From sequence record NC_042084.1: 44,829 nucleotides of DNA. One strand, given 5' to 3'. Shown here piece after piece: positions 1 to 44,829 of the stretch (within the stretch, counting starts at the first letter, position 1; every line of letters begins with the position of its first letter). Both the position numbers and the translations under genes were made by a program. The stretch is from Escherichia phage VB_EcoS-Golestan. The notes under the pieces are model-generated. The model searched no databases. It was not told where the DNA came from and was given only the letters and a program-made list of their open reading frames with translations.

Positions 1-27
1 ACGGAGCCGCAAGGCGCGTTTCTCGGT

Positions 28-1251
28 ATGCATTGCAAGTTTCCGGCATTCGTAGCTGGCTTCGGTACGGGTAAATCCGAAGTTATGTGCAACTCTGCAC
101 TACTCGACAGCATGGAAGGTGGTAGCGATTCTATCATCGCCATGTATGAGCCGACCTATGACCTGGTGCGCCTCATCCTTGCACCGCGTATGGAAGAAAA
201 GCTCACCGACTGGGGTATCCGGTACAAATACAACAAGTCTGACAACATAATCTATACGTCTTCCGGACAATTTGGGGATTTTGTTCTGCGTACACTTGAT
301 AATCCAGCAAGAATCGTTGGCTACGAATCGTTTCGTGCGAAAATCGACGAGTTGGACACCCTTAACATGGAGCACGCCGAGCACGCGTGGAACAAAGTCA
401 TCGCCCGTAACCGCCAGTTGCCGCGGACATATAAACCTATTACACCGAAACCTGCTAATACCGTTTCCGTGTTCACTACCCCGGAAGGATTCCGTTTCGT
501 ACATGACCGCTGGGTAGTCAAAAAGAATCCAGGCTACGAGATGATTCAGGCGTCCACCCTGTCTAACCCGTTCCTGCCAGAAGATTATGTGCAGTCGTTA
601 CGCGACACATACCCAGGTCAGTTGATTGACGCCTACATCGACGGCAAGTTCGTAAACCTCACGTCCGGAACGGTATACTATGCTTACGACCGCAGGAAAA
701 ACAGCAGTCGCGAAACAATCAATCCCGGCGAGACTCTGTATATTGGGCAGGACTTTAACGTAGGTCACATGGCGAGCACGGTTTACGTGCAACGCGGTAA
801 GGTCTGGCACGCTGTTGCCGAGTTGGTTGATATGTTCGATACGCCTGACGTAGTGCGGGCCATAACTGAGCGATGGAAAAGTAAGGGCCACTATATCGTT
901 ATGTACCCGGACGCCAGCGGCAAAAACCGTAAAAGCAACAACGCCAGTACCTCAGACATCGCTCAGTTACAGCAGGCCGGTTTCGAAGTACGCGCCAAAT
1001 CAACAAACCCGCCGGTTAAAGACCGCGTATCAGCAATGAACAAGGCGCTTGAATCTGGTATGGTCATGATTAATGAGCAGGCATGCCCGGTTACGGCGCG
1101 ATGCCTTGAGCAACAGGCTTACGACAAGAACGGCGAACCGGATAAATCGGGTGGTGTGGACCACCAGAACGACGGGACCACATATCCTATCGCGTATGAA
1201 ATGCCGATTCGCAAACCAGTTATTAATGTCCCGGTGACTTTCGCACTTTAA
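28..1251 (+). CDS. Terminase large subunit (ATPase/nuclease); reading frame is open back to nt 1, so the N-terminus is probably truncated by the window edge
   Basis: Walker A-like GFGTGKSE near the start; 407 aa; directly followed by portal and head morphogenesis genes; small terminase gene ends at the right window edge. Confidence 0.8.
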   Translation: MHCKFPAFVAGFGTGKSEVMCNSALLDSMEGGSDSIIAMYEPTYDLVRLILAPRMEEKLTDWGIRYKYNKSDNIIYTSSGQFGDFVLRTLDNPARIVGYESFRAKIDELDTLNMEHAEHAWNKVIARNRQLPRTYKPITPKPANTVSVFTTPEGFRFVHDRWVVKKNPGYEMIQASTLSNPFLPEDYVQSLRDTYPGQLIDAYIDGKFVNLTSGTVYYAYDRRKNSSRETINPGETLYIGQDFNVGHMASTVYVQRGKVWHAVAELVDMFDTPDVVRAITERWKSKGHYIVMYPDASGKNRKSNNASTSDIAQLQQAGFEVRAKSTNPPVKDRVSAMNKALESGMVMINEQACPVTARCLEQQAYDKNGEPDKSGGVDHQNDGTTYPIAYEMPIRKPVINVPVTFAL

Positions 1252-1263
1252 GAGGATTATTCA

Positions 1264-2745
1264 ATGTTAACTATGAACGGTCAGAATCAGGGTGTTAAGA
1301 CAAAACACCGGGAATGGCTGCAGCACTTCAATAAATGGCAGAAGGTTCGCCATGCGCTGGAAGGCGACCTTATTCGCTATCTGCGCAACGTTGGGAAGAA
1401 TGAGCCGGACCCGACCTACGCGGCACAGCGCCAGGAAGAATACGAGAACGGCGCTATCTGTTACAACTTCACCAAGAGAACGCTGGCAGGGATGACGGGG
1501 TCGGTGATGCGTAAAGACCCTGAGCAAATTATCCCGCATGAACTGGAATACCTGTTGCACAACGCTGACGGTTCAGGCGTCGGGCTGTGGCAGCACGCGC
1601 AGGATACGTTAATGGAGATTAACTCGATAGGACGTGGTGGGTTGCTGGTTGACGCCCCGGAGACTGCTGCCGCAACGGCAGCTGAACAGAACGCAGGGTT
1701 ATTAAACCCGGTCATCGCATTCTACACCGCAGAGAACATCATCAACTGGCGACTGACCCGCGTCGGTTCTGTTAACCGTGTGACAATGGTCGTGTTGCGT
1801 GAAGTGTGGGAATACTCAGAACCTGGAGCAGAGTTCGAAACTAAGTTCGGTGAACAGTACCGCGTCCTTGACCTGATTGATGGTCGCTACCGCCAGCGCA
1901 TTTACCGTTTCGACGCCGAGGGCGGCGCTCAGGGCGAAGTAATCGAAATCTTCCCGGAACTCGGCGAACAGTTACGCGGCAAAATCCCGTTCACGTTCAT
2001 TGGTGCAAGCAACAACGATGCAACCATTGACGATGCACCTTTGCTGCCGTTGGCTGAGCTTAATATTGGGCATTTCCGCAACAGTGCAGACAATGAGGAG
2101 TCCAGCTTCGTCGTAGGCCAGCCTACTCTGTTCATCGCCCCCGGTGAGAACATGAGCATGGAACAGTGGAAAGAGGCCAACCCACACGGCGTGCGCATGG
2201 GGTCGCGTTCAGGCCATAACATTGGTTACGGCGGCAATGCGTTTCTGGTTCAGGCAGGAGAGAACAACCTCGCCAAGCAGAACATGCTGGATAAAGAGAA
2301 TCAGGCCATCCAGATTGGTGCGCAGCTTATCACCCCTACCCAGCAAATCACCGCTGAATCGGCACGGCTGCAACGCGGCGCGGATACGTCCGTTATGGCG
2401 ACAATCGCACGTAACGTAAGCATGGCATATACCGATGCGTTGCGCTGGGTGGCTGCGATGCTAGGGTTGCGTGAAGGTACAGAGGTTGAGTTCAAGCTGA
2501 ATATGGAGTTCTTCCTGCAACCAATGACCGCTCAGGACCGCACCCAGTGGATGGCGGATATTAACGCTGGCCTGTTACCGGCTACAGCTTACTATGCGGC
2601 ATTGCGTAAGGCGGGGGTAACTGACTGGACAGACGAGGACATTCAGAACGCTATCGAGGATGCGCCGCTGCCGTTAGGTGCTGTTACTCAGGTGGCGGGG
2701 GAGATTCCGCAGTCGGCGCAGCAACAGGACACCACTCAGCCGTAA
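1264..2745 (+). CDS. Portal protein
   Basis: 493 aa ORF immediately after large terminase; RBS AAGAGG upstream; acidic C-terminal tail; conserved gene order terminase-portal-MuF. Confidence 0.7.
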   Translation: MLTMNGQNQGVKTKHREWLQHFNKWQKVRHALEGDLIRYLRNVGKNEPDPTYAAQRQEEYENGAICYNFTKRTLAGMTGSVMRKDPEQIIPHELEYLLHNADGSGVGLWQHAQDTLMEINSIGRGGLLVDAPETAAATAAEQNAGLLNPVIAFYTAENIINWRLTRVGSVNRVTMVVLREVWEYSEPGAEFETKFGEQYRVLDLIDGRYRQRIYRFDAEGGAQGEVIEIFPELGEQLRGKIPFTFIGASNNDATIDDAPLLPLAELNIGHFRNSADNEESSFVVGQPTLFIAPGENMSMEQWKEANPHGVRMGSRSGHNIGYGGNAFLVQAGENNLAKQNMLDKENQAIQIGAQLITPTQQITAESARLQRGADTSVMATIARNVSMAYTDALRWVAAMLGLREGTEVEFKLNMEFFLQPMTAQDRTQWMADINAGLLPATAYYAALRKAGVTDWTDEDIQNAIEDAPLPLGAVTQVAGEIPQSAQQQDTTQP

Positions 2746-2755
2746 GTTCACATAT

Positions 2756-2778
2756 AGCCCCGAAAGGGGCTTTCTTAT
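2756..2778 (+). terminator. Stem-loop (AGCCCC-GAAA-GGGGCT) plus T-rich tail between portal and head morphogenesis genes; probable attenuator
   Basis: GC-rich hairpin followed by TTTCTT, read directly from sequence. Confidence 0.4.
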
Positions 2779-2781
2779 AGT

Positions 2782-3858
2782 ATGCTATTAACTTTAGTAC
2801 CACAGGGTTTAACTATGAGCTTACTTACATCCCTCATCAGCCATCAGATATGGCTGCAACGCACCGCATCCGGTGAGGTGAAAGACCTCACACCGTTCAT
2901 TCAGGAGATGCGGGATGAAATCAAACGGCAGGTGCTGTTATTCGGCGACGACGGGCGAAGCACTGCGCGGCTGAATAAACTGTTACGGGACCTTGAAGAA
3001 GCACTGACAGGGATTACAGGTGACTGGCAAACAAAGCTGACAGAAGACCTCAAGGAACTGGCGGCATATGAGGCTGAGTGGAACGTAAAGACACTGACCG
3101 CCAACGTAGCTGCGGAATTTGTTACACCTACCGCTGAACAGGTGTGGGCTGCTGCCGAGTTTCAACCGTTATCGTTGAGCGACAAGCCTGTTGACTTCAC
3201 TAAGCTGATGTCAGGTTGGGGTGAAACCGAAGTCGCGCGCCTGGTAACGGGTGTTAAGATGGGCTTTGTTCAGGGTAAGACAACACGGCAGATTGTTACA
3301 GAAGTAGTCGGTAAAGGCGGGCTGGCTGACGTATCAGAGAAATACGCCGCTACCGTAATCCGCACTGCGCTGTCTCACGTGTCCAACGAAGCCCGCAATG
3401 AAACATACCGCCAGAACGACGATATCATCGAGAAGTACGAATGGGTGTCAACGCTGGACAGCCGTACCAGTACGATTTGCAGAGCCAGGGACGGAATGAC
3501 GTGGGAAATCGGTAAAGGTCCGATGCCGCCAGCGCATCCGAATTGTCGAAGCACCACGGCTCCGGTAATCAGTTCAGAGTTCGACTTCCTCGATAAAGGC
3601 GCAAAACGGGCGGCTAAGGGCGCTGACGGCGGCACTCAGGTAAGCGCGGACACAACATATTACGAGTTCCTTAAACAACAACCGGCATGGTTCGTGGATG
3701 AAGCACTCGGGCCGACCCGCGGTAAGATTTTCCGCAACAGCGGTATATCGCCGGAAGAGTTTCGCGTAATATCTGTAGATGGTTTCGGGAATCCGCTCAC
3801 GCTTAAGCAGATGGCGGAACTCGATAAACGTGTTGCTGATTATCTGAAAGGGGGATAA
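2782..3858 (+). CDS. Head morphogenesis protein (Mu F / SPP1 gp7-like minor head protein); start may be the ATG at 2814
   Basis: 358 aa; C-terminal PPAHPNCRST resembles the HPNCRC hallmark of MuF-like proteins (from memory); position after portal. Confidence 0.7.
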   Translation: MLLTLVPQGLTMSLLTSLISHQIWLQRTASGEVKDLTPFIQEMRDEIKRQVLLFGDDGRSTARLNKLLRDLEEALTGITGDWQTKLTEDLKELAAYEAEWNVKTLTANVAAEFVTPTAEQVWAAAEFQPLSLSDKPVDFTKLMSGWGETEVARLVTGVKMGFVQGKTTRQIVTEVVGKGGLADVSEKYAATVIRTALSHVSNEARNETYRQNDDIIEKYEWVSTLDSRTSTICRARDGMTWEIGKGPMPPAHPNCRSTTAPVISSEFDFLDKGAKRAAKGADGGTQVSADTTYYEFLKQQPAWFVDEALGPTRGKIFRNSGISPEEFRVISVDGFGNPLTLKQMAELDKRVADYLKGG

Positions 3859-4319
3859 TGATGGGCTTTTTCAAAGTAACTGATGTACCGTCGCGTCGCG
3901 TTGTCCAGTTTGCTCGCGTGTCTGGCTCCGGCGAGAACGTGGTGTCTATTGGGGACGAAAGTGTGCTGGGTACACCAGTAGACGATATGCCGTTTGCGGA
4001 TAAAACCGGTATTGCGCTACCCGCGGCAGGGATGCTTTACGAGATTCCGTATCTGGCGGACGCAGGCGATGTGTATCTCTCTGTACAACCGAAAGACACA
4101 GAACTGACAGACGGCAGCGCGACTATCACTGTCGAAGTTAAGGCCGGTAAAGCACCATACGCGCTGACCTGGTACAAAGACGGTAAGGAAGTGGTAAACG
4201 CCCCTGCAGAGGCTCTGTCTCTGACGGTTAACGCGGTGGGTGAATACTTCGTTAAAGTTACCGATGCCGATGGCGTAGAGGCCTTCAGTAAAGCGGCGAA
4301 GGTTATTAAGCCTGAATGA
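3858..4319 (+). CDS. Ig-like domain protein (probable virion surface/decoration protein)
   Basis: 153 aa; ATGA overlap with upstream gene; beta-rich motif LTWYKDGKEV...GEYFVKVTDADG similar to the ORF at 7627-7968. Confidence 0.55.
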   Translation: MMGFFKVTDVPSRRVVQFARVSGSGENVVSIGDESVLGTPVDDMPFADKTGIALPAAGMLYEIPYLADAGDVYLSVQPKDTELTDGSATITVEVKAGKAPYALTWYKDGKEVVNAPAEALSLTVNAVGEYFVKVTDADGVEAFSKAAKVIKPE

Positions 4320-4322
4320 TAA

Positions 4323-4350
4323 GAGGCCCCGAAAGGGGCTTTATTTTTAT
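4323..4350 (+). terminator. Rho-independent terminator
   Basis: AGGCCCC-GAAA-GGGGCT hairpin followed by TTATTTTTAT. Confidence 0.65.
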
Positions 4351-4414
4351 ATGAACATCGCGGTGATAACCGCAGCCGATACCCACAAAACAACATAAAA
4401 CATCACACTATTTG

Positions 4415-4759
4415 TCATTTGCATTTCTCGTCGTATGTTTGTTGTAACTGCGACAGACGATTACCGGCTGTCATCTCGTCCATAGAAGGCCCAGCGCCTG
4501 TGTCCATAAAGAACAGCGGAACAATCAGGAATGCGCCTGTAACACCGAGTACAACGTTAGTACCTATTTGCTTATTAACACGGTGCGTAGCGTTGGCTTG
4601 AGCTTGTTTTGTCGTGGCGATTCTCGATAGTAACTGATTACATGTTGCCGTTGTATCCCCCGCCTGATAAACCTGTAAAGCTGGGTCTGGCAACGACCTT
4701 ACGCAACCACTCAAACAAACGGCTACAACACCCGCTACTGCTAATTTAATATATTTCAT
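4415..4759 (-). CDS. Lipoprotein with C-terminal hydrophobic segment (candidate superinfection-exclusion or membrane moron)
   Basis: 114 aa; signal peptide with lipobox LSGC; hydrophobic stretch VVLGVTGAFLIVPLFFM; sits alone on the opposite strand within the structural region. Confidence 0.55.
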   Translation of the reverse strand: MKYIKLAVAGVVAVCLSGCVRSLPDPALQVYQAGDTTATCNQLLSRIATTKQAQANATHRVNKQIGTNVVLGVTGAFLIVPLFFMDTGAGPSMDEMTAGNRLSQLQQTYDEKCK

Positions 4760-4857
4760 AGTTCACCATTACCCGTGTCAATTTCACCAATACCACTACA
4801 AGCCCAAAGAAACATCACCGCATCAACTGCAATTACTACTGAAATAACGACTAACAT
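4756..4857 (-). CDS. Small hydrophobic peptide (33 aa) translationally coupled to the lipoprotein
   Basis: Hand-translated MLVVISVVIAVDAVMFLWACSGIGEIDTGNGEL; RBS GAGGAGG 6 nt upstream; stop overlaps lipoprotein ATG (ATGA). Confidence 0.3.
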   Translation of the reverse strand: MLVVISVVIAVDAVMFLWACSGIGEIDTGNGEL

Positions 4858-4884
4858 GACGGCCTCCTCGTTTCGATGTAATGA

Positions 4885-4913
4885 ATAGTACCCTATTATA
4901 TTGGTGTGTGCAA
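4885..4913 (-). promoter_or_regulatory. Family-1 promoter copy A (TTGCAC-N17-TACTAT) containing inverted repeat AATAG-N4-CTATT (4884-4897)
   Basis: About 35 bp near-identical to copies at 14121-14149, 37911-37939 and 39113-39141; lies just upstream of the lipoprotein cassette. Confidence 0.5.
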
Positions 4914-4979
4914 ACTATTTATTTACGTATTCCAGTTATTCCACTCAATTGTAAATGTTGGAATAAACTATTCGAATAG

Positions 4980-5008
4980 TTGACTTTTCACTAAAAATGT
5001 GCTAAGCT
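4980..5008 (+). promoter_or_regulatory. Sigma70-type promoter TTGACT-N17-TAAGCT with extended -10 TG; its -35 overlaps the perfect palindrome ACTATTCGAATAGT (4967-4980)
   Basis: Near-identical promoter at 37602-37630; both followed by the same transcribed leader. Confidence 0.6.
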
Positions 5009-5011
5009 CCA

Positions 5012-5063
5012 CCTGAGCTTGTGAAGTATGAACAAGCGACCGCGGCGCGGGCAGGTAACGGAG
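5012..5063 (+). other. Conserved promoter-proximal leader element, copy 1 (candidate cis-acting RNA, pause/antitermination site or 5' end of a small RNA)
   Basis: 38-nt block CCTGAGCTTGTGAAGTATGAACAAGCGACCGCGGCGCG identical to 37634-37671; contains hairpin GCTTGT-N9-ACAAGC. Confidence 0.5.
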
Positions 5064-5189
5064 CGGGACGTAAGGTCCTGAGTGTAGTTACGCTGACGCG
5101 TTCGGAAGGGCCATACTCTATTGCTTGTGTAAAAAGTAACGGGTTTACTGAGATTACGCCGTTTCTATGTTTAAATGATAAGGACTAGC

Positions 5190-5216
5190 GCCCCGCTTTA
5201 AGGCGGGGCTTTACTT
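5190..5216 (+). terminator. Terminator-like hairpin about 200 nt downstream of the 4980 promoter and upstream of the spanin genes
   Basis: GCCCCGC-TTTAAG-GCGGGGC followed by TTTACTTATC (imperfect U-tract). Confidence 0.4.
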
Positions 5217-5233
5217 ATCGAGAAAGGGGAAAC

Positions 5234-5620
5234 ATGAATCTTAAAGCAACTGTCGTAGCAGGAGCATGTTTCATCATCCTGGCTTACGCCCACGGCATTT
5301 ACCAGTATCGCAGCGGCTGGAGCGAAGGCCGGGCGAATCTCGTTTCGCAGCAACAGCAGAAAGCGCAGGCTGAGTTAGCGAAGAAAACACAACGGCAGCA
5401 GCAGGACGAATCAAAGGCCGCCGCCGCCGACAACGAAGGCAAGACGAAATCAGAGGTGATTACCCGTGAAGTCGTTAAATACATTAAAACGCCAGGTCGC
5501 AGCGTGTGCACTTTTGACCCTGAGCGCGTGCAGCTCAAGTCCCGCGCCGTCGCCAACGCCAATTCCATCCCCGGATACGACGATGATGCAGCCGCCGTGC
5601 AAACTGGCGCAGCCAAGTAG
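5234..5620 (+). CDS. i-spanin (Rz-like inner-membrane spanin)
   Basis: 128 aa; N-terminal TM helix, Gln/Ala-rich coiled-coil periplasmic region; o-spanin-like lipoprotein ORF overlaps in another frame. Confidence 0.55.
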   Translation: MNLKATVVAGACFIILAYAHGIYQYRSGWSEGRANLVSQQQQKAQAELAKKTQRQQQDESKAAAADNEGKTKSEVITREVVKYIKTPGRSVCTFDPERVQLKSRAVANANSIPGYDDDAAAVQTGAAK

Positions 5621-5729
5621 CGACGCTGATGAGGATTTGGCCGTCGACGTTCAGAATGCTGAATGCGTACGGCAACTGAGACTGAAAGTGTTCATGTTGC
5701 AGGATTACGTGAGGAATATTCTGGAATAG
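5466..5729 (+). CDS. o-spanin (Rz1-like outer-membrane lipoprotein), overlapping architecture, GTG start
   Basis: 87 aa; lipobox LSAC, proline-rich mature region (SPAPSPTPIPSP); begins inside and extends beyond the i-spanin ORF; RBS AGAGGTGA. Confidence 0.6.
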   Translation: MKSLNTLKRQVAACALLTLSACSSSPAPSPTPIPSPDTTMMQPPCKLAQPSSDADEDLAVDVQNAECVRQLRLKVFMLQDYVRNILE

Positions 5730-5811
5730 TTGCCTTGCATGTTGGAATAATTTATTCTTGACATGTAAATCCGGGTGGCCCGGATTCCAACGTCCAGGGG
5801 ACATACTGACT

Positions 5812-6513
5812 ATGAATCGTTTTTTACGTTATCCGTTCCAGGAAGAAGCTGGAGCAGAAGATAAAGCTGGTGGCGGTGACGCTCCTAAAATGTTCACCGC
5901 TGAAGAAGTTCAGGCGCTGATTGAGAAAGAAGTTGCCGGGCTTAAGGCCAATCAGGAAGCATTGCTGGCGGAGAAGAAAGAAGCCGCCCGTAAAGCAAAA
6001 GAGGCCGAAGAAGAACGGCAGCGTGCGCACCAGGAGGCGTTAAAGGCCGCCGGTAAGATGGACGAGTTTGAAAAGACGATTCGTAGCCAGTATGACCCGG
6101 TGTTAGCCGAGAAAGATGGCCGCATCTCCAAAATGGCAGAGCGCATCCTCGGCAGCGAACGTAAAGCGGTGCTAGGCTCTTTCGCGGGTGACTTTATTAC
6201 CCCGGAAGCAGTGGACATCCTTGCGCCGTTCGTTAAGACTGAGTTCGAAGGTGATGATGTGGTTACTAAGTTTGTCGGCGCAGACGGTAACGTAATCACG
6301 ACTGACCCGGAACAGTTCCGCAAATACCTGCGTGAACACAAAGCGTTTTCGCATTTGATTAAAGCAAATGCAGCTTCCGGCGGCGGGGCTTCCGGTGGCA
6401 AAGGCGGCGGGGCCGCACCAGCGTTTAAAGACATGAGTGAAGCAGAGCGTTTAGCCCTGTATAAATCGAACCCTGCCGAATTTGAACGGCAACTTAAAGC
6501 CCTGAGGAAATAA
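5812..6513 (+). CDS. Scaffolding protein (probable); start taken at ATG 5812 rather than ORF-track 5758
   Basis: Charged, alpha-helical, coiled-coil-like sequence with Gly-rich tail; directly upstream of the major capsid gene. Confidence 0.55.
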   Translation: MNRFLRYPFQEEAGAEDKAGGGDAPKMFTAEEVQALIEKEVAGLKANQEALLAEKKEAARKAKEAEEERQRAHQEALKAAGKMDEFEKTIRSQYDPVLAEKDGRISKMAERILGSERKAVLGSFAGDFITPEAVDILAPFVKTEFEGDDVVTKFVGADGNVITTDPEQFRKYLREHKAFSHLIKANAASGGGASGGKGGGAAPAFKDMSEAERLALYKSNPAEFERQLKALRK

Positions 6514-6515
6514 TA

Positions 6516-7565
6516 ATGGCAATTACCACTATCGGCGATATCGTAACTGGCAACATCCCGGTCCTGGCGTCTTATATGACCGAGGACCCGGTAGAAAAAA
6601 CCGCGTTCTTCCAGTCTGGTATTCTCACCCCGACCCCATACGCCGCCGAGATTGCCCGCGGCCCGTCCAACGTCGCTAATATTCCTTTCTGGAAAGCGAT
6701 TGATACCTCTATCGAGCCGAACTACTCGAACGACGTATACCAGGACATCGCCACCCCGCGTAACGTGCAGACCGGCGAGATGATGGCGCGCGTTGCGTAC
6801 CTGAACGAAGGTTTCGGTCAGGCGGATTTGACCGTTGAACTGACCAGCCAGAACCCGCTGCAATCCGTAGCGTCACGTCTGGATAACTTCTGGCAGCGTC
6901 AGGCACAACGCCGTCTGATTGCTACCGCGCTCGGGCTGTACAATGACAACGTAGCCGCTACCGACGCATACCACGAGCAGAAGGACATGGTAATCGACGT
7001 GTCTGCTACTCTGGGCTTCGATGCGGGCGCGTTCATCGACGCTACCCAGACTATGGGCGATGCTCTGATGGGCAACGGCGGTGAAGTGCTGGGGGCTATC
7101 GCGATGCATAGCTTCGTTTATGCGCAGGCACGTAAGCAGCAGCTTATCGACTTCATCCGTGACGCGGACAACAACACCATGTTCGCCACCTACCAGGGCT
7201 ACCGCGTGATTGTTGACGACAGCATGACCGTAGTCGGCACTGGCCCGACCCGTAAGTTCATCTCCATCATCTTCGGCAACGGCGCTATCGGTTACGGTGA
7301 AGGTTCTCCGTCCAACCCGCTGGAATACGAGCGCGAAGCGTCCCGCGGCAACGGCGGCGGCGTTGAAACCCTGTGGACCCGTAAGACCTGGTTGCTACAT
7401 CCGTTTGGTTACAGCTTCACCAGTGCAGTAATCACTGGCAACGGCACCGAGACTACCCCGCGCTCTGCTTCCTGGCAGGACCTGGCGAACGCCTCCAACT
7501 GGAACCGTGTGGTTGAGCGTAAGCATGTACCGATTGCCTTCCTGGTAACTGGTGTCGGTGCCTAA
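6516..7565 (+). CDS. Major capsid protein
   Basis: 349 aa; RBS AGGAAA; follows scaffold, followed by strong terminator; typical size and position. Confidence 0.75.
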   Translation: MAITTIGDIVTGNIPVLASYMTEDPVEKTAFFQSGILTPTPYAAEIARGPSNVANIPFWKAIDTSIEPNYSNDVYQDIATPRNVQTGEMMARVAYLNEGFGQADLTVELTSQNPLQSVASRLDNFWQRQAQRRLIATALGLYNDNVAATDAYHEQKDMVIDVSATLGFDAGAFIDATQTMGDALMGNGGEVLGAIAMHSFVYAQARKQQLIDFIRDADNNTMFATYQGYRVIVDDSMTVVGTGPTRKFISIIFGNGAIGYGEGSPSNPLEYEREASRGNGGGVETLWTRKTWLLHPFGYSFTSAVITGNGTETTPRSASWQDLANASNWNRVVERKHVPIAFLVTGVGA

Positions 7566-7582
7566 GGTTAAGCTATAATCGA

Positions 7583-7609
7583 GAGGGACTTCGGTCCCTC
7601 TTTTCATTT
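7583..7609 (+). terminator. Rho-independent terminator/attenuator after the major capsid gene
   Basis: GAGGGAC-TTCG-GTCCCTC hairpin followed by TTTTCATTT. Confidence 0.55.
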
Positions 7610-7626
7610 ACTAAGAGGATTCCTAA

Positions 7627-7968
7627 ATGGCAGACGTATTGAAGCGACGCATCACCGGCGTCTCCGCTGACGCCCCGGGGGCCAAGATTGACATGGAGAC
7701 TATTTCTCCTGCGTCTTTCTCTACGGCACTTAACGCTACTACTGCAGTAACCGCAGGTGAAACTATGACGCTGACAGTCGTAGTAGCTGGCGGTCTTGAG
7801 CCATATTCTTACCAGTGGTATAAGAATAACAACGCTATCGCCGGGGCAAACGCTGCTACCTACGCTAAAGCGTCAACCACTACCGCCGATTCCGGCACGT
7901 ATAAAGTGGTTGTTCACGATGTGTATGGTAATATTATCTCCAGCAGCACCGCAGCAACTGTGTCTTAA
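7627..7968 (+). CDS. Ig-like domain protein (capsid decoration candidate)
   Basis: 113 aa; motif YSYQWYKNNNAI...SGTYKVVVHDVYG typical of Ig-like/Big domains; RBS AAGAGGA; paralogous to 3858-4319. Confidence 0.55.
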   Translation: MADVLKRRITGVSADAPGAKIDMETISPASFSTALNATTAVTAGETMTLTVVVAGGLEPYSYQWYKNNNAIAGANAATYAKASTTTADSGTYKVVVHDVYGNIISSSTAATVS

Positions 7969-7972
7969 TACA

Positions 7973-7990
7973 ACGGCCCTTCGGGGCCGT
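7973..7990 (+). terminator. GC-rich stem-loop (ACGGCCC-TTCG-GGGCCGT) without clear U-tract; RNA-stabilising hairpin or weak terminator
   Basis: Read directly from sequence. Confidence 0.3.
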
Positions 7991-8004
7991 AATAAGGAAA
8001 GGTC

Positions 8005-8184
8005 ATGGCAGATAATTATGTAATCCGCGAAAAGTACACCCACGTTGATGTTGTTGACGGTCAGGTGATGCCTGTTCGCGGTGCGGTAGAAGCGGAAGAA
8101 CTGGTTGCAACACAACCGGACAACGAAGAAGCGCACAACAACGGTGGTGGTACTAAGCGACGTCGCCGTAAGTCAGAGGAATAA
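8005..8184 (+). CDS. Small hypothetical protein (59 aa) with basic C-terminus
   Basis: Hand-translated MADNYVIREKYTHVDVV...; RBS AAGGAAAGG; below the ORF-track length cutoff. Confidence 0.3.
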   Translation: MADNYVIREKYTHVDVVDGQVMPVRGAVEAEELVATQPDNEEAHNNGGGTKRRRRKSEE

Positions 8185-8187
8185 TTT

Positions 8188-8700
8188 ATGCCGCTAATCG
8201 TGGAAGATGGGTCGATAGTACCTAACGCTGACAGTTACGTTAGTCTGGCTGACGCCCGCGCGTTAGCGGCTAATTATGGCCTGGAGCTACCGGAAGACGA
8301 TACTGCCACCGAAGTAGCCTTGCGCAACGGCGCTACTTATGTCGGGCTTGCAGAACCGCAGATGTGCGGCCGCCGTGTGTCCGCCGAGCAGTCCCTGGCG
8401 TACCCACGTACGGGAACAACACTAAACGGCTTCACCGTAGCTGATAATGTTATCCCACCGCAGTTAATCCGGGCGCAGGTAATCGCCGCTGTTACGTATG
8501 GAGCGGGCACTGATGTTCGGGCTAACTCCGATGGACGTTCCGTGCAGACCGAGCGTGTAGAGGGTGCGGTAACAGTTACCTACTTCAACAACGGCAACAG
8601 CGGGGCCACAACCGCGATCACCGCCGCTGACGACGCCTTACGCCCGTTACTGTGTGGTGGTCTTAACAACGGCTTCTCATTTAATGTGTACCGGGGTTAA
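8188..8700 (+). CDS. Head-tail connector / head completion protein (position-based)
   Basis: 170 aa; tight gene packing within the capsid-to-tail connector block. Confidence 0.45.
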   Translation: MPLIVEDGSIVPNADSYVSLADARALAANYGLELPEDDTATEVALRNGATYVGLAEPQMCGRRVSAEQSLAYPRTGTTLNGFTVADNVIPPQLIRAQVIAAVTYGAGTDVRANSDGRSVQTERVEGAVTVTYFNNGNSGATTAITAADDALRPLLCGGLNNGFSFNVYRG

Positions 8701-8702
8701 AA

Positions 8703-9317
8703 ATGGCGAAGACTAAATCAGAGATGTTTACTCTTATCGGCGCAAACCTCCCCGATAACACTACCGGGCTTATTACCCCAGCAGCGTTGCGCGAGGTAAT
8801 GACACAGATGGCTGACTCACCTATTTACGCCACTCCAGGTGTTAAAGAGGTTGAAGTTCTCCGTGCCACGTCTACGGTAACCCAAGCGCCTACCGCGGTA
8901 GATACGGCATTGCAGTTAACTTTCGGTGCAGCTCAGGGTAGTGCATCCGACCCGGTAATGATTAATGCTGCGGGGCTGGTTACATTCAACACCGCCGGTA
9001 ACCACGCCGTTCGCATCAAGTTACAGGCAGGCCGCACAGGTGCCAGCGGAACGTCTATCCTGTTATCACGCATTCTTCTGAACGGTGCTCAGTACGGCTC
9101 ACCTGCCGCCACGAAACTGGTAAGCGCGGACACCACAATCCCGATTGAATCTCGCGTTGTTATTAACCCAACAGCAGGCCAGACGTTTGCCGTTCAGATT
9201 ATGCGGGATAGCGTCGGAACTAACTTCGGTGGTGTATACCCGCAAGCGGCTACCGTAACCGCATGGGGTACAGCCCCGTCCGCGTTGCTGGTTATTTCGA
9301 GACTGGAGGCCGCCTGA
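8703..9317 (+). CDS. Structural protein of the connector region (position-based)
   Basis: 204 aa; 2-nt spacing after upstream gene. Confidence 0.4.
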   Translation: MAKTKSEMFTLIGANLPDNTTGLITPAALREVMTQMADSPIYATPGVKEVEVLRATSTVTQAPTAVDTALQLTFGAAQGSASDPVMINAAGLVTFNTAGNHAVRIKLQAGRTGASGTSILLSRILLNGAQYGSPAATKLVSADTTIPIESRVVINPTAGQTFAVQIMRDSVGTNFGGVYPQAATVTAWGTAPSALLVISRLEAA

Positions 9318-9676
9318 TGAGCACCGCTTTCAGTAAACGTATGCAAGGCGTGGGTACACGCCTGCTAACCAAATTCGGCAGCACGGTATCTCTGGTTCGT
9401 GCTGGCTCGAAAGTGTGGGATGAAGTTCTCGGTGAGTACGTCTGGTCTGCGGATGAAGTGTTGCCGTTGAAAGCGGTTCCGGTTCCGGTTAATGCTGGAC
9501 TGGTAAACGGTTCGACGATTCAGGCGGCCGACATGATTGTTAAAGCCGATTACAGCGTCGTTCCGAAGATGGAAGACAAGGTTCAGTTTAGCGGCGCGCA
9601 ATGGTCTATCGTAGCTATCGAGACGAAGATGGTTAACGATGATGTCGTGGCATATTTTATTCAGGTGAGAAAATGA
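9317..9676 (+). CDS. Head-tail joining protein (position-based); start set at ATG 9317
   Basis: TGATGA stop-start overlap with upstream gene; RBS GGAGGC. Confidence 0.45.
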   Translation: MSTAFSKRMQGVGTRLLTKFGSTVSLVRAGSKVWDEVLGEYVWSADEVLPLKAVPVPVNAGLVNGSTIQAADMIVKADYSVVPKMEDKVQFSGAQWSIVAIETKMVNDDVVAYFIQVRK

Positions 9677-10068
9677 GTTTCGCGCTTGATGTCTCTAAGT
9701 TCGTGGAAAAGGCGAAGAAGAACCCTGAGAAGGTGATGCGTCAGGTGTCTATCAAGCTGTTTTCCGCTATTATAAAGGCGAGTCCGGTAGATACTGGTCG
9801 GTTTCGCATGAACTGGATGGCATCTGGCGGTACTCCTGCTTCCGGGATTACGGATGCTACGGATAAATCAGGAAACACAGCAACCGGAAACGCTACAAGT
9901 TTCGTGCTGAAAGCCACCGACTGGCATGAGTTCACGCTGACAAATAACCTGCCGTATGCACAACGGCTGGAGTATGGCTGGTCGCAACAGGCCCCGCAAG
10001 GATTCGTCAGGACTAACGTGTCCCGCTTCCAGCAACTCATTAACGAAGAAGCTAGCAAGGTGAGATGA
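9673..10068 (+). CDS. Tail completion / neck protein (position-based)
   Basis: 131 aa; ATGA overlap; within connector block. Confidence 0.45.
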   Translation: MSFALDVSKFVEKAKKNPEKVMRQVSIKLFSAIIKASPVDTGRFRMNWMASGGTPASGITDATDKSGNTATGNATSFVLKATDWHEFTLTNNLPYAQRLEYGWSQQAPQGFVRTNVSRFQQLINEEASKVR

Positions 10069-10481
10069 TGGGCTACTTTGAGGACTTAACAAAAGCGTTT
10101 GATGTGCCGCTGGTAGCCTTCGGAACCACCAACGGCATCAAGGTAGCGCTTGAAAACATCGACGCGCCGACGTCAACAGATACGCCGTATCTGGCAAGTT
10201 ACATGTTGCTGGCGGATACCGAGCAGGCTGACTTATTCTTCACGGAACAACGCGCCGGTGTCTATCAGATAGACATTAACTACACATCGGTGAAAGGTAG
10301 CGCGCCAATCAATAAAATGGCAGACTTACTTAACACGGCGTTTAAATCAGGTAAGTCATTTTCACGTAACGACATCTGCGCCGAGGTTCAATCGGTTAGC
10401 CTGGGGCCGCTGATTGTAGAAAACGGATGGGCCAAAAGACCATTGTCAATTAACTTTATTGCATTCACCAAGAGGCTGTGA
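10065..10481 (+). CDS. Tail terminator-like protein (position-based)
   Basis: 138 aa; immediately upstream of the major tail protein. Confidence 0.4.
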   Translation: MMGYFEDLTKAFDVPLVAFGTTNGIKVALENIDAPTSTDTPYLASYMLLADTEQADLFFTEQRAGVYQIDINYTSVKGSAPINKMADLLNTAFKSGKSFSRNDICAEVQSVSLGPLIVENGWAKRPLSINFIAFTKRL

Positions 10482-11650
10482 ATATGGCTACAACTCCTTT
10501 TAAGGGCGCGAATACCGCGCAATTCTATGTGGCGGAAACTACCCCGGGCGTAACACCGGCTAACCCGGTATGGTCGCCACTGCGTAACACAGGCGGCGTT
10601 CCTGCCATTACCCGTGACACGCTGACCTCCAACGAACTGGACGGCAGCCGCGAAACTACATCCATCCGCACCGGTAACAAGCAGGTTAGCGGTGAATATG
10701 CTATTGAGCTTAGCTCGAAAAGCCAGGATGACTGGCTAGCCGGGGCTTTAGGCTCTACGTGGCAGGCTGGCGTATCTCTGTCAGGGCTATCGATTACCGT
10801 CGCACCGGCTGGCAAGACGTTCACACGTGCCACCGGCAGCTTTATCACTGACAGAGTTGGGGTAGGCGACCTGATTGCGTTTACCGATTTAACTGGCGAT
10901 AATGCAAAACCATTTATTGTTACTGCAGTAACGGCTACGGTTGTTACTGGTGCAGGCATCCAACACACCCTGACCACCGAGACAAAAACTAGTAAGGCTA
11001 AAACTGGCGACACGCTGGAAACCGGTAATACGTGTAAGACGTTCTCTATCCTTACCTGGTACAAAGGCCAGTGCGGCGGTACTGACGCGTACACGTTAAC
11101 CAAAGGCGTGGAAGTTTCTGGTTTTACCATCGAACAGGCTGTTAACGCGATGGTAACTGGCAGCTTCCCATTCATCGGTCGCAGTCAGGAGATTCTCACC
11201 ACGCCGCCGACCGGTTCCAACTTCTCATCTGTTACTTTTGGTGATGAGCCGTTTTCTTCGGTTGACGTTTCCGTGTTCGATGGTTCTACGCCGTTGCGAT
11301 GCGACAGTCTGACTATCACCAACGATAACAGCGCGTCCGCGCAGTTCGAACTTGGTAACACTAACGTAGCGTTTGTTGAGCGTAGCCGCGCGGCTAACAC
11401 TTTCTCCATCTCCGGCAAGCTGTACGACATGGCGATGATTCAGAAGTTTATCAACGAACAGCAGGTAGAGATTAACTCTATTCTGGCGGGGGTAAACGGG
11501 GCTATGTCTTTCAGTTTGAAACGCGCAGAGCTTACAGCAGTAACACCAGAGATTGGCGGACCCGAGTCAATCACTCAGTCCATTGAGGGGCAGGCCACCG
11601 GCAACCAGTACCAGTCGTCTATCGTAATTCAACGTATCACCTACGCATAA
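10478..11650 (+). CDS. Major tail protein
   Basis: 390 aa; Thr/Gly/Ser-rich beta-type composition; RBS AAGAGG; followed by terminator and later by tail chaperone/tape measure. Confidence 0.6.
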   Translation: MNMATTPFKGANTAQFYVAETTPGVTPANPVWSPLRNTGGVPAITRDTLTSNELDGSRETTSIRTGNKQVSGEYAIELSSKSQDDWLAGALGSTWQAGVSLSGLSITVAPAGKTFTRATGSFITDRVGVGDLIAFTDLTGDNAKPFIVTAVTATVVTGAGIQHTLTTETKTSKAKTGDTLETGNTCKTFSILTWYKGQCGGTDAYTLTKGVEVSGFTIEQAVNAMVTGSFPFIGRSQEILTTPPTGSNFSSVTFGDEPFSSVDVSVFDGSTPLRCDSLTITNDNSASAQFELGNTNVAFVERSRAANTFSISGKLYDMAMIQKFINEQQVEINSILAGVNGAMSFSLKRAELTAVTPEIGGPESITQSIEGQATGNQYQSSIVIQRITYA

Positions 11651-11682
11651 AACTAAGGCCCCTTTCGGGGCCTTTTTCTTAC
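11651..11682. terminator. Bidirectional rho-independent terminator
   Basis: AAGGCCCC-TTTC-GGGGCCTT flanked by an A-run and a T-run; separates convergent major tail gene and kinase gene. Confidence 0.6.
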
Positions 11683-12233
11683 AAACCTAATTTTAAAGCA
11701 ATGTCTATAACGTTCGATTTAACGTCACCCGGTATGATGTAGGTGTCGTAATCTTTTACACCACTAACATCATACAGATAGCCACGGCTATCGCCGATGA
11801 ACGTATAGCCGTCACGATGGAGGCGAACGATTTGCACGTCATGCCCTGCGGCGACGATAGGGGTAACTTCGCTGGCGAACCCACCATCGGACACCACAAA
11901 AACTTCGCCGCCGTCGGGCAAGTTCCCGGAAAGATACTTACCGAAATAATCATCGCCGAATACCGGTTTAACGAATTGCTCAGAAATGGCAATCATGAAC
12001 TGGCGACGAGATAACCCATTAAGGAAATCTTCTGGCTTTTCTTTCCGCGCCCGGTCGTCGTAGCCGTCGAGAAAGTCGTGGTAAGCATCCTGGCCTAACG
12101 CTGCCAAAGCAATATTGAACATCGGATTCTTGAAACGGGTAGTTCCTTTCGCAAAGCCCATCTCTACCAGCGCCCTAGCAAGTGTGTCTTTCCCACAACC
12201 AGCAGGGCCATTAAGAATAATTACCTTAGCCAT
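11679..12233 (-). CDS. P-loop NTPase / nucleotide or polynucleotide kinase-like protein
   Basis: 184 aa; Walker A GPAGCGKDT near N-terminus; coupled (ATGA overlap) to the upstream HAD phosphatase. Confidence 0.6.
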   Translation of the reverse strand: MAKVIILNGPAGCGKDTLARALVEMGFAKGTTRFKNPMFNIALAALGQDAYHDFLDGYDDRARKEKPEDFLNGLSRRQFMIAISEQFVKPVFGDDYFGKYLSGNLPDGGEVFVVSDGGFASEVTPIVAAGHDVQIVRLHRDGYTFIGDSRGYLYDVSGVKDYDTYIIPGDVKSNVIDIALKLGL

Positions 12234-12721
12234 TACTTATCACTCCCGTGTGATTTTAAGTGTGTAGAGTCCCCGTTACAGTCGTACTCAGTGACCGCGT
12301 GTGTCGTGATTCCTAAGCCACGGAAATGCTTAATCACCGCGGGAGAGTCGTCGAATGCGCACAAGATTCTTTCCAGTCCGAAAGCACGCAACACCTCTTC
12401 TTTAATTACGATGTCTTTTCTGTTGTCGTGTTTGCTGCGCATGATTAGCGTGTCAAACCTAACGTTATTCTCTCGTAACCATTCGCGAGTCTCCTCCTCA
12501 GCGTCATCACTTCGCCCGGTAAGGATAATTATAGTAAGTCCGGAATGCCACAGTACGCTACACAAATGGATATTGTCGTATATCGGAGCGTCATCTTTGC
12601 AGGCCATGTTAAATGGCTTCCACGCCCACGTTTCTCCGTAGTTATCTTTTGGTAACAGGTGTAAGCGATGGGTACCGTCGGCCAATGTCCCGTCTAAATC
12701 GAAAATTACAATATCTTTCAT
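12233..12721 (-). CDS. HAD-superfamily phosphatase (polynucleotide 3'-phosphatase / nucleotidase-like)
   Basis: 162 aa; HAD motifs FDLDGT (DxDGT), ILTGR, and DD (CAFDDS). Confidence 0.7.
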   Translation of the reverse strand: MKDIVIFDLDGTLADGTHRLHLLPKDNYGETWAWKPFNMACKDDAPIYDNIHLCSVLWHSGLTIIILTGRSDDAEEETREWLRENNVRFDTLIMRSKHDNRKDIVIKEEVLRAFGLERILCAFDDSPAVIKHFRGLGITTHAVTEYDCNGDSTHLKSHGSDK

Positions 12722-13848
12722 CCCAGCATCTCCGGTGAAATAGTTAAACGTGCGACCTCGCCATATTCGGCGCTATAAGTAATTACATTTGCACTGCGGC
12801 CCGACATCCATCCGCCGCGAGAGGCGTAGGCGTCTTTAGCCGCTAAGGTGCGGTGTTGCTCAACAATCATGTTACGGCTTTCTACAATCTTCTGGTGGTG
12901 CAGATGGCCTACGTGGGCGTAGCTGTAAACACTCTCGCCGAACGCTTTACGGAACTTGGCAATCATAACCGGTTCGATAGCGTCGAATCGTGCTTTATGC
13001 CCGTGATGGAAGAACAGCGTCGTTTTGCCGTGTTGCACCATCTTATAAACATCCGGCGACGTATCGACGAATACACGAGGCTCGTTGTCGTACAGTGTGC
13101 TGAACATCTCCGCCAGCCAAATCATCCCGGATTCGTCGTGGTTCCCCTGAACTATAAGCAAGCGAACAGTTTTATGCTTAACCAGAGCCATATCAACAAC
13201 ACGGCGGACCATGCGAATCATGTAGCGGACAAGTTTCTGGTAACGCGTGTCGGCGTCAAGGACATGACCACTCGCCGGTGTAACGGCGTCAAGACTATCG
13301 AAGTGAGCTAAGTCGCCAAGAAGATTAATAACCCCCGTACCTGCATCCGGTGCTTTCTGAAACGCAGCATCAAACCAACGAGAGAATAAGTCCTCCGCGA
13401 TTTTCATATCCCAGTCGTCGCCGCTCTCGTCAGCCCAGGCTAACATACCGAGATGGAAATCAGACACGGTGTACAGGTTAAGCAGCTTGTCGTCACGTTT
13501 AGCCCGGGCGGCCTTAACTGGCGGAACGGGAGTAATCTCCGACTTCATGCCTTCGACTACGGCTTTCATCAACTCAACCTGACGTTCGGCATCGGTGTCT
13601 GTCTTAACCCACTGCAACTTAGTGTTACCGAACTCGTCCACCAGAGACGACGTGCCTTTAATCTTGTAGCCGTCTGGTACAAGGTGGCTTACGTCCCGCC
13701 CGTGGCCTACGCCTTTCTTAGCCAGCTTCGCTTTACGGATTCGGATAACGCGGTCTGAGATTCCGTATTTACGGGCGATATCGATATTCTTCATCCCGGC
13801 GTTCAATTCTTCCTGTAATTGCTCGTCGGTTATTTTCTTCTGGGCCAT
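12718..13848 (-). CDS. HTH-containing calcineurin-like metallophosphoesterase (Mre11/SbcD-fold nuclease or phosphodiesterase candidate); start set at ATG 13848
   Basis: Metallophosphoesterase motifs DFH, GDLAHFD, GNHDE, HHGH, GHLHH; N-terminal HTH-like segment; RBS GAGGAAG before ATG 13848 (ORF-track start 13953 would overlap the next gene). Confidence 0.75.
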   Translation of the reverse strand: MAQKKITDEQLQEELNAGMKNIDIARKYGISDRVIRIRKAKLAKKGVGHGRDVSHLVPDGYKIKGTSSLVDEFGNTKLQWVKTDTDAERQVELMKAVVEGMKSEITPVPPVKAARAKRDDKLLNLYTVSDFHLGMLAWADESGDDWDMKIAEDLFSRWFDAAFQKAPDAGTGVINLLGDLAHFDSLDAVTPASGHVLDADTRYQKLVRYMIRMVRRVVDMALVKHKTVRLLIVQGNHDESGMIWLAEMFSTLYDNEPRVFVDTSPDVYKMVQHGKTTLFFHHGHKARFDAIEPVMIAKFRKAFGESVYSYAHVGHLHHQKIVESRNMIVEQHRTLAAKDAYASRGGWMSGRSANVITYSAEYGEVARLTISPEMLG

Positions 13849-13886
13849 GCTTACTTCCTCGTGTTTAGGATTTGTCTTATAGTAGC

Positions 13887-14078
13887 CTACTTCTCTTTCA
13901 CGTTCGAGTTGCAAGCCCAGATTAAAATGAATACCCACGGCAACAGAATCCACCCGAGAAATAAGTTAGCCATGAATATCGCCAGCTTTGCTTTATGGTT
14001 ACGCATATGGGCCACCAAAAACGGGATAAAATAAACGGCTACAAAAATAATTAAGAAGAACATAGTGATACCGGTCAT
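13887..14078 (-). CDS. Small two-TM membrane protein, superinfection-immunity (Imm)-like; start set at ATG 14078
   Basis: 63 aa; RBS AGGAG; motif NLFLGWILLPWVFILIWA recalled as characteristic of the Imm family. Confidence 0.5.
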   Translation of the reverse strand: MTGITMFFLIIFVAVYFIPFLVAHMRNHKAKLAIFMANLFLGWILLPWVFILIWACNSNVKEK

Positions 14079-14120
14079 AACATAACTCCTGATTTGAGAT
14101 AACATCGTCGGTGTAAGTGA

Positions 14121-14149
14121 ATAGTACGCTATTATATTGGGGTGTGCAA
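14121..14149 (-). promoter_or_regulatory. Family-1 promoter copy B (TTGCAC-N17-TACTAT) with inverted repeat AATAG-N4-CTATT (14120-14133)
   Basis: Near-identical to copies A, F and H; upstream of the accessory cassette. Confidence 0.5.
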
Positions 14150-14256
14150 GTAGTGTGCTAGAATAATTTTGCGCCTAGTGTCGCACACGAAAAGCGGGTG
14201 GTTCCCGTCTGGCGCATTTCCTTTAACCAGTAACCTCTTAACCAAAGGATTAAAGA

Positions 14257-14673
14257 ATGAAACTTTCTGATTTTTATTACGAAGCGGAAGCCGAAAAGGG
14301 CGCACGTATGCCGATACCGCTAAAAGACGGTACTGATTCCGGGGAATGGCTTAATGTTGTTTCTCCTGAGGCGGACGTTGCCGTTAAGGCTATGCGCGCG
14401 TTCACCCTTGCATACCGGGCAGTATTAGGGAAATTAAAACCGCTTCGTGATAAGTGCGAAGAGATGAAAGATTTCTCTGAATACAACCTGAAGATGGAAG
14501 ACGCGGCGACGGACCTTAACCGTCAGTTAGCGATTGAATTGGTTAACGGGTGGAGCCTTGACGACGAATTCAATAAAGAGAATCTGAACACACTCCTGAC
14601 GCAATATAAACGACTCGCGGAACTTGTTGTTGTGTTTCATAACGAACAACTGCACCAGCTACAGGAAAAGTAG
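14257..14673 (+). CDS. Tail assembly chaperone (gpG-like)
   Basis: 138 aa acidic protein immediately upstream of tape measure; downstream ORF in -1 frame. Confidence 0.5.
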   Translation: MKLSDFYYEAEAEKGARMPIPLKDGTDSGEWLNVVSPEADVAVKAMRAFTLAYRAVLGKLKPLRDKCEEMKDFSEYNLKMEDAATDLNRQLAIELVNGWSLDDEFNKENLNTLLTQYKRLAELVVVFHNEQLHQLQEK

Positions 14674-14678
14674 ACGCG

Positions 14679-15038
14679 TTGCTCCAGTTCGCCCGTTGGA
14701 ACTTCATAACCCGCCACAAACGGCGGGAATTTGACAGTATCGCCGATGGGCATAAAGCCGCGCTAATTGCTATGGGGGTTATGCAAGACGCGCCGGATGC
14801 AACGCAGGCCGCTGGGCCGGAATGCCCCCCTGAGCTACTAACCACATTTGAGAAGTACAGGGAAATTAAATTCACCCGCCGAGTGGACGACGACGGCATC
14901 AAGATGTACCCGCGCGAGCAATTACGATGGTCAGATTTAGTGGCGTACAGCACCGTTTCAGGCCAGAATATAGGGATGTTCGAATCCGACATCATCATGA
15001 GCTTAGACGCTATTTTCGAGGGTAGAAACGATGGCTGA
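14679..15038 (+). CDS. Tail assembly chaperone frameshift extension (gpT-like), likely expressed as a G-T fusion by -1 frameshift
   Basis: ORF is in the -1 frame relative to 14257-14673 and stays open across the upstream stop; A-rich tract GGAAAAG at 14664-14670 before the stop. Confidence 0.45.
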   Translation: MLQFARWNFITRHKRREFDSIADGHKAALIAMGVMQDAPDATQAAGPECPPELLTTFEKYREIKFTRRVDDDGIKMYPREQLRWSDLVAYSTVSGQNIGMFESDIIMSLDAIFEGRNDG

Positions 15039-17370
15039 TGTAGCTAGTTTAGTAGTAAAAGTAACAGAGCAAGGCGCGAAAGCCACATCAGACCGTCTTG
15101 ACAACCTTTCAAAGTCCGCAAAAGTAGCGGGGGCCGCCGTAGCAGGCCTTGCTTCTATCGTAGCGGCTACCGCGTATAAAGCTGCCCAAGAACTGGTTGA
15201 CTCACAGCGGCAACTGGACAAGATGTCCGCCAGTTTGAAGACCTTAACAGGAAGTACCCAAGGTGCTAAACAGGCGCTAAGTATCCTGCAAGATTTTGCC
15301 CGCGATACCCCATACGGACTGGAGCAGGCGGTGGAAGGCTTCCGTAAGCTGGTGGCCCTTGGCCTTACCCCATCCGAGGAGGCGTTGCGGTCCTACGGCA
15401 ATACCGCATCGGCTATGGGCAAGGACCTTAATCAGATGATTGAGGCGGTAGCCGACGCCAGTACGTTTGAGTTCGAACGCCTAAAAGAATTCGGCATCAA
15501 AGCCAAGCAGAACAAAAACGACGTAGAGTTTACATTCCGGGGGACAACAACCGTAGTTAAGAAAAGCGCTGCCGATATTGAGCAGTATTTACTTAATATT
15601 GGTAACGTAAATTTTGCCGGTGCCATGGCGGACCAGGCCAACACCCTTAATGGCGCTATCGCGAGCGCCAGTGACTCATGGTCGCAGCTAAAAATGACGC
15701 TTGCCACCAGTCTTGATGTTGGCGCACTTGCGGAACCTATCAGGTATATCGATGACTTGATCCAGGAATTAAACGCGTCTGTTGCTTCCGGTGAATTAGC
15801 CGCTGAAATGCAGATGTGGGGCGACATAGCGTCGGAAGTAGGAAGCGCTATCGAGATGTCATTCGACGCTGCGTTTGGCTTTGTTGGTGATGCCATCAAC
15901 GGGCTTAATGAACTGTGGGATTTCAGCAGCAAGAGTATTACCGATAGCGGAGAACAAACGGCCACCACCATCGCTGAATCCGCCGCCGATGCTCTTGACT
16001 TCATCGCGGAAGAGTTCACCGCGATGGAGAGATTCTTTGAAGATATGGTTAAAGGTGCTCAGGACGCTGGCCGTCTTGTACGCGCCGCTTTTACCCCCGG
16101 GGAATCAGTAGACGTAGCTAAAAATATCAACTTCCAGCTTGGCATGGCTTTGGATACCCAGCGCGATGTCGCCGACGTTACGCGTAAAAGTTTCCGCGAA
16201 CAGGTAGAAGCTCAACAGGATATTGTAGCGTTAAAACGCGCGGCGTATGACATCGATAAGGAGTCCGCAAAAGCTGAGGGGTTAAACAAATTTAAGGTAA
16301 CCGGAACCGGCGGCGGTTCTGACGATGACGGGTCAGCCGCAAAAGCCGCTAAGAAAGCAGCGGACGCGTTCGAGCGCCAGAAAAAGGCGGCGGAAGACTT
16401 CTACTATCAGTCAATCCATCTTAATGATGACGTATTTCAGAAAATAGAAGCTAACCAGGAAGAGCAACTGTCTAAGTTGCAGGATTTTTATAGCAATAAG
16501 CTTCTTAGCGACCAACAGTACGAAAACGCCAAGACGCAGATTATGCTCTCTGCCGAACAGGCCCGCCAGGAAGAACTGGACAAGAAAAGGAAAGAAGCCC
16601 AGGAGAAGCAGCAGAAAGGTGATGATTTCATGGCTCAGATTATGGGCCAGAACGCCACCGAGCTTGAGCTTCTGGATATTCAGGAACAGCAGAAACTGGC
16701 GGTAGCCGATAAGTACCGGGAACAAGGTCTGATTAGCGAGAAGCAGTATCAGGCTGCGCTTAACGCCATCAACGAGCAGTACGCAACCAAGCGTGCCGAC
16801 GCAACGGCAACAGCTTTCGGTAACATGGCCTCAAACATCGGGTCTGCGTTGGGCGAGGCTTCTGGCGCGTATAAGGCATTCGCTATCGTACAGGCTACTA
16901 TAGCCACGTACACCGCAGCTATTGAGGCATACAAGTCAACGGCTGCTATCCCTGTTGTTGGCCCGTTCCTGGCCCCTGTAGCCGCTGCCGCTGCCGTCGG
17001 GGCAGGTATGGCGCAGATTTCCGCTATCAGGTCAGCACGTGAACAGGGTGGACAGTTATCCGCCGGGCAGGCTTCCACCATCGCTGAACGCGGTAAACCC
17101 GAAGTTATCATGCCCGCTGGCGCATCGCGTGTGCGCACCGCGCAGCAGATGAAAGAAATTATGGGGCAAAACGGGTCTTCTTCCGGCCCATCTAATGTTA
17201 CCATTGTAAATAATACATCGAGTCAGATTGGCAACGTATCCACCGAGCAGGATGATGAAGGCCGTCTGCGTATCATCATAGAAGAGCAAGTTGCTGCATC
17301 TTTGCAGAACAGCAACAGTAAGATTAGCAAGGCCCGCAAGGCCACAAGAAACGCGCCGGGGTTTAAATAA
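15031..17370 (+). CDS. Tape measure protein
   Basis: 779 aa; Ala/Gln-rich coiled-coil composition; located after the chaperone pair and before tail tip genes. Confidence 0.8.
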   Translation: MADVASLVVKVTEQGAKATSDRLDNLSKSAKVAGAAVAGLASIVAATAYKAAQELVDSQRQLDKMSASLKTLTGSTQGAKQALSILQDFARDTPYGLEQAVEGFRKLVALGLTPSEEALRSYGNTASAMGKDLNQMIEAVADASTFEFERLKEFGIKAKQNKNDVEFTFRGTTTVVKKSAADIEQYLLNIGNVNFAGAMADQANTLNGAIASASDSWSQLKMTLATSLDVGALAEPIRYIDDLIQELNASVASGELAAEMQMWGDIASEVGSAIEMSFDAAFGFVGDAINGLNELWDFSSKSITDSGEQTATTIAESAADALDFIAEEFTAMERFFEDMVKGAQDAGRLVRAAFTPGESVDVAKNINFQLGMALDTQRDVADVTRKSFREQVEAQQDIVALKRAAYDIDKESAKAEGLNKFKVTGTGGGSDDDGSAAKAAKKAADAFERQKKAAEDFYYQSIHLNDDVFQKIEANQEEQLSKLQDFYSNKLLSDQQYENAKTQIMLSAEQARQEELDKKRKEAQEKQQKGDDFMAQIMGQNATELELLDIQEQQKLAVADKYREQGLISEKQYQAALNAINEQYATKRADATATAFGNMASNIGSALGEASGAYKAFAIVQATIATYTAAIEAYKSTAAIPVVGPFLAPVAAAAAVGAGMAQISAIRSAREQGGQLSAGQASTIAERGKPEVIMPAGASRVRTAQQMKEIMGQNGSSSGPSNVTIVNNTSSQIGNVSTEQDDEGRLRIIIEEQVAASLQNSNSKISKARKATRNAPGFK

Positions 17371-18788
17371 TGAGCGACTTATACTTTCCACGTAGCCTTA
17401 AGCCGGTGGTATCAAAAGGCTACTCAATGACCAGACGTAACAACGTCTGGAGTGTAGATTTAGCCGGTGGCGGGGTGCGTCAGGGCCGTGACACGTATTA
17501 CGACGTGTTCCCTGTTAGCGTAACCCTGATTACATCCGCAATGGGGCGACAGGCGTTTCTGTCGTTCCTCGAGAAAGTCGATGGTGGCGCGTCAAGTTTC
17601 TGGATGGCGCACGACTTCGGCATGGGTATTGAGGATTATCAGGTAACCATCACGTCCACTATAGCGGAGTCCACCGAAGACGGGATTAACTGGACAATTA
17701 CCTTCACGGCAACCGCCGAGAAATCGCCGTTCCAGGACCTTGAGAACCAATGCCTGATTAACAATCTTCCGGATTTGTATGGCTGTTATGGTGATTGCCT
17801 GGGCAGTTTCCTGAAAATATATGCGAACTACGAGACTACGTTCCCACGCATCTGGAGTAATGAAGGGCCTGCGGGATACCCGCCAATTAACCTTCTGGCG
17901 TCCGCGCTGGATAGCCGCATTGTTTATGAGGGGCCACAGGTATACCACATCAACCGAAACGGCAATCTTGTGCCATCAGCCGCAAATGAATGGCCCCTTA
18001 CGTTTATTGACGGGGTTGCTGTTGGGCGTGTGCCACCAGAAGGCGGTTCTATTAACTACCAGATAGGCGGGTTAGGTATTGGGTGGGTACATACTTTCAA
18101 CCGTATACCACTAACATCAACAGAGGACAGTGTATATCAAGGCAACCTGGCGGGCACAGTCACCCCAACAGCAGAAAATAACAGCCATTTCTTGTATGCC
18201 GAATCGCTGGGGGATTCAGTAATAGATGTTGGGGAAACATATACTGCTACGGTAATTCTTAAGGCGAATGGTGTCCAGTTTATTCAGGTTTATTGGAACG
18301 CAGGTAGCACAGGGATTTCACCGCACTACTCTAACTTCGACCTTATTAATAAAGCTGTATCAGGCACGGCGACATCGGCTTTCGTAACTGAAATATCTGA
18401 TGGGTGGGTTCTATGCTCAACTACCACAACCGCGACAGGAGACGGTTCTGCACTATCCTCCATCGCGGTGGCAAGCGTACCGTCTATGACGTCTACCAGA
18501 CTCCCGTCTTACGCATCGGATGGAGCATCTTCTTTTTCAGTTGCGTCCGCTCAGGTTGAAAAAAAACCATTTGCCACGTCGCCGATAGTAACTGACGCAT
18601 CACCATCCGCCCGCCCGGCGGCATCGGCAAAAGTAGCAATGAACGGCGCAACAAGCATCGACATTACCTATTCTGACGGCACTGTGGTAAACATTCCAGC
18701 GATTGGAGATTACGCCGCCATCCCACAGGCTGATTCTGCGTGGGGCAGTAAATACATCACTCGTATTGATTTTAATGTGGGCGGTTAA
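17370..18788 (+). CDS. Minor tail protein (distal tail / tail tip component)
   Basis: 472 aa; ATGA overlap with tape measure stop. Confidence 0.5.
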   Translation: MSDLYFPRSLKPVVSKGYSMTRRNNVWSVDLAGGGVRQGRDTYYDVFPVSVTLITSAMGRQAFLSFLEKVDGGASSFWMAHDFGMGIEDYQVTITSTIAESTEDGINWTITFTATAEKSPFQDLENQCLINNLPDLYGCYGDCLGSFLKIYANYETTFPRIWSNEGPAGYPPINLLASALDSRIVYEGPQVYHINRNGNLVPSAANEWPLTFIDGVAVGRVPPEGGSINYQIGGLGIGWVHTFNRIPLTSTEDSVYQGNLAGTVTPTAENNSHFLYAESLGDSVIDVGETYTATVILKANGVQFIQVYWNAGSTGISPHYSNFDLINKAVSGTATSAFVTEISDGWVLCSTTTTATGDGSALSSIAVASVPSMTSTRLPSYASDGASSFSVASAQVEKKPFATSPIVTDASPSARPAASAKVAMNGATSIDITYSDGTVVNIPAIGDYAAIPQADSAWGSKYITRIDFNVGG

Positions 18789-18791
18789 CTT

Positions 18792-19307
18792 ATGAGTCAG
18801 GAATCAGTAGAAGCAGCCTACCGCCGTAAGCTGGCCTCAAACCCCGACGGCGAGATTGACTACACGACGCTGGAGATAGTGCATCCGCTTCTTTCGAAGC
18901 GGTATTTACTTGTGCGCGGGCTACAGGAACTTACGGCAACACTGGAGACAGGCGAAACTATCACATTCGAACCTACCCCGATGGAGGCGTCGGGGGCGGC
19001 TAACAACAGTGATATGGACCAGACGACAACATTCACTCTGCCGGATATTCTCAATCAACTGGATGATGAGATGGATAAAATCCCGATGAGTAATACCGAG
19101 TTACCGAAGTTCATATTCCGCCGTTACGTCAGCACTGACCTGTCTTACCCGGCTGACGGCCCTGTCGTGTACGAGTTACAGGCCATTAATCAGGAGAAGG
19201 GCGAGTTCTCCGCAGATGTCGGTACACCTATGCTGAACCAACGAAGCACTGGTATACTGATGACACCTAAAGAGATACCGTTATTACGCGGCCTGTTGAC
19301 CACATGA
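18792..19307 (+). CDS. Minor tail protein
   Basis: 171 aa; position within tail tip block. Confidence 0.45.
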   Translation: MSQESVEAAYRRKLASNPDGEIDYTTLEIVHPLLSKRYLLVRGLQELTATLETGETITFEPTPMEASGAANNSDMDQTTTFTLPDILNQLDDEMDKIPMSNTELPKFIFRRYVSTDLSYPADGPVVYELQAINQEKGEFSADVGTPMLNQRSTGILMTPKEIPLLRGLLTT

Positions 19308-19669
19308 ATATTAACGACTACACGGGAATACCTTACGACTTTCGCAAACGCAATTGCTGGCATCACGTTCGCATTGTACGGGCCGATGCCGGGTTAGAAA
19401 CCCCGGCGTTCGACGTTACAAGCCCAACGGCGATTAACGAAGCGTTCGACGAAGGCCATCGTGACACGAAGGGGCTTACGAAGATTGATAAGCCTGAAAA
19501 CTTCTGTGCGGTGCTTATGGGGTATCGCCGTGGCGGTCGTATCGTGTGGCACGCGGGAGTTTACTTCGACGGGATGGTGAGTCATTGCGAGCTTGCGTCC
19601 CGTCAGGTACGACTTGACCGGCTGGCGGACCTCAGAGACACGTACACGGAGATTGAATTTTGGCGATAA
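19304..19669 (+). CDS. Tail assembly protein with NlpC/P60-like Cys/His motif (gpK-like)
   Basis: 121 aa; NCWHHV and WHAGVYFDGMVSHCE resemble papain-like NlpC/P60 catalytic Cys and His. Confidence 0.5.
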   Translation: MNINDYTGIPYDFRKRNCWHHVRIVRADAGLETPAFDVTSPTAINEAFDEGHRDTKGLTKIDKPENFCAVLMGYRRGGRIVWHAGVYFDGMVSHCELASRQVRLDRLADLRDTYTEIEFWR

Positions 19670-22227
19670 TCCTGCACTACACGCGAAATGCCGACGGGGC
19701 TTTCGACCGTACAAAACACGTCGGGATGCCGATGGAGTTTGTCGTTAACCGTATCCCGGACGGCGTTCCGGTACGCGTCTATCTTGGCGAGATTGGTGAT
19801 GATACTGATGTTACAGACGACTTCGACGCGCTCAAAGACGAGGACGCCGTGTACCACATTATTGAGGGCGCTGGCGGCGGCATTGGCGACGCCCTTGGGA
19901 GTGTATTCAGTTTCATCCTTAAGCCAATCGCCAAATTGTTCGGGCTAAACACAGCGGCTAACGCTAATTATTCCGCTACCAACAATCAGGCTACGTCGCC
20001 TAACAACAGTCTCACCGACCGCTCAAACAAGCCACGACCTTATGAGCGTTCTTATGATATCTGCGGGACAGTGCAGACCATCCCCAATGACCTGATGCAA
20101 ACATATAAGGTGTTTAATGCCGCGGGTGCGCTTATTGAATATGCGTACTATGACGCCGGTCGAGGGTATCTGCATATTGAGGAAGACGGTGTAACTGAGG
20201 CAGATACCCGAATCAGCGAGATAACTGGCTCGTCGGTGGCGGTGTATTCCCCTTACACTTCGCCGAATAACACCAACGCCCCACAATTGCATATTGGCGA
20301 CCCGATAGACCAGAAATTGTACGTTACATTTAAAAACGCCGATGTCGATGGCGCTGTTCTTCCCGCCCCTAATGATATCGCTATAGACGTGCAGGACTAC
20401 ACTGTCCAGCGGCAGGGAACAACCGGCGTTGTAATAGGCGATGACGCTGGTTTCGATGAGTTTTTGGCTGTCGGAGACCTGGCATATTTCGATAACGTAT
20501 ATGCGGACACAACTCCTGGGTCTTTAGGTAATGAGGTTAACTTAGACGGGAGGTACACTGTTCTTTCTGTTAGTGAAACGACCCTTATTGTGGACGTCAG
20601 TACAAATCAATCAATATGGAACCAGCTAGGGTCATCGGTGTGGTTTATAGGTGAAGAGGGTAACCATCTCATAGGTCCGGCGGACACTTACGCGGCTTCC
20701 CTCTCTGAATGGGCGTACATCACCCGCGGTACGGTCAACCGTGTTGTAGCCAATGTCGCCGCCAGCAACGGCATGTATAAATATAACGGCGATTATAACC
20801 GTGCCTCCGTTACGGTGGAACTGCAATACCAGATGGTGGACGAATTGAAACAGCCCGTTGGTGGCATATTCACCGTGCAAGGCACTGTTACAGGGAGAAA
20901 CACCGATTACACTGGTATTACCCTATACGGAAGCTTGCCTACCGCTTCCAGATTCCGCGCCCGTATGCGCCGTGTTTCCGATACTGATAAAGATTTTGAG
21001 GGTACTGTTAGCGACGAGGTTACTTTCACTAATCTGTACGGGCAGTCACTGGATACAACCCCGCACTACGGCAACCGCACTACTGTACACTGCGCTCGTA
21101 AACAAACCCCACGTGCCGCCGAGGTGTCAGAACCGGAACTGCGCATGATTGCTACCGAGATGTGCTACAAATACTTAGGTAACGGCGTATTCGATACGGT
21201 AATGACACCGAACACTCAGGCCGTGCAGTCGCTAATCAGGCTGGCGCGTGACCCTGTGGTGGGTAATCTGGAACTGACAACGGCAAACATGGACAAGTTA
21301 CTCGCTGTGCAGGAAGAAATTGAATCCTATTTTGGAAGTGAATTAGCGGGGCAGTTCTGCTACACGTTCGACGACTACGACACCACGATGCAGGACATCG
21401 TTCAGACCATCGCGGAAGCCGTTTTCTGTACTGCGTACCGTAAAGGTGCGGATATTATGCTGCGATTTGATCGTCCGGTTGCGGGGCCCGAAATGGTGTT
21501 CACCCACCGCAGCAAAACGACCGGTACGGAGAAATGGACGCGCACGTTCAACGATTCGACAACCTACGATAGCCTGTCGTTCTCGTACATTGACCCGGAT
21601 ACAAACGTACAGGAGACGATTTATATCCCGGAAGAACTCGGCGCGAACACCGAGGAGTACGAATCGAAGGGTGTACGTAACTATCAGCAAGCGTACTGGC
21701 TGGCGTGGCGTCGCTACCAGCGCAACACGTTAAGTAAAGTTGTCGTAGAGTTCGAAGCTACCGAAGAAGGCGCTCTCGCTACTCCCGGCGGCGTAATCAG
21801 CGTGGTTAAAGGTTCACGTATCGCGCCTCAGGATGGTTATGTTGTTGCCGTTAATGGGCTTACGCTGACACTGTCGCAACCTGTTACGTTTACCCCCGGC
21901 GATGACCACTCCATCATCCTCAAGAAGCGCGATGGCTCCGTGCAGAGTATTTCTGTTATCAAAGGAAGCCACGACCGCGAGGTGATTATGCTCTCCGCGC
22001 CGGAGGAGGCAATCTACACGGGGAATAGCGCACTAAAAACTGAGTTTTCATTCGGCAACGAAGCAAGGCATAATGCTCAGAAGATAGTTGTTTCTTCAAT
22101 CGACCCCGGCGACGACCGCACGGTCAAGATTACTGGTTACAACTATGACGACGGATTCTATAAATACGACGGCGTCGCGCCATACGGCAGCAGCTTCTCC
22201 GACGGATTCAGCAATGGTTTTAATTAA
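19660..22227 (+). CDS. Tail tip / host specificity protein (gpI/gpJ-like central fibre); TTG start, alternative ATG at 19729
   Basis: 855 aa; Gly-rich segment GAGGGIGDALG near N-terminus; large beta-rich protein after the gpK-like gene. Confidence 0.55.
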   Translation: MAIILHYTRNADGAFDRTKHVGMPMEFVVNRIPDGVPVRVYLGEIGDDTDVTDDFDALKDEDAVYHIIEGAGGGIGDALGSVFSFILKPIAKLFGLNTAANANYSATNNQATSPNNSLTDRSNKPRPYERSYDICGTVQTIPNDLMQTYKVFNAAGALIEYAYYDAGRGYLHIEEDGVTEADTRISEITGSSVAVYSPYTSPNNTNAPQLHIGDPIDQKLYVTFKNADVDGAVLPAPNDIAIDVQDYTVQRQGTTGVVIGDDAGFDEFLAVGDLAYFDNVYADTTPGSLGNEVNLDGRYTVLSVSETTLIVDVSTNQSIWNQLGSSVWFIGEEGNHLIGPADTYAASLSEWAYITRGTVNRVVANVAASNGMYKYNGDYNRASVTVELQYQMVDELKQPVGGIFTVQGTVTGRNTDYTGITLYGSLPTASRFRARMRRVSDTDKDFEGTVSDEVTFTNLYGQSLDTTPHYGNRTTVHCARKQTPRAAEVSEPELRMIATEMCYKYLGNGVFDTVMTPNTQAVQSLIRLARDPVVGNLELTTANMDKLLAVQEEIESYFGSELAGQFCYTFDDYDTTMQDIVQTIAEAVFCTAYRKGADIMLRFDRPVAGPEMVFTHRSKTTGTEKWTRTFNDSTTYDSLSFSYIDPDTNVQETIYIPEELGANTEEYESKGVRNYQQAYWLAWRRYQRNTLSKVVVEFEATEEGALATPGGVISVVKGSRIAPQDGYVVAVNGLTLTLSQPVTFTPGDDHSIILKKRDGSVQSISVIKGSHDREVIMLSAPEEAIYTGNSALKTEFSFGNEARHNAQKIVVSSIDPGDDRTVKITGYNYDDGFYKYDGVAPYGSSFSDGFSNGFN

Positions 22228-22239
22228 AGAGGACTCTAT

Positions 22240-24225
22240 ATGTCAAGCGGATGCGGTGACGTTTTAAGCCTGGCGGATTTACAGACCGCCAAGAAACATC
22301 AGATTTTCGAGGCCGAGGTTATCACTGGCAAATCCGGCGGTGTAGCTACGGGTGCAGACATTGATTACGCAACAAATAAGGTTACCGGGCAGACGCAGAA
22401 GACGCTTCCTGCCGTGTTGCGCGACGCGGGTTTTTCTCCGGTGTCATGGGATTTCTCCACAGGCGGCACGTTAACCGTTAACGACCGGGACAAGGTGGTG
22501 TATGACCCTGTTAGCAAAACATGGTACTCGTACGCAGGTACGTTACCAGTTGTTGTCCCTGCATCGTTTAATCCAGTCGGTAACGCTAACTGGAAGCCGC
22601 AGACAGACCCAAATTTGCGTAATGATTTGGCGTCAAGTACCGCCGGTTTGGGGGCTTCACTGGTGTCTTTTTCCAACGGTAACACCGTTGAAACATTATC
22701 TGACGCGGACGGTGCCAAGAACATAGGCAGCGGCGAAAGGAGTTTGCTTGCACGTAACAATGATATTAAGCATTCAGGAGACTTCTCTACCCTGCAAGCT
22801 GCAGTAGATGCATCGTTACAGAAAAATGACTTACTTATTTCCCCTGGTGAATATACTGAAAAAGTTACTATTGGTAGCGCACAGTTAAAAGGCGTTGGCG
22901 GGGCTGTAGTACTAAAAACACCAGCAGACTTTACAAACACTGTTCAGGTTAATTTATCGACGCCTCATTGGCAATTCCGCCATAGTGGCGGTTTTGCTAT
23001 AGATGGTTCTGGTACAACCGGGGCCGTAGGTATTAGTTTTGACCCGTCAGACCAATATTCCGGACGTCATAATTTTAGTGATTTATACATACACAACATC
23101 AACAAGGCAATTCAGAAGCCTTCCGGGAACATCGGTAATACATGGAGAAATATTGGGGTATCTACGTGTGATTGGGGGTATTACGCGATTAGTGGCTCAG
23201 AGATGCATTGCGGGGCCGATACCCTCTACAATATCCACTTCGACGGCATCTCCGCCTATGCCGTCTACCTAAACGGCACTGTCGATAACGGCGGGATAGG
23301 CGGATGGTGGCTTAAAGACTCCATTATTGAGGCTTCCGGAGGCGGCGGGATATATTTAAAAAGCAAATCAGGTGACTGCCCTATATCTCCATGCGGGGTA
23401 TCCAATGTATGGACGGAAGCGATTGCAACATCATCGGCTGTTCAGGTAGACGGCGTGGCGCAAAAACCGCGAGTTCTCAAGTTGGTAGACACCGCGATAT
23501 TCTTTGCTGAGTATTCTTATCTCAATAACATCGAGCTATCCAACTCCAACTTAGTAACTTATGGTTGCCGTTTTGACAACGCCGATGGTAATCAGGATAT
23601 TGTAGTGGATGCACAAAGCACCATCGTAGCCCACGACGTGTATTTAAACGGCAGTTCTGGAAAGGACGTTATTGTAGAGTCTGTCGCGTCGCAATCCGCA
23701 ACGGTAGCCACTACAAACTTGTCTCTGCGAGGAAATTTAACAAGGGGACGAGTGTTTAATACGCCGACGGGGAATAAGTTAAAAGCTATCACATTTGACT
23801 CAGGTAGCCATAATTTTTCTGGTAGCGGTACCGTTAACGGTTCGACTGTATCTGACGGACTTCACGCCGCTACATGTACCGAATTTTCATTCCCTGGGTC
23901 CGGTTTATATGAAATGGTAGCGTCAAGAACGACACTTACATCCGGTAGATGGTACGTGTGGGGCGTCAACTCTCGCCTCCAATCAGGAACAGCAGATGTG
24001 AGTATAACGTCAGGTATTACTATGGGTAGCGTTTATACTAAGTCTGGTGAGTGGATTAGCACATTTGGGGTGGGTAAAGCTTCCGCTAACGGTACTGTAA
24101 GTCTGTACGTCTCTACTGCGGGAGGTTCAGGTGCTGTTATCAGATTTAGCGACTTCTTCATCGCTGAGTTTACGACGCAGGCTCAGGCTTTAGCTTTCGC
24201 TAACTCCAGAATGTCGTTGGCTTAA
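22240..24225 (+). CDS. Tailspike / receptor-binding protein with beta-helix depolymerase-like body
   Basis: 661 aa; last structural gene; Gly/Asn/Ser-rich repetitive beta strands (e.g. GGWWLKDSIIEASGGGGIYLKSKSG). Confidence 0.6.
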   Translation: MSSGCGDVLSLADLQTAKKHQIFEAEVITGKSGGVATGADIDYATNKVTGQTQKTLPAVLRDAGFSPVSWDFSTGGTLTVNDRDKVVYDPVSKTWYSYAGTLPVVVPASFNPVGNANWKPQTDPNLRNDLASSTAGLGASLVSFSNGNTVETLSDADGAKNIGSGERSLLARNNDIKHSGDFSTLQAAVDASLQKNDLLISPGEYTEKVTIGSAQLKGVGGAVVLKTPADFTNTVQVNLSTPHWQFRHSGGFAIDGSGTTGAVGISFDPSDQYSGRHNFSDLYIHNINKAIQKPSGNIGNTWRNIGVSTCDWGYYAISGSEMHCGADTLYNIHFDGISAYAVYLNGTVDNGGIGGWWLKDSIIEASGGGGIYLKSKSGDCPISPCGVSNVWTEAIATSSAVQVDGVAQKPRVLKLVDTAIFFAEYSYLNNIELSNSNLVTYGCRFDNADGNQDIVVDAQSTIVAHDVYLNGSSGKDVIVESVASQSATVATTNLSLRGNLTRGRVFNTPTGNKLKAITFDSGSHNFSGSGTVNGSTVSDGLHAATCTEFSFPGSGLYEMVASRTTLTSGRWYVWGVNSRLQSGTADVSITSGITMGSVYTKSGEWISTFGVGKASANGTVSLYVSTAGGSGAVIRFSDFFIAEFTTQAQALAFANSRMSLA

Positions 24226-24254
24226 AACTAAGGCCCCAAACGGGGCCTTTTCTC
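24226..24254. terminator. Bidirectional rho-independent terminator between tailspike and the convergent replication operon
   Basis: AAGGCCCC-AAAC-GGGGCCTT flanked by an A-run and a T-run. Confidence 0.6.
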
Positions 24255-24391
24255 TACTCTTCTGATAACTTCTCCAGTACAAACGCCAGTTGCGCATTAG
24301 CGGCGTCTCTTTGCTGGCGTAATCGTAGAACCTCTTCTTCAAGTTCCTTGATACGTTTTTGTAATGCCGGAATCGGGGCTATGATATTCAT
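24254..24391 (-). CDS. Small coiled-coil protein (46 aa)
   Basis: Hand-translated MNIIAPIPALQKRIKELEEEVLRLRQQRDAANAQ...; ATGA overlap with the upstream Toprim gene stop. Confidence 0.25.
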   Translation of the reverse strand: MNIIAPIPALQKRIKELEEEVLRLRQQRDAANAQLAFVLEKLSEE

Positions 24392-24903
24392 CTGGTAAAT
24401 TTCCTCGCAAGATACGTTATTTCTTCTTCACAAAGTTCATCGAGGTCGTTAGATACAAATCCTCTGGAGAATGTTCTGCTAAATTTTAAACCAGCTTTAT
24501 CATTATCCCCAGCGCACACCCAATCATACGGCAGAAGTGACATTTGCCGCCGTAGGTCAGTTGGTATATTCGACCCAAGTGCGCTTACGGCATTGAACCC
24601 GCAATTCATCAAAGCAACAGCTTTAAATATGCTTTCGGTAACAAATACTGTCCCACTTTCAGGAAGGTACTCCAACCCCCATAAACACGGCCTTGTTGTT
24701 CGGGTAAAGTACCGCGCGTCTTTAGGGTTTTTACAGTTCTTTTCAGCATGTGGCTTGTAATGCTGGTATCCTCGTAGCCTACCGTCAAAACCCCACAAGT
24801 AGAATGTAGCAACGCCAGGGGCTAAGACTACCTGGAGACGGTCTGCGTCAAAACCTCGTGACAGCAGATGCGCCTTAAGTAGTAACTCCTCGCCATCCAT
24901 CAT
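24388..24903 (-). CDS. Toprim-domain protein (DnaG-type primase catalytic-core-like)
   Basis: 171 aa; VTESIF (conserved Glu) and GDNDKAG (DxD) Toprim-like motifs. Confidence 0.45.
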   Translation of the reverse strand: MMDGEELLLKAHLLSRGFDADRLQVVLAPGVATFYLWGFDGRLRGYQHYKPHAEKNCKNPKDARYFTRTTRPCLWGLEYLPESGTVFVTESIFKAVALMNCGFNAVSALGSNIPTDLRRQMSLLPYDWVCAGDNDKAGLKFSRTFSRGFVSNDLDELCEEEITYLARKFTR

Positions 24904-26324
24904 TTCTTACCTCGTCTCTTCATGTAATTAAGCAACTCTTCCTGTACCGATTTCTTCTCGTCAGTACGTGTGGCAACAACCTCGTCCAGCGTGTCTTTAG
25001 CGACGATGTGATAGAGGAACACCGGTCGCTCGTGCCCCGCTTGTTTCTGGCGGACCGGGCCTATACGCTCAACAACCTGCAAATAGTGCTCAAGGTTCCA
25101 GCCTTGCGAGATGAACGCCAGATGATGACCCCCGTCCTGTAAATTCAAACCATGCCCGGCTGACGCAGGATGCACGCATAAAATCTCGATTTCCCCACGG
25201 TTCCACGCTTCCATCTGCTTATTACCCTTCGCACCTTTGGCAAATGCCTGGGCCTGCGGGAATCGCTTAAGGATGCGCTCCAGTTCGTGCTTGAACTGAT
25301 AGGCCACCAGTAACGGCGCGCCCTGTAACTCTTCCACAATGGACTCCAGTGCGTCCAGTTTCGTGTCGTGCACTTTCTCCCAGTCTTTGGTTGCTTCGCC
25401 GTCAGGGCCCGAAACATACACGGCACCGGAGGCAATCTGCAGACACTTCGACGTCTTCGCCGCAGCGTTAGCCGCTTCAACTTCTCCGCTTTCCAGTTCC
25501 GCGAATAGCTTCTCCTCCATATCGATGTACGCCTGACGTGCTTTCTTCGGCAGGTCGATTTCAACCGGCACGATAACAGGCGCTTCACAACCGAACCACT
25601 CGGCGGCGTCAATCGTCAGACTGATGTCCTTCATCTTCTGGTGAATCTCGTTATCTGCACCAGGGCGGGCGTGATATTCACGTGCCATCGCAGATTTTCC
25701 TTTCTGTACCGAATTAAACCAGCGGTCGGTGAATGCTGTATACGACGAACCTAGGCGCTCGCCAGCGTCGATAAACCAGTTCTGGCCCCACAAATCCTTG
25801 AGGCCGTTTGGTGACGGTGTACCAGTCAGGTTAATAAAACGCTTAACCCTTCCGAAAGCCACTTTACTAAGCGCCTTTGCACGCTTGCTACCACCTGAAC
25901 GGCTGCGGAATGATTTAAGCTTCGTGCTTTCATCTGCAACGATAACCGTAAAAGGCCAGTCGTCTTTGCCGTAGTAGTCAATCAGCCACTCGATAACCTC
26001 ATAGTTCGTGCAAACCACGTTAGCATCTGACTCCAGCGCCGCGATGCGGCGCTTCTCTGAACCAGTCGCATCTACAACACGCAGACATGGGAATTGCCAT
26101 TTCTCTTGCTCTGCAGGCCACGTACCAGACGCAACCCGCAGCGGGGCGAGGATTAACACGCGGTCGTCATCATTAAGTTGGCCGTTTCGGAACAGTCGGT
26201 TTAATGCCCACAGTACGCTGCCAGTCTTCCCAGCGCCCATGCTTGCCCATATGTTGCAGCGATGGTGCCGCAGCATGAACGAAGTCATGAGCTTTTGGTA
26301 CTCACGCCTTTGAAACTTACTCAT
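24900..26324 (-). CDS. SNF2/SF2-family helicase
   Basis: 474 aa; Walker A MGAGKTGS, DExx box VIVADEST, helicase C-terminal region. Confidence 0.8.
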   Translation of the reverse strand: MSKFQRREYQKLMTSFMLRHHRCNIWASMGAGKTGSVLWALNRLFRNGQLNDDDRVLILAPLRVASGTWPAEQEKWQFPCLRVVDATGSEKRRIAALESDANVVCTNYEVIEWLIDYYGKDDWPFTVIVADESTKLKSFRSRSGGSKRAKALSKVAFGRVKRFINLTGTPSPNGLKDLWGQNWFIDAGERLGSSYTAFTDRWFNSVQKGKSAMAREYHARPGADNEIHQKMKDISLTIDAAEWFGCEAPVIVPVEIDLPKKARQAYIDMEEKLFAELESGEVEAANAAAKTSKCLQIASGAVYVSGPDGEATKDWEKVHDTKLDALESIVEELQGAPLLVAYQFKHELERILKRFPQAQAFAKGAKGNKQMEAWNRGEIEILCVHPASAGHGLNLQDGGHHLAFISQGWNLEHYLQVVERIGPVRQKQAGHERPVFLYHIVAKDTLDEVVATRTDEKKSVQEELLNYMKRRGKK

Positions 26325-27246
26325 TTACCGCCCCCATGAATGCCTTTATAAATTCAGCAGCTACTTGCGGGACGATGGCATTGCCGTAACCGCGCAATCG
26401 TCCCACTCTGGCGGGTATCCCATCAGCCAGCGGGAATGTGCCGGGTTCAACTGGCCTGAATTTTCCATCCCGGCATCCGAGCCAGTCTGCCTCTGACCAG
26501 AAGCCGTGATGCGGATTGGTCGCGATATTTTCAGTCCCTGCTCCGTTGAGTAGTCCAGCCTGTCGAAAGTCCGGTCCTTTCCGTCCTTGCGAATCACTGT
26601 CTCTCCGCTCCCTCTGTAATCGTTCGCGGTCGGCGTCGCCCATGCCGTCATCGCGGCGGCCCACCCCAGTTTGTTCGGTTTCGTCCTGCCGTCTGTGCTG
26701 CGCATGTTCACGTCGTTTGTTATCAGTGATACTGCTGGCGTGGGCCAATCTATGCGCGCCGAAGAAAAGTCGGTCGCGTTTGTGCGGTGCGCCGACGCTA
26801 CAAGCTGGGAGTACGGCAAACCCGACGGCGTAGTTTTCTCCTTCCAGGTGAGTTTGTAAATCGCACATCCACGATTTTGCAATTGCTGGCGCAACCTGCT
26901 CCCCAAAGAGGACTGGAGGGCGGCACTCGCTGATGAGGTCGAGGAACACAGGTGCGAGGTGTCTCGGGTCGAACTGTCCGAGTTGCTTTCCCGCTGCGCT
27001 AAACGGTTGGCAAGGCGGGCTTCCCGTCCAGAGAGGCGCATCTTCCGGAACTCCCGCAAGTCTGAGCGCGAGAGGCCAGCCGCCGATACCAGCGAAAAAA
27101 TGACACTGGGTGAATCCGTCGAGGTCTTCTGGCTTAACTTCAGTAATGCTTCTTTCATCTACAACTCCAAAAGGTATGTGACCCTGTTTTATTAATTCAC
27201 GCAGCCACGCGGCTGCGCCTTTATCCCATTCGTTGTAATAGTTCAT
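26317..27246 (-). CDS. DNA (cytosine-5)-methyltransferase, orphan
   Basis: 309 aa; motif I FAGIGG, motif IV PPCQPFSAAGK, GEQV, C-terminal GNAIVP; no adjacent restriction endonuclease. Confidence 0.85.
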   Translation of the reverse strand: MNYYNEWDKGAAAWLRELIKQGHIPFGVVDERSITEVKPEDLDGFTQCHFFAGIGGWPLALRLAGVPEDAPLWTGSPPCQPFSAAGKQLGQFDPRHLAPVFLDLISECRPPVLFGEQVAPAIAKSWMCDLQTHLEGENYAVGFAVLPACSVGAPHKRDRLFFGAHRLAHASSITDNKRREHAQHRRQDETEQTGVGRRDDGMGDADRERLQRERRDSDSQGRKGPDFRQAGLLNGAGTENIATNPHHGFWSEADWLGCRDGKFRPVEPGTFPLADGIPARVGRLRGYGNAIVPQVAAEFIKAFMGAVNE

Positions 27247-27434
27247 TTTGCCACCAGAACTAACTCTTTACGCCCGAACGCCGTAACGTTACCGGTTACA
27301 TCTTCGATAACCAGTTTACCGTTCGACTCGACGTACACCGTATCAACGGCAACAGGCCGACGGGTCTTAACGTTGAAAATCATGTCGCCAGGTACGATGT
27401 CACGTGCTGGTTTGCGGTCATATTCGTGTTTCAT
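27243..27434 (-). CDS. Hypothetical protein (63 aa)
   Basis: First ORF downstream of family-2 promoter C; ATGA overlap with the methyltransferase gene. Confidence 0.4.
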   Translation of the reverse strand: MKHEYDRKPARDIVPGDMIFNVKTRRPVAVDTVYVESNGKLVIEDVTGNVTAFGRKELVLVAK

Positions 27435-27464
27435 TTCTCAATTCCTTATATTGTTGGTGTAGGA

Positions 27465-27752
27465 CTAACTATAATAGTTCGCTATTAGGGCGTCAACCTG
27501 TTTAAACGAACCAACGACAAAAACATTAGCACCACGCTTACGCATCCGCTCGTGCTCCCGTAACTGGTGTGGATCCGGCTTCGTGCTTTCGTCTTTCTTT
27601 ATCTCGACGAACCAGATGACGCCGCCGGGGAGAATTACCAGCAGGTCAGGGGCGCCGGAACGTCCTTCGTAGGAAAGTTTACGAACGAGGCCACCAATGG
27701 CCTCGAATCGGTCTTTTGCGTATTTCTGTATTTTGCCCTCAGGCGTACTCAT
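27465..27752 (-). CDS. VRR-NUC domain nuclease (PD-(D/E)xK); start set at ATG 27752
   Basis: PDLLVILPGG...FVEIKK motif; RBS GAGGGG before ATG 27752; ORF-track GTG start at 27788. Confidence 0.55.
   Translation of the reverse strand: MSTPEGKIQKYAKDRFEAIGGLVRKLSYEGRSGAPDLLVILPGGVIWFVEIKKDESTKPDPHQLREHERMRKRGANVFVVGSFKQVDALIANYYS
27468..27496 (-). promoter_or_regulatory. Family-2 promoter copy C (TTGACG-N17-TATAGT) with inverted repeat AATAG-N4-CTATT in the spacer (27473-27486)
   Basis: Near-identical to copies D and E; upstream of the methyltransferase/helicase operon. Confidence 0.55.
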
Positions 27753-27831
27753 CCACACACCCCTCACGTTTCGTATGCGCAATACCACAGCGCGGACAGA
27801 TCCGGCGGTCTTCTTCGTAGAACCAGTAAAT

Positions 27832-27963
27832 TTTCATTCCAGCACCCACAGATAAATTGTTACTAACATACCTAATACGGCAACCATCATGCCGTATTGA
27901 CCCTCGTGACAGTAGACACCGGCGGCGAATCCCGCCAGTACCGCAATAATCAGTTTACTTGGC
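27832..27963 (-). CDS. Small hydrophobic peptide (43 aa) overlapping the 3' end of the polymerase gene
   Basis: Hand-translated MPSKLIIAVLAGFAAGVYCHEGQYGMMVAVLGMLVTIYLWVLE; no clear RBS. Confidence 0.2.
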
Positions 27964-30219
27964 ATATCGCTTCATCTCCGCACCTTCAGCTACAAGAGGG
28001 AACCCCTCCGCCCATTCCGGCAATTCGCACATCAACCGCTCAAGCTCTGCTACATTGTATTCCGGTGAATCTGGTGTCTCGCAGATAATCTCATCGTGTA
28101 CGTGAAGTACAATCGGGTAGCCGTTTGCTTCTACGTTCAGCAGGGCATTAGCCAGCAAATCACGGCACAATGCCTGAGTGCAGTTTTCCACCAGTTTACC
28201 CGAGTAGGTGTACTGGAACCCCCACTGACGGGTTAGCTGATTTTCGCCCTGGTACTTAATGCGCACGTTAGTAGACACCTTCCCGTCTCCATCTGTTTCT
28301 TTCGACACGCTCAACCCGACGCCCGGATAAGACATAACGCGACCCGACGGCAACGTCATGCGCAACCACCAACCAGCGACTTTGTTGCCGTTGTTGTCCG
28401 TTTCTACGTTACGCGAAAACTTAACACCCCGCGGTCCCGCAGTGAACTCTTTACCTGGATTGCGGATAGCTGCCATAGCGGCGTCTTCAATATCCCGCCA
28501 GAACGCTACTGTTTCCGGGTGGGACTCGCGCCACATGCGCTTGATAGCGTCACAGGTACGCCACACTTTCTTATCAAGAATATACGATGGTCGGTCATCC
28601 TTTTCACCTGGCCGCGGAGGTCGCTTGGCTTCCTGAATACGTGCCCATTCATAGCCGCGTGCAGTAGCGGCCCATATATGGTCGGGGAATGTCCCGTCCA
28701 TTGTTTTTGCCATATCAACCAGGTTTAAGCCGAGGTTCTTAGCAAACTGAACGAAAGCACCGACACCACCAGCATAGCCAAGGCCCAATTCACATGCTTT
28801 ACCTATCTGGCGTAGGTCACTACGGCTTTCGAGAATGTAATCAGGGTCCATGCCGAACATCTTACCCGCGGTTACACAGTAAATATCCAATCCCGCACGG
28901 AAGGTATCGAGAGCGGTTTCTTCTCCCGCCAGCCATGCCAACCCGCGACCTTCAACGTTAGAGTAATCAGCTACGACAAACTTACGCCCGGCTTCCGGTA
29001 TGATGCAGCTACGCACCGTCGATGCCGTTAGCTTGGCTACATCGAAACGGCGATGCGCGCGGCCTTTAAACAACAGGTCGATTCCGTAGGACAATGGGTG
29101 TGTTACTCTCCACCAGTCCTTCTCTGACATCCAGTCATAACGTACTTTCTTCTTTTTATTCTTCGGGTCGTCATGATAGTACCCGCGCGCCAGGTTCTGT
29201 GGCTGGAAGCCTTTACCCGCGAACCGTAACGTACGCTTTGCCCCACCGTACTGGATACAACCGCGGCGTCGGTCGTCCGACGAGCGGCCTAACAGCAGCG
29301 GGTTATATTTCGTGGACGCTGTTGACGCGGCCCCGAGGCGCATTTCGATAATCGTGCGGGCGTCGTCAGGTAAATCATCATCGGCCAGCAGGTCATTCAG
29401 CGTCGACTTCTGTGCGTTGTGTATGCGGTGTGCGGGGGCCAGTTCACGTAGAATAGGCAGAAAGTCCTTACCGGTAAGCGAGCCGCCGTATTTACGTTGA
29501 GCTTCTTCCTGTAACTGTGCCTTGTGCTTCTCTACGGCTTCAATCGCGGCTTCCGCCAGTGCGACGTCAACCTTAAATCCGCGGTCGTTGATTAACTGGT
29601 CAAGTTCCAGTACACGGTCTTCGAACTCGGAGTTACCCCAACGCGGCAGCTTATGGAAGACTTCACGCATCGCAGTGATGTCGCTCACGGCGTACCTGAT
29701 GAACATCGCCCACTCGTCAGGGTGAGTTTCTGCGGTGTAGCGGCGGATTTTGTAGTTCTTCGGCGTCGGTTTAGAGAAACGCTTAATCAGAGCCTTGCCG
29801 CGTTTATCTTTCGCGTTGTCGGCGGATACACCCAGCACTTCGCACAGCGCATCAAGAGAACCCGGTAGCGCGTGACGAAACGCCCAAATCATAGTATCAA
29901 TGGTGTTGCTTACCGGAATATCAAAGCCCCAGCAGTGCTTCATGATGAGCCTATCGAAAAGTCCACCGTTGTGCCATACCATCTTAATGCGACTGTTTGG
30001 CTTAACCAGACGGCGTAGAGCGCGGTGTAAATCCACGGGCATATCACTGCCGTCGGTGCAATCCCATACCTGTACAGGCTCGTCGTCAAAAGCGTAGGTA
30101 CAGATAAGCACTTCGGTAGTTGGATGCTCGGCGTAAGCATAGGAGCCGACTTTCTTCAAATCGGCTTCGGAGAATGTTTCAAAGTCTAAGTAAAGCAATG
30201 TGTTCATAGTCTGTACCAC
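27955..30219 (-). CDS. Family A DNA polymerase with 3'-5' exonuclease domain
   Basis: 754 aa; Exo I LYLDFETFS; motif A DYSNVE, motif B RQIGKACELGLGYAG, motif C VHDE. Confidence 0.85.
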   Translation of the reverse strand: MVQTMNTLLYLDFETFSEADLKKVGSYAYAEHPTTEVLICTYAFDDEPVQVWDCTDGSDMPVDLHRALRRLVKPNSRIKMVWHNGGLFDRLIMKHCWGFDIPVSNTIDTMIWAFRHALPGSLDALCEVLGVSADNAKDKRGKALIKRFSKPTPKNYKIRRYTAETHPDEWAMFIRYAVSDITAMREVFHKLPRWGNSEFEDRVLELDQLINDRGFKVDVALAEAAIEAVEKHKAQLQEEAQRKYGGSLTGKDFLPILRELAPAHRIHNAQKSTLNDLLADDDLPDDARTIIEMRLGAASTASTKYNPLLLGRSSDDRRRGCIQYGGAKRTLRFAGKGFQPQNLARGYYHDDPKNKKKKVRYDWMSEKDWWRVTHPLSYGIDLLFKGRAHRRFDVAKLTASTVRSCIIPEAGRKFVVADYSNVEGRGLAWLAGEETALDTFRAGLDIYCVTAGKMFGMDPDYILESRSDLRQIGKACELGLGYAGGVGAFVQFAKNLGLNLVDMAKTMDGTFPDHIWAATARGYEWARIQEAKRPPRPGEKDDRPSYILDKKVWRTCDAIKRMWRESHPETVAFWRDIEDAAMAAIRNPGKEFTAGPRGVKFSRNVETDNNGNKVAGWWLRMTLPSGRVMSYPGVGLSVSKETDGDGKVSTNVRIKYQGENQLTRQWGFQYTYSGKLVENCTQALCRDLLANALLNVEANGYPIVLHVHDEIICETPDSPEYNVAELERLMCELPEWAEGFPLVAEGAEMKRYAK

Positions 30220-30482
30220 GTCTGATAGTCTGCTTCTGTGAGATGGTCGTCGCGATCTTGTTTCTTGTTTTTACCGCGTTCTATGATTTCTGCCCAAGTC
30301 CGGTCTGGGTCTGTGTCTTCTATTAAATGTTTATGCTCCTCGCATGCATAGTGTTTATACCAGTCTCGTACACCGTAAGCTGGAGGGTATTTAGTCATCC
30401 AAATTGCTCTAACTTTTTTACCTTCTGCCTTACAAAATTTGCAGTATGTGATGCGTCTGTATCTCTTAAGTTCCGCTGCCAT
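30204..30482 (-). CDS. Small zinc-finger-like protein
   Basis: 92 aa; CKFCK...CEEHKH Cys/His spacing; overlaps the polymerase start. Confidence 0.4.
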   Translation of the reverse strand: MAAELKRYRRITYCKFCKAEGKKVRAIWMTKYPPAYGVRDWYKHYACEEHKHLIEDTDPDRTWAEIIERGKNKKQDRDDHLTEADYQTWYRL

Positions 30483-30497
30483 TATTTTCGACCCTTA

Positions 30498-30522
30498 GTA
30501 AAAAGGCCCAATGAAGGGCCTT
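30498..30522 (-). terminator. Terminator/attenuator hairpin after the SSB-like gene
   Basis: AAGGCCC-loop-GGGCCTT with a U-run on the - strand (A5 on + strand at 30498-30502). Confidence 0.45.
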
Positions 30523-30541
30523 AGTTAAATTGATTCAGATA

Positions 30542-31171
30542 TTAGCGGCGGCGACGTTCGCGGCGCGGTGCTTCATCTTCTTCTTCGTCGTCTTCCAGGT
30601 CATTGACGCTCGCAGCGACTTTAGAACCGCCGAACGCTTTGCCTTCGCCAACGTATTTAATCGCCAGCAGGTTAACGCCGAGGACTTTATATTTCTGGCT
30701 GAACCAGATTTCTACGCTTACGTTAGCAACGCAGCCGCTGTAAACCTGTTCACCTTCAATCTGTTCACCGTCTACATTGAAGTCCTGCTCTACCTGAGTC
30801 TCGCCTTTTTTAGAGGTTACAATCAGCGGTTGTTTCTGTGCCTTCGCTTTGAAGTAGAAGCCTTCCGGGAAGTCTTCAAACGGATTGTCGCGCTCGGCAA
30901 TGTCTTTAATCGCGCATTTATCCATGTGCTTACCTTCACCGTAGTTGGACTTCATCCATTTCTCGGCAGCGGCTGCGCCTAACGCTTCTTCAACTACAGC
31001 GTAAACGGTGTCGTAGAGCGCATCGATTTGCGCATGGTCAGACGGCAGGATAATCGTTGCGCTGTACTGACCTTTAGTGATTGATCCATCGTCGTTTTCA
31101 CGGTCTTTTTCGCGTTCGAATACGTTAACCCAGGCAGTGTTTACTTTACGCAGATTTAATTTCAGTCCCAT
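30542..31171 (-). CDS. ssDNA-binding-like protein (DUF2815-like by context)
   Basis: 209 aa; acidic C-terminal tail DDEEEDEAP; adjacent to Cas4-like nuclease and polymerase; own strong promoter and terminator. Confidence 0.45.
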   Translation of the reverse strand: MGLKLNLRKVNTAWVNVFEREKDRENDDGSITKGQYSATIILPSDHAQIDALYDTVYAVVEEALGAAAAEKWMKSNYGEGKHMDKCAIKDIAERDNPFEDFPEGFYFKAKAQKQPLIVTSKKGETQVEQDFNVDGEQIEGEQVYSGCVANVSVEIWFSQKYKVLGVNLLAIKYVGEGKAFGGSKVAASVNDLEDDEEEDEAPRRERRRR

Positions 31172-31184
31172 TTGATTTCTCGCT

Positions 31185-31202
31185 TTTCAGTTTCAGTTTC
31201 AG
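31185..31202. repeat. Tandem hexamer (TTTCAG)3 in the 5' UTR of the SSB-like gene
   Basis: Direct read: TTTCAGTTTCAGTTTCAG followed by TTTACT. Confidence 0.8.
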
Positions 31203-31235
31203 TTTACTCCGGGATCTGCCCGGCCAGTGATTAGA

Positions 31236-31264
31236 ACTATAATAGCTAACTATTCATGTGTCAA
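31236..31264 (-). promoter_or_regulatory. Family-2 promoter copy D (TTGACA-N17-TATAGT) with inverted repeat AATAG-N4-CTATT in the spacer (31241-31254)
   Basis: Consensus -35 and near-consensus -10; near-identical to copies C and E. Confidence 0.6.
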
Positions 31265-31483
31265 ATAAAATTTTGCAATAGGGATTATGTTCTCGAAATT
31301 AAGCATATTGGCCGGTTCGAACTCATCCTCTACAGGGTAGTATCGCATCATGGTACCGTTCAAGAACGTGAACGATTCCGAGTGTAGATACCCATCCCAG
31401 CGCCATACCATCAAAAAATCTTTATCAGTCGGCATTTCATTTACTTGAATCATTCTAAATCCTCCTCTGTAACTTGATTCCAC
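31250..31483 (-). CDS. Hypothetical protein
   Basis: 77 aa ORF, coupled to the upstream nuclease gene; start uncertain. Confidence 0.35.
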   Translation of the reverse strand: MESSYRGGFRMIQVNEMPTDKDFLMVWRWDGYLHSESFTFLNGTMMRYYPVEDEFEPANMLNFENIIPIAKFYLTHE

Positions 31484-32691
31484 TCAGGACGTTTGTCATC
31501 CGCCGTTGCGACGCATGGCGCACCGGGCTTACGGGTAATGAAGTCTTTCAGTTCTTCTTCCGGTACAATTTTAACCGCTTCGGTCGGTGTCATAAGAACT
31601 ACCTTTTGCAGCATAGTACCGTACTTCTCGAATACTGCATCGGTATCTTTCCACGCACGATTACCCGGGCGTCCTTCAACCAACTTGTAACCAGGAACTT
31701 TCTTACCTGAATGCAACGCGGCCGCCATAGCTTTCTCAACCTTGTCGATGTGCTGGCGCAACAGCGGCAACTTCTCATACTCAGCTACGAGTTGCTCCGG
31801 CGTCAGTTCCAGCACAAAGTCGTCTTCCAGTTCTTCCGCCAGTACAGAATTAACCGTCTTTGTACGCGCAGCGCATTGTTCAGAGAACCGGCACCACTGA
31901 CAACCATCTACCGATGGCTTGAAGTCCGACGCTTTCAGGTTCTTCTTGCCACGGAAATACGCATCAAGCGCTAACAGCGCGCGTTTCTGTGCGAACTTAG
32001 CGAACAGTTCCAGTCCTTCAACCGAGATGTCCCACTCTGTCGCACCCCCAGCGTAAGGCTGGAAGATGACCAGACGAACGGTTGTTATGTTATAACGTCT
32101 CTTGAGTCGACGATAAACACCGAGAGCGTAAAGCATAAGCTGCTTGTTTTCTTTCGCTTCGACGCGATGCCGCCCGGTTTTCAGGTCGCCGATAATGAGC
32201 ATGTGCTCGTCGGTGTTTGCCAGTTCCTGGACAGCAACGAGGTCAGCGGTTCCGAACGTCTCAACGCCTTCATACCCCGGATGCAATACCTCAGTAAGAT
32301 TAACACGCATTTCCAGCTTGGCGTAAGTCGCTATATCGATAATCGCCTTGCAGTAGTCGGTGTACTTGCGCACCTGCTCAATCATGTCCGCCGTAATCAG
32401 TACCGCGCCTTTCATCGGGCTGATTAGTGCCTTAATCTGGCCTTTGCCTTCATCCAGCACGTAAGCACCGACTTCACGCTCTAACGGCAGCGCAGTTCCG
32501 CGAATATAAGCGTTGAGATGGACCTCAGCTATGGTGTGCATTGCCGTGCCTAATACAGCGGCTTTACCTGGCGTGTTAGGGATATCTTTTTCACAGGCCA
32601 GTGATGCCGCGCAACTTAGCCACTTTTTAGCCCCTGACGGCGACAGTAAGGCATGTACATCGTTATTGCCGCCGCGTTCTTTAAGAATCAT
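31450..32691 (-). CDS. Cas4-like PD-(D/E)xK recombination exonuclease with Fe-S cysteines (DUF2800-like)
   Basis: 413 aa; RecB-nuclease motif IIGDLKTGRHR...QLMLYALG; N-terminal Cys pair plus C-terminal CQWCRFSEQC. Confidence 0.65.
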   Translation of the reverse strand: MILKERGGNNDVHALLSPSGAKKWLSCAASLACEKDIPNTPGKAAVLGTAMHTIAEVHLNAYIRGTALPLEREVGAYVLDEGKGQIKALISPMKGAVLITADMIEQVRKYTDYCKAIIDIATYAKLEMRVNLTEVLHPGYEGVETFGTADLVAVQELANTDEHMLIIGDLKTGRHRVEAKENKQLMLYALGVYRRLKRRYNITTVRLVIFQPYAGGATEWDISVEGLELFAKFAQKRALLALDAYFRGKKNLKASDFKPSVDGCQWCRFSEQCAARTKTVNSVLAEELEDDFVLELTPEQLVAEYEKLPLLRQHIDKVEKAMAAALHSGKKVPGYKLVEGRPGNRAWKDTDAVFEKYGTMLQKVVLMTPTEAVKIVPEEELKDFITRKPGAPCVATADDKRPEWNQVTEEDLE

Positions 32692-33050
32692 CGTAAACTC
32701 TCCAAATACAAGTTTAATGCCTGTAACTGTTCTTCTGTAGGAATGAAAGAATCATCGCGATGTAAGTCGCTTAACTGTTGCAACATTCCTGCGAACTGAC
32801 GTCTTGCGTCAACAGCGTCCATGTGATGCTTTTCACTTTTATATATTAATGTTTTCGGGTAATCCTCAAGCCTGCCAGACGATTTATTCACGCGGAGCGC
32901 ACGAGCTTCATGCACAATGTGAATGTACTTTTTGCCGTTTTGTAACACAGTAGCTACGCCGCTGCTCTTTCTGCGGTCGCCGACTGTGTAAACCTTGTCG
33001 CCACTACGCAGATTAAGCCACCATTTATCGGTCATACCCTGTTCTCCCAC
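32688..33050 (-). CDS. Hypothetical protein
   Basis: 120 aa; ATGA coupling to downstream gene. Confidence 0.4.
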   Translation of the reverse strand: MGEQGMTDKWWLNLRSGDKVYTVGDRRKSSGVATVLQNGKKYIHIVHEARALRVNKSSGRLEDYPKTLIYKSEKHHMDAVDARRQFAGMLQQLSDLHRDDSFIPTEEQLQALNLYLESLR

Positions 33051-33304
33051 TGGTCAATTAAATGTCGTGTCTGGTGCTGGCAGTGCATGGCCCAGCTATA
33101 CATCGACTCGAAGACATAAAAGTCAGGCTTGGCAAAAGTCGTGCGCTTAATCTGCGACACGTGACGGCCTATATCTTTGGGCCTGGGTACTTTGCCTAAG
33201 TACGCCATCTCTTCCATCTGGTGCGCACCGGAAGGAGCGCGCAATAGCCATAGAGCCTCCGTGTTATCCCGTCGGTCAATACCTCGGTAGAGTTGGTAAA
33301 TCAT
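33032..33304 (-). CDS. Hypothetical protein
   Basis: 90 aa. Confidence 0.4.
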   Translation of the reverse strand: MIYQLYRGIDRRDNTEALWLLRAPSGAHQMEEMAYLGKVPRPKDIGRHVSQIKRTTFAKPDFYVFESMYSWAMHCQHQTRHLIDQWENRV

Positions 33305-33346
33305 ATTACGACCCTCTGTTAAAGCGGCCCGAAGGCCGCGGGATAG

Positions 33347-33850
33347 TTATTCTTCTTCGAAATACTTGTTCTTGATTGCCGTCAGGCGTTCAAGGTACTC
33401 GGGCAGGTCTTCATCTTTAATCGCGGCAATCTTCATTTTCTTACCGGTGAACTCCTCCAGCAGTTCATCGGAATCGTCGCACGCAGCATCGCTAGGACCT
33501 TCGTTAATTGCATCGTCGATAGCCTGAATCTGGTCACGAAGAGACTGGTAATCGACCTCTTCTTTCTCTTCTTCTGGTTCTGGAGTCGGCTCCTCTACTT
33601 TAGCTTTACGCGGCTTGCGTTTCGGCTTCTCTTCTTCTTCTGCTGGTTTAGCGTCAACGATGTCTTCACCTTCAACAGGGATTTCTTTTGTTGCTTCTTT
33701 TTCGCACTCAGCTACCGCTTCTTTGGTATACACTACCGTCTCTACTTCTAACGGCGCTGCAACTTGTGCTGACTGTTTCGCACTGTTCGCAGCAATCAGT
33801 TCATGTGCAACTACGAAACGTTCCAGTAATTTTAAGAATTGTTCTAACAT
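33347..33850 (-). CDS. Highly acidic coiled-coil protein
   Basis: 167 aa; long Glu/Asp/Pro/Lys-rich stretch (EEEKPKRKPRKAKVEEPTPEPEEEKEE). Confidence 0.45.
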   Translation of the reverse strand: MLEQFLKLLERFVVAHELIAANSAKQSAQVAAPLEVETVVYTKEAVAECEKEATKEIPVEGEDIVDAKPAEEEEKPKRKPRKAKVEEPTPEPEEEKEEVDYQSLRDQIQAIDDAINEGPSDAACDDSDELLEEFTGKKMKIAAIKDEDLPEYLERLTAIKNKYFEEE

Positions 33851-33872
33851 TTGTTTCTCCTGTTTATTTAGG

Positions 33873-34100
33873 TTACTCGCCGTCGCCTTCTGTAAGGCTA
33901 TCGTCTATTAATTCAAATTTACCGTTTGAGTGTTGGATAGCTTCTTGCCCGCAATGGTCGCAAACCACCAGTTTATCGAATCCGTCAAACTCGTCCCCGA
34001 CTACGCAAGAAAGTACAAATTTATGTTTTGTACATACTTCTTGCGGTGCGCCGAAAATTGCGTGAAAACATTTAGTTATAGCTCCAGTGATTATGTTCAT
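33873..34100 (-). CDS. Small Cys-rich (zinc-ribbon-like) protein
   Basis: 75 aa; C...C...CDHC arrangement; RBS GAGAGGTGA; first gene after family-2 promoter E. Confidence 0.4.
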   Translation of the reverse strand: MNIITGAITKCFHAIFGAPQEVCTKHKFVLSCVVGDEFDGFDKLVVCDHCGQEAIQHSNGKFELIDDSLTEGDGE

Positions 34101-34128
34101 ATCTTCACCTCTCGTTTGGTATGGGTTA

Positions 34129-34157
34129 ACTATAATAGCGAACTATTCACATGTCAA
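34129..34157 (-). promoter_or_regulatory. Family-2 promoter copy E (TTGACA-N17-TATAGT) with inverted repeat AATAG-N4-CTATT (34134-34147); a second half-site ACTATTCACAT repeats at 34186-34196
   Basis: Near-identical to copies C and D; divergent from the Cro-like gene. Confidence 0.6.
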
Positions 34158-34221
34158 TGGGCTTTTCTAAAATAATTAATATGGTACTATTCACATATCA
34201 ACTAACTAAGGAGTAGCTGAC

Positions 34222-34437
34222 ATGCAACCATCTGAACTAGGCATTCGTGTAGAACAACGCCGTAAAGAACTCGGCATCTCCCAGCGCCGTCTGGCGGTCC
34301 TGACCGGCGTTTCCCAGGGCGCAATTAACCAGCTGGCTCTCGGTGTAACTCAGGACGTCCGCCCGGCAACGTTGTTTAAACTGGCGGAAGTGCTGGAAGT
34401 AGACGCTAAGTGGCTGGCGTTCGGTGAAGGGGCTTGA
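34222..34437 (+). CDS. Cro/C1-type (XRE family) helix-turn-helix transcriptional regulator
   Basis: 71 aa; ELGISQRRLAVLTGVSQGAINQL is a classic HTH; RBS AAGGAG; terminator overlaps the stop. Confidence 0.7.
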   Translation: MQPSELGIRVEQRRKELGISQRRLAVLTGVSQGAINQLALGVTQDVRPATLFKLAEVLEVDAKWLAFGEGA

Positions 34438-34454
34438 CGCCCCTTTCTTTTTAT
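34427..34454 (+). terminator. Rho-independent terminator
   Basis: AAGGGGC-TTGAC-GCCCCTT hairpin followed by TTCTTTTTATT. Confidence 0.6.
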
Positions 34455-34648
34455 TGCACCTTTATCGGGTATCTTTTGCGAAACTTACCTAACCCGCAGT
34501 ACACGCTGTAAGCCTCTGTGTAACTGAACACAACATGATACCCGCGCCCATAAGGAACTACGTTAAGAACTTCTACTACTTCGCCTCTGTGGTTGGTGTA
34601 TTTATTACCTTTCAGTTCGTCGCTTACTTCTTTAAATTTACCGCTCAT
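34451..34648 (-). CDS. Hypothetical protein
   Basis: 65 aa; ATGA coupling to the upstream primase gene. Confidence 0.4.
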   Translation of the reverse strand: MSGKFKEVSDELKGNKYTNHRGEVVEVLNVVPYGRGYHVVFSYTEAYSVYCGLGKFRKRYPIKVQ

Positions 34649-36906
34649 TCCAAATCCTCCTCTGTCACTGTCAACATTTCATTCGGTTCGTATATTGTCT
34701 TTGGAATCTTGTTATCGTTTATGCCCCACGGCAGTCGATATTGCTTAGGTATAGGCCTGTTGTTGTTATCCAGCCCAGAGACGATAACTCCCGCCTCGTG
34801 CATCTCTTCCAGTTTCTTTCGAAGGTCGTTATTAGCGTTAATTGGTACGCCGTAACTATCCTCTTTCGCGGCTTTGACGATAGCGGACATAGAAAACCCG
34901 CGCTTGTCGTCGCCCTGCTCCTGCAATTTACCCAACGCGTAAATAACCGTAGCCTCTTTGGTGTCCAGTTTCTCGAACTGACCTACCTTTTCTTTAACGG
35001 CTTCCTTCTGTTCGTCGGTCATACCTTCTACTTTCTTCACGAAGACAGAGAAGGCGTTAAAGTTAACAAAGACATCGATGTGCGGATTTCCCGCGTCAAA
35101 ATCTCGTACATCGTCACTACTATACCCTTCCGGAAGCCCCATGAAGTTGTGAGTTGGTTCTTTCTTTTCCGGTGGCTCCGCTATCTGAATCTTCTGTATT
35201 ACGAATCCTCTGGCTTTCTGCCGTTCTCCGTTTCGGTTCTTTATGTGATACAGGTTTATCTCTAAGTTATTGTCGTTGTCCGGCTTATGCAGGAACATCC
35301 CATTATCAATGGAGTTGTGAAAGTCGCTTCCACCCTTCGGCATCATGCCGTTTTCAGACGGCACAGTTTCGTCGATGTTTTTAGTCGGGTGCACCATAGC
35401 GCCGACCGCGGCGTTAAGCGTCGACGCTATTTCGTTAAGCGCCTGCGCCGCTTCTTTCATCGACCTGTTGTCGTTCTCGTCGAAGCCAGGTATGCAAGTT
35501 TGTAGGGTATCAAACGTAACCTTTACAATTTTCTCTTCACCGGCAACACGGCGCATCATTCTTACTGCCCGGCGGCGCCACACCTCATCGAGTAAGTTAC
35601 ACCCATCCGCAACACAATCGATAATGTGCAAGCGGTCAAGGTTGTCACCGAGGGCGATTTGCAAAGACTTTTTATGACGCTCGAACGACTGTGCACCTTC
35701 ACCGGCGAAAATGAACGCATGTCCTTCCGCGACCTCCGCCCCACCGAACGCATATCTTTTTTCGGAGGCAATAGCGGCGTCAATCGCCATGCTAAATGTT
35801 GACTTACCGGTGTGGGACTTTGCGCAAATGTAGAATGATTCGTTAGTCTGCATAAGGCCGTCTACGACGGAGTAAGCAGGTTCTTTTTCAACTTCCGGCT
35901 CGTCTTCGAGGTCTTCCAGCGTGCAAGTTACAGGCTCCTCGTTCTCTGTGCGATGCAGTTCTTCAACCTCTTCGTCCGGTAAATCAGGCAAAGCCGCACG
36001 AATGCTGTTAATACTGATAGGTTGCTTGTCTACGTTAAGCTCGTCCGGAAGGCCGCACATACGCAGGGCTAGATGTTGCCGGCGGTTAAGCTCGGTACAA
36101 GCGCCATTGTTTGTGTGCTGGCAGACAAAGCGCACTTCTTTACCGTCAAGCATGATGCTGGTGGAGCCTTTACCGGTGTGCAGGTGTTCGTTAGGGCAGG
36201 GCACTTCGTACCCGCGCCCGGAAGATAAAGCGTCAAGTCCAAGCTCCGCTTCGCAGAAATGCGCTATATCTGCGTTAAGCCCATGCTCATCAGCGGCAAG
36301 TGTCTTAGCTTCACGTTTACGCAACCCCATCTCTTCGGCTTTCTTGATGTACCGCTCCGCACGGATAACACGCCCTTCTGTAACCGTTATCTTCGACTCT
36401 CTATGCGGCAGGTAGATAAGGCGGTTGCCGTCTTCTGTGCAGTGGTCACGCAATGCCTCGTCTATTTCTAACTCTGCACAAATAGCCCGTTGCACCATCC
36501 ACGCATCGTTAGAGTTAAACGGCGTGCGAGCCGGAACCAGAACGCGGAAGGCGTAATCACCGTTTTTACACGCGTGCTGATGGGATGCCGTTGTGTGTAG
36601 AATATTGAAGAACGGCGCGTTCTTGAATTTGCGGGTAAGGTCGCGGTACTGAGTACGGTTGAGATGGTCGAAGTCAAACTTAACCACACTGTCTTCCAGA
36701 ATCGCGTTTTTACGGCGACCCCCAACGGGGGCGATAGCCTTCTGCTTAATCTTGGCAGCGTCGTACTCTTCCTTAGTCCATGACGGGTCTACGGACAGAC
36801 GCTTCGATGTATCGCAGACATATTCTACGAACTGCTCCAGCGGCATTTCACGCGCTACAGGGTTTTTATCGAATGTGTTGCGCAGCGTTGCAAAAACAAT
36901 ATTCAT
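34645..36906 (-). CDS. Primase/helicase-type replication protein (RepA/AAA_25-like P-loop ATPase)
   Basis: 753 aa; Walker A AKSHTGKST; Cys cluster; largest gene of the replication operon. Confidence 0.6.
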   Translation of the reverse strand: MNIVFATLRNTFDKNPVAREMPLEQFVEYVCDTSKRLSVDPSWTKEEYDAAKIKQKAIAPVGGRRKNAILEDSVVKFDFDHLNRTQYRDLTRKFKNAPFFNILHTTASHQHACKNGDYAFRVLVPARTPFNSNDAWMVQRAICAELEIDEALRDHCTEDGNRLIYLPHRESKITVTEGRVIRAERYIKKAEEMGLRKREAKTLAADEHGLNADIAHFCEAELGLDALSSGRGYEVPCPNEHLHTGKGSTSIMLDGKEVRFVCQHTNNGACTELNRRQHLALRMCGLPDELNVDKQPISINSIRAALPDLPDEEVEELHRTENEEPVTCTLEDLEDEPEVEKEPAYSVVDGLMQTNESFYICAKSHTGKSTFSMAIDAAIASEKRYAFGGAEVAEGHAFIFAGEGAQSFERHKKSLQIALGDNLDRLHIIDCVADGCNLLDEVWRRRAVRMMRRVAGEEKIVKVTFDTLQTCIPGFDENDNRSMKEAAQALNEIASTLNAAVGAMVHPTKNIDETVPSENGMMPKGGSDFHNSIDNGMFLHKPDNDNNLEINLYHIKNRNGERQKARGFVIQKIQIAEPPEKKEPTHNFMGLPEGYSSDDVRDFDAGNPHIDVFVNFNAFSVFVKKVEGMTDEQKEAVKEKVGQFEKLDTKEATVIYALGKLQEQGDDKRGFSMSAIVKAAKEDSYGVPINANNDLRKKLEEMHEAGVIVSGLDNNNRPIPKQYRLPWGINDNKIPKTIYEPNEMLTVTEEDLE

Positions 36907-37031
36907 TTCTTTTTCTCCGCACGTTCTAAGGCTTCCTGCATACGACGCATTGCGCGGTTCATCTTTACCGGTGCGAAGAAATCAGCGCCATGTTTCTGGC
37001 GGCGTAGCTGTGGAACTATTAACTTCGACAT
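36903..37031 (-). CDS. Small basic protein (42 aa) translationally coupled to the primase gene
   Basis: Hand-translated MSKLIVPQLRRQKHGADFF...; RBS AAGGA; ATGA overlap with primase start. Confidence 0.25.
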   Translation of the reverse strand: MSKLIVPQLRRQKHGADFFAPVKMNRAMRRMQEALERAEKKK

Positions 37032-37081
37032 TGTATAATCCTTGTGCTTACTTTGATGATTTGTGCTTTAGCCCCGACGTT

Positions 37082-37315
37082 CTAGCGTTGGGGTTTCTTT
37101 TGCCTACGTGCCGCATTAATCCACTCTCCTTCGCTCTGGTAGAAACTGCAATCAAGAATATCCTCTATAGAAAATTTAACTATTTTAGTGGGTCCACAAA
37201 AGTTATAAGGGAAAAGTTCTACATAACACCCATCGTCGGTTATATTTGACGCAATCTTGAAATAATATTTAATGCTGTCGTCTTCACGGAAGCTACAACC
37301 CATACGCCCAATCAT
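37082..37315 (-). CDS. Hypothetical protein
   Basis: 77 aa; ATGA coupling to the upstream HTH gene. Confidence 0.4.
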   Translation of the reverse strand: MIGRMGCSFREDDSIKYYFKIASNITDDGCYVELFPYNFCGPTKIVKFSIEDILDCSFYQSEGEWINAARRQKKPQR

Positions 37316-37500
37316 TTCACGTTCTCCTTAATCCACGCTTCAACTTTATTACGGTCAAATGTTCCTGGTAAACGGCGCCCCATAACTTTAATACAGCAGT
37401 CAGGGAATTTACCACTGCGTAACCAGTTATTAATTGTCTGACGTGTTACCCCGATACGTTCTGCTACTTCATTCTGGGTCATGTAATGTTGCATTTTCAT
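37312..37500 (-). CDS. AlpA/excisionase-like helix-turn-helix DNA-binding protein; start set at ATG 37500
   Basis: MTQNEVAERIGVTRQTINNWLRSGKFP HTH; RBS AGGAG before ATG 37500; first gene of the - strand replication operon. Confidence 0.55.
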   Translation of the reverse strand: MKMQHYMTQNEVAERIGVTRQTINNWLRSGKFPDCCIKVMGRRLPGTFDRNKVEAWIKENVK

Positions 37501-37601
37501 ATCTCCTGTTTGTTTGGTGAAAACGAGTATAGGATAGCGGGAATGTAAAAGCAACTAAAACACCACACAAAGTTACTAAGATACAAAAGATGCTACTGGT
37601 A

Positions 37602-37630
37602 TTGACTTTTACTAAAAAATATGGTAAGCT
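37602..37630 (+). promoter_or_regulatory. Sigma70-type promoter TTGACT-N17-TAAGCT with extended -10 TG (paralog of 4980-5008)
   Basis: Near-identical to the 4980 promoter; followed by the same leader. Confidence 0.6.
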
Positions 37631-37633
37631 CAG

Positions 37634-37690
37634 CCTGAGCTTGTGAAGTATGAACAAGCGACCGCGGCGCGCGGCAGGCGAAACGAGCAC
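37634..37690 (+). other. Conserved promoter-proximal leader element, copy 2
   Basis: 38 nt identical to 5012-5049, then similar but diverged sequence. Confidence 0.5.
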
Positions 37691-37799
37691 GTGTAGCGTG
37701 TGGAGTGAGGCTCGCTAGCGCGTTTGGGAGGCCCAAAGTCTATTGTAAATCCCACCTAAATATCTAAGTTACTGATTTGCCGTAGGTCAGAACCGCAAG

Positions 37800-37826
37800 C
37801 TCACTCACTCACTCACTCACTCACTC
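37800..37826. repeat. Tetranucleotide microsatellite (CTCA)6 followed by hairpin GGTGCC-TTCG-GCACC (37831-37846)
   Basis: Direct read: CTCACTCACTCACTCACTCACTCACTC. Confidence 0.9.
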
Positions 37827-37910
37827 TTGGTGCCTTCGGCACCACGTTCGTTTCGTTTCGCTCGCCATCCCATTAAACGAAAGAATCACAACGGCAACGT
37901 AACTATTCTC

Positions 37911-37939
37911 TTGCACACCCCAACATAATAGGATACTAT
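37911..37939 (+). promoter_or_regulatory. Family-1 promoter copy F (TTGCAC-N17-TACTAT) with inverted repeat AATAG-N4-CTATT (37927-37940)
   Basis: Near-identical to copies A, B and H; upstream of the small-gene block starting at 37975. Confidence 0.5.
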
Positions 37940-37974
37940 TCACTTATCGAAACGAGACAGAGGAGTGAGGGTTA

Positions 37975-38165
37975 TGTTTAAGAAGGGTCAGTTGGTTAAA
38001 ACTAAACGCGGAGGGCAATATGTATTAGTGTTGCAGGACGAGAGCGAGTATGACGAGGATAATCTGGTTGACGTATGGGGTCTGGTAAGAAAGAAAACTG
38101 GGTTCGCCTCACGCGATAATTTAGAACTCATCGGCAACAATTTTAAATTCAAAGGGGTGAAGTGA
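37975..38165 (+). CDS. Hypothetical small protein
   Basis: 66 aa; RBS GAGGAGTGAGGG. Confidence 0.5.
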
Positions 38166-38383
38166 TGATTAAGGTGGAGATTAAATCGAAAGAGACAAAA
38201 CAAACTGTAGCCAGTAAAGAATTCAACAGTGAATCCGAAATAGGTCCCTGGTTAAAACAGTACGTACATTTGCAGACGGTTTATATCATTCTGACGAAGG
38301 CAAGTGGCGTTACCGTTTTACTAGAACCGGCATCGAATAATGATGCTTGTGCCGACGACTCTGAGGGAGGTTGCCGTGGATAA
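38162..38383 (+). CDS. Hypothetical small protein
   Basis: 73 aa; ATGA coupling. Confidence 0.45.
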   Translation: MMIKVEIKSKETKQTVASKEFNSESEIGPWLKQYVHLQTVYIILTKASGVTVLLEPASNNDACADDSEGGCRG

Positions 38384-38425
38384 TATTTTAATTGTCAGCG
38401 CTGTTTATGCGGGGTGGAGGTTGAT

Positions 38426-38620
38426 ATGAGTCCATATAATGAATTCCGCTTACGCCGTCTTGTTGGTGGGCTGCGCGCCGCCGAGTTTGGCGTTGAATGT
38501 CGGGAAAAGGCGAAGTACACCCCATGGAAGTCGTGGAATTTGGCCCACGCTAAGGCGGTAGCGCAGTACCGGGAGTACAAGTTAAATAGTTTCCTAAAGC
38601 ACCACGGGGTAGAGCTATGA
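38426..38620 (+). CDS. Hypothetical small protein; start set at ATG 38426
   Basis: RBS GGAGGT 6 nt upstream of ATG 38426. Confidence 0.45.
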   Translation: MSPYNEFRLRRLVGGLRAAEFGVECREKAKYTPWKSWNLAHAKAVAQYREYKLNSFLKHHGVEL

Positions 38621-38760
38621 GAGAAGCATTCGAACGGTGGGCCGTCGTCGAGGGTCTGCCGGTTAACAAGGGTTCGAAGAAAGAGTACCTGAACATTAAG
38701 ACGCGTCTCGCGTGGCGGGCGTGGAAAGCTGGTGTGCAAACTGTGATGAATACGAGGTGA
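38617..38760 (+). CDS. Hypothetical small protein (47 aa)
   Basis: Hand-translated MREAFERWAVVEGLPVNKGSKKEYLNIKTRLAWRAWKAGVQTVMNTR; ATGA coupling. Confidence 0.3.
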   Translation: MREAFERWAVVEGLPVNKGSKKEYLNIKTRLAWRAWKAGVQTVMNTR

Positions 38761-38763
38761 GAT

Positions 38764-38952
38764 ATGAGCGAGTGGATTAAGTGTAGCGAGCGGATGCCGG
38801 AGCCTTATGAATACGTTCTTGTAACTGATGGTTTTGTCGGTTGTGAGGTTATGCGTGTTAATTCAGATGGCTACTGGGGACCAGCGAAGAGTTTATATCA
38901 CGGTGATATCTCCCACTGGATGCCCTTACCTGAGCCACCGGCGCCGGTGTAA
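38764..38952 (+). CDS. DUF551-like small phage protein
   Basis: 62 aa; N-terminal MSEWIKCSERMPE pattern recalled as typical of DUF551. Confidence 0.45.
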   Translation: MSEWIKCSERMPEPYEYVLVTDGFVGCEVMRVNSDGYWGPAKSLYHGDISHWMPLPEPPAPV

Positions 38953-38997
38953 CAGGGGGTATAACAGGTCAATAGGTTACTATTTTACTGAGTGACT

Positions 38998-39036
38998 TAC
39001 GCTGCTACACAGCAGCGTATCATTTTTCTCATTTTT
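38998..39036 (+). terminator. Rho-independent terminator
   Basis: TACGCTGCT-ACAC-AGCAGCGTA hairpin followed by TCATTTTTCTCATTTTTG. Confidence 0.55.
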
Positions 39037-39112
39037 GTTCTATTTCACCAAACGCAACAATCGAAGCGACTATTGCAGGAGATGCAACAATACAGGCACC
39101 AATAAAATTTAC

Positions 39113-39141
39113 TTGCACACTAAGATAGAATAGGCTACTAT
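39113..39141 (+). promoter_or_regulatory. Family-1 promoter copy H (TTGCAC-N17-TACTAT) with inverted repeat AATAG-N4-CTATT (39129-39142)
   Basis: Near-identical to copies A, B and F. Confidence 0.5.
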
Positions 39142-39157
39142 TCATTTACACCAACGA

Positions 39158-39340
39158 GTGGAGAGATGGAAGATGACGTTTAAAGAAGCGGTATCATACG
39201 GGTACTTAAGACGTAGAGGAAATTATAAAGGTGCTCCGTGGGTGTGCAATGGGCGCCAGTTCGATACCTGGAAAGAGGCACTGGCGGAAGCCAATGAAAT
39301 GTTAAAAAGAGACTGGGAGCAACAGAAAAATGGACAGTAA
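39158..39340 (+). CDS. Hypothetical small protein
   Basis: 60 aa; RBS GAGTGGAGAG. Confidence 0.45.
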   Translation: MERWKMTFKEAVSYGYLRRRGNYKGAPWVCNGRQFDTWKEALAEANEMLKRDWEQQKNGQ

Positions 39341-39782
39341 AAACGAAGTATTCGAGTACCTGATTGACCAACTACGTCAGCAGGTAAATAACAACCAGTG
39401 CGAAGACCTGGCGCAAGAGGTGCAGTCGCTTAAGAATCGGTTACGTGACGCGTCGGCGCAGATTAAGGAGTTGCATAAAGAGCTTGAGTATATTGGGGGC
39501 GAGTACAGACGAGCACTTGATTACGATCTTAGCGATGCACCTAAGCAATCTGGTTGCCGTAAGGGATACACCCAGAAATCATGCTGGATTGAGTGGTCAG
39601 GAGGAGCTTGCCCTGTGCCACGCGGAACACTTGTCGATGTTATTTACCGCGACGGGGAAACCTTATGTGGCTTGCCTGCTGATGAGCTTAACGACACGGA
39701 AAGAGATGCTAGCGTCTGCTTTTGGCGACACAATGGTATGTCTAATGACATAGTTCGTTACCGTAAGGCCGTGCGCCAATGA
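39330..39782 (+). CDS. Hypothetical protein with N-terminal coiled coil and Cys-rich C-terminal half
   Basis: 150 aa. Confidence 0.45.
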   Translation: MDSKNEVFEYLIDQLRQQVNNNQCEDLAQEVQSLKNRLRDASAQIKELHKELEYIGGEYRRALDYDLSDAPKQSGCRKGYTQKSCWIEWSGGACPVPRGTLVDVIYRDGETLCGLPADELNDTERDASVCFWRHNGMSNDIVRYRKAVRQ

Positions 39783-39982
39783 CCAGCATCTTATTTATCT
39801 GGGTATTGTCCGCAGGCCAGATGCAACTAGCGGCATCAGAAACGTTCTACTCGATGGAGGCGTGCCAGTCAGCGGCACGCGCCGCAGAGAACGCGCACTT
39901 CCTGTTTCAGGGCGACAAGCCCAACGATTCAGAGGTACGCGCTATCTGCTCACCTAAGCGACTTGGTAAACAGGGGAAATAA
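39779..39982 (+). CDS. Small secreted/membrane protein (signal-peptide-like N-terminus)
   Basis: 67 aa; hydrophobic N-terminus MTSILFIWVLSAGQMQLAAS; ATGA coupling. Confidence 0.4.
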   Translation: MTSILFIWVLSAGQMQLAASETFYSMEACQSAARAAENAHFLFQGDKPNDSEVRAICSPKRLGKQGK

Positions 39983-40166
39983 CATGGTACAGAGATATGG
40001 CTACAACCCGATGTTCGGGTTTACTCCTGATGTTGAAGGCGGGTTAGTGCTTTACGAAGATTACGCGAAACTCGAAGCCGAGTTACAGAAATACAAGGAC
40101 CAGTTCCTCGATTACGTCGAGTGCGCGAACTGTGGGTCAATTACACATGTGGAAGGGGTGGAGTGA
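39963..40166 (+). CDS. Hypothetical small protein
   Basis: 67 aa; RBS AGGGGAAATAAC. Confidence 0.4.
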   Translation: MVNRGNNMVQRYGYNPMFGFTPDVEGGLVLYEDYAKLEAELQKYKDQFLDYVECANCGSITHVEGVE

Positions 40167-40168
40167 AG

Positions 40169-40414
40169 ATGACGAGTAGAGAACGGTTTGAAAAGTGGTT
40201 TAATAGAAGAAGCAACTGGAAAATAACTCCATCAATGAGAAAGAAGGATGGATATATTGGCAACCCATCTGCGCAAAGCAAATGGGAAGTGTGGAAGGCG
40301 TCACGCGAAGAAATTGAGATTCAAGCGTGTCCGTGCCCAAACGACCATGGCCCGTATGTTGATGACCATTATCGCGAGCAAATTAATAACGCAGGCCTAA
40401 AGTTGAAAAAATGA
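40169..40414 (+). CDS. Hypothetical protein; start set at ATG 40169
   Basis: RBS GGAGTGAAG; ORF-track start 40121 overlaps the previous gene. Confidence 0.4.
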   Translation: MTSRERFEKWFNRRSNWKITPSMRKKDGYIGNPSAQSKWEVWKASREEIEIQACPCPNDHGPYVDDHYREQINNAGLKLKK

Positions 40415-40496
40415 TTATCCAACTGAACGACATCATGAAAGCCGATATCATTCAGCTTGAAGATTACGGCATACAACTCGCGGAGATTCTCGGTAT

Positions 40497-40790
40497 ATGA
40501 GCCTCGCAACTGACATCCTGAAACGAAGCGGCCTTGCGCCGCTGTCACCGAGAGCGAAGACGAGTATATACAAGCGCCGAGGTAACGCGCTGTACCCAGA
40601 GATTCAGGCCAGACGTAAAGCTATCCGCGCCTGTGGATTCCAGAACGGGAAGGCTGTGAATCTCGGTGAGTTTAAAACGCAGGAGCGCGCAGCTATTGCT
40701 AATCGGTTATTTAATTACTGGAAATCGCTGGGATACGATGATATTCCGACTAAACCGCAGAGACGACAATACATCTGGCGTCATAAATAA
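40497..40790 (+). CDS. Hypothetical protein, possible AP2-like DNA-binding fold
   Basis: 97 aa; basic; GKAVNLGEFKTQERAAIA loosely resembles AP2-type domains. Confidence 0.35.
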   Translation: MSLATDILKRSGLAPLSPRAKTSIYKRRGNALYPEIQARRKAIRACGFQNGKAVNLGEFKTQERAAIANRLFNYWKSLGYDDIPTKPQRRQYIWRHK

Positions 40791-40865
40791 ACCGTTATTA
40801 GGATAATTCCTACCCGTGGTATCCTCCAGTTACTGCATACTTAATACGCACCTGGAGGATTCATC

Positions 40866-41174
40866 TTGGATAAATTTACTGAAACAGTGACAGGCTGGCT
40901 TCTCGCTGCCGCACTGGTCGGTGGATTGGTCGGACTAAGACAACATAAAAAGTCTATATCCGGGCCGATTGACGGACTGGTATTTCTTCTCACCGGCTTC
41001 GCGTGTGCCATTTTCGGTGCACCTCTTGCTGCTCAATGGTTCGGTATTACCGGTGAGCGCGAGATAGCTGGCCTCGGATTCATCATTGCCATTCTCTGGA
41101 TGCCTATCTATTCCCGCCTTTCTGGCATCGTATCGGGCGGCGATATTGCCCGCCCAGGAGGACCGCATGACTGA
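40866..41174 (+). CDS. Holin (three predicted TM segments), TTG start
   Basis: 102 aa; RBS GGAGGA 7 nt upstream; hydrophobic segments; upstream of endolysin. Confidence 0.6.
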   Translation: MDKFTETVTGWLLAAALVGGLVGLRQHKKSISGPIDGLVFLLTGFACAIFGAPLAAQWFGITGEREIAGLGFIIAILWMPIYSRLSGIVSGGDIARPGGPHD

Positions 41175-41439
41175 GCTATTCTGGTTTGTCGTAATGCTTT
41201 CAATTGGCGCTTCGTCCCTGTTCAACGTGTATAACGAACACGTGGACGACGGGCTGTTCGGGCGTGTGCTTTATATTCTGACTGCTATTGTCTGCGCCGC
41301 CGGATGTATCCACCTGTTACAGGGCAGCATGTCACCGACGCTGCCTGAGACATTAATCACATTAGTTGCGCTGCGTCAGATTCGTCAGGCGTGGCTGTCG
41401 TACGGAGGGCATAAGCGTGTCTCGAAACATTTCAGATAA
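41167..41439 (+). CDS. Second lysis-associated membrane protein (holin/antiholin-like)
   Basis: Two or three hydrophobic segments; overlaps the holin stop and the endolysin start. Confidence 0.45.
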   Translation: MTELFWFVVMLSIGASSLFNVYNEHVDDGLFGRVLYILTAIVCAAGCIHLLQGSMSPTLPETLITLVALRQIRQAWLSYGGHKRVSKHFR

Positions 41440-41902
41440 TGGGTTGCATTTCACCGCAGCATTTGAGGGATTCCGCGGAACCGCGTATCGCGCTACACCG
41501 AACGAGAAGTACCTTACGATTGGGTATGGTCACTACGGGCCGGACGTTAAGGCGGGGCAGACCATCACACCGGGACAAGGACTCCTGTTACTGAATCGTG
41601 ATATGGCTAAGGCTGTAGCCGCAGTTGATGCGGCAGCACACCATTCGCTTACACAGGCACAGTTCGACGCAGTGTGCGACCTGGTGTATAACGCTGGTGC
41701 CGGTGTGATTGCGGCTACTACTGGCACAGGTAAGGCACTGCGTTCTGGTGACGTCACGACTCTGCGGGCTAAGCTGGCGCTGTTCATCAACCAGAACGGC
41801 AAACCGATACTTGGACTGCGTCGTCGTACCGCCGGTCGTCTGGCGCTGTTCGACGGTAAACCGTGGCAGGAGGCGGAGGCTATCGGGAGGGCTGTTAGAT
41901 GA
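41417..41902 (+). CDS. Endolysin, GH24 lysozyme-like; start set at GTG 41417
   Basis: FEGFRGTAYRATPNEKYLTIGYGH matches the GH24 lysozyme N-terminal pattern; RBS GGAGGG before GTG 41417. Confidence 0.75.
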   Translation: MSRNISDNGLHFTAAFEGFRGTAYRATPNEKYLTIGYGHYGPDVKAGQTITPGQGLLLLNRDMAKAVAAVDAAAHHSLTQAQFDAVCDLVYNAGAGVIAATTGTGKALRSGDVTTLRAKLALFINQNGKPILGLRRRTAGRLALFDGKPWQEAEAIGRAVR

Positions 41903-41964
41903 TGGAAGAAAACTGGGACGTATAGTAAACTTACTCCCACGCTGCTTGTGCTTGCACCACCCGA

Positions 41965-41995
41965 AACCCGGACCGCGAATCCGGGTTTTATTTTA
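41965..41995 (+). terminator. Rho-independent terminator after the lysis cassette
   Basis: AACCCGG-N9-CCGGGTT hairpin followed by TTTTATTTT. Confidence 0.65.
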
Positions 41996-42068
41996 CCAAT
42001 TGACACCTAAGACTAATCCGACGATACTTAAATCACCTCCTGTTCCATCCCTCTGCTCTCCAGTTTTA

Positions 42069-42100
42069 TCCCGGCCCTGACCCAGCCGGGATTTTTTTTA
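42069..42100 (+). terminator. Second rho-independent terminator
   Basis: TCCCGGC-N9-GCCGGGA hairpin followed by T8. Confidence 0.65.
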
Positions 42101-42121
42101 TCTATTTTCGGTAATGACTAG

Positions 42122-42150
42122 TTGACTATTACCCTCGACCCTATTATATT
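42122..42150 (+). promoter_or_regulatory. Promoter TTGACT-N17-TATATT
   Basis: Good -35/-10 with 17-bp spacer about 35 nt upstream of the ORF at 42184; shares CCCTATTATATT with family-1 region A. Confidence 0.5.
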
Positions 42151-42183
42151 TACTCCATCGACAACGAGAACGGAGTAGAGAAG

Positions 42184-42432
42184 ATGAGTAACGTACTGAC
42201 AATCGCAATAACCGAGGAACTTGAAGCCAAATGTATCGCATGGACTATGGGTAATGACCCGGTTGCTATGCGTAAATTTCCAATGAAAATCACAGACATC
42301 GAAGCATTCAAAGATGCACAACTGATGGCACGCATCGCCGTTAGTAACCTGAGCAATAGCATCCCTGCGGACGCGTTCTGGTTCGCTGCAATGCAGACAC
42401 TTAAAGCAGCATATGCAGGAGAGAAGAAATGA
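42184..42432 (+). CDS. Hypothetical protein
   Basis: 82 aa; RBS GGAGTAGAGAAG. Confidence 0.45.
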   Translation: MSNVLTIAITEELEAKCIAWTMGNDPVAMRKFPMKITDIEAFKDAQLMARIAVSNLSNSIPADAFWFAAMQTLKAAYAGEKK

Positions 42433-42626
42433 AAGTTAAAGCAGCTAAAATTCTCTGGTTACCCGCCCTTGACTATGTGACAGAGGGTAAAGTGTATGAC
42501 GTATACAACCCGAAAACTACTGGTTTTGGTTATATAGTTGCCGATGACGGCTGTGATATTTACATAGACTTTGGTAGCGATGAAGGTGATGGTTTCCACG
42601 GCGTTAAATGGGAGATTGTCGAATGA
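42429..42626 (+). CDS. Hypothetical protein
   Basis: 65 aa; ATGA coupling; RBS GGAGAGAAG. Confidence 0.45.
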   Translation: MKVKAAKILWLPALDYVTEGKVYDVYNPKTTGFGYIVADDGCDIYIDFGSDEGDGFHGVKWEIVE

Positions 42627-42784
42627 GCGAACAAACACCAATCAGCCAACCGTTACGAGTAGGCCGTAAAGTCAGTCACATCCCGTTCCCGACACGCGAA
42701 GAACTGATGAAACGTAACAGTTTCCCGGGGCCGGACAAGAACAAGTATCTCAACCGCATGTGGGGAGAGCGTAAAAATGACTGA
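42623..42784 (+). CDS. Hypothetical small protein (53 aa)
   Basis: Hand-translated MSEQTPISQPLRVGRKVSHIPFPTREELMKRNSFPGPDKNKYLNRMWGERKND; ATGA coupling. Confidence 0.3.
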   Translation: MSEQTPISQPLRVGRKVSHIPFPTREELMKRNSFPGPDKNKYLNRMWGERKND

Positions 42785-42962
42785 CCGTGAATATGAAAAG
42801 ATGATGGTAGAGGCCGTTAACGGCGGCGTAGACATTAGCCACGTGATGTGCGTCCTGAATAATAAAATCGCGGTAGCCGAGCAAATGGTGGAGTCGCTTT
42901 ACGAGACGCGCCGTGAACTGATTAACCGCTTCAACCTGAACAAAGGTGACACCAATGCCTAA
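42777..42962 (+). CDS. Hypothetical protein
   Basis: 61 aa; overlaps previous ORF. Confidence 0.4.
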   Translation: MTDREYEKMMVEAVNGGVDISHVMCVLNNKIAVAEQMVESLYETRRELINRFNLNKGDTNA

Positions 42963-43242
42963 AATCACAATCGCATCTCTCGAGCGCCGTATTCTGGTGC
43001 TTGAGTCGGAGAAACAGACGTTAGGCGGGCAACTGTCGATTAACGGTGAGTTTCAGCTGGAGGCGTTCCGTATACTCCTCGGCGTTATGAAGCAGGAACC
43101 CAGCGCATACGCGGGAGTGTTCCTTGACGAGGAAGGTTCGCAGACACTAAGTTACTACGCTACCGAAGAAGAATTAGCGTTCGACGGCCCCGCGGTATCT
43201 ATCCCGCTGTTCGATAACTGGATGGTGTACGACTATGACTAA
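42955..43242 (+). CDS. Hypothetical protein; start set at ATG 42955
   Basis: RBS AAAGGTGA; ORF-track GTG start at 42946. Confidence 0.4.
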   Translation: MPKITIASLERRILVLESEKQTLGGQLSINGEFQLEAFRILLGVMKQEPSAYAGVFLDEEGSQTLSYYATEEELAFDGPAVSIPLFDNWMVYDYD

Positions 43243-43420
43243 AGCGCCTGAACCAGTAGTTATCGATGGCGTCCTGTGGAAGCCATACTCGGTTTACCAC
43301 ATCGACGCCGACGGGAAGAAGTTTAGCTTCTACATTTTTGCAATTAGCCGTGAGCACGCCGCTTGTGTGGTTGACGATATTCGAGAAACGGCGTGGCTTG
43401 GTGATGAGATAGCGGGGTGA
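43235..43420 (+). CDS. Hypothetical protein
   Basis: 61 aa; overlaps previous stop. Confidence 0.4.
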   Translation: MTKAPEPVVIDGVLWKPYSVYHIDADGKKFSFYIFAISREHAACVVDDIRETAWLGDEIAG

Positions 43421-43507
43421 GAGTATGAGTCTCGAGGTGGTTATCGGTCTGGTGGGTCTTAGTTACTTCATTGGGCTGTTGGTTGGGTTTCTGTGGGGTA
43501 AATACTA

Positions 43508-43678
43508 ATGTTCAGTGACATTAACGCGGCAATCGAAGAAGCAATCTGGCGTCGCTACAACGGCGAGCAACAACGGCATTTCTGCCTGGTGCAACGCGGT
43601 AACATGATTGCCGTAGTGCAGGACCGCGATAACAAATATCCGAATGCGATGTGGACAACGAGGAATTTTTTAGGATGA
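43508..43678 (+). CDS. Hypothetical small protein (56 aa)
   Basis: Hand-translated MFSDINAAIEEAIWRRYNGEQQRHFCLVQRGNMIAVVQDRDNKYPNAMWTTRNFLG; preceded by a 27-aa hydrophobic mini-ORF (43425-43508). Confidence 0.3.
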   Translation: MFSDINAAIEEAIWRRYNGEQQRHFCLVQRGNMIAVVQDRDNKYPNAMWTTRNFLG

Positions 43679-43911
43679 TTACCAGCATTCCGAACCTGAT
43701 TAAAGAATTCGGCACGATGGCCGAGACATGCCGGCAAACCGGCATCAACGAAATGACGATTGCGAAGTACAGCAAAGACGTTGATTGCGAGCGCCACGTA
43801 ATTTATAACAATCGTCTGATGACACATGTTAAGACAAGCCCGGTGTTATTCACGCGCCGAGGTATCACTAAAACTGAGCAACGCATTGCTAAAGGGGAGA
43901 GTGGGGAATGA
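43675..43911 (+). CDS. Hypothetical protein, possible HTH; start set at ATG 43675
   Basis: ATGA coupling to 43508-43678; contains CRQTGINEMTIAKYSK. Confidence 0.4.
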   Translation: MITSIPNLIKEFGTMAETCRQTGINEMTIAKYSKDVDCERHVIYNNRLMTHVKTSPVLFTRRGITKTEQRIAKGESGE

Positions 43912-44090
43912 TTGAGATTTTGAGGGCTACGAATGTTGCTGGTGACCTGGTGTTTTGGCTGGCCTTTCTCGGTGTGCTGATAAAACAACCGACTCTGTTT
44001 AACAGTCTCCCTCGTTACCTGTGGTGGCCTATGTTTTTAGGCATGGGTGTATCAGGCGTGGCAGGCATCCTTTTGTGGTTTTTCAAATGA
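43908..44090 (+). CDS. Small membrane protein (two hydrophobic segments)
   Basis: 60 aa; LVFWLAFLGVLI and MFLGMGVSGVAGILLWFF segments. Confidence 0.4.
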   Translation: MIEILRATNVAGDLVFWLAFLGVLIKQPTLFNSLPRYLWWPMFLGMGVSGVAGILLWFFK

Positions 44091-44192
44091 GACTACTAAT
44101 CATCCCTAACGCCTGGGCCATTCCCGTAGCCAACGACCATTACGGCGGCGACGGTAAAAGAGCGCAACGACACGGCCTATACAACTGATACA

Positions 44193-44215
44193 AGCCCTCT
44201 ACGGAGGGCTTTTCT
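44193..44215 (+). terminator. Terminator-like hairpin upstream of the small terminase gene
   Basis: AGCCCTC-TACG-GAGGGCT followed by TTTC. Confidence 0.4.
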
Positions 44216-44309
44216 GTACATCCCGCCCAATCCCCTTATATAATCTATTTAGACGCGTAGGGCGCGTCTGGTGCGCTCTGATGGTCAGACGCATATGCAA
44301 GGGGATTCT

Positions 44310-44819
44310 ATGAAGCTGAAACTTAAGCAGCCATCGCCAGAGGTGGTGCAAGCTGCACATGAAGAAGCTGTTAGCGCAAACCGTCGCCGTAAACAACCGC
44401 GCGGTAAACAGAGCCTTTATCAATCATCCCGTAATTCCGCGGCGTTGTGGGACCCGGACTATTGCGACGAACTGATTCGTTTCTTCGACCGCACGTCATG
44501 GAAACTTGTGCCCACGTCCAAAGGTGACGAACGCCCGCTGATTCAGGATAAACCGCCATCACTGGCCCGCTTCGCCTTACACATCGGCGTCACTATCCCT
44601 ATTATTAAGCTTTGGCTGCGTGAGATTCCCGCATTTGCAGAAGCCTGGGAGACAGCACAGGCGCTGGAAGAGGCATACTTCACTGAAACGGGGGCCGCGG
44701 GCATCTCTGCTACGTTTGCTGCCGCGAAACTGGGCCTGAATAAAACAGTTGTCGCCGAAGAAGTACGCGACGAGCCAATCAGCGAAGTAACAATTAAGGT
44801 GGTGTCCGGTGAACGTTAA
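44310..44819 (+). CDS. Terminase small subunit; start set at ATG 44310
   Basis: 169 aa; RBS AAGGGGA; basic N-terminus; immediately precedes the window end where the large terminase would follow. Confidence 0.6.
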   Translation: MKLKLKQPSPEVVQAAHEEAVSANRRRKQPRGKQSLYQSSRNSAALWDPDYCDELIRFFDRTSWKLVPTSKGDERPLIQDKPPSLARFALHIGVTIPIIKLWLREIPAFAEAWETAQALEEAYFTETGAAGISATFAAAKLGLNKTVVAEEVRDEPISEVTIKVVSGER

Positions 44820-44829
44820 TATCACGGCA

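Follow-up and report, generated by a model that had tools for sequence, protein, structure and literature searches.

A conserved pair of RNA hairpins ahead of the small-terminase gene of Escherichia phage VB_EcoS-Golestan and distantly related phages

What is the inverted repeat that lies just ahead of the small-terminase gene (terS) of Escherichia phage VB_EcoS-Golestan (NC_042084.1)? A preliminary description of the window (the whole stretch of DNA analysed, 44,829 nucleotides, which is a complete Kagunavirus genome) had placed the repeat AGACGCG-TAGGG-CGCGTCT at 44251-44269, between a TATAAT at 44239-44244 and terS, and surmised that it could be a terminase recognition element or a translational operator. 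We found both motifs at exactly these positions, with the repeat lying between the TATAAT and the terS ATG at 44310. The further AGACGC copy that had been listed is also present, albeit at 44287-44292 and not, one base off, at 44288-44293. This copy forms the 3′ arm of a further hairpin, which had been missed, and the repeat itself belongs to a larger unit ahead of terS, with the following parts.

The unit ahead of terS

44193..44215, + strand: intrinsic-terminator-like hairpin, AGCCCTC-TACG-GAGGGCT followed by TTTTCT (read from the sequence; perfect 7-bp stem at 44193)
44215..44244, + strand: σ70-type promoter, −35-like TGTACA at 44215-44220, 18-nt spacer, −10 TATAAT at 44239-44244 (promoter scan, 10/12 matches)
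44251, + strand: predicted transcription start, an A located 7 nt past the −10 hexamer (from canonical −10 to +1 spacing)
44250..44270, + strand: hairpin 1, UAGACGCGU-AGG-GCGCGUCUG (folding, covariation)
44271..44294, + strand: hairpin 2, GUGCG-C-UCUGA-UGG-UCAGA-CGCAU, with a bulged C44276 and a UGG triloop (folding, compensatory changes)
44299..44305, + strand: Shine-Dalgarno (SD) sequence AAGGGGA, 4-5 nt 5′ of the ATG (read from the sequence)
44310..44819, + strand: terS, small terminase of 169 aa (tblastn alignments start at the Met of ATG 44310)

The terminator-like hairpin closes the upstream rightward operon, which comprises a ninH-like gene and a 60-aa ORF. It was missed by the scan of the window, probably because the tool extends the stem into the T run. 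The equivalent site is labelled "terminator" in the records of Salmonella phage Shelanagig and Dhillonvirus WFI, and a terminator hairpin occupies this position in all lineages, with stems that covary. At the promoter, all 24 distinct sequences in the alignment share TA[T/C]AATC. The −10 of dhillonviruses is extended (TGTTATAAT), and the −35 element of kagunaviruses is weak (TGTACA, 18-nt spacer), so that the terS promoter may need an activator. Hairpin 2 directly abuts hairpin 1, and a purine-rich SD is retained at the same position in all lineages (AGAGAGGA, ACAGGAGA, AAAAGGG). The published paper on the Kagunavirus transcriptome lists no transcription starts and is silent on the terminase.

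The GenBank record starts terS at 44295, within the same open reading frame that extends maximally to a GTG at 44271. The true start is most likely ATG 44310, which is also the one that the end coordinate of the preliminary description (44312) implies. Thirteen in-frame codons precede this ATG, six of which differ between kagunaviruses and jerseyviruses, all non-synonymously, while the TerS proteins themselves are ~92% identical. Furthermore, vB_STM-ZS and TS6 have a stop in the upstream frame, and in Dhillonvirus the upstream stretch is not in frame with terS. An N-terminal extension of terS, or an upstream ORF running through hairpin 2, is ruled out by these exclusively non-synonymous substitutions and by the stopped or shifted frame elsewhere, and we conclude from the comparison that 44271-44309 is non-coding. 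Because an in-frame ATG or GTG lies within hairpin 2, many records give terS a wrong start and open the genome within the element. We therefore rejected the idea that such record boundaries are physical genome ends, as they arise where annotators begin at an in-frame ATG or GTG.

A single perfect 7-bp stem is unremarkable on its own and is within chance expectation. Over the whole window, there are 45 perfect hairpins with 7-bp stems and loops of 3-8 nt, compared to 17.4 ± 5.6 in first-order Markov simulations. Many of these 45 hairpins are terminators. A different palindrome, TGAATAGTAC-CTATTAT, occurs in seven copies in the genome, mostly in intergenic positions. The significance of the terS element rests on its fold energy, its fixed position relative to the promoter and its conservation with covariation, rather than on the lone 7-bp stem.

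Fold, covariation and distribution of the two hairpins

As RNA, hairpin 1 has 9 pairs, comprising the 7-bp repeat of the preliminary description and U·G pairs at both ends, and is capped by an AGG triloop. The 46-nt hairpin pair has a minimum free energy of −24.2 kcal/mol (z = −4.1), which none of 200 shuffles equalled. The same two-hairpin fold was predicted independently in five of the six other lineages that were folded; in the sixth, L073, it appears but is no better than shuffles (z = −0.8). When 17 distinct sequences were aligned with MAFFT, 99.3% of the cells were paired, as opposed to 20-54% when the partners are slid. In a set of 31 sequences, 97.4% of the cells are paired and 8 of the 18 pairs change on both sides, a level reached by 0 of 500 shuffles.

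The compensatory changes involve both hairpins. The stem sequence of hairpin 1 is wholly replaced in Otaku, L073, and L074; in Serratia phage Otaku, for example, it reads AAAGGCC/GGCUUU with the loop retained, and the consensus of this loop is YAGGG/CUGGG. The upper stem of hairpin 2 occurs as UCUGA/UCAGA, UAUGA/UCAUA, GCCGA/UCGGC, or GUGUG/CACAC, its lower stem changes from AUGCG/CGCAU to CCAG/CUGG, and its apex, G(A/G)-YGG-UC, is conserved. The stems of the leader contain 57 G-U/U-G cells, but only 3 A-C/C-A cells, and the bulges tolerated across the alignments are asymmetric, being confined to one side. This asymmetry, together with the one-sided bulges, points to an RNA of the sense strand, rather than a palindrome in the DNA, as the conserved entity. 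The window's own copy also folds well in antisense, so that for this phage alone the choice of strand rests on the comparative data.

The same architecture upstream of terS is found in Kagunavirus, Jerseyvirus, other Guernseyvirinae, and Dhillonvirus. In every lineage examined, the order is fixed (terminator, TA[T/C]AATC promoter, hairpin 1, hairpin 2, SD, terS), hairpin 1 begins ~5-9 nt after the −10 hexamer (the transcription start being predicted), and the SD lies 3-7 nt 3′ of hairpin 2. Between the window phage and the distant lineages the leader is 60-79% identical, whereas the flanks and terS are ~50% identical, which is the noise level of the alignment, and the TerS proteins of the distant lineages that share the leader are only 25-28% identical. 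Judged by these comparisons, the leader is an island of conservation, better conserved than the terS gene behind it. The preliminary description had suggested a functional element just ahead of terS and had counted absence of the structure from related phages against it; the double hairpin is clearly kept even in distant ones, and a functional, conserved element that controls terS is borne out by both conservation and covariation.

A covariance model of the leader (R1), built from sequences that include no Dhillonvirus, Pantoea, Enterobacter, or Serratia phages, found exactly one copy in the window genome (75.9 bits; the next best match scored 9.4) and one copy in a Dhillonvirus genome. At each Dhillonvirus, Pantoea, Enterobacter, and Serratia phage locus tested, its best match was just upstream of terS. 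Among 14 IMG/VR loci with a TerS identity of 45% or more to the St162 type, R1 also matched 13, and at the 14th the element is present by eye. The R1 search of the whole genome did not find the motif at other operons of the window phage. No conserved block emerged when loci of all TerS lineages were searched by alignment, and a scan of genome contigs returned only four distant, unrelated loci.

A known RNA family was rejected as the identity of the leader, since no family in Rfam 15 overlaps 44250-44294 even at E ≤ 10; the nearest match, an rsmX fragment of 13.9 bits, falls on the upstream terminator hairpin. Likewise, a host or prophage origin was rejected, as blastn of the leader against 5,426 complete E. 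coli genomes gave no match. With its compensatory changes and its conservation, the two-hairpin leader looks like a genuine but uncharacterised regulatory RNA.

Possible roles of the leader

We tentatively favour an explanation in which the double hairpin acts in cis as RNA, at the 5′ end of the mRNA for the packaging operon, and stabilises this mRNA or tunes its expression. Host RNA polymerase would start at about A44251 from the conserved σ70-type promoter, just past the terminator of the upstream operon, and the leader (~45 nt, two stem-loops) would be the extreme 5′ end of the mRNA for terS, terL, portal, and a head-morphogenesis gene. These first 45 nt would fold co-transcriptionally, hairpin 1 first and then the abutting hairpin 2, leaving 0-3 unpaired nt at the 5′ end, while the SD, 3-7 nt past hairpin 2, would remain single-stranded. 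The paired 5′ terminus would most likely shield the mRNA from 5′-end-dependent decay (RppH and RNase E), and such protection would set the level of terminase expression. In addition, the two conserved NGG triloops would offer a putative host or phage factor a handle for tuning expression.

There are precedents for such an arrangement. Stem-loops within ~4 nt of the 5′ end reportedly stabilise E. coli mRNAs (work on ompA by Emory, Bouvet, and Belasco in 1992), and the T7 φ10 leader has a 5′-terminal stem-loop that stabilises mRNA in E. coli. The terS leader resembles the ompA 5′ UTR and the φ10 leader, which act in cis on highly expressed mRNAs, in having hairpins at the predicted 5′ end, few unpaired nucleotides, and an accessible ribosome-binding site. 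It differs from them in that theirs is a function of structure only, with unconserved sequence, whereas sequence is conserved in the leader loops and at the apex of hairpin 2. For mere stabilisation of a 5′ end, any sequence that pairs would do. Stabilisation alone is therefore an insufficient account, as the YAGGG/UGG loops and the GA-UGG-UC apex are conserved even though the stems have turned over completely. A partner protein among the genes common to the window phage and a Dhillonvirus was considered and rejected, since those genes serve only replication, lysis, and morphogenesis, and none of them is a candidate.

The comparative evidence favours a role at the RNA level, and a translational operator stays viable, although we regard it as rather doubtful. 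A phage protein (autogenous TerS, for example) or a host RNA-binding protein, probably a dimer, would bind both NGG triloops and repress or activate ribosome loading, thereby timing terminase synthesis. The stems covary around constant loop and apex sequences, the SD follows hairpin 2 after 3-7 nt, and, given the consensus −10 hexamer, timing might have to come after transcription. There is also a precedent in SPP1, whose terminase represses its own synthesis, though it does so on DNA (PMC6316719). However, TerS falls to 25-28% identity while the loops stay constant, the loops are devoid of the GGA core that defines CsrA sites, and there is no conserved alternative fold that sequesters the SD. 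Operator and 5′-terminal leader overlap as explanations, and both can hold.

Other RNA-level regulators were compared with the leader and discarded. CsrA/RsmA leaders likewise present two G-rich loops and, at the SD, one more G-rich site, which would suit an RNA-binding protein that acts as a dimer. Here, however, the loops are (Y)AGG(G) in hairpin 1 and UGG(U) in hairpin 2, and GGA occurs only in some SD regions, so a CsrA/RsmA leader was rejected. An attenuator, in which a third AGACGC copy pairs with the 3′ arm of hairpin 1, was dismissed because that copy reads AUACGC in jerseyviruses and is absent in dhillonviruses. Hairpin 2 is not an intrinsic terminator or attenuator either, as it is followed by AUAUGCAAGGGG, UUAAGAGAGG, and similar sequences in all lineages, without a U tract; the actual terminator is a hairpin of its own, at 44193-44215. 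A σ-dependent pause element (the −10-like TATGAT in hairpin 2) is confined to jerseyviruses. The λ nut site, with boxB and N, also has a short promoter-proximal hairpin whose small conserved loop could be recognised by a small basic protein. Nevertheless, the leader has no boxA in the right order, a λ-type boxA (CGCUCU) in the arm of hairpin 2 is not conserved in jerseyviruses or dhillonviruses, and its loops are NGG triloops or YAGGG rather than the GNRA-like pentaloops of boxB. We know of no N-like gene in these phages. Elsewhere in the window genome, at 14168-14232, there is an int-alpA RNA (Rfam RF02996), which resembles the leader in being a promoter-proximal structured RNA that heads a morphogenesis operon of this phage. 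Unlike the leader, it has an outer stem enclosing two hairpins and then a U-rich tail, and the Rfam search gave no int-alpA match to the terS leader at E ≤ 10.

It is unlikely that the leader is a cis antiterminator similar to put, in which the nascent double hairpin would dock on its own RNA polymerase and render the packaging operon resistant to pausing and termination. HK022 put RNA acts at the β′ zinc-binding domain of RNA polymerase, and putL consists of two stem-loops in a σ70 transcript, starting at +3 (PMC9378689). Two stem-loops also lie just downstream of a σ70-type promoter at 44250-44294, so that location and gross shape, namely two stem-loops that start at +1 to +3 of a σ70 transcript, are alike (PMC9378689), although this likeness extends to shape and position only. 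HK022 putL begins AUAGACGAACGGCGCGUCU and has UAGACG...GGCGCGUCU in common with hairpin 1, in that AGACG and GGCGCGUCU occur in the same register (6 + 9 nt, including the preceding U). However, AGACG/CGUCU is peculiar to HK022; other put sites have GUCG/CGAC, and other members of the leader family have different stems. As for something to antiterminate, a terminator-like hairpin lies inside the operon of the window phage, after the portal gene (2756-2771), whereas within the Dhillonvirus terS operon the sense strand carries no terminator. More distant terS loci carry a terminator-like hairpin between promoter and terS, which argues that leader-level control of transcription does occur in the neighbourhood of terS.

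Membership of the put family itself was rejected, as reciprocal covariance-model searches were negative. A put model (R2), built from six put sequences, had no match on the leader (its best match in the window scored 8.2 bits, E 2.9, and lies elsewhere), and R1 had no match in the HK022 immunity region. A blastn search with putL matched 24 phage records, none of which belongs to Guernseyvirinae or Dhillonvirus. The conserved core of the put family (CGAACGGCGCG...UAAACCAUGCGUCGG...GGCGGGYUCAGG) is not found in the leader, which lacks the invariant UAAACCAUGCGUCGG, the bulged U28, and the A9-G35 platform. Moreover, the leader is a regular helix of ~45 nt, whereas put is ~72 nt long with bulges, a triplex, and non-canonical pairs, and serves the early operons of temperate lambdoid phages, unlike the packaging operon headed by the leader.

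A pac site, the first suggestion of the preliminary description, gains no support from the comparison, and we consider it quite improbable. TerS would initiate headful packaging by binding the duplex repeat at the 5′ end of its gene, possibly with autorepression as in SPP1, where pac overlaps the late promoter, the ribosome-binding site, and the 5′ end of gene 1 and mediates autorepression by terminase (PMC6316719). On the side of a pac site, the literature describes headful packaging for these phages but no mapped pac, and the element is single-copy and adjoins terS. The pacL-pacC-pacR region of SPP1 and the pac sites of P22 and P1 occupy a similar place, at or inside the 5′ portion of the gene for the small terminase. 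Conservation of loop and apex would hold for duplex DNA too. What keeps the stems, however, is pairing and not sequence: pac sites are duplex DNA recognised by TerS, whereas the leader is conserved as strand-specific pairing with G-U wobbles. Since G-U cells outnumber A-C cells 57 to 3 and bulges are one-sided, conservation extends neither to the complementary strand nor, hence, to a symmetric duplex site. A duplex recognised by terminase would not be expected to show such compensatory and wobble changes, to tolerate bulges, or to start at the predicted +1 of a conserved promoter. Additionally, the element stays constant (60-79% identical) while TerS drops to 25-28%, so the two do not co-vary as a duplex and its ligand would. 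According to the literature, a restriction digest of a jerseyvirus yielded no submolar fragment from pac, and PhageTerm found the ends to be random. Records that start inside hairpin 2 follow the annotation habit noted above and not physical ends.

Most improbable of all is an operator for a DNA-binding repressor or activator over the +1 of the terS promoter, or a functionless chance palindrome. In their favour, the 19-bp perfect palindrome covers the predicted promoter from +1 to +19, helix-turn-helix proteins are encoded by the phage, and a lone 7-bp repeat could well arise by chance. The conservation island and the covariation nevertheless exclude chance for the whole element, and an operator is disfavoured by the same G-U/A-C strand asymmetry, by the complete replacement of the stem sequence in Otaku, L073, and L074, and by the absence of the palindrome from every other promoter of the window genome, the motif and the R1 match each occurring once per genome, which rejects a repeated operator.

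Implications for control of the packaging operon

Guernseyvirinae (Jersey-like and K1G-like phages) and Dhillonvirus are common in collections of Salmonella and E. coli phages for phage therapy and biocontrol. The leader is the most conserved non-coding sequence heading the packaging operon and provides a mutable handle on terminase expression. Speculatively, and as a possibility that we hold with considerable doubt, it may represent an undescribed family of compact phage regulatory RNAs whose NGG triloops dock either on RNA polymerase, as a miniature and independently evolved counterpart of put, or on a dimeric phage or host protein, in which case expression of the packaging operon would be governed by a dedicated RNA switch in the virulent Guernseyvirinae and Dhillonvirus. 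If the conserved loops do bind RNA polymerase or a protein, the leader would constitute a new and very small class of cis-regulatory RNA.

The terS leader and other promoter-proximal elements of SCS44

Over its 44,829 bp, the window matches ON001686.1, the complete genome of the kagunavirus Escherichia phage vB_EcoS_SCS44 (Guernseyvirinae; hereafter SCS44), with 100% identity. The inverted repeat described previously, AGACGCG-TAGGG-CGCGTCT, was found at 44251-44269, within the record's final intergenic region (between the genes at 43675-44090 and terS), as was TATAAT at 44239-44244; the further AGACGC copy is also present, at 44287-44292, one base from the position originally assigned to it. 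A lone perfect 7-bp stem is unremarkable: counting loops of 3-8 nt, the window holds 45 such hairpins (vs. 17.4 ± 5.6 in Markov simulations), many of them terminators. What the preliminary description missed is that the first hairpin is abutted by another, whose 3' arm is the third AGACGC copy. By computed folding, both hairpins (46 nt) reach -24.2 kcal/mol (z = -4.1), a value equalled by none of 200 shuffles. We refer to this two-hairpin RNA as the leader.

Features of the terS operon and its upstream region
28-1251: terL, then portal, a head-morphogenesis gene and one further gene
2756-2771 (+): terminator-like hairpin AGCCCCGAAAGGGGCT, then TTCTTAT, inside the operon, past portal and ahead of the head-morphogenesis gene, where space for a new promoter is scant
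4323-4342: terminator closing the terS-terL-portal unit
43675-44090: NinH-like gene and 60-aa ORF, one flank of the intergenic region
44193-44215: terminator-type hairpin with T run, directly upstream of the leader, overlapping the promoter
44239-44244: -10 of a sigma70-type promoter, TGTACA-18-TATAAT (10/12 matches)
44250-44270: hairpin 1 as RNA (by folding), extending the repeat, AGG triloop
44271-44294: hairpin 2 (by folding), GUGCG-C-UCUGA-UGG-UCAGA-CGCAU
44299-44305: Shine-Dalgarno sequence (SD) AAGGGGA, downstream of the hairpins
44310: terS ATG
to 44819: terS (small terminase), the other flank; the unit runs on over the arbitrary record ends into terL

Given canonical spacing, transcription would start at approximately A44251, at the first paired bases of hairpin 1.

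The annotated start of terS varies among records (GTG or ATG at the equivalent of 44271, ATG at 44295, or ATG at 44310); GenBank uses 44295, and the longest ORF begins at GTG 44271. We judge the stretch 44271-44309 to be non-coding, because 6 of its 13 codons differ between kagunaviruses and jerseyviruses, all non-synonymously (TerS is ~92% identical there), and because its frame meets a stop in vB_STM-ZS and TS6 and is shifted in Dhillonvirus. Many public records start exactly at the in-frame ATG or GTG within hairpin 2 (L007, L013, L017, L023 and L047 among the loci collected; PQ850596.1), and genomes linearised in this way have the leader split over the record ends. Such starts reflect annotation practice and are no evidence for physical DNA ends.

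At 14168-14232 (+), a match to the Rfam int-alpA RNA (RF02996; 36.6 bits, gathering score 35.8) directly follows an extended -10 promoter, TGCTAGAAT (14157-14165), and precedes a tail-assembly-chaperone gene at 14257; with its outer stem and U-rich tail, it is a second promoter-proximal structured RNA heading a morphogenesis operon. A 375-bp gene-free region (4858-5233, +) carries a near-consensus promoter (TTGACT, 17 nt, TGCTAAGCT; 4980-5008, +), followed by ~200 nt of non-coding sequence; a GC-rich hairpin (5190-5209) then closely precedes the SD belonging to the gene at 5234. The region gave no Rfam match at E <= 1, and may represent a small RNA or an extended structured leader. The palindrome TGAATAGTAC(G/C)CTATTAT occurs seven times in the window, mostly between genes (4882 and 14118, +; 31239, 34132, 34176, 37925 and 39127, -), vs. 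0.03 copies expected by chance, and is matched by the PHIRE-predicted "phage promoter" consensus of Kagunavirus fBC-Eco01 (PMC9825357). Probably the copies serve as one common operator or promoter element; the terS promoter has no copy.

Conservation of the leader as a sense-strand RNA

Conservation in related phages, on which the preliminary description made its proposal depend, was assessed in 49 IMG/VR loci with close TerS relatives, in GenBank phages picked over the identity range, and in 52 additional IMG/VR loci that a divergent TerS alignment retrieved. The architecture is kept in Guernseyvirinae and Dhillonvirus: a terminator, a TA(T/C)AATC promoter, hairpin 1 no more than ~5-9 nt from the -10, hairpin 2, an SD 3-7 nt further on, and terS. 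This full order was found in Kagunavirus, Jerseyvirus and the St162, TS6 and FSL SP-031 type of Guernseyvirinae (St162 type), in Enterobacter phage phiEap-2, Pantoea phage AH01, Serratia phage Otaku and several uncultivated contigs, and also in Dhillonvirus, a genus apart. In all lineages compared, the leader is 60-79% identical to that of SCS44; TerS of the distant leader-bearing lineages shares only 25-28% identity with SCS44 TerS. In jerseyvirus, a close relative, the upstream, SD-spacer and terS flanks are 62-89% identical to SCS44. In the distant lineages the leader is a conservation island, better preserved than terS: identity there falls to ~50%, which is alignment noise, in terS itself, in the SD spacer and over the 100 nt farther upstream.

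Standard pairs made up 99.3% of cells when 17 distinct sequences were aligned with plain MAFFT (20-54% with the 3' partners slid), and four pairs change on both sides; among 31 sequences aligned to the model, 97.4% of cells were paired and both partners change in 8 of the 18 pairs, a result that none of 500 shuffles reached. The upper stem of hairpin 2 occurs as UCUGA/UCAGA, UAUGA/UCAUA, UUAUGA/UCAUAA, GCCGA/UCGGC and GUGUG/CACAC, one contig carries CCAG/CUGG instead of AUGCG/CGCAU in the lower stem, and the hairpin 1 stem is wholly replaced in Otaku (AAAGGCC/GGCUUU). The bulged base of hairpin 2 is free to vary (C, U or A). The constant parts are unpaired or apical, namely the hairpin 1 loop (UAGGG, CAGGG or CUGGG, folding as an NGG triloop with Y-G closure) and the hairpin 2 apex (G(A/G)-YGG-UC). 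Paired cells overall include 57 G-U/U-G vs. only 3 A-C/C-A, a bias that neither an antisense RNA nor a symmetric double-stranded site would produce. Together with the one-sided bulges, it indicates that selection acts on the sense-strand RNA fold.

A covariance model (R1), for which only Kagunavirus, Jerseyvirus and St162-type sequences were used, found exactly one copy in SCS44 (75.9 bits; runner-up 9.4), and detected the leaders of phiEap-2 (59 bits), AH01 (27 bits) and Otaku (22.6 bits). In each Dhillonvirus locus, the terS leader was its top match, at 18.3 and 15.4 bits (E 0.0015-0.0064 within loci, 0.02 over a whole Dhillonvirus genome). R1 matched 13 of the 14 IMG/VR loci showing >= 45% TerS identity to the St162 type, and in the 14th, L073, the element is present by eye. 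The leader is a conserved, strand-specific RNA structure that occurs once per genome in a fixed place, with a conserved promoter on one side and the ribosome-binding site (RBS) of terS on the other. It gave no family match in Rfam 15 (E <= 10), blastn against 5,426 complete E. coli genomes found nothing, and neither Rfam nor the literature searched describes it.

Upstream of more distant terS homologues, R1 found nothing; several such loci have a promoter and then a terminator-like hairpin ahead of the SD. The IMG/VR contigs L080-L084 (TerS 34-37% identical to that of St162) lack the double hairpin; ~60-100 nt upstream of terS, a TATAAT promoter is followed by an intrinsic-terminator-like hairpin (e.g., GCGGATCGAAAGAGCCGC-TTTTTTATTT) and U tract directly before the SD, which is a different type of leader arrangement, resembling regulated termination.

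Comparison with put RNAs and pac sites

The putL antiterminator RNA of phage HK022 comprises two stem-loops and begins at +3 of a sigma70 transcript (PMC9378689), and the leader likewise has two stem-loops at the predicted start of a transcript from a sigma70-type promoter. The first putL helix (UAGACG-AAC-GGCGCGUCU; L120, 6295-6313, -) shares 6 + 9 = 15 nt with hairpin 1 in the same register, an identity that is striking but probably coincidental. Membership of the put family is rejected because five other put sequences carry GUCG/CGAC in this helix, unlike HK022 putL and hairpin 1, so that the identity is HK022-specific; because the invariant put core is absent from the SCS44 leader; because a put covariance model had no match at the leader and R1 found nothing in the HK022 immunity region; and because the Dhillonvirus terS operon (L126, 27574-32584) has no internal sense-strand terminator to overcome. 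The SCS44 operon has one weak internal terminator candidate, after the portal gene. We retain a put-like mode of action, outside the family, as a minority possibility.

The proposal that the repeat region could be a pac site recognised by terminase was reasonable, because a pac site may, as in SPP1, extend over the late promoter, RBS and 5' end of terS and take part in autorepression. Relatives of SCS44 package by a headful mechanism. However, PhageTerm gives random ends for relatives, one study saw no submolar pac fragment, and the conservation pattern is that of an RNA fold rather than a duplex recognition sequence, persisting while TerS drops to about a quarter identity. We consider a pac site here quite unlikely.

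Proposed role of the leader

We infer that the leader forms the 5' terminus of the packaging mRNA. Given its inferred position, the SCS44 leader can be likened to those of ompA and T7 phi10, where base-pairing of the 5' end, with few nucleotides left unpaired, is established to keep out RppH and RNase E acting from that end. Stabilisation of this type would be the simplest mechanism: with at most a few unpaired nucleotides, the base-paired 5' end would block both enzymes and stabilise the ~5-kb packaging mRNA, and hairpin 2 would shield the SD from upstream pairing.

Stabilisation alone fails to account for conserved loops beside non-conserved stems, so that a trans-acting partner reading the two NGG triloops would be expected, and the conserved loops hint that it is specific. 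The partner could be a dimeric protein, with the leader as a translational operator (the second suggestion of the preliminary description), or RNA polymerase itself. The genes common to SCS44 and a Dhillonvirus, which serve replication, lysis and morphogenesis, yielded no candidate partner. A metallophosphoesterase (12718-13848, -, in the window; 32694-33836, -, in L126) is among the most conserved proteins of SCS44 and Dhillonvirus CEC_Kaz_2018 (75.5% identity); in the latter its gene is the direct upstream neighbour of the terS terminator, promoter and leader, and in SCS44 it is part of a reversed cassette, adjoining a polynucleotide kinase.

On the comparative evidence, the repeat is part of a larger conserved element, a two-hairpin packaging-operon leader RNA common to Guernseyvirinae and Dhillonvirus. 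The leader, with a function that is only proposed, belongs by its general type among the familiar structured 5' leaders, and as an RNA family it is new.
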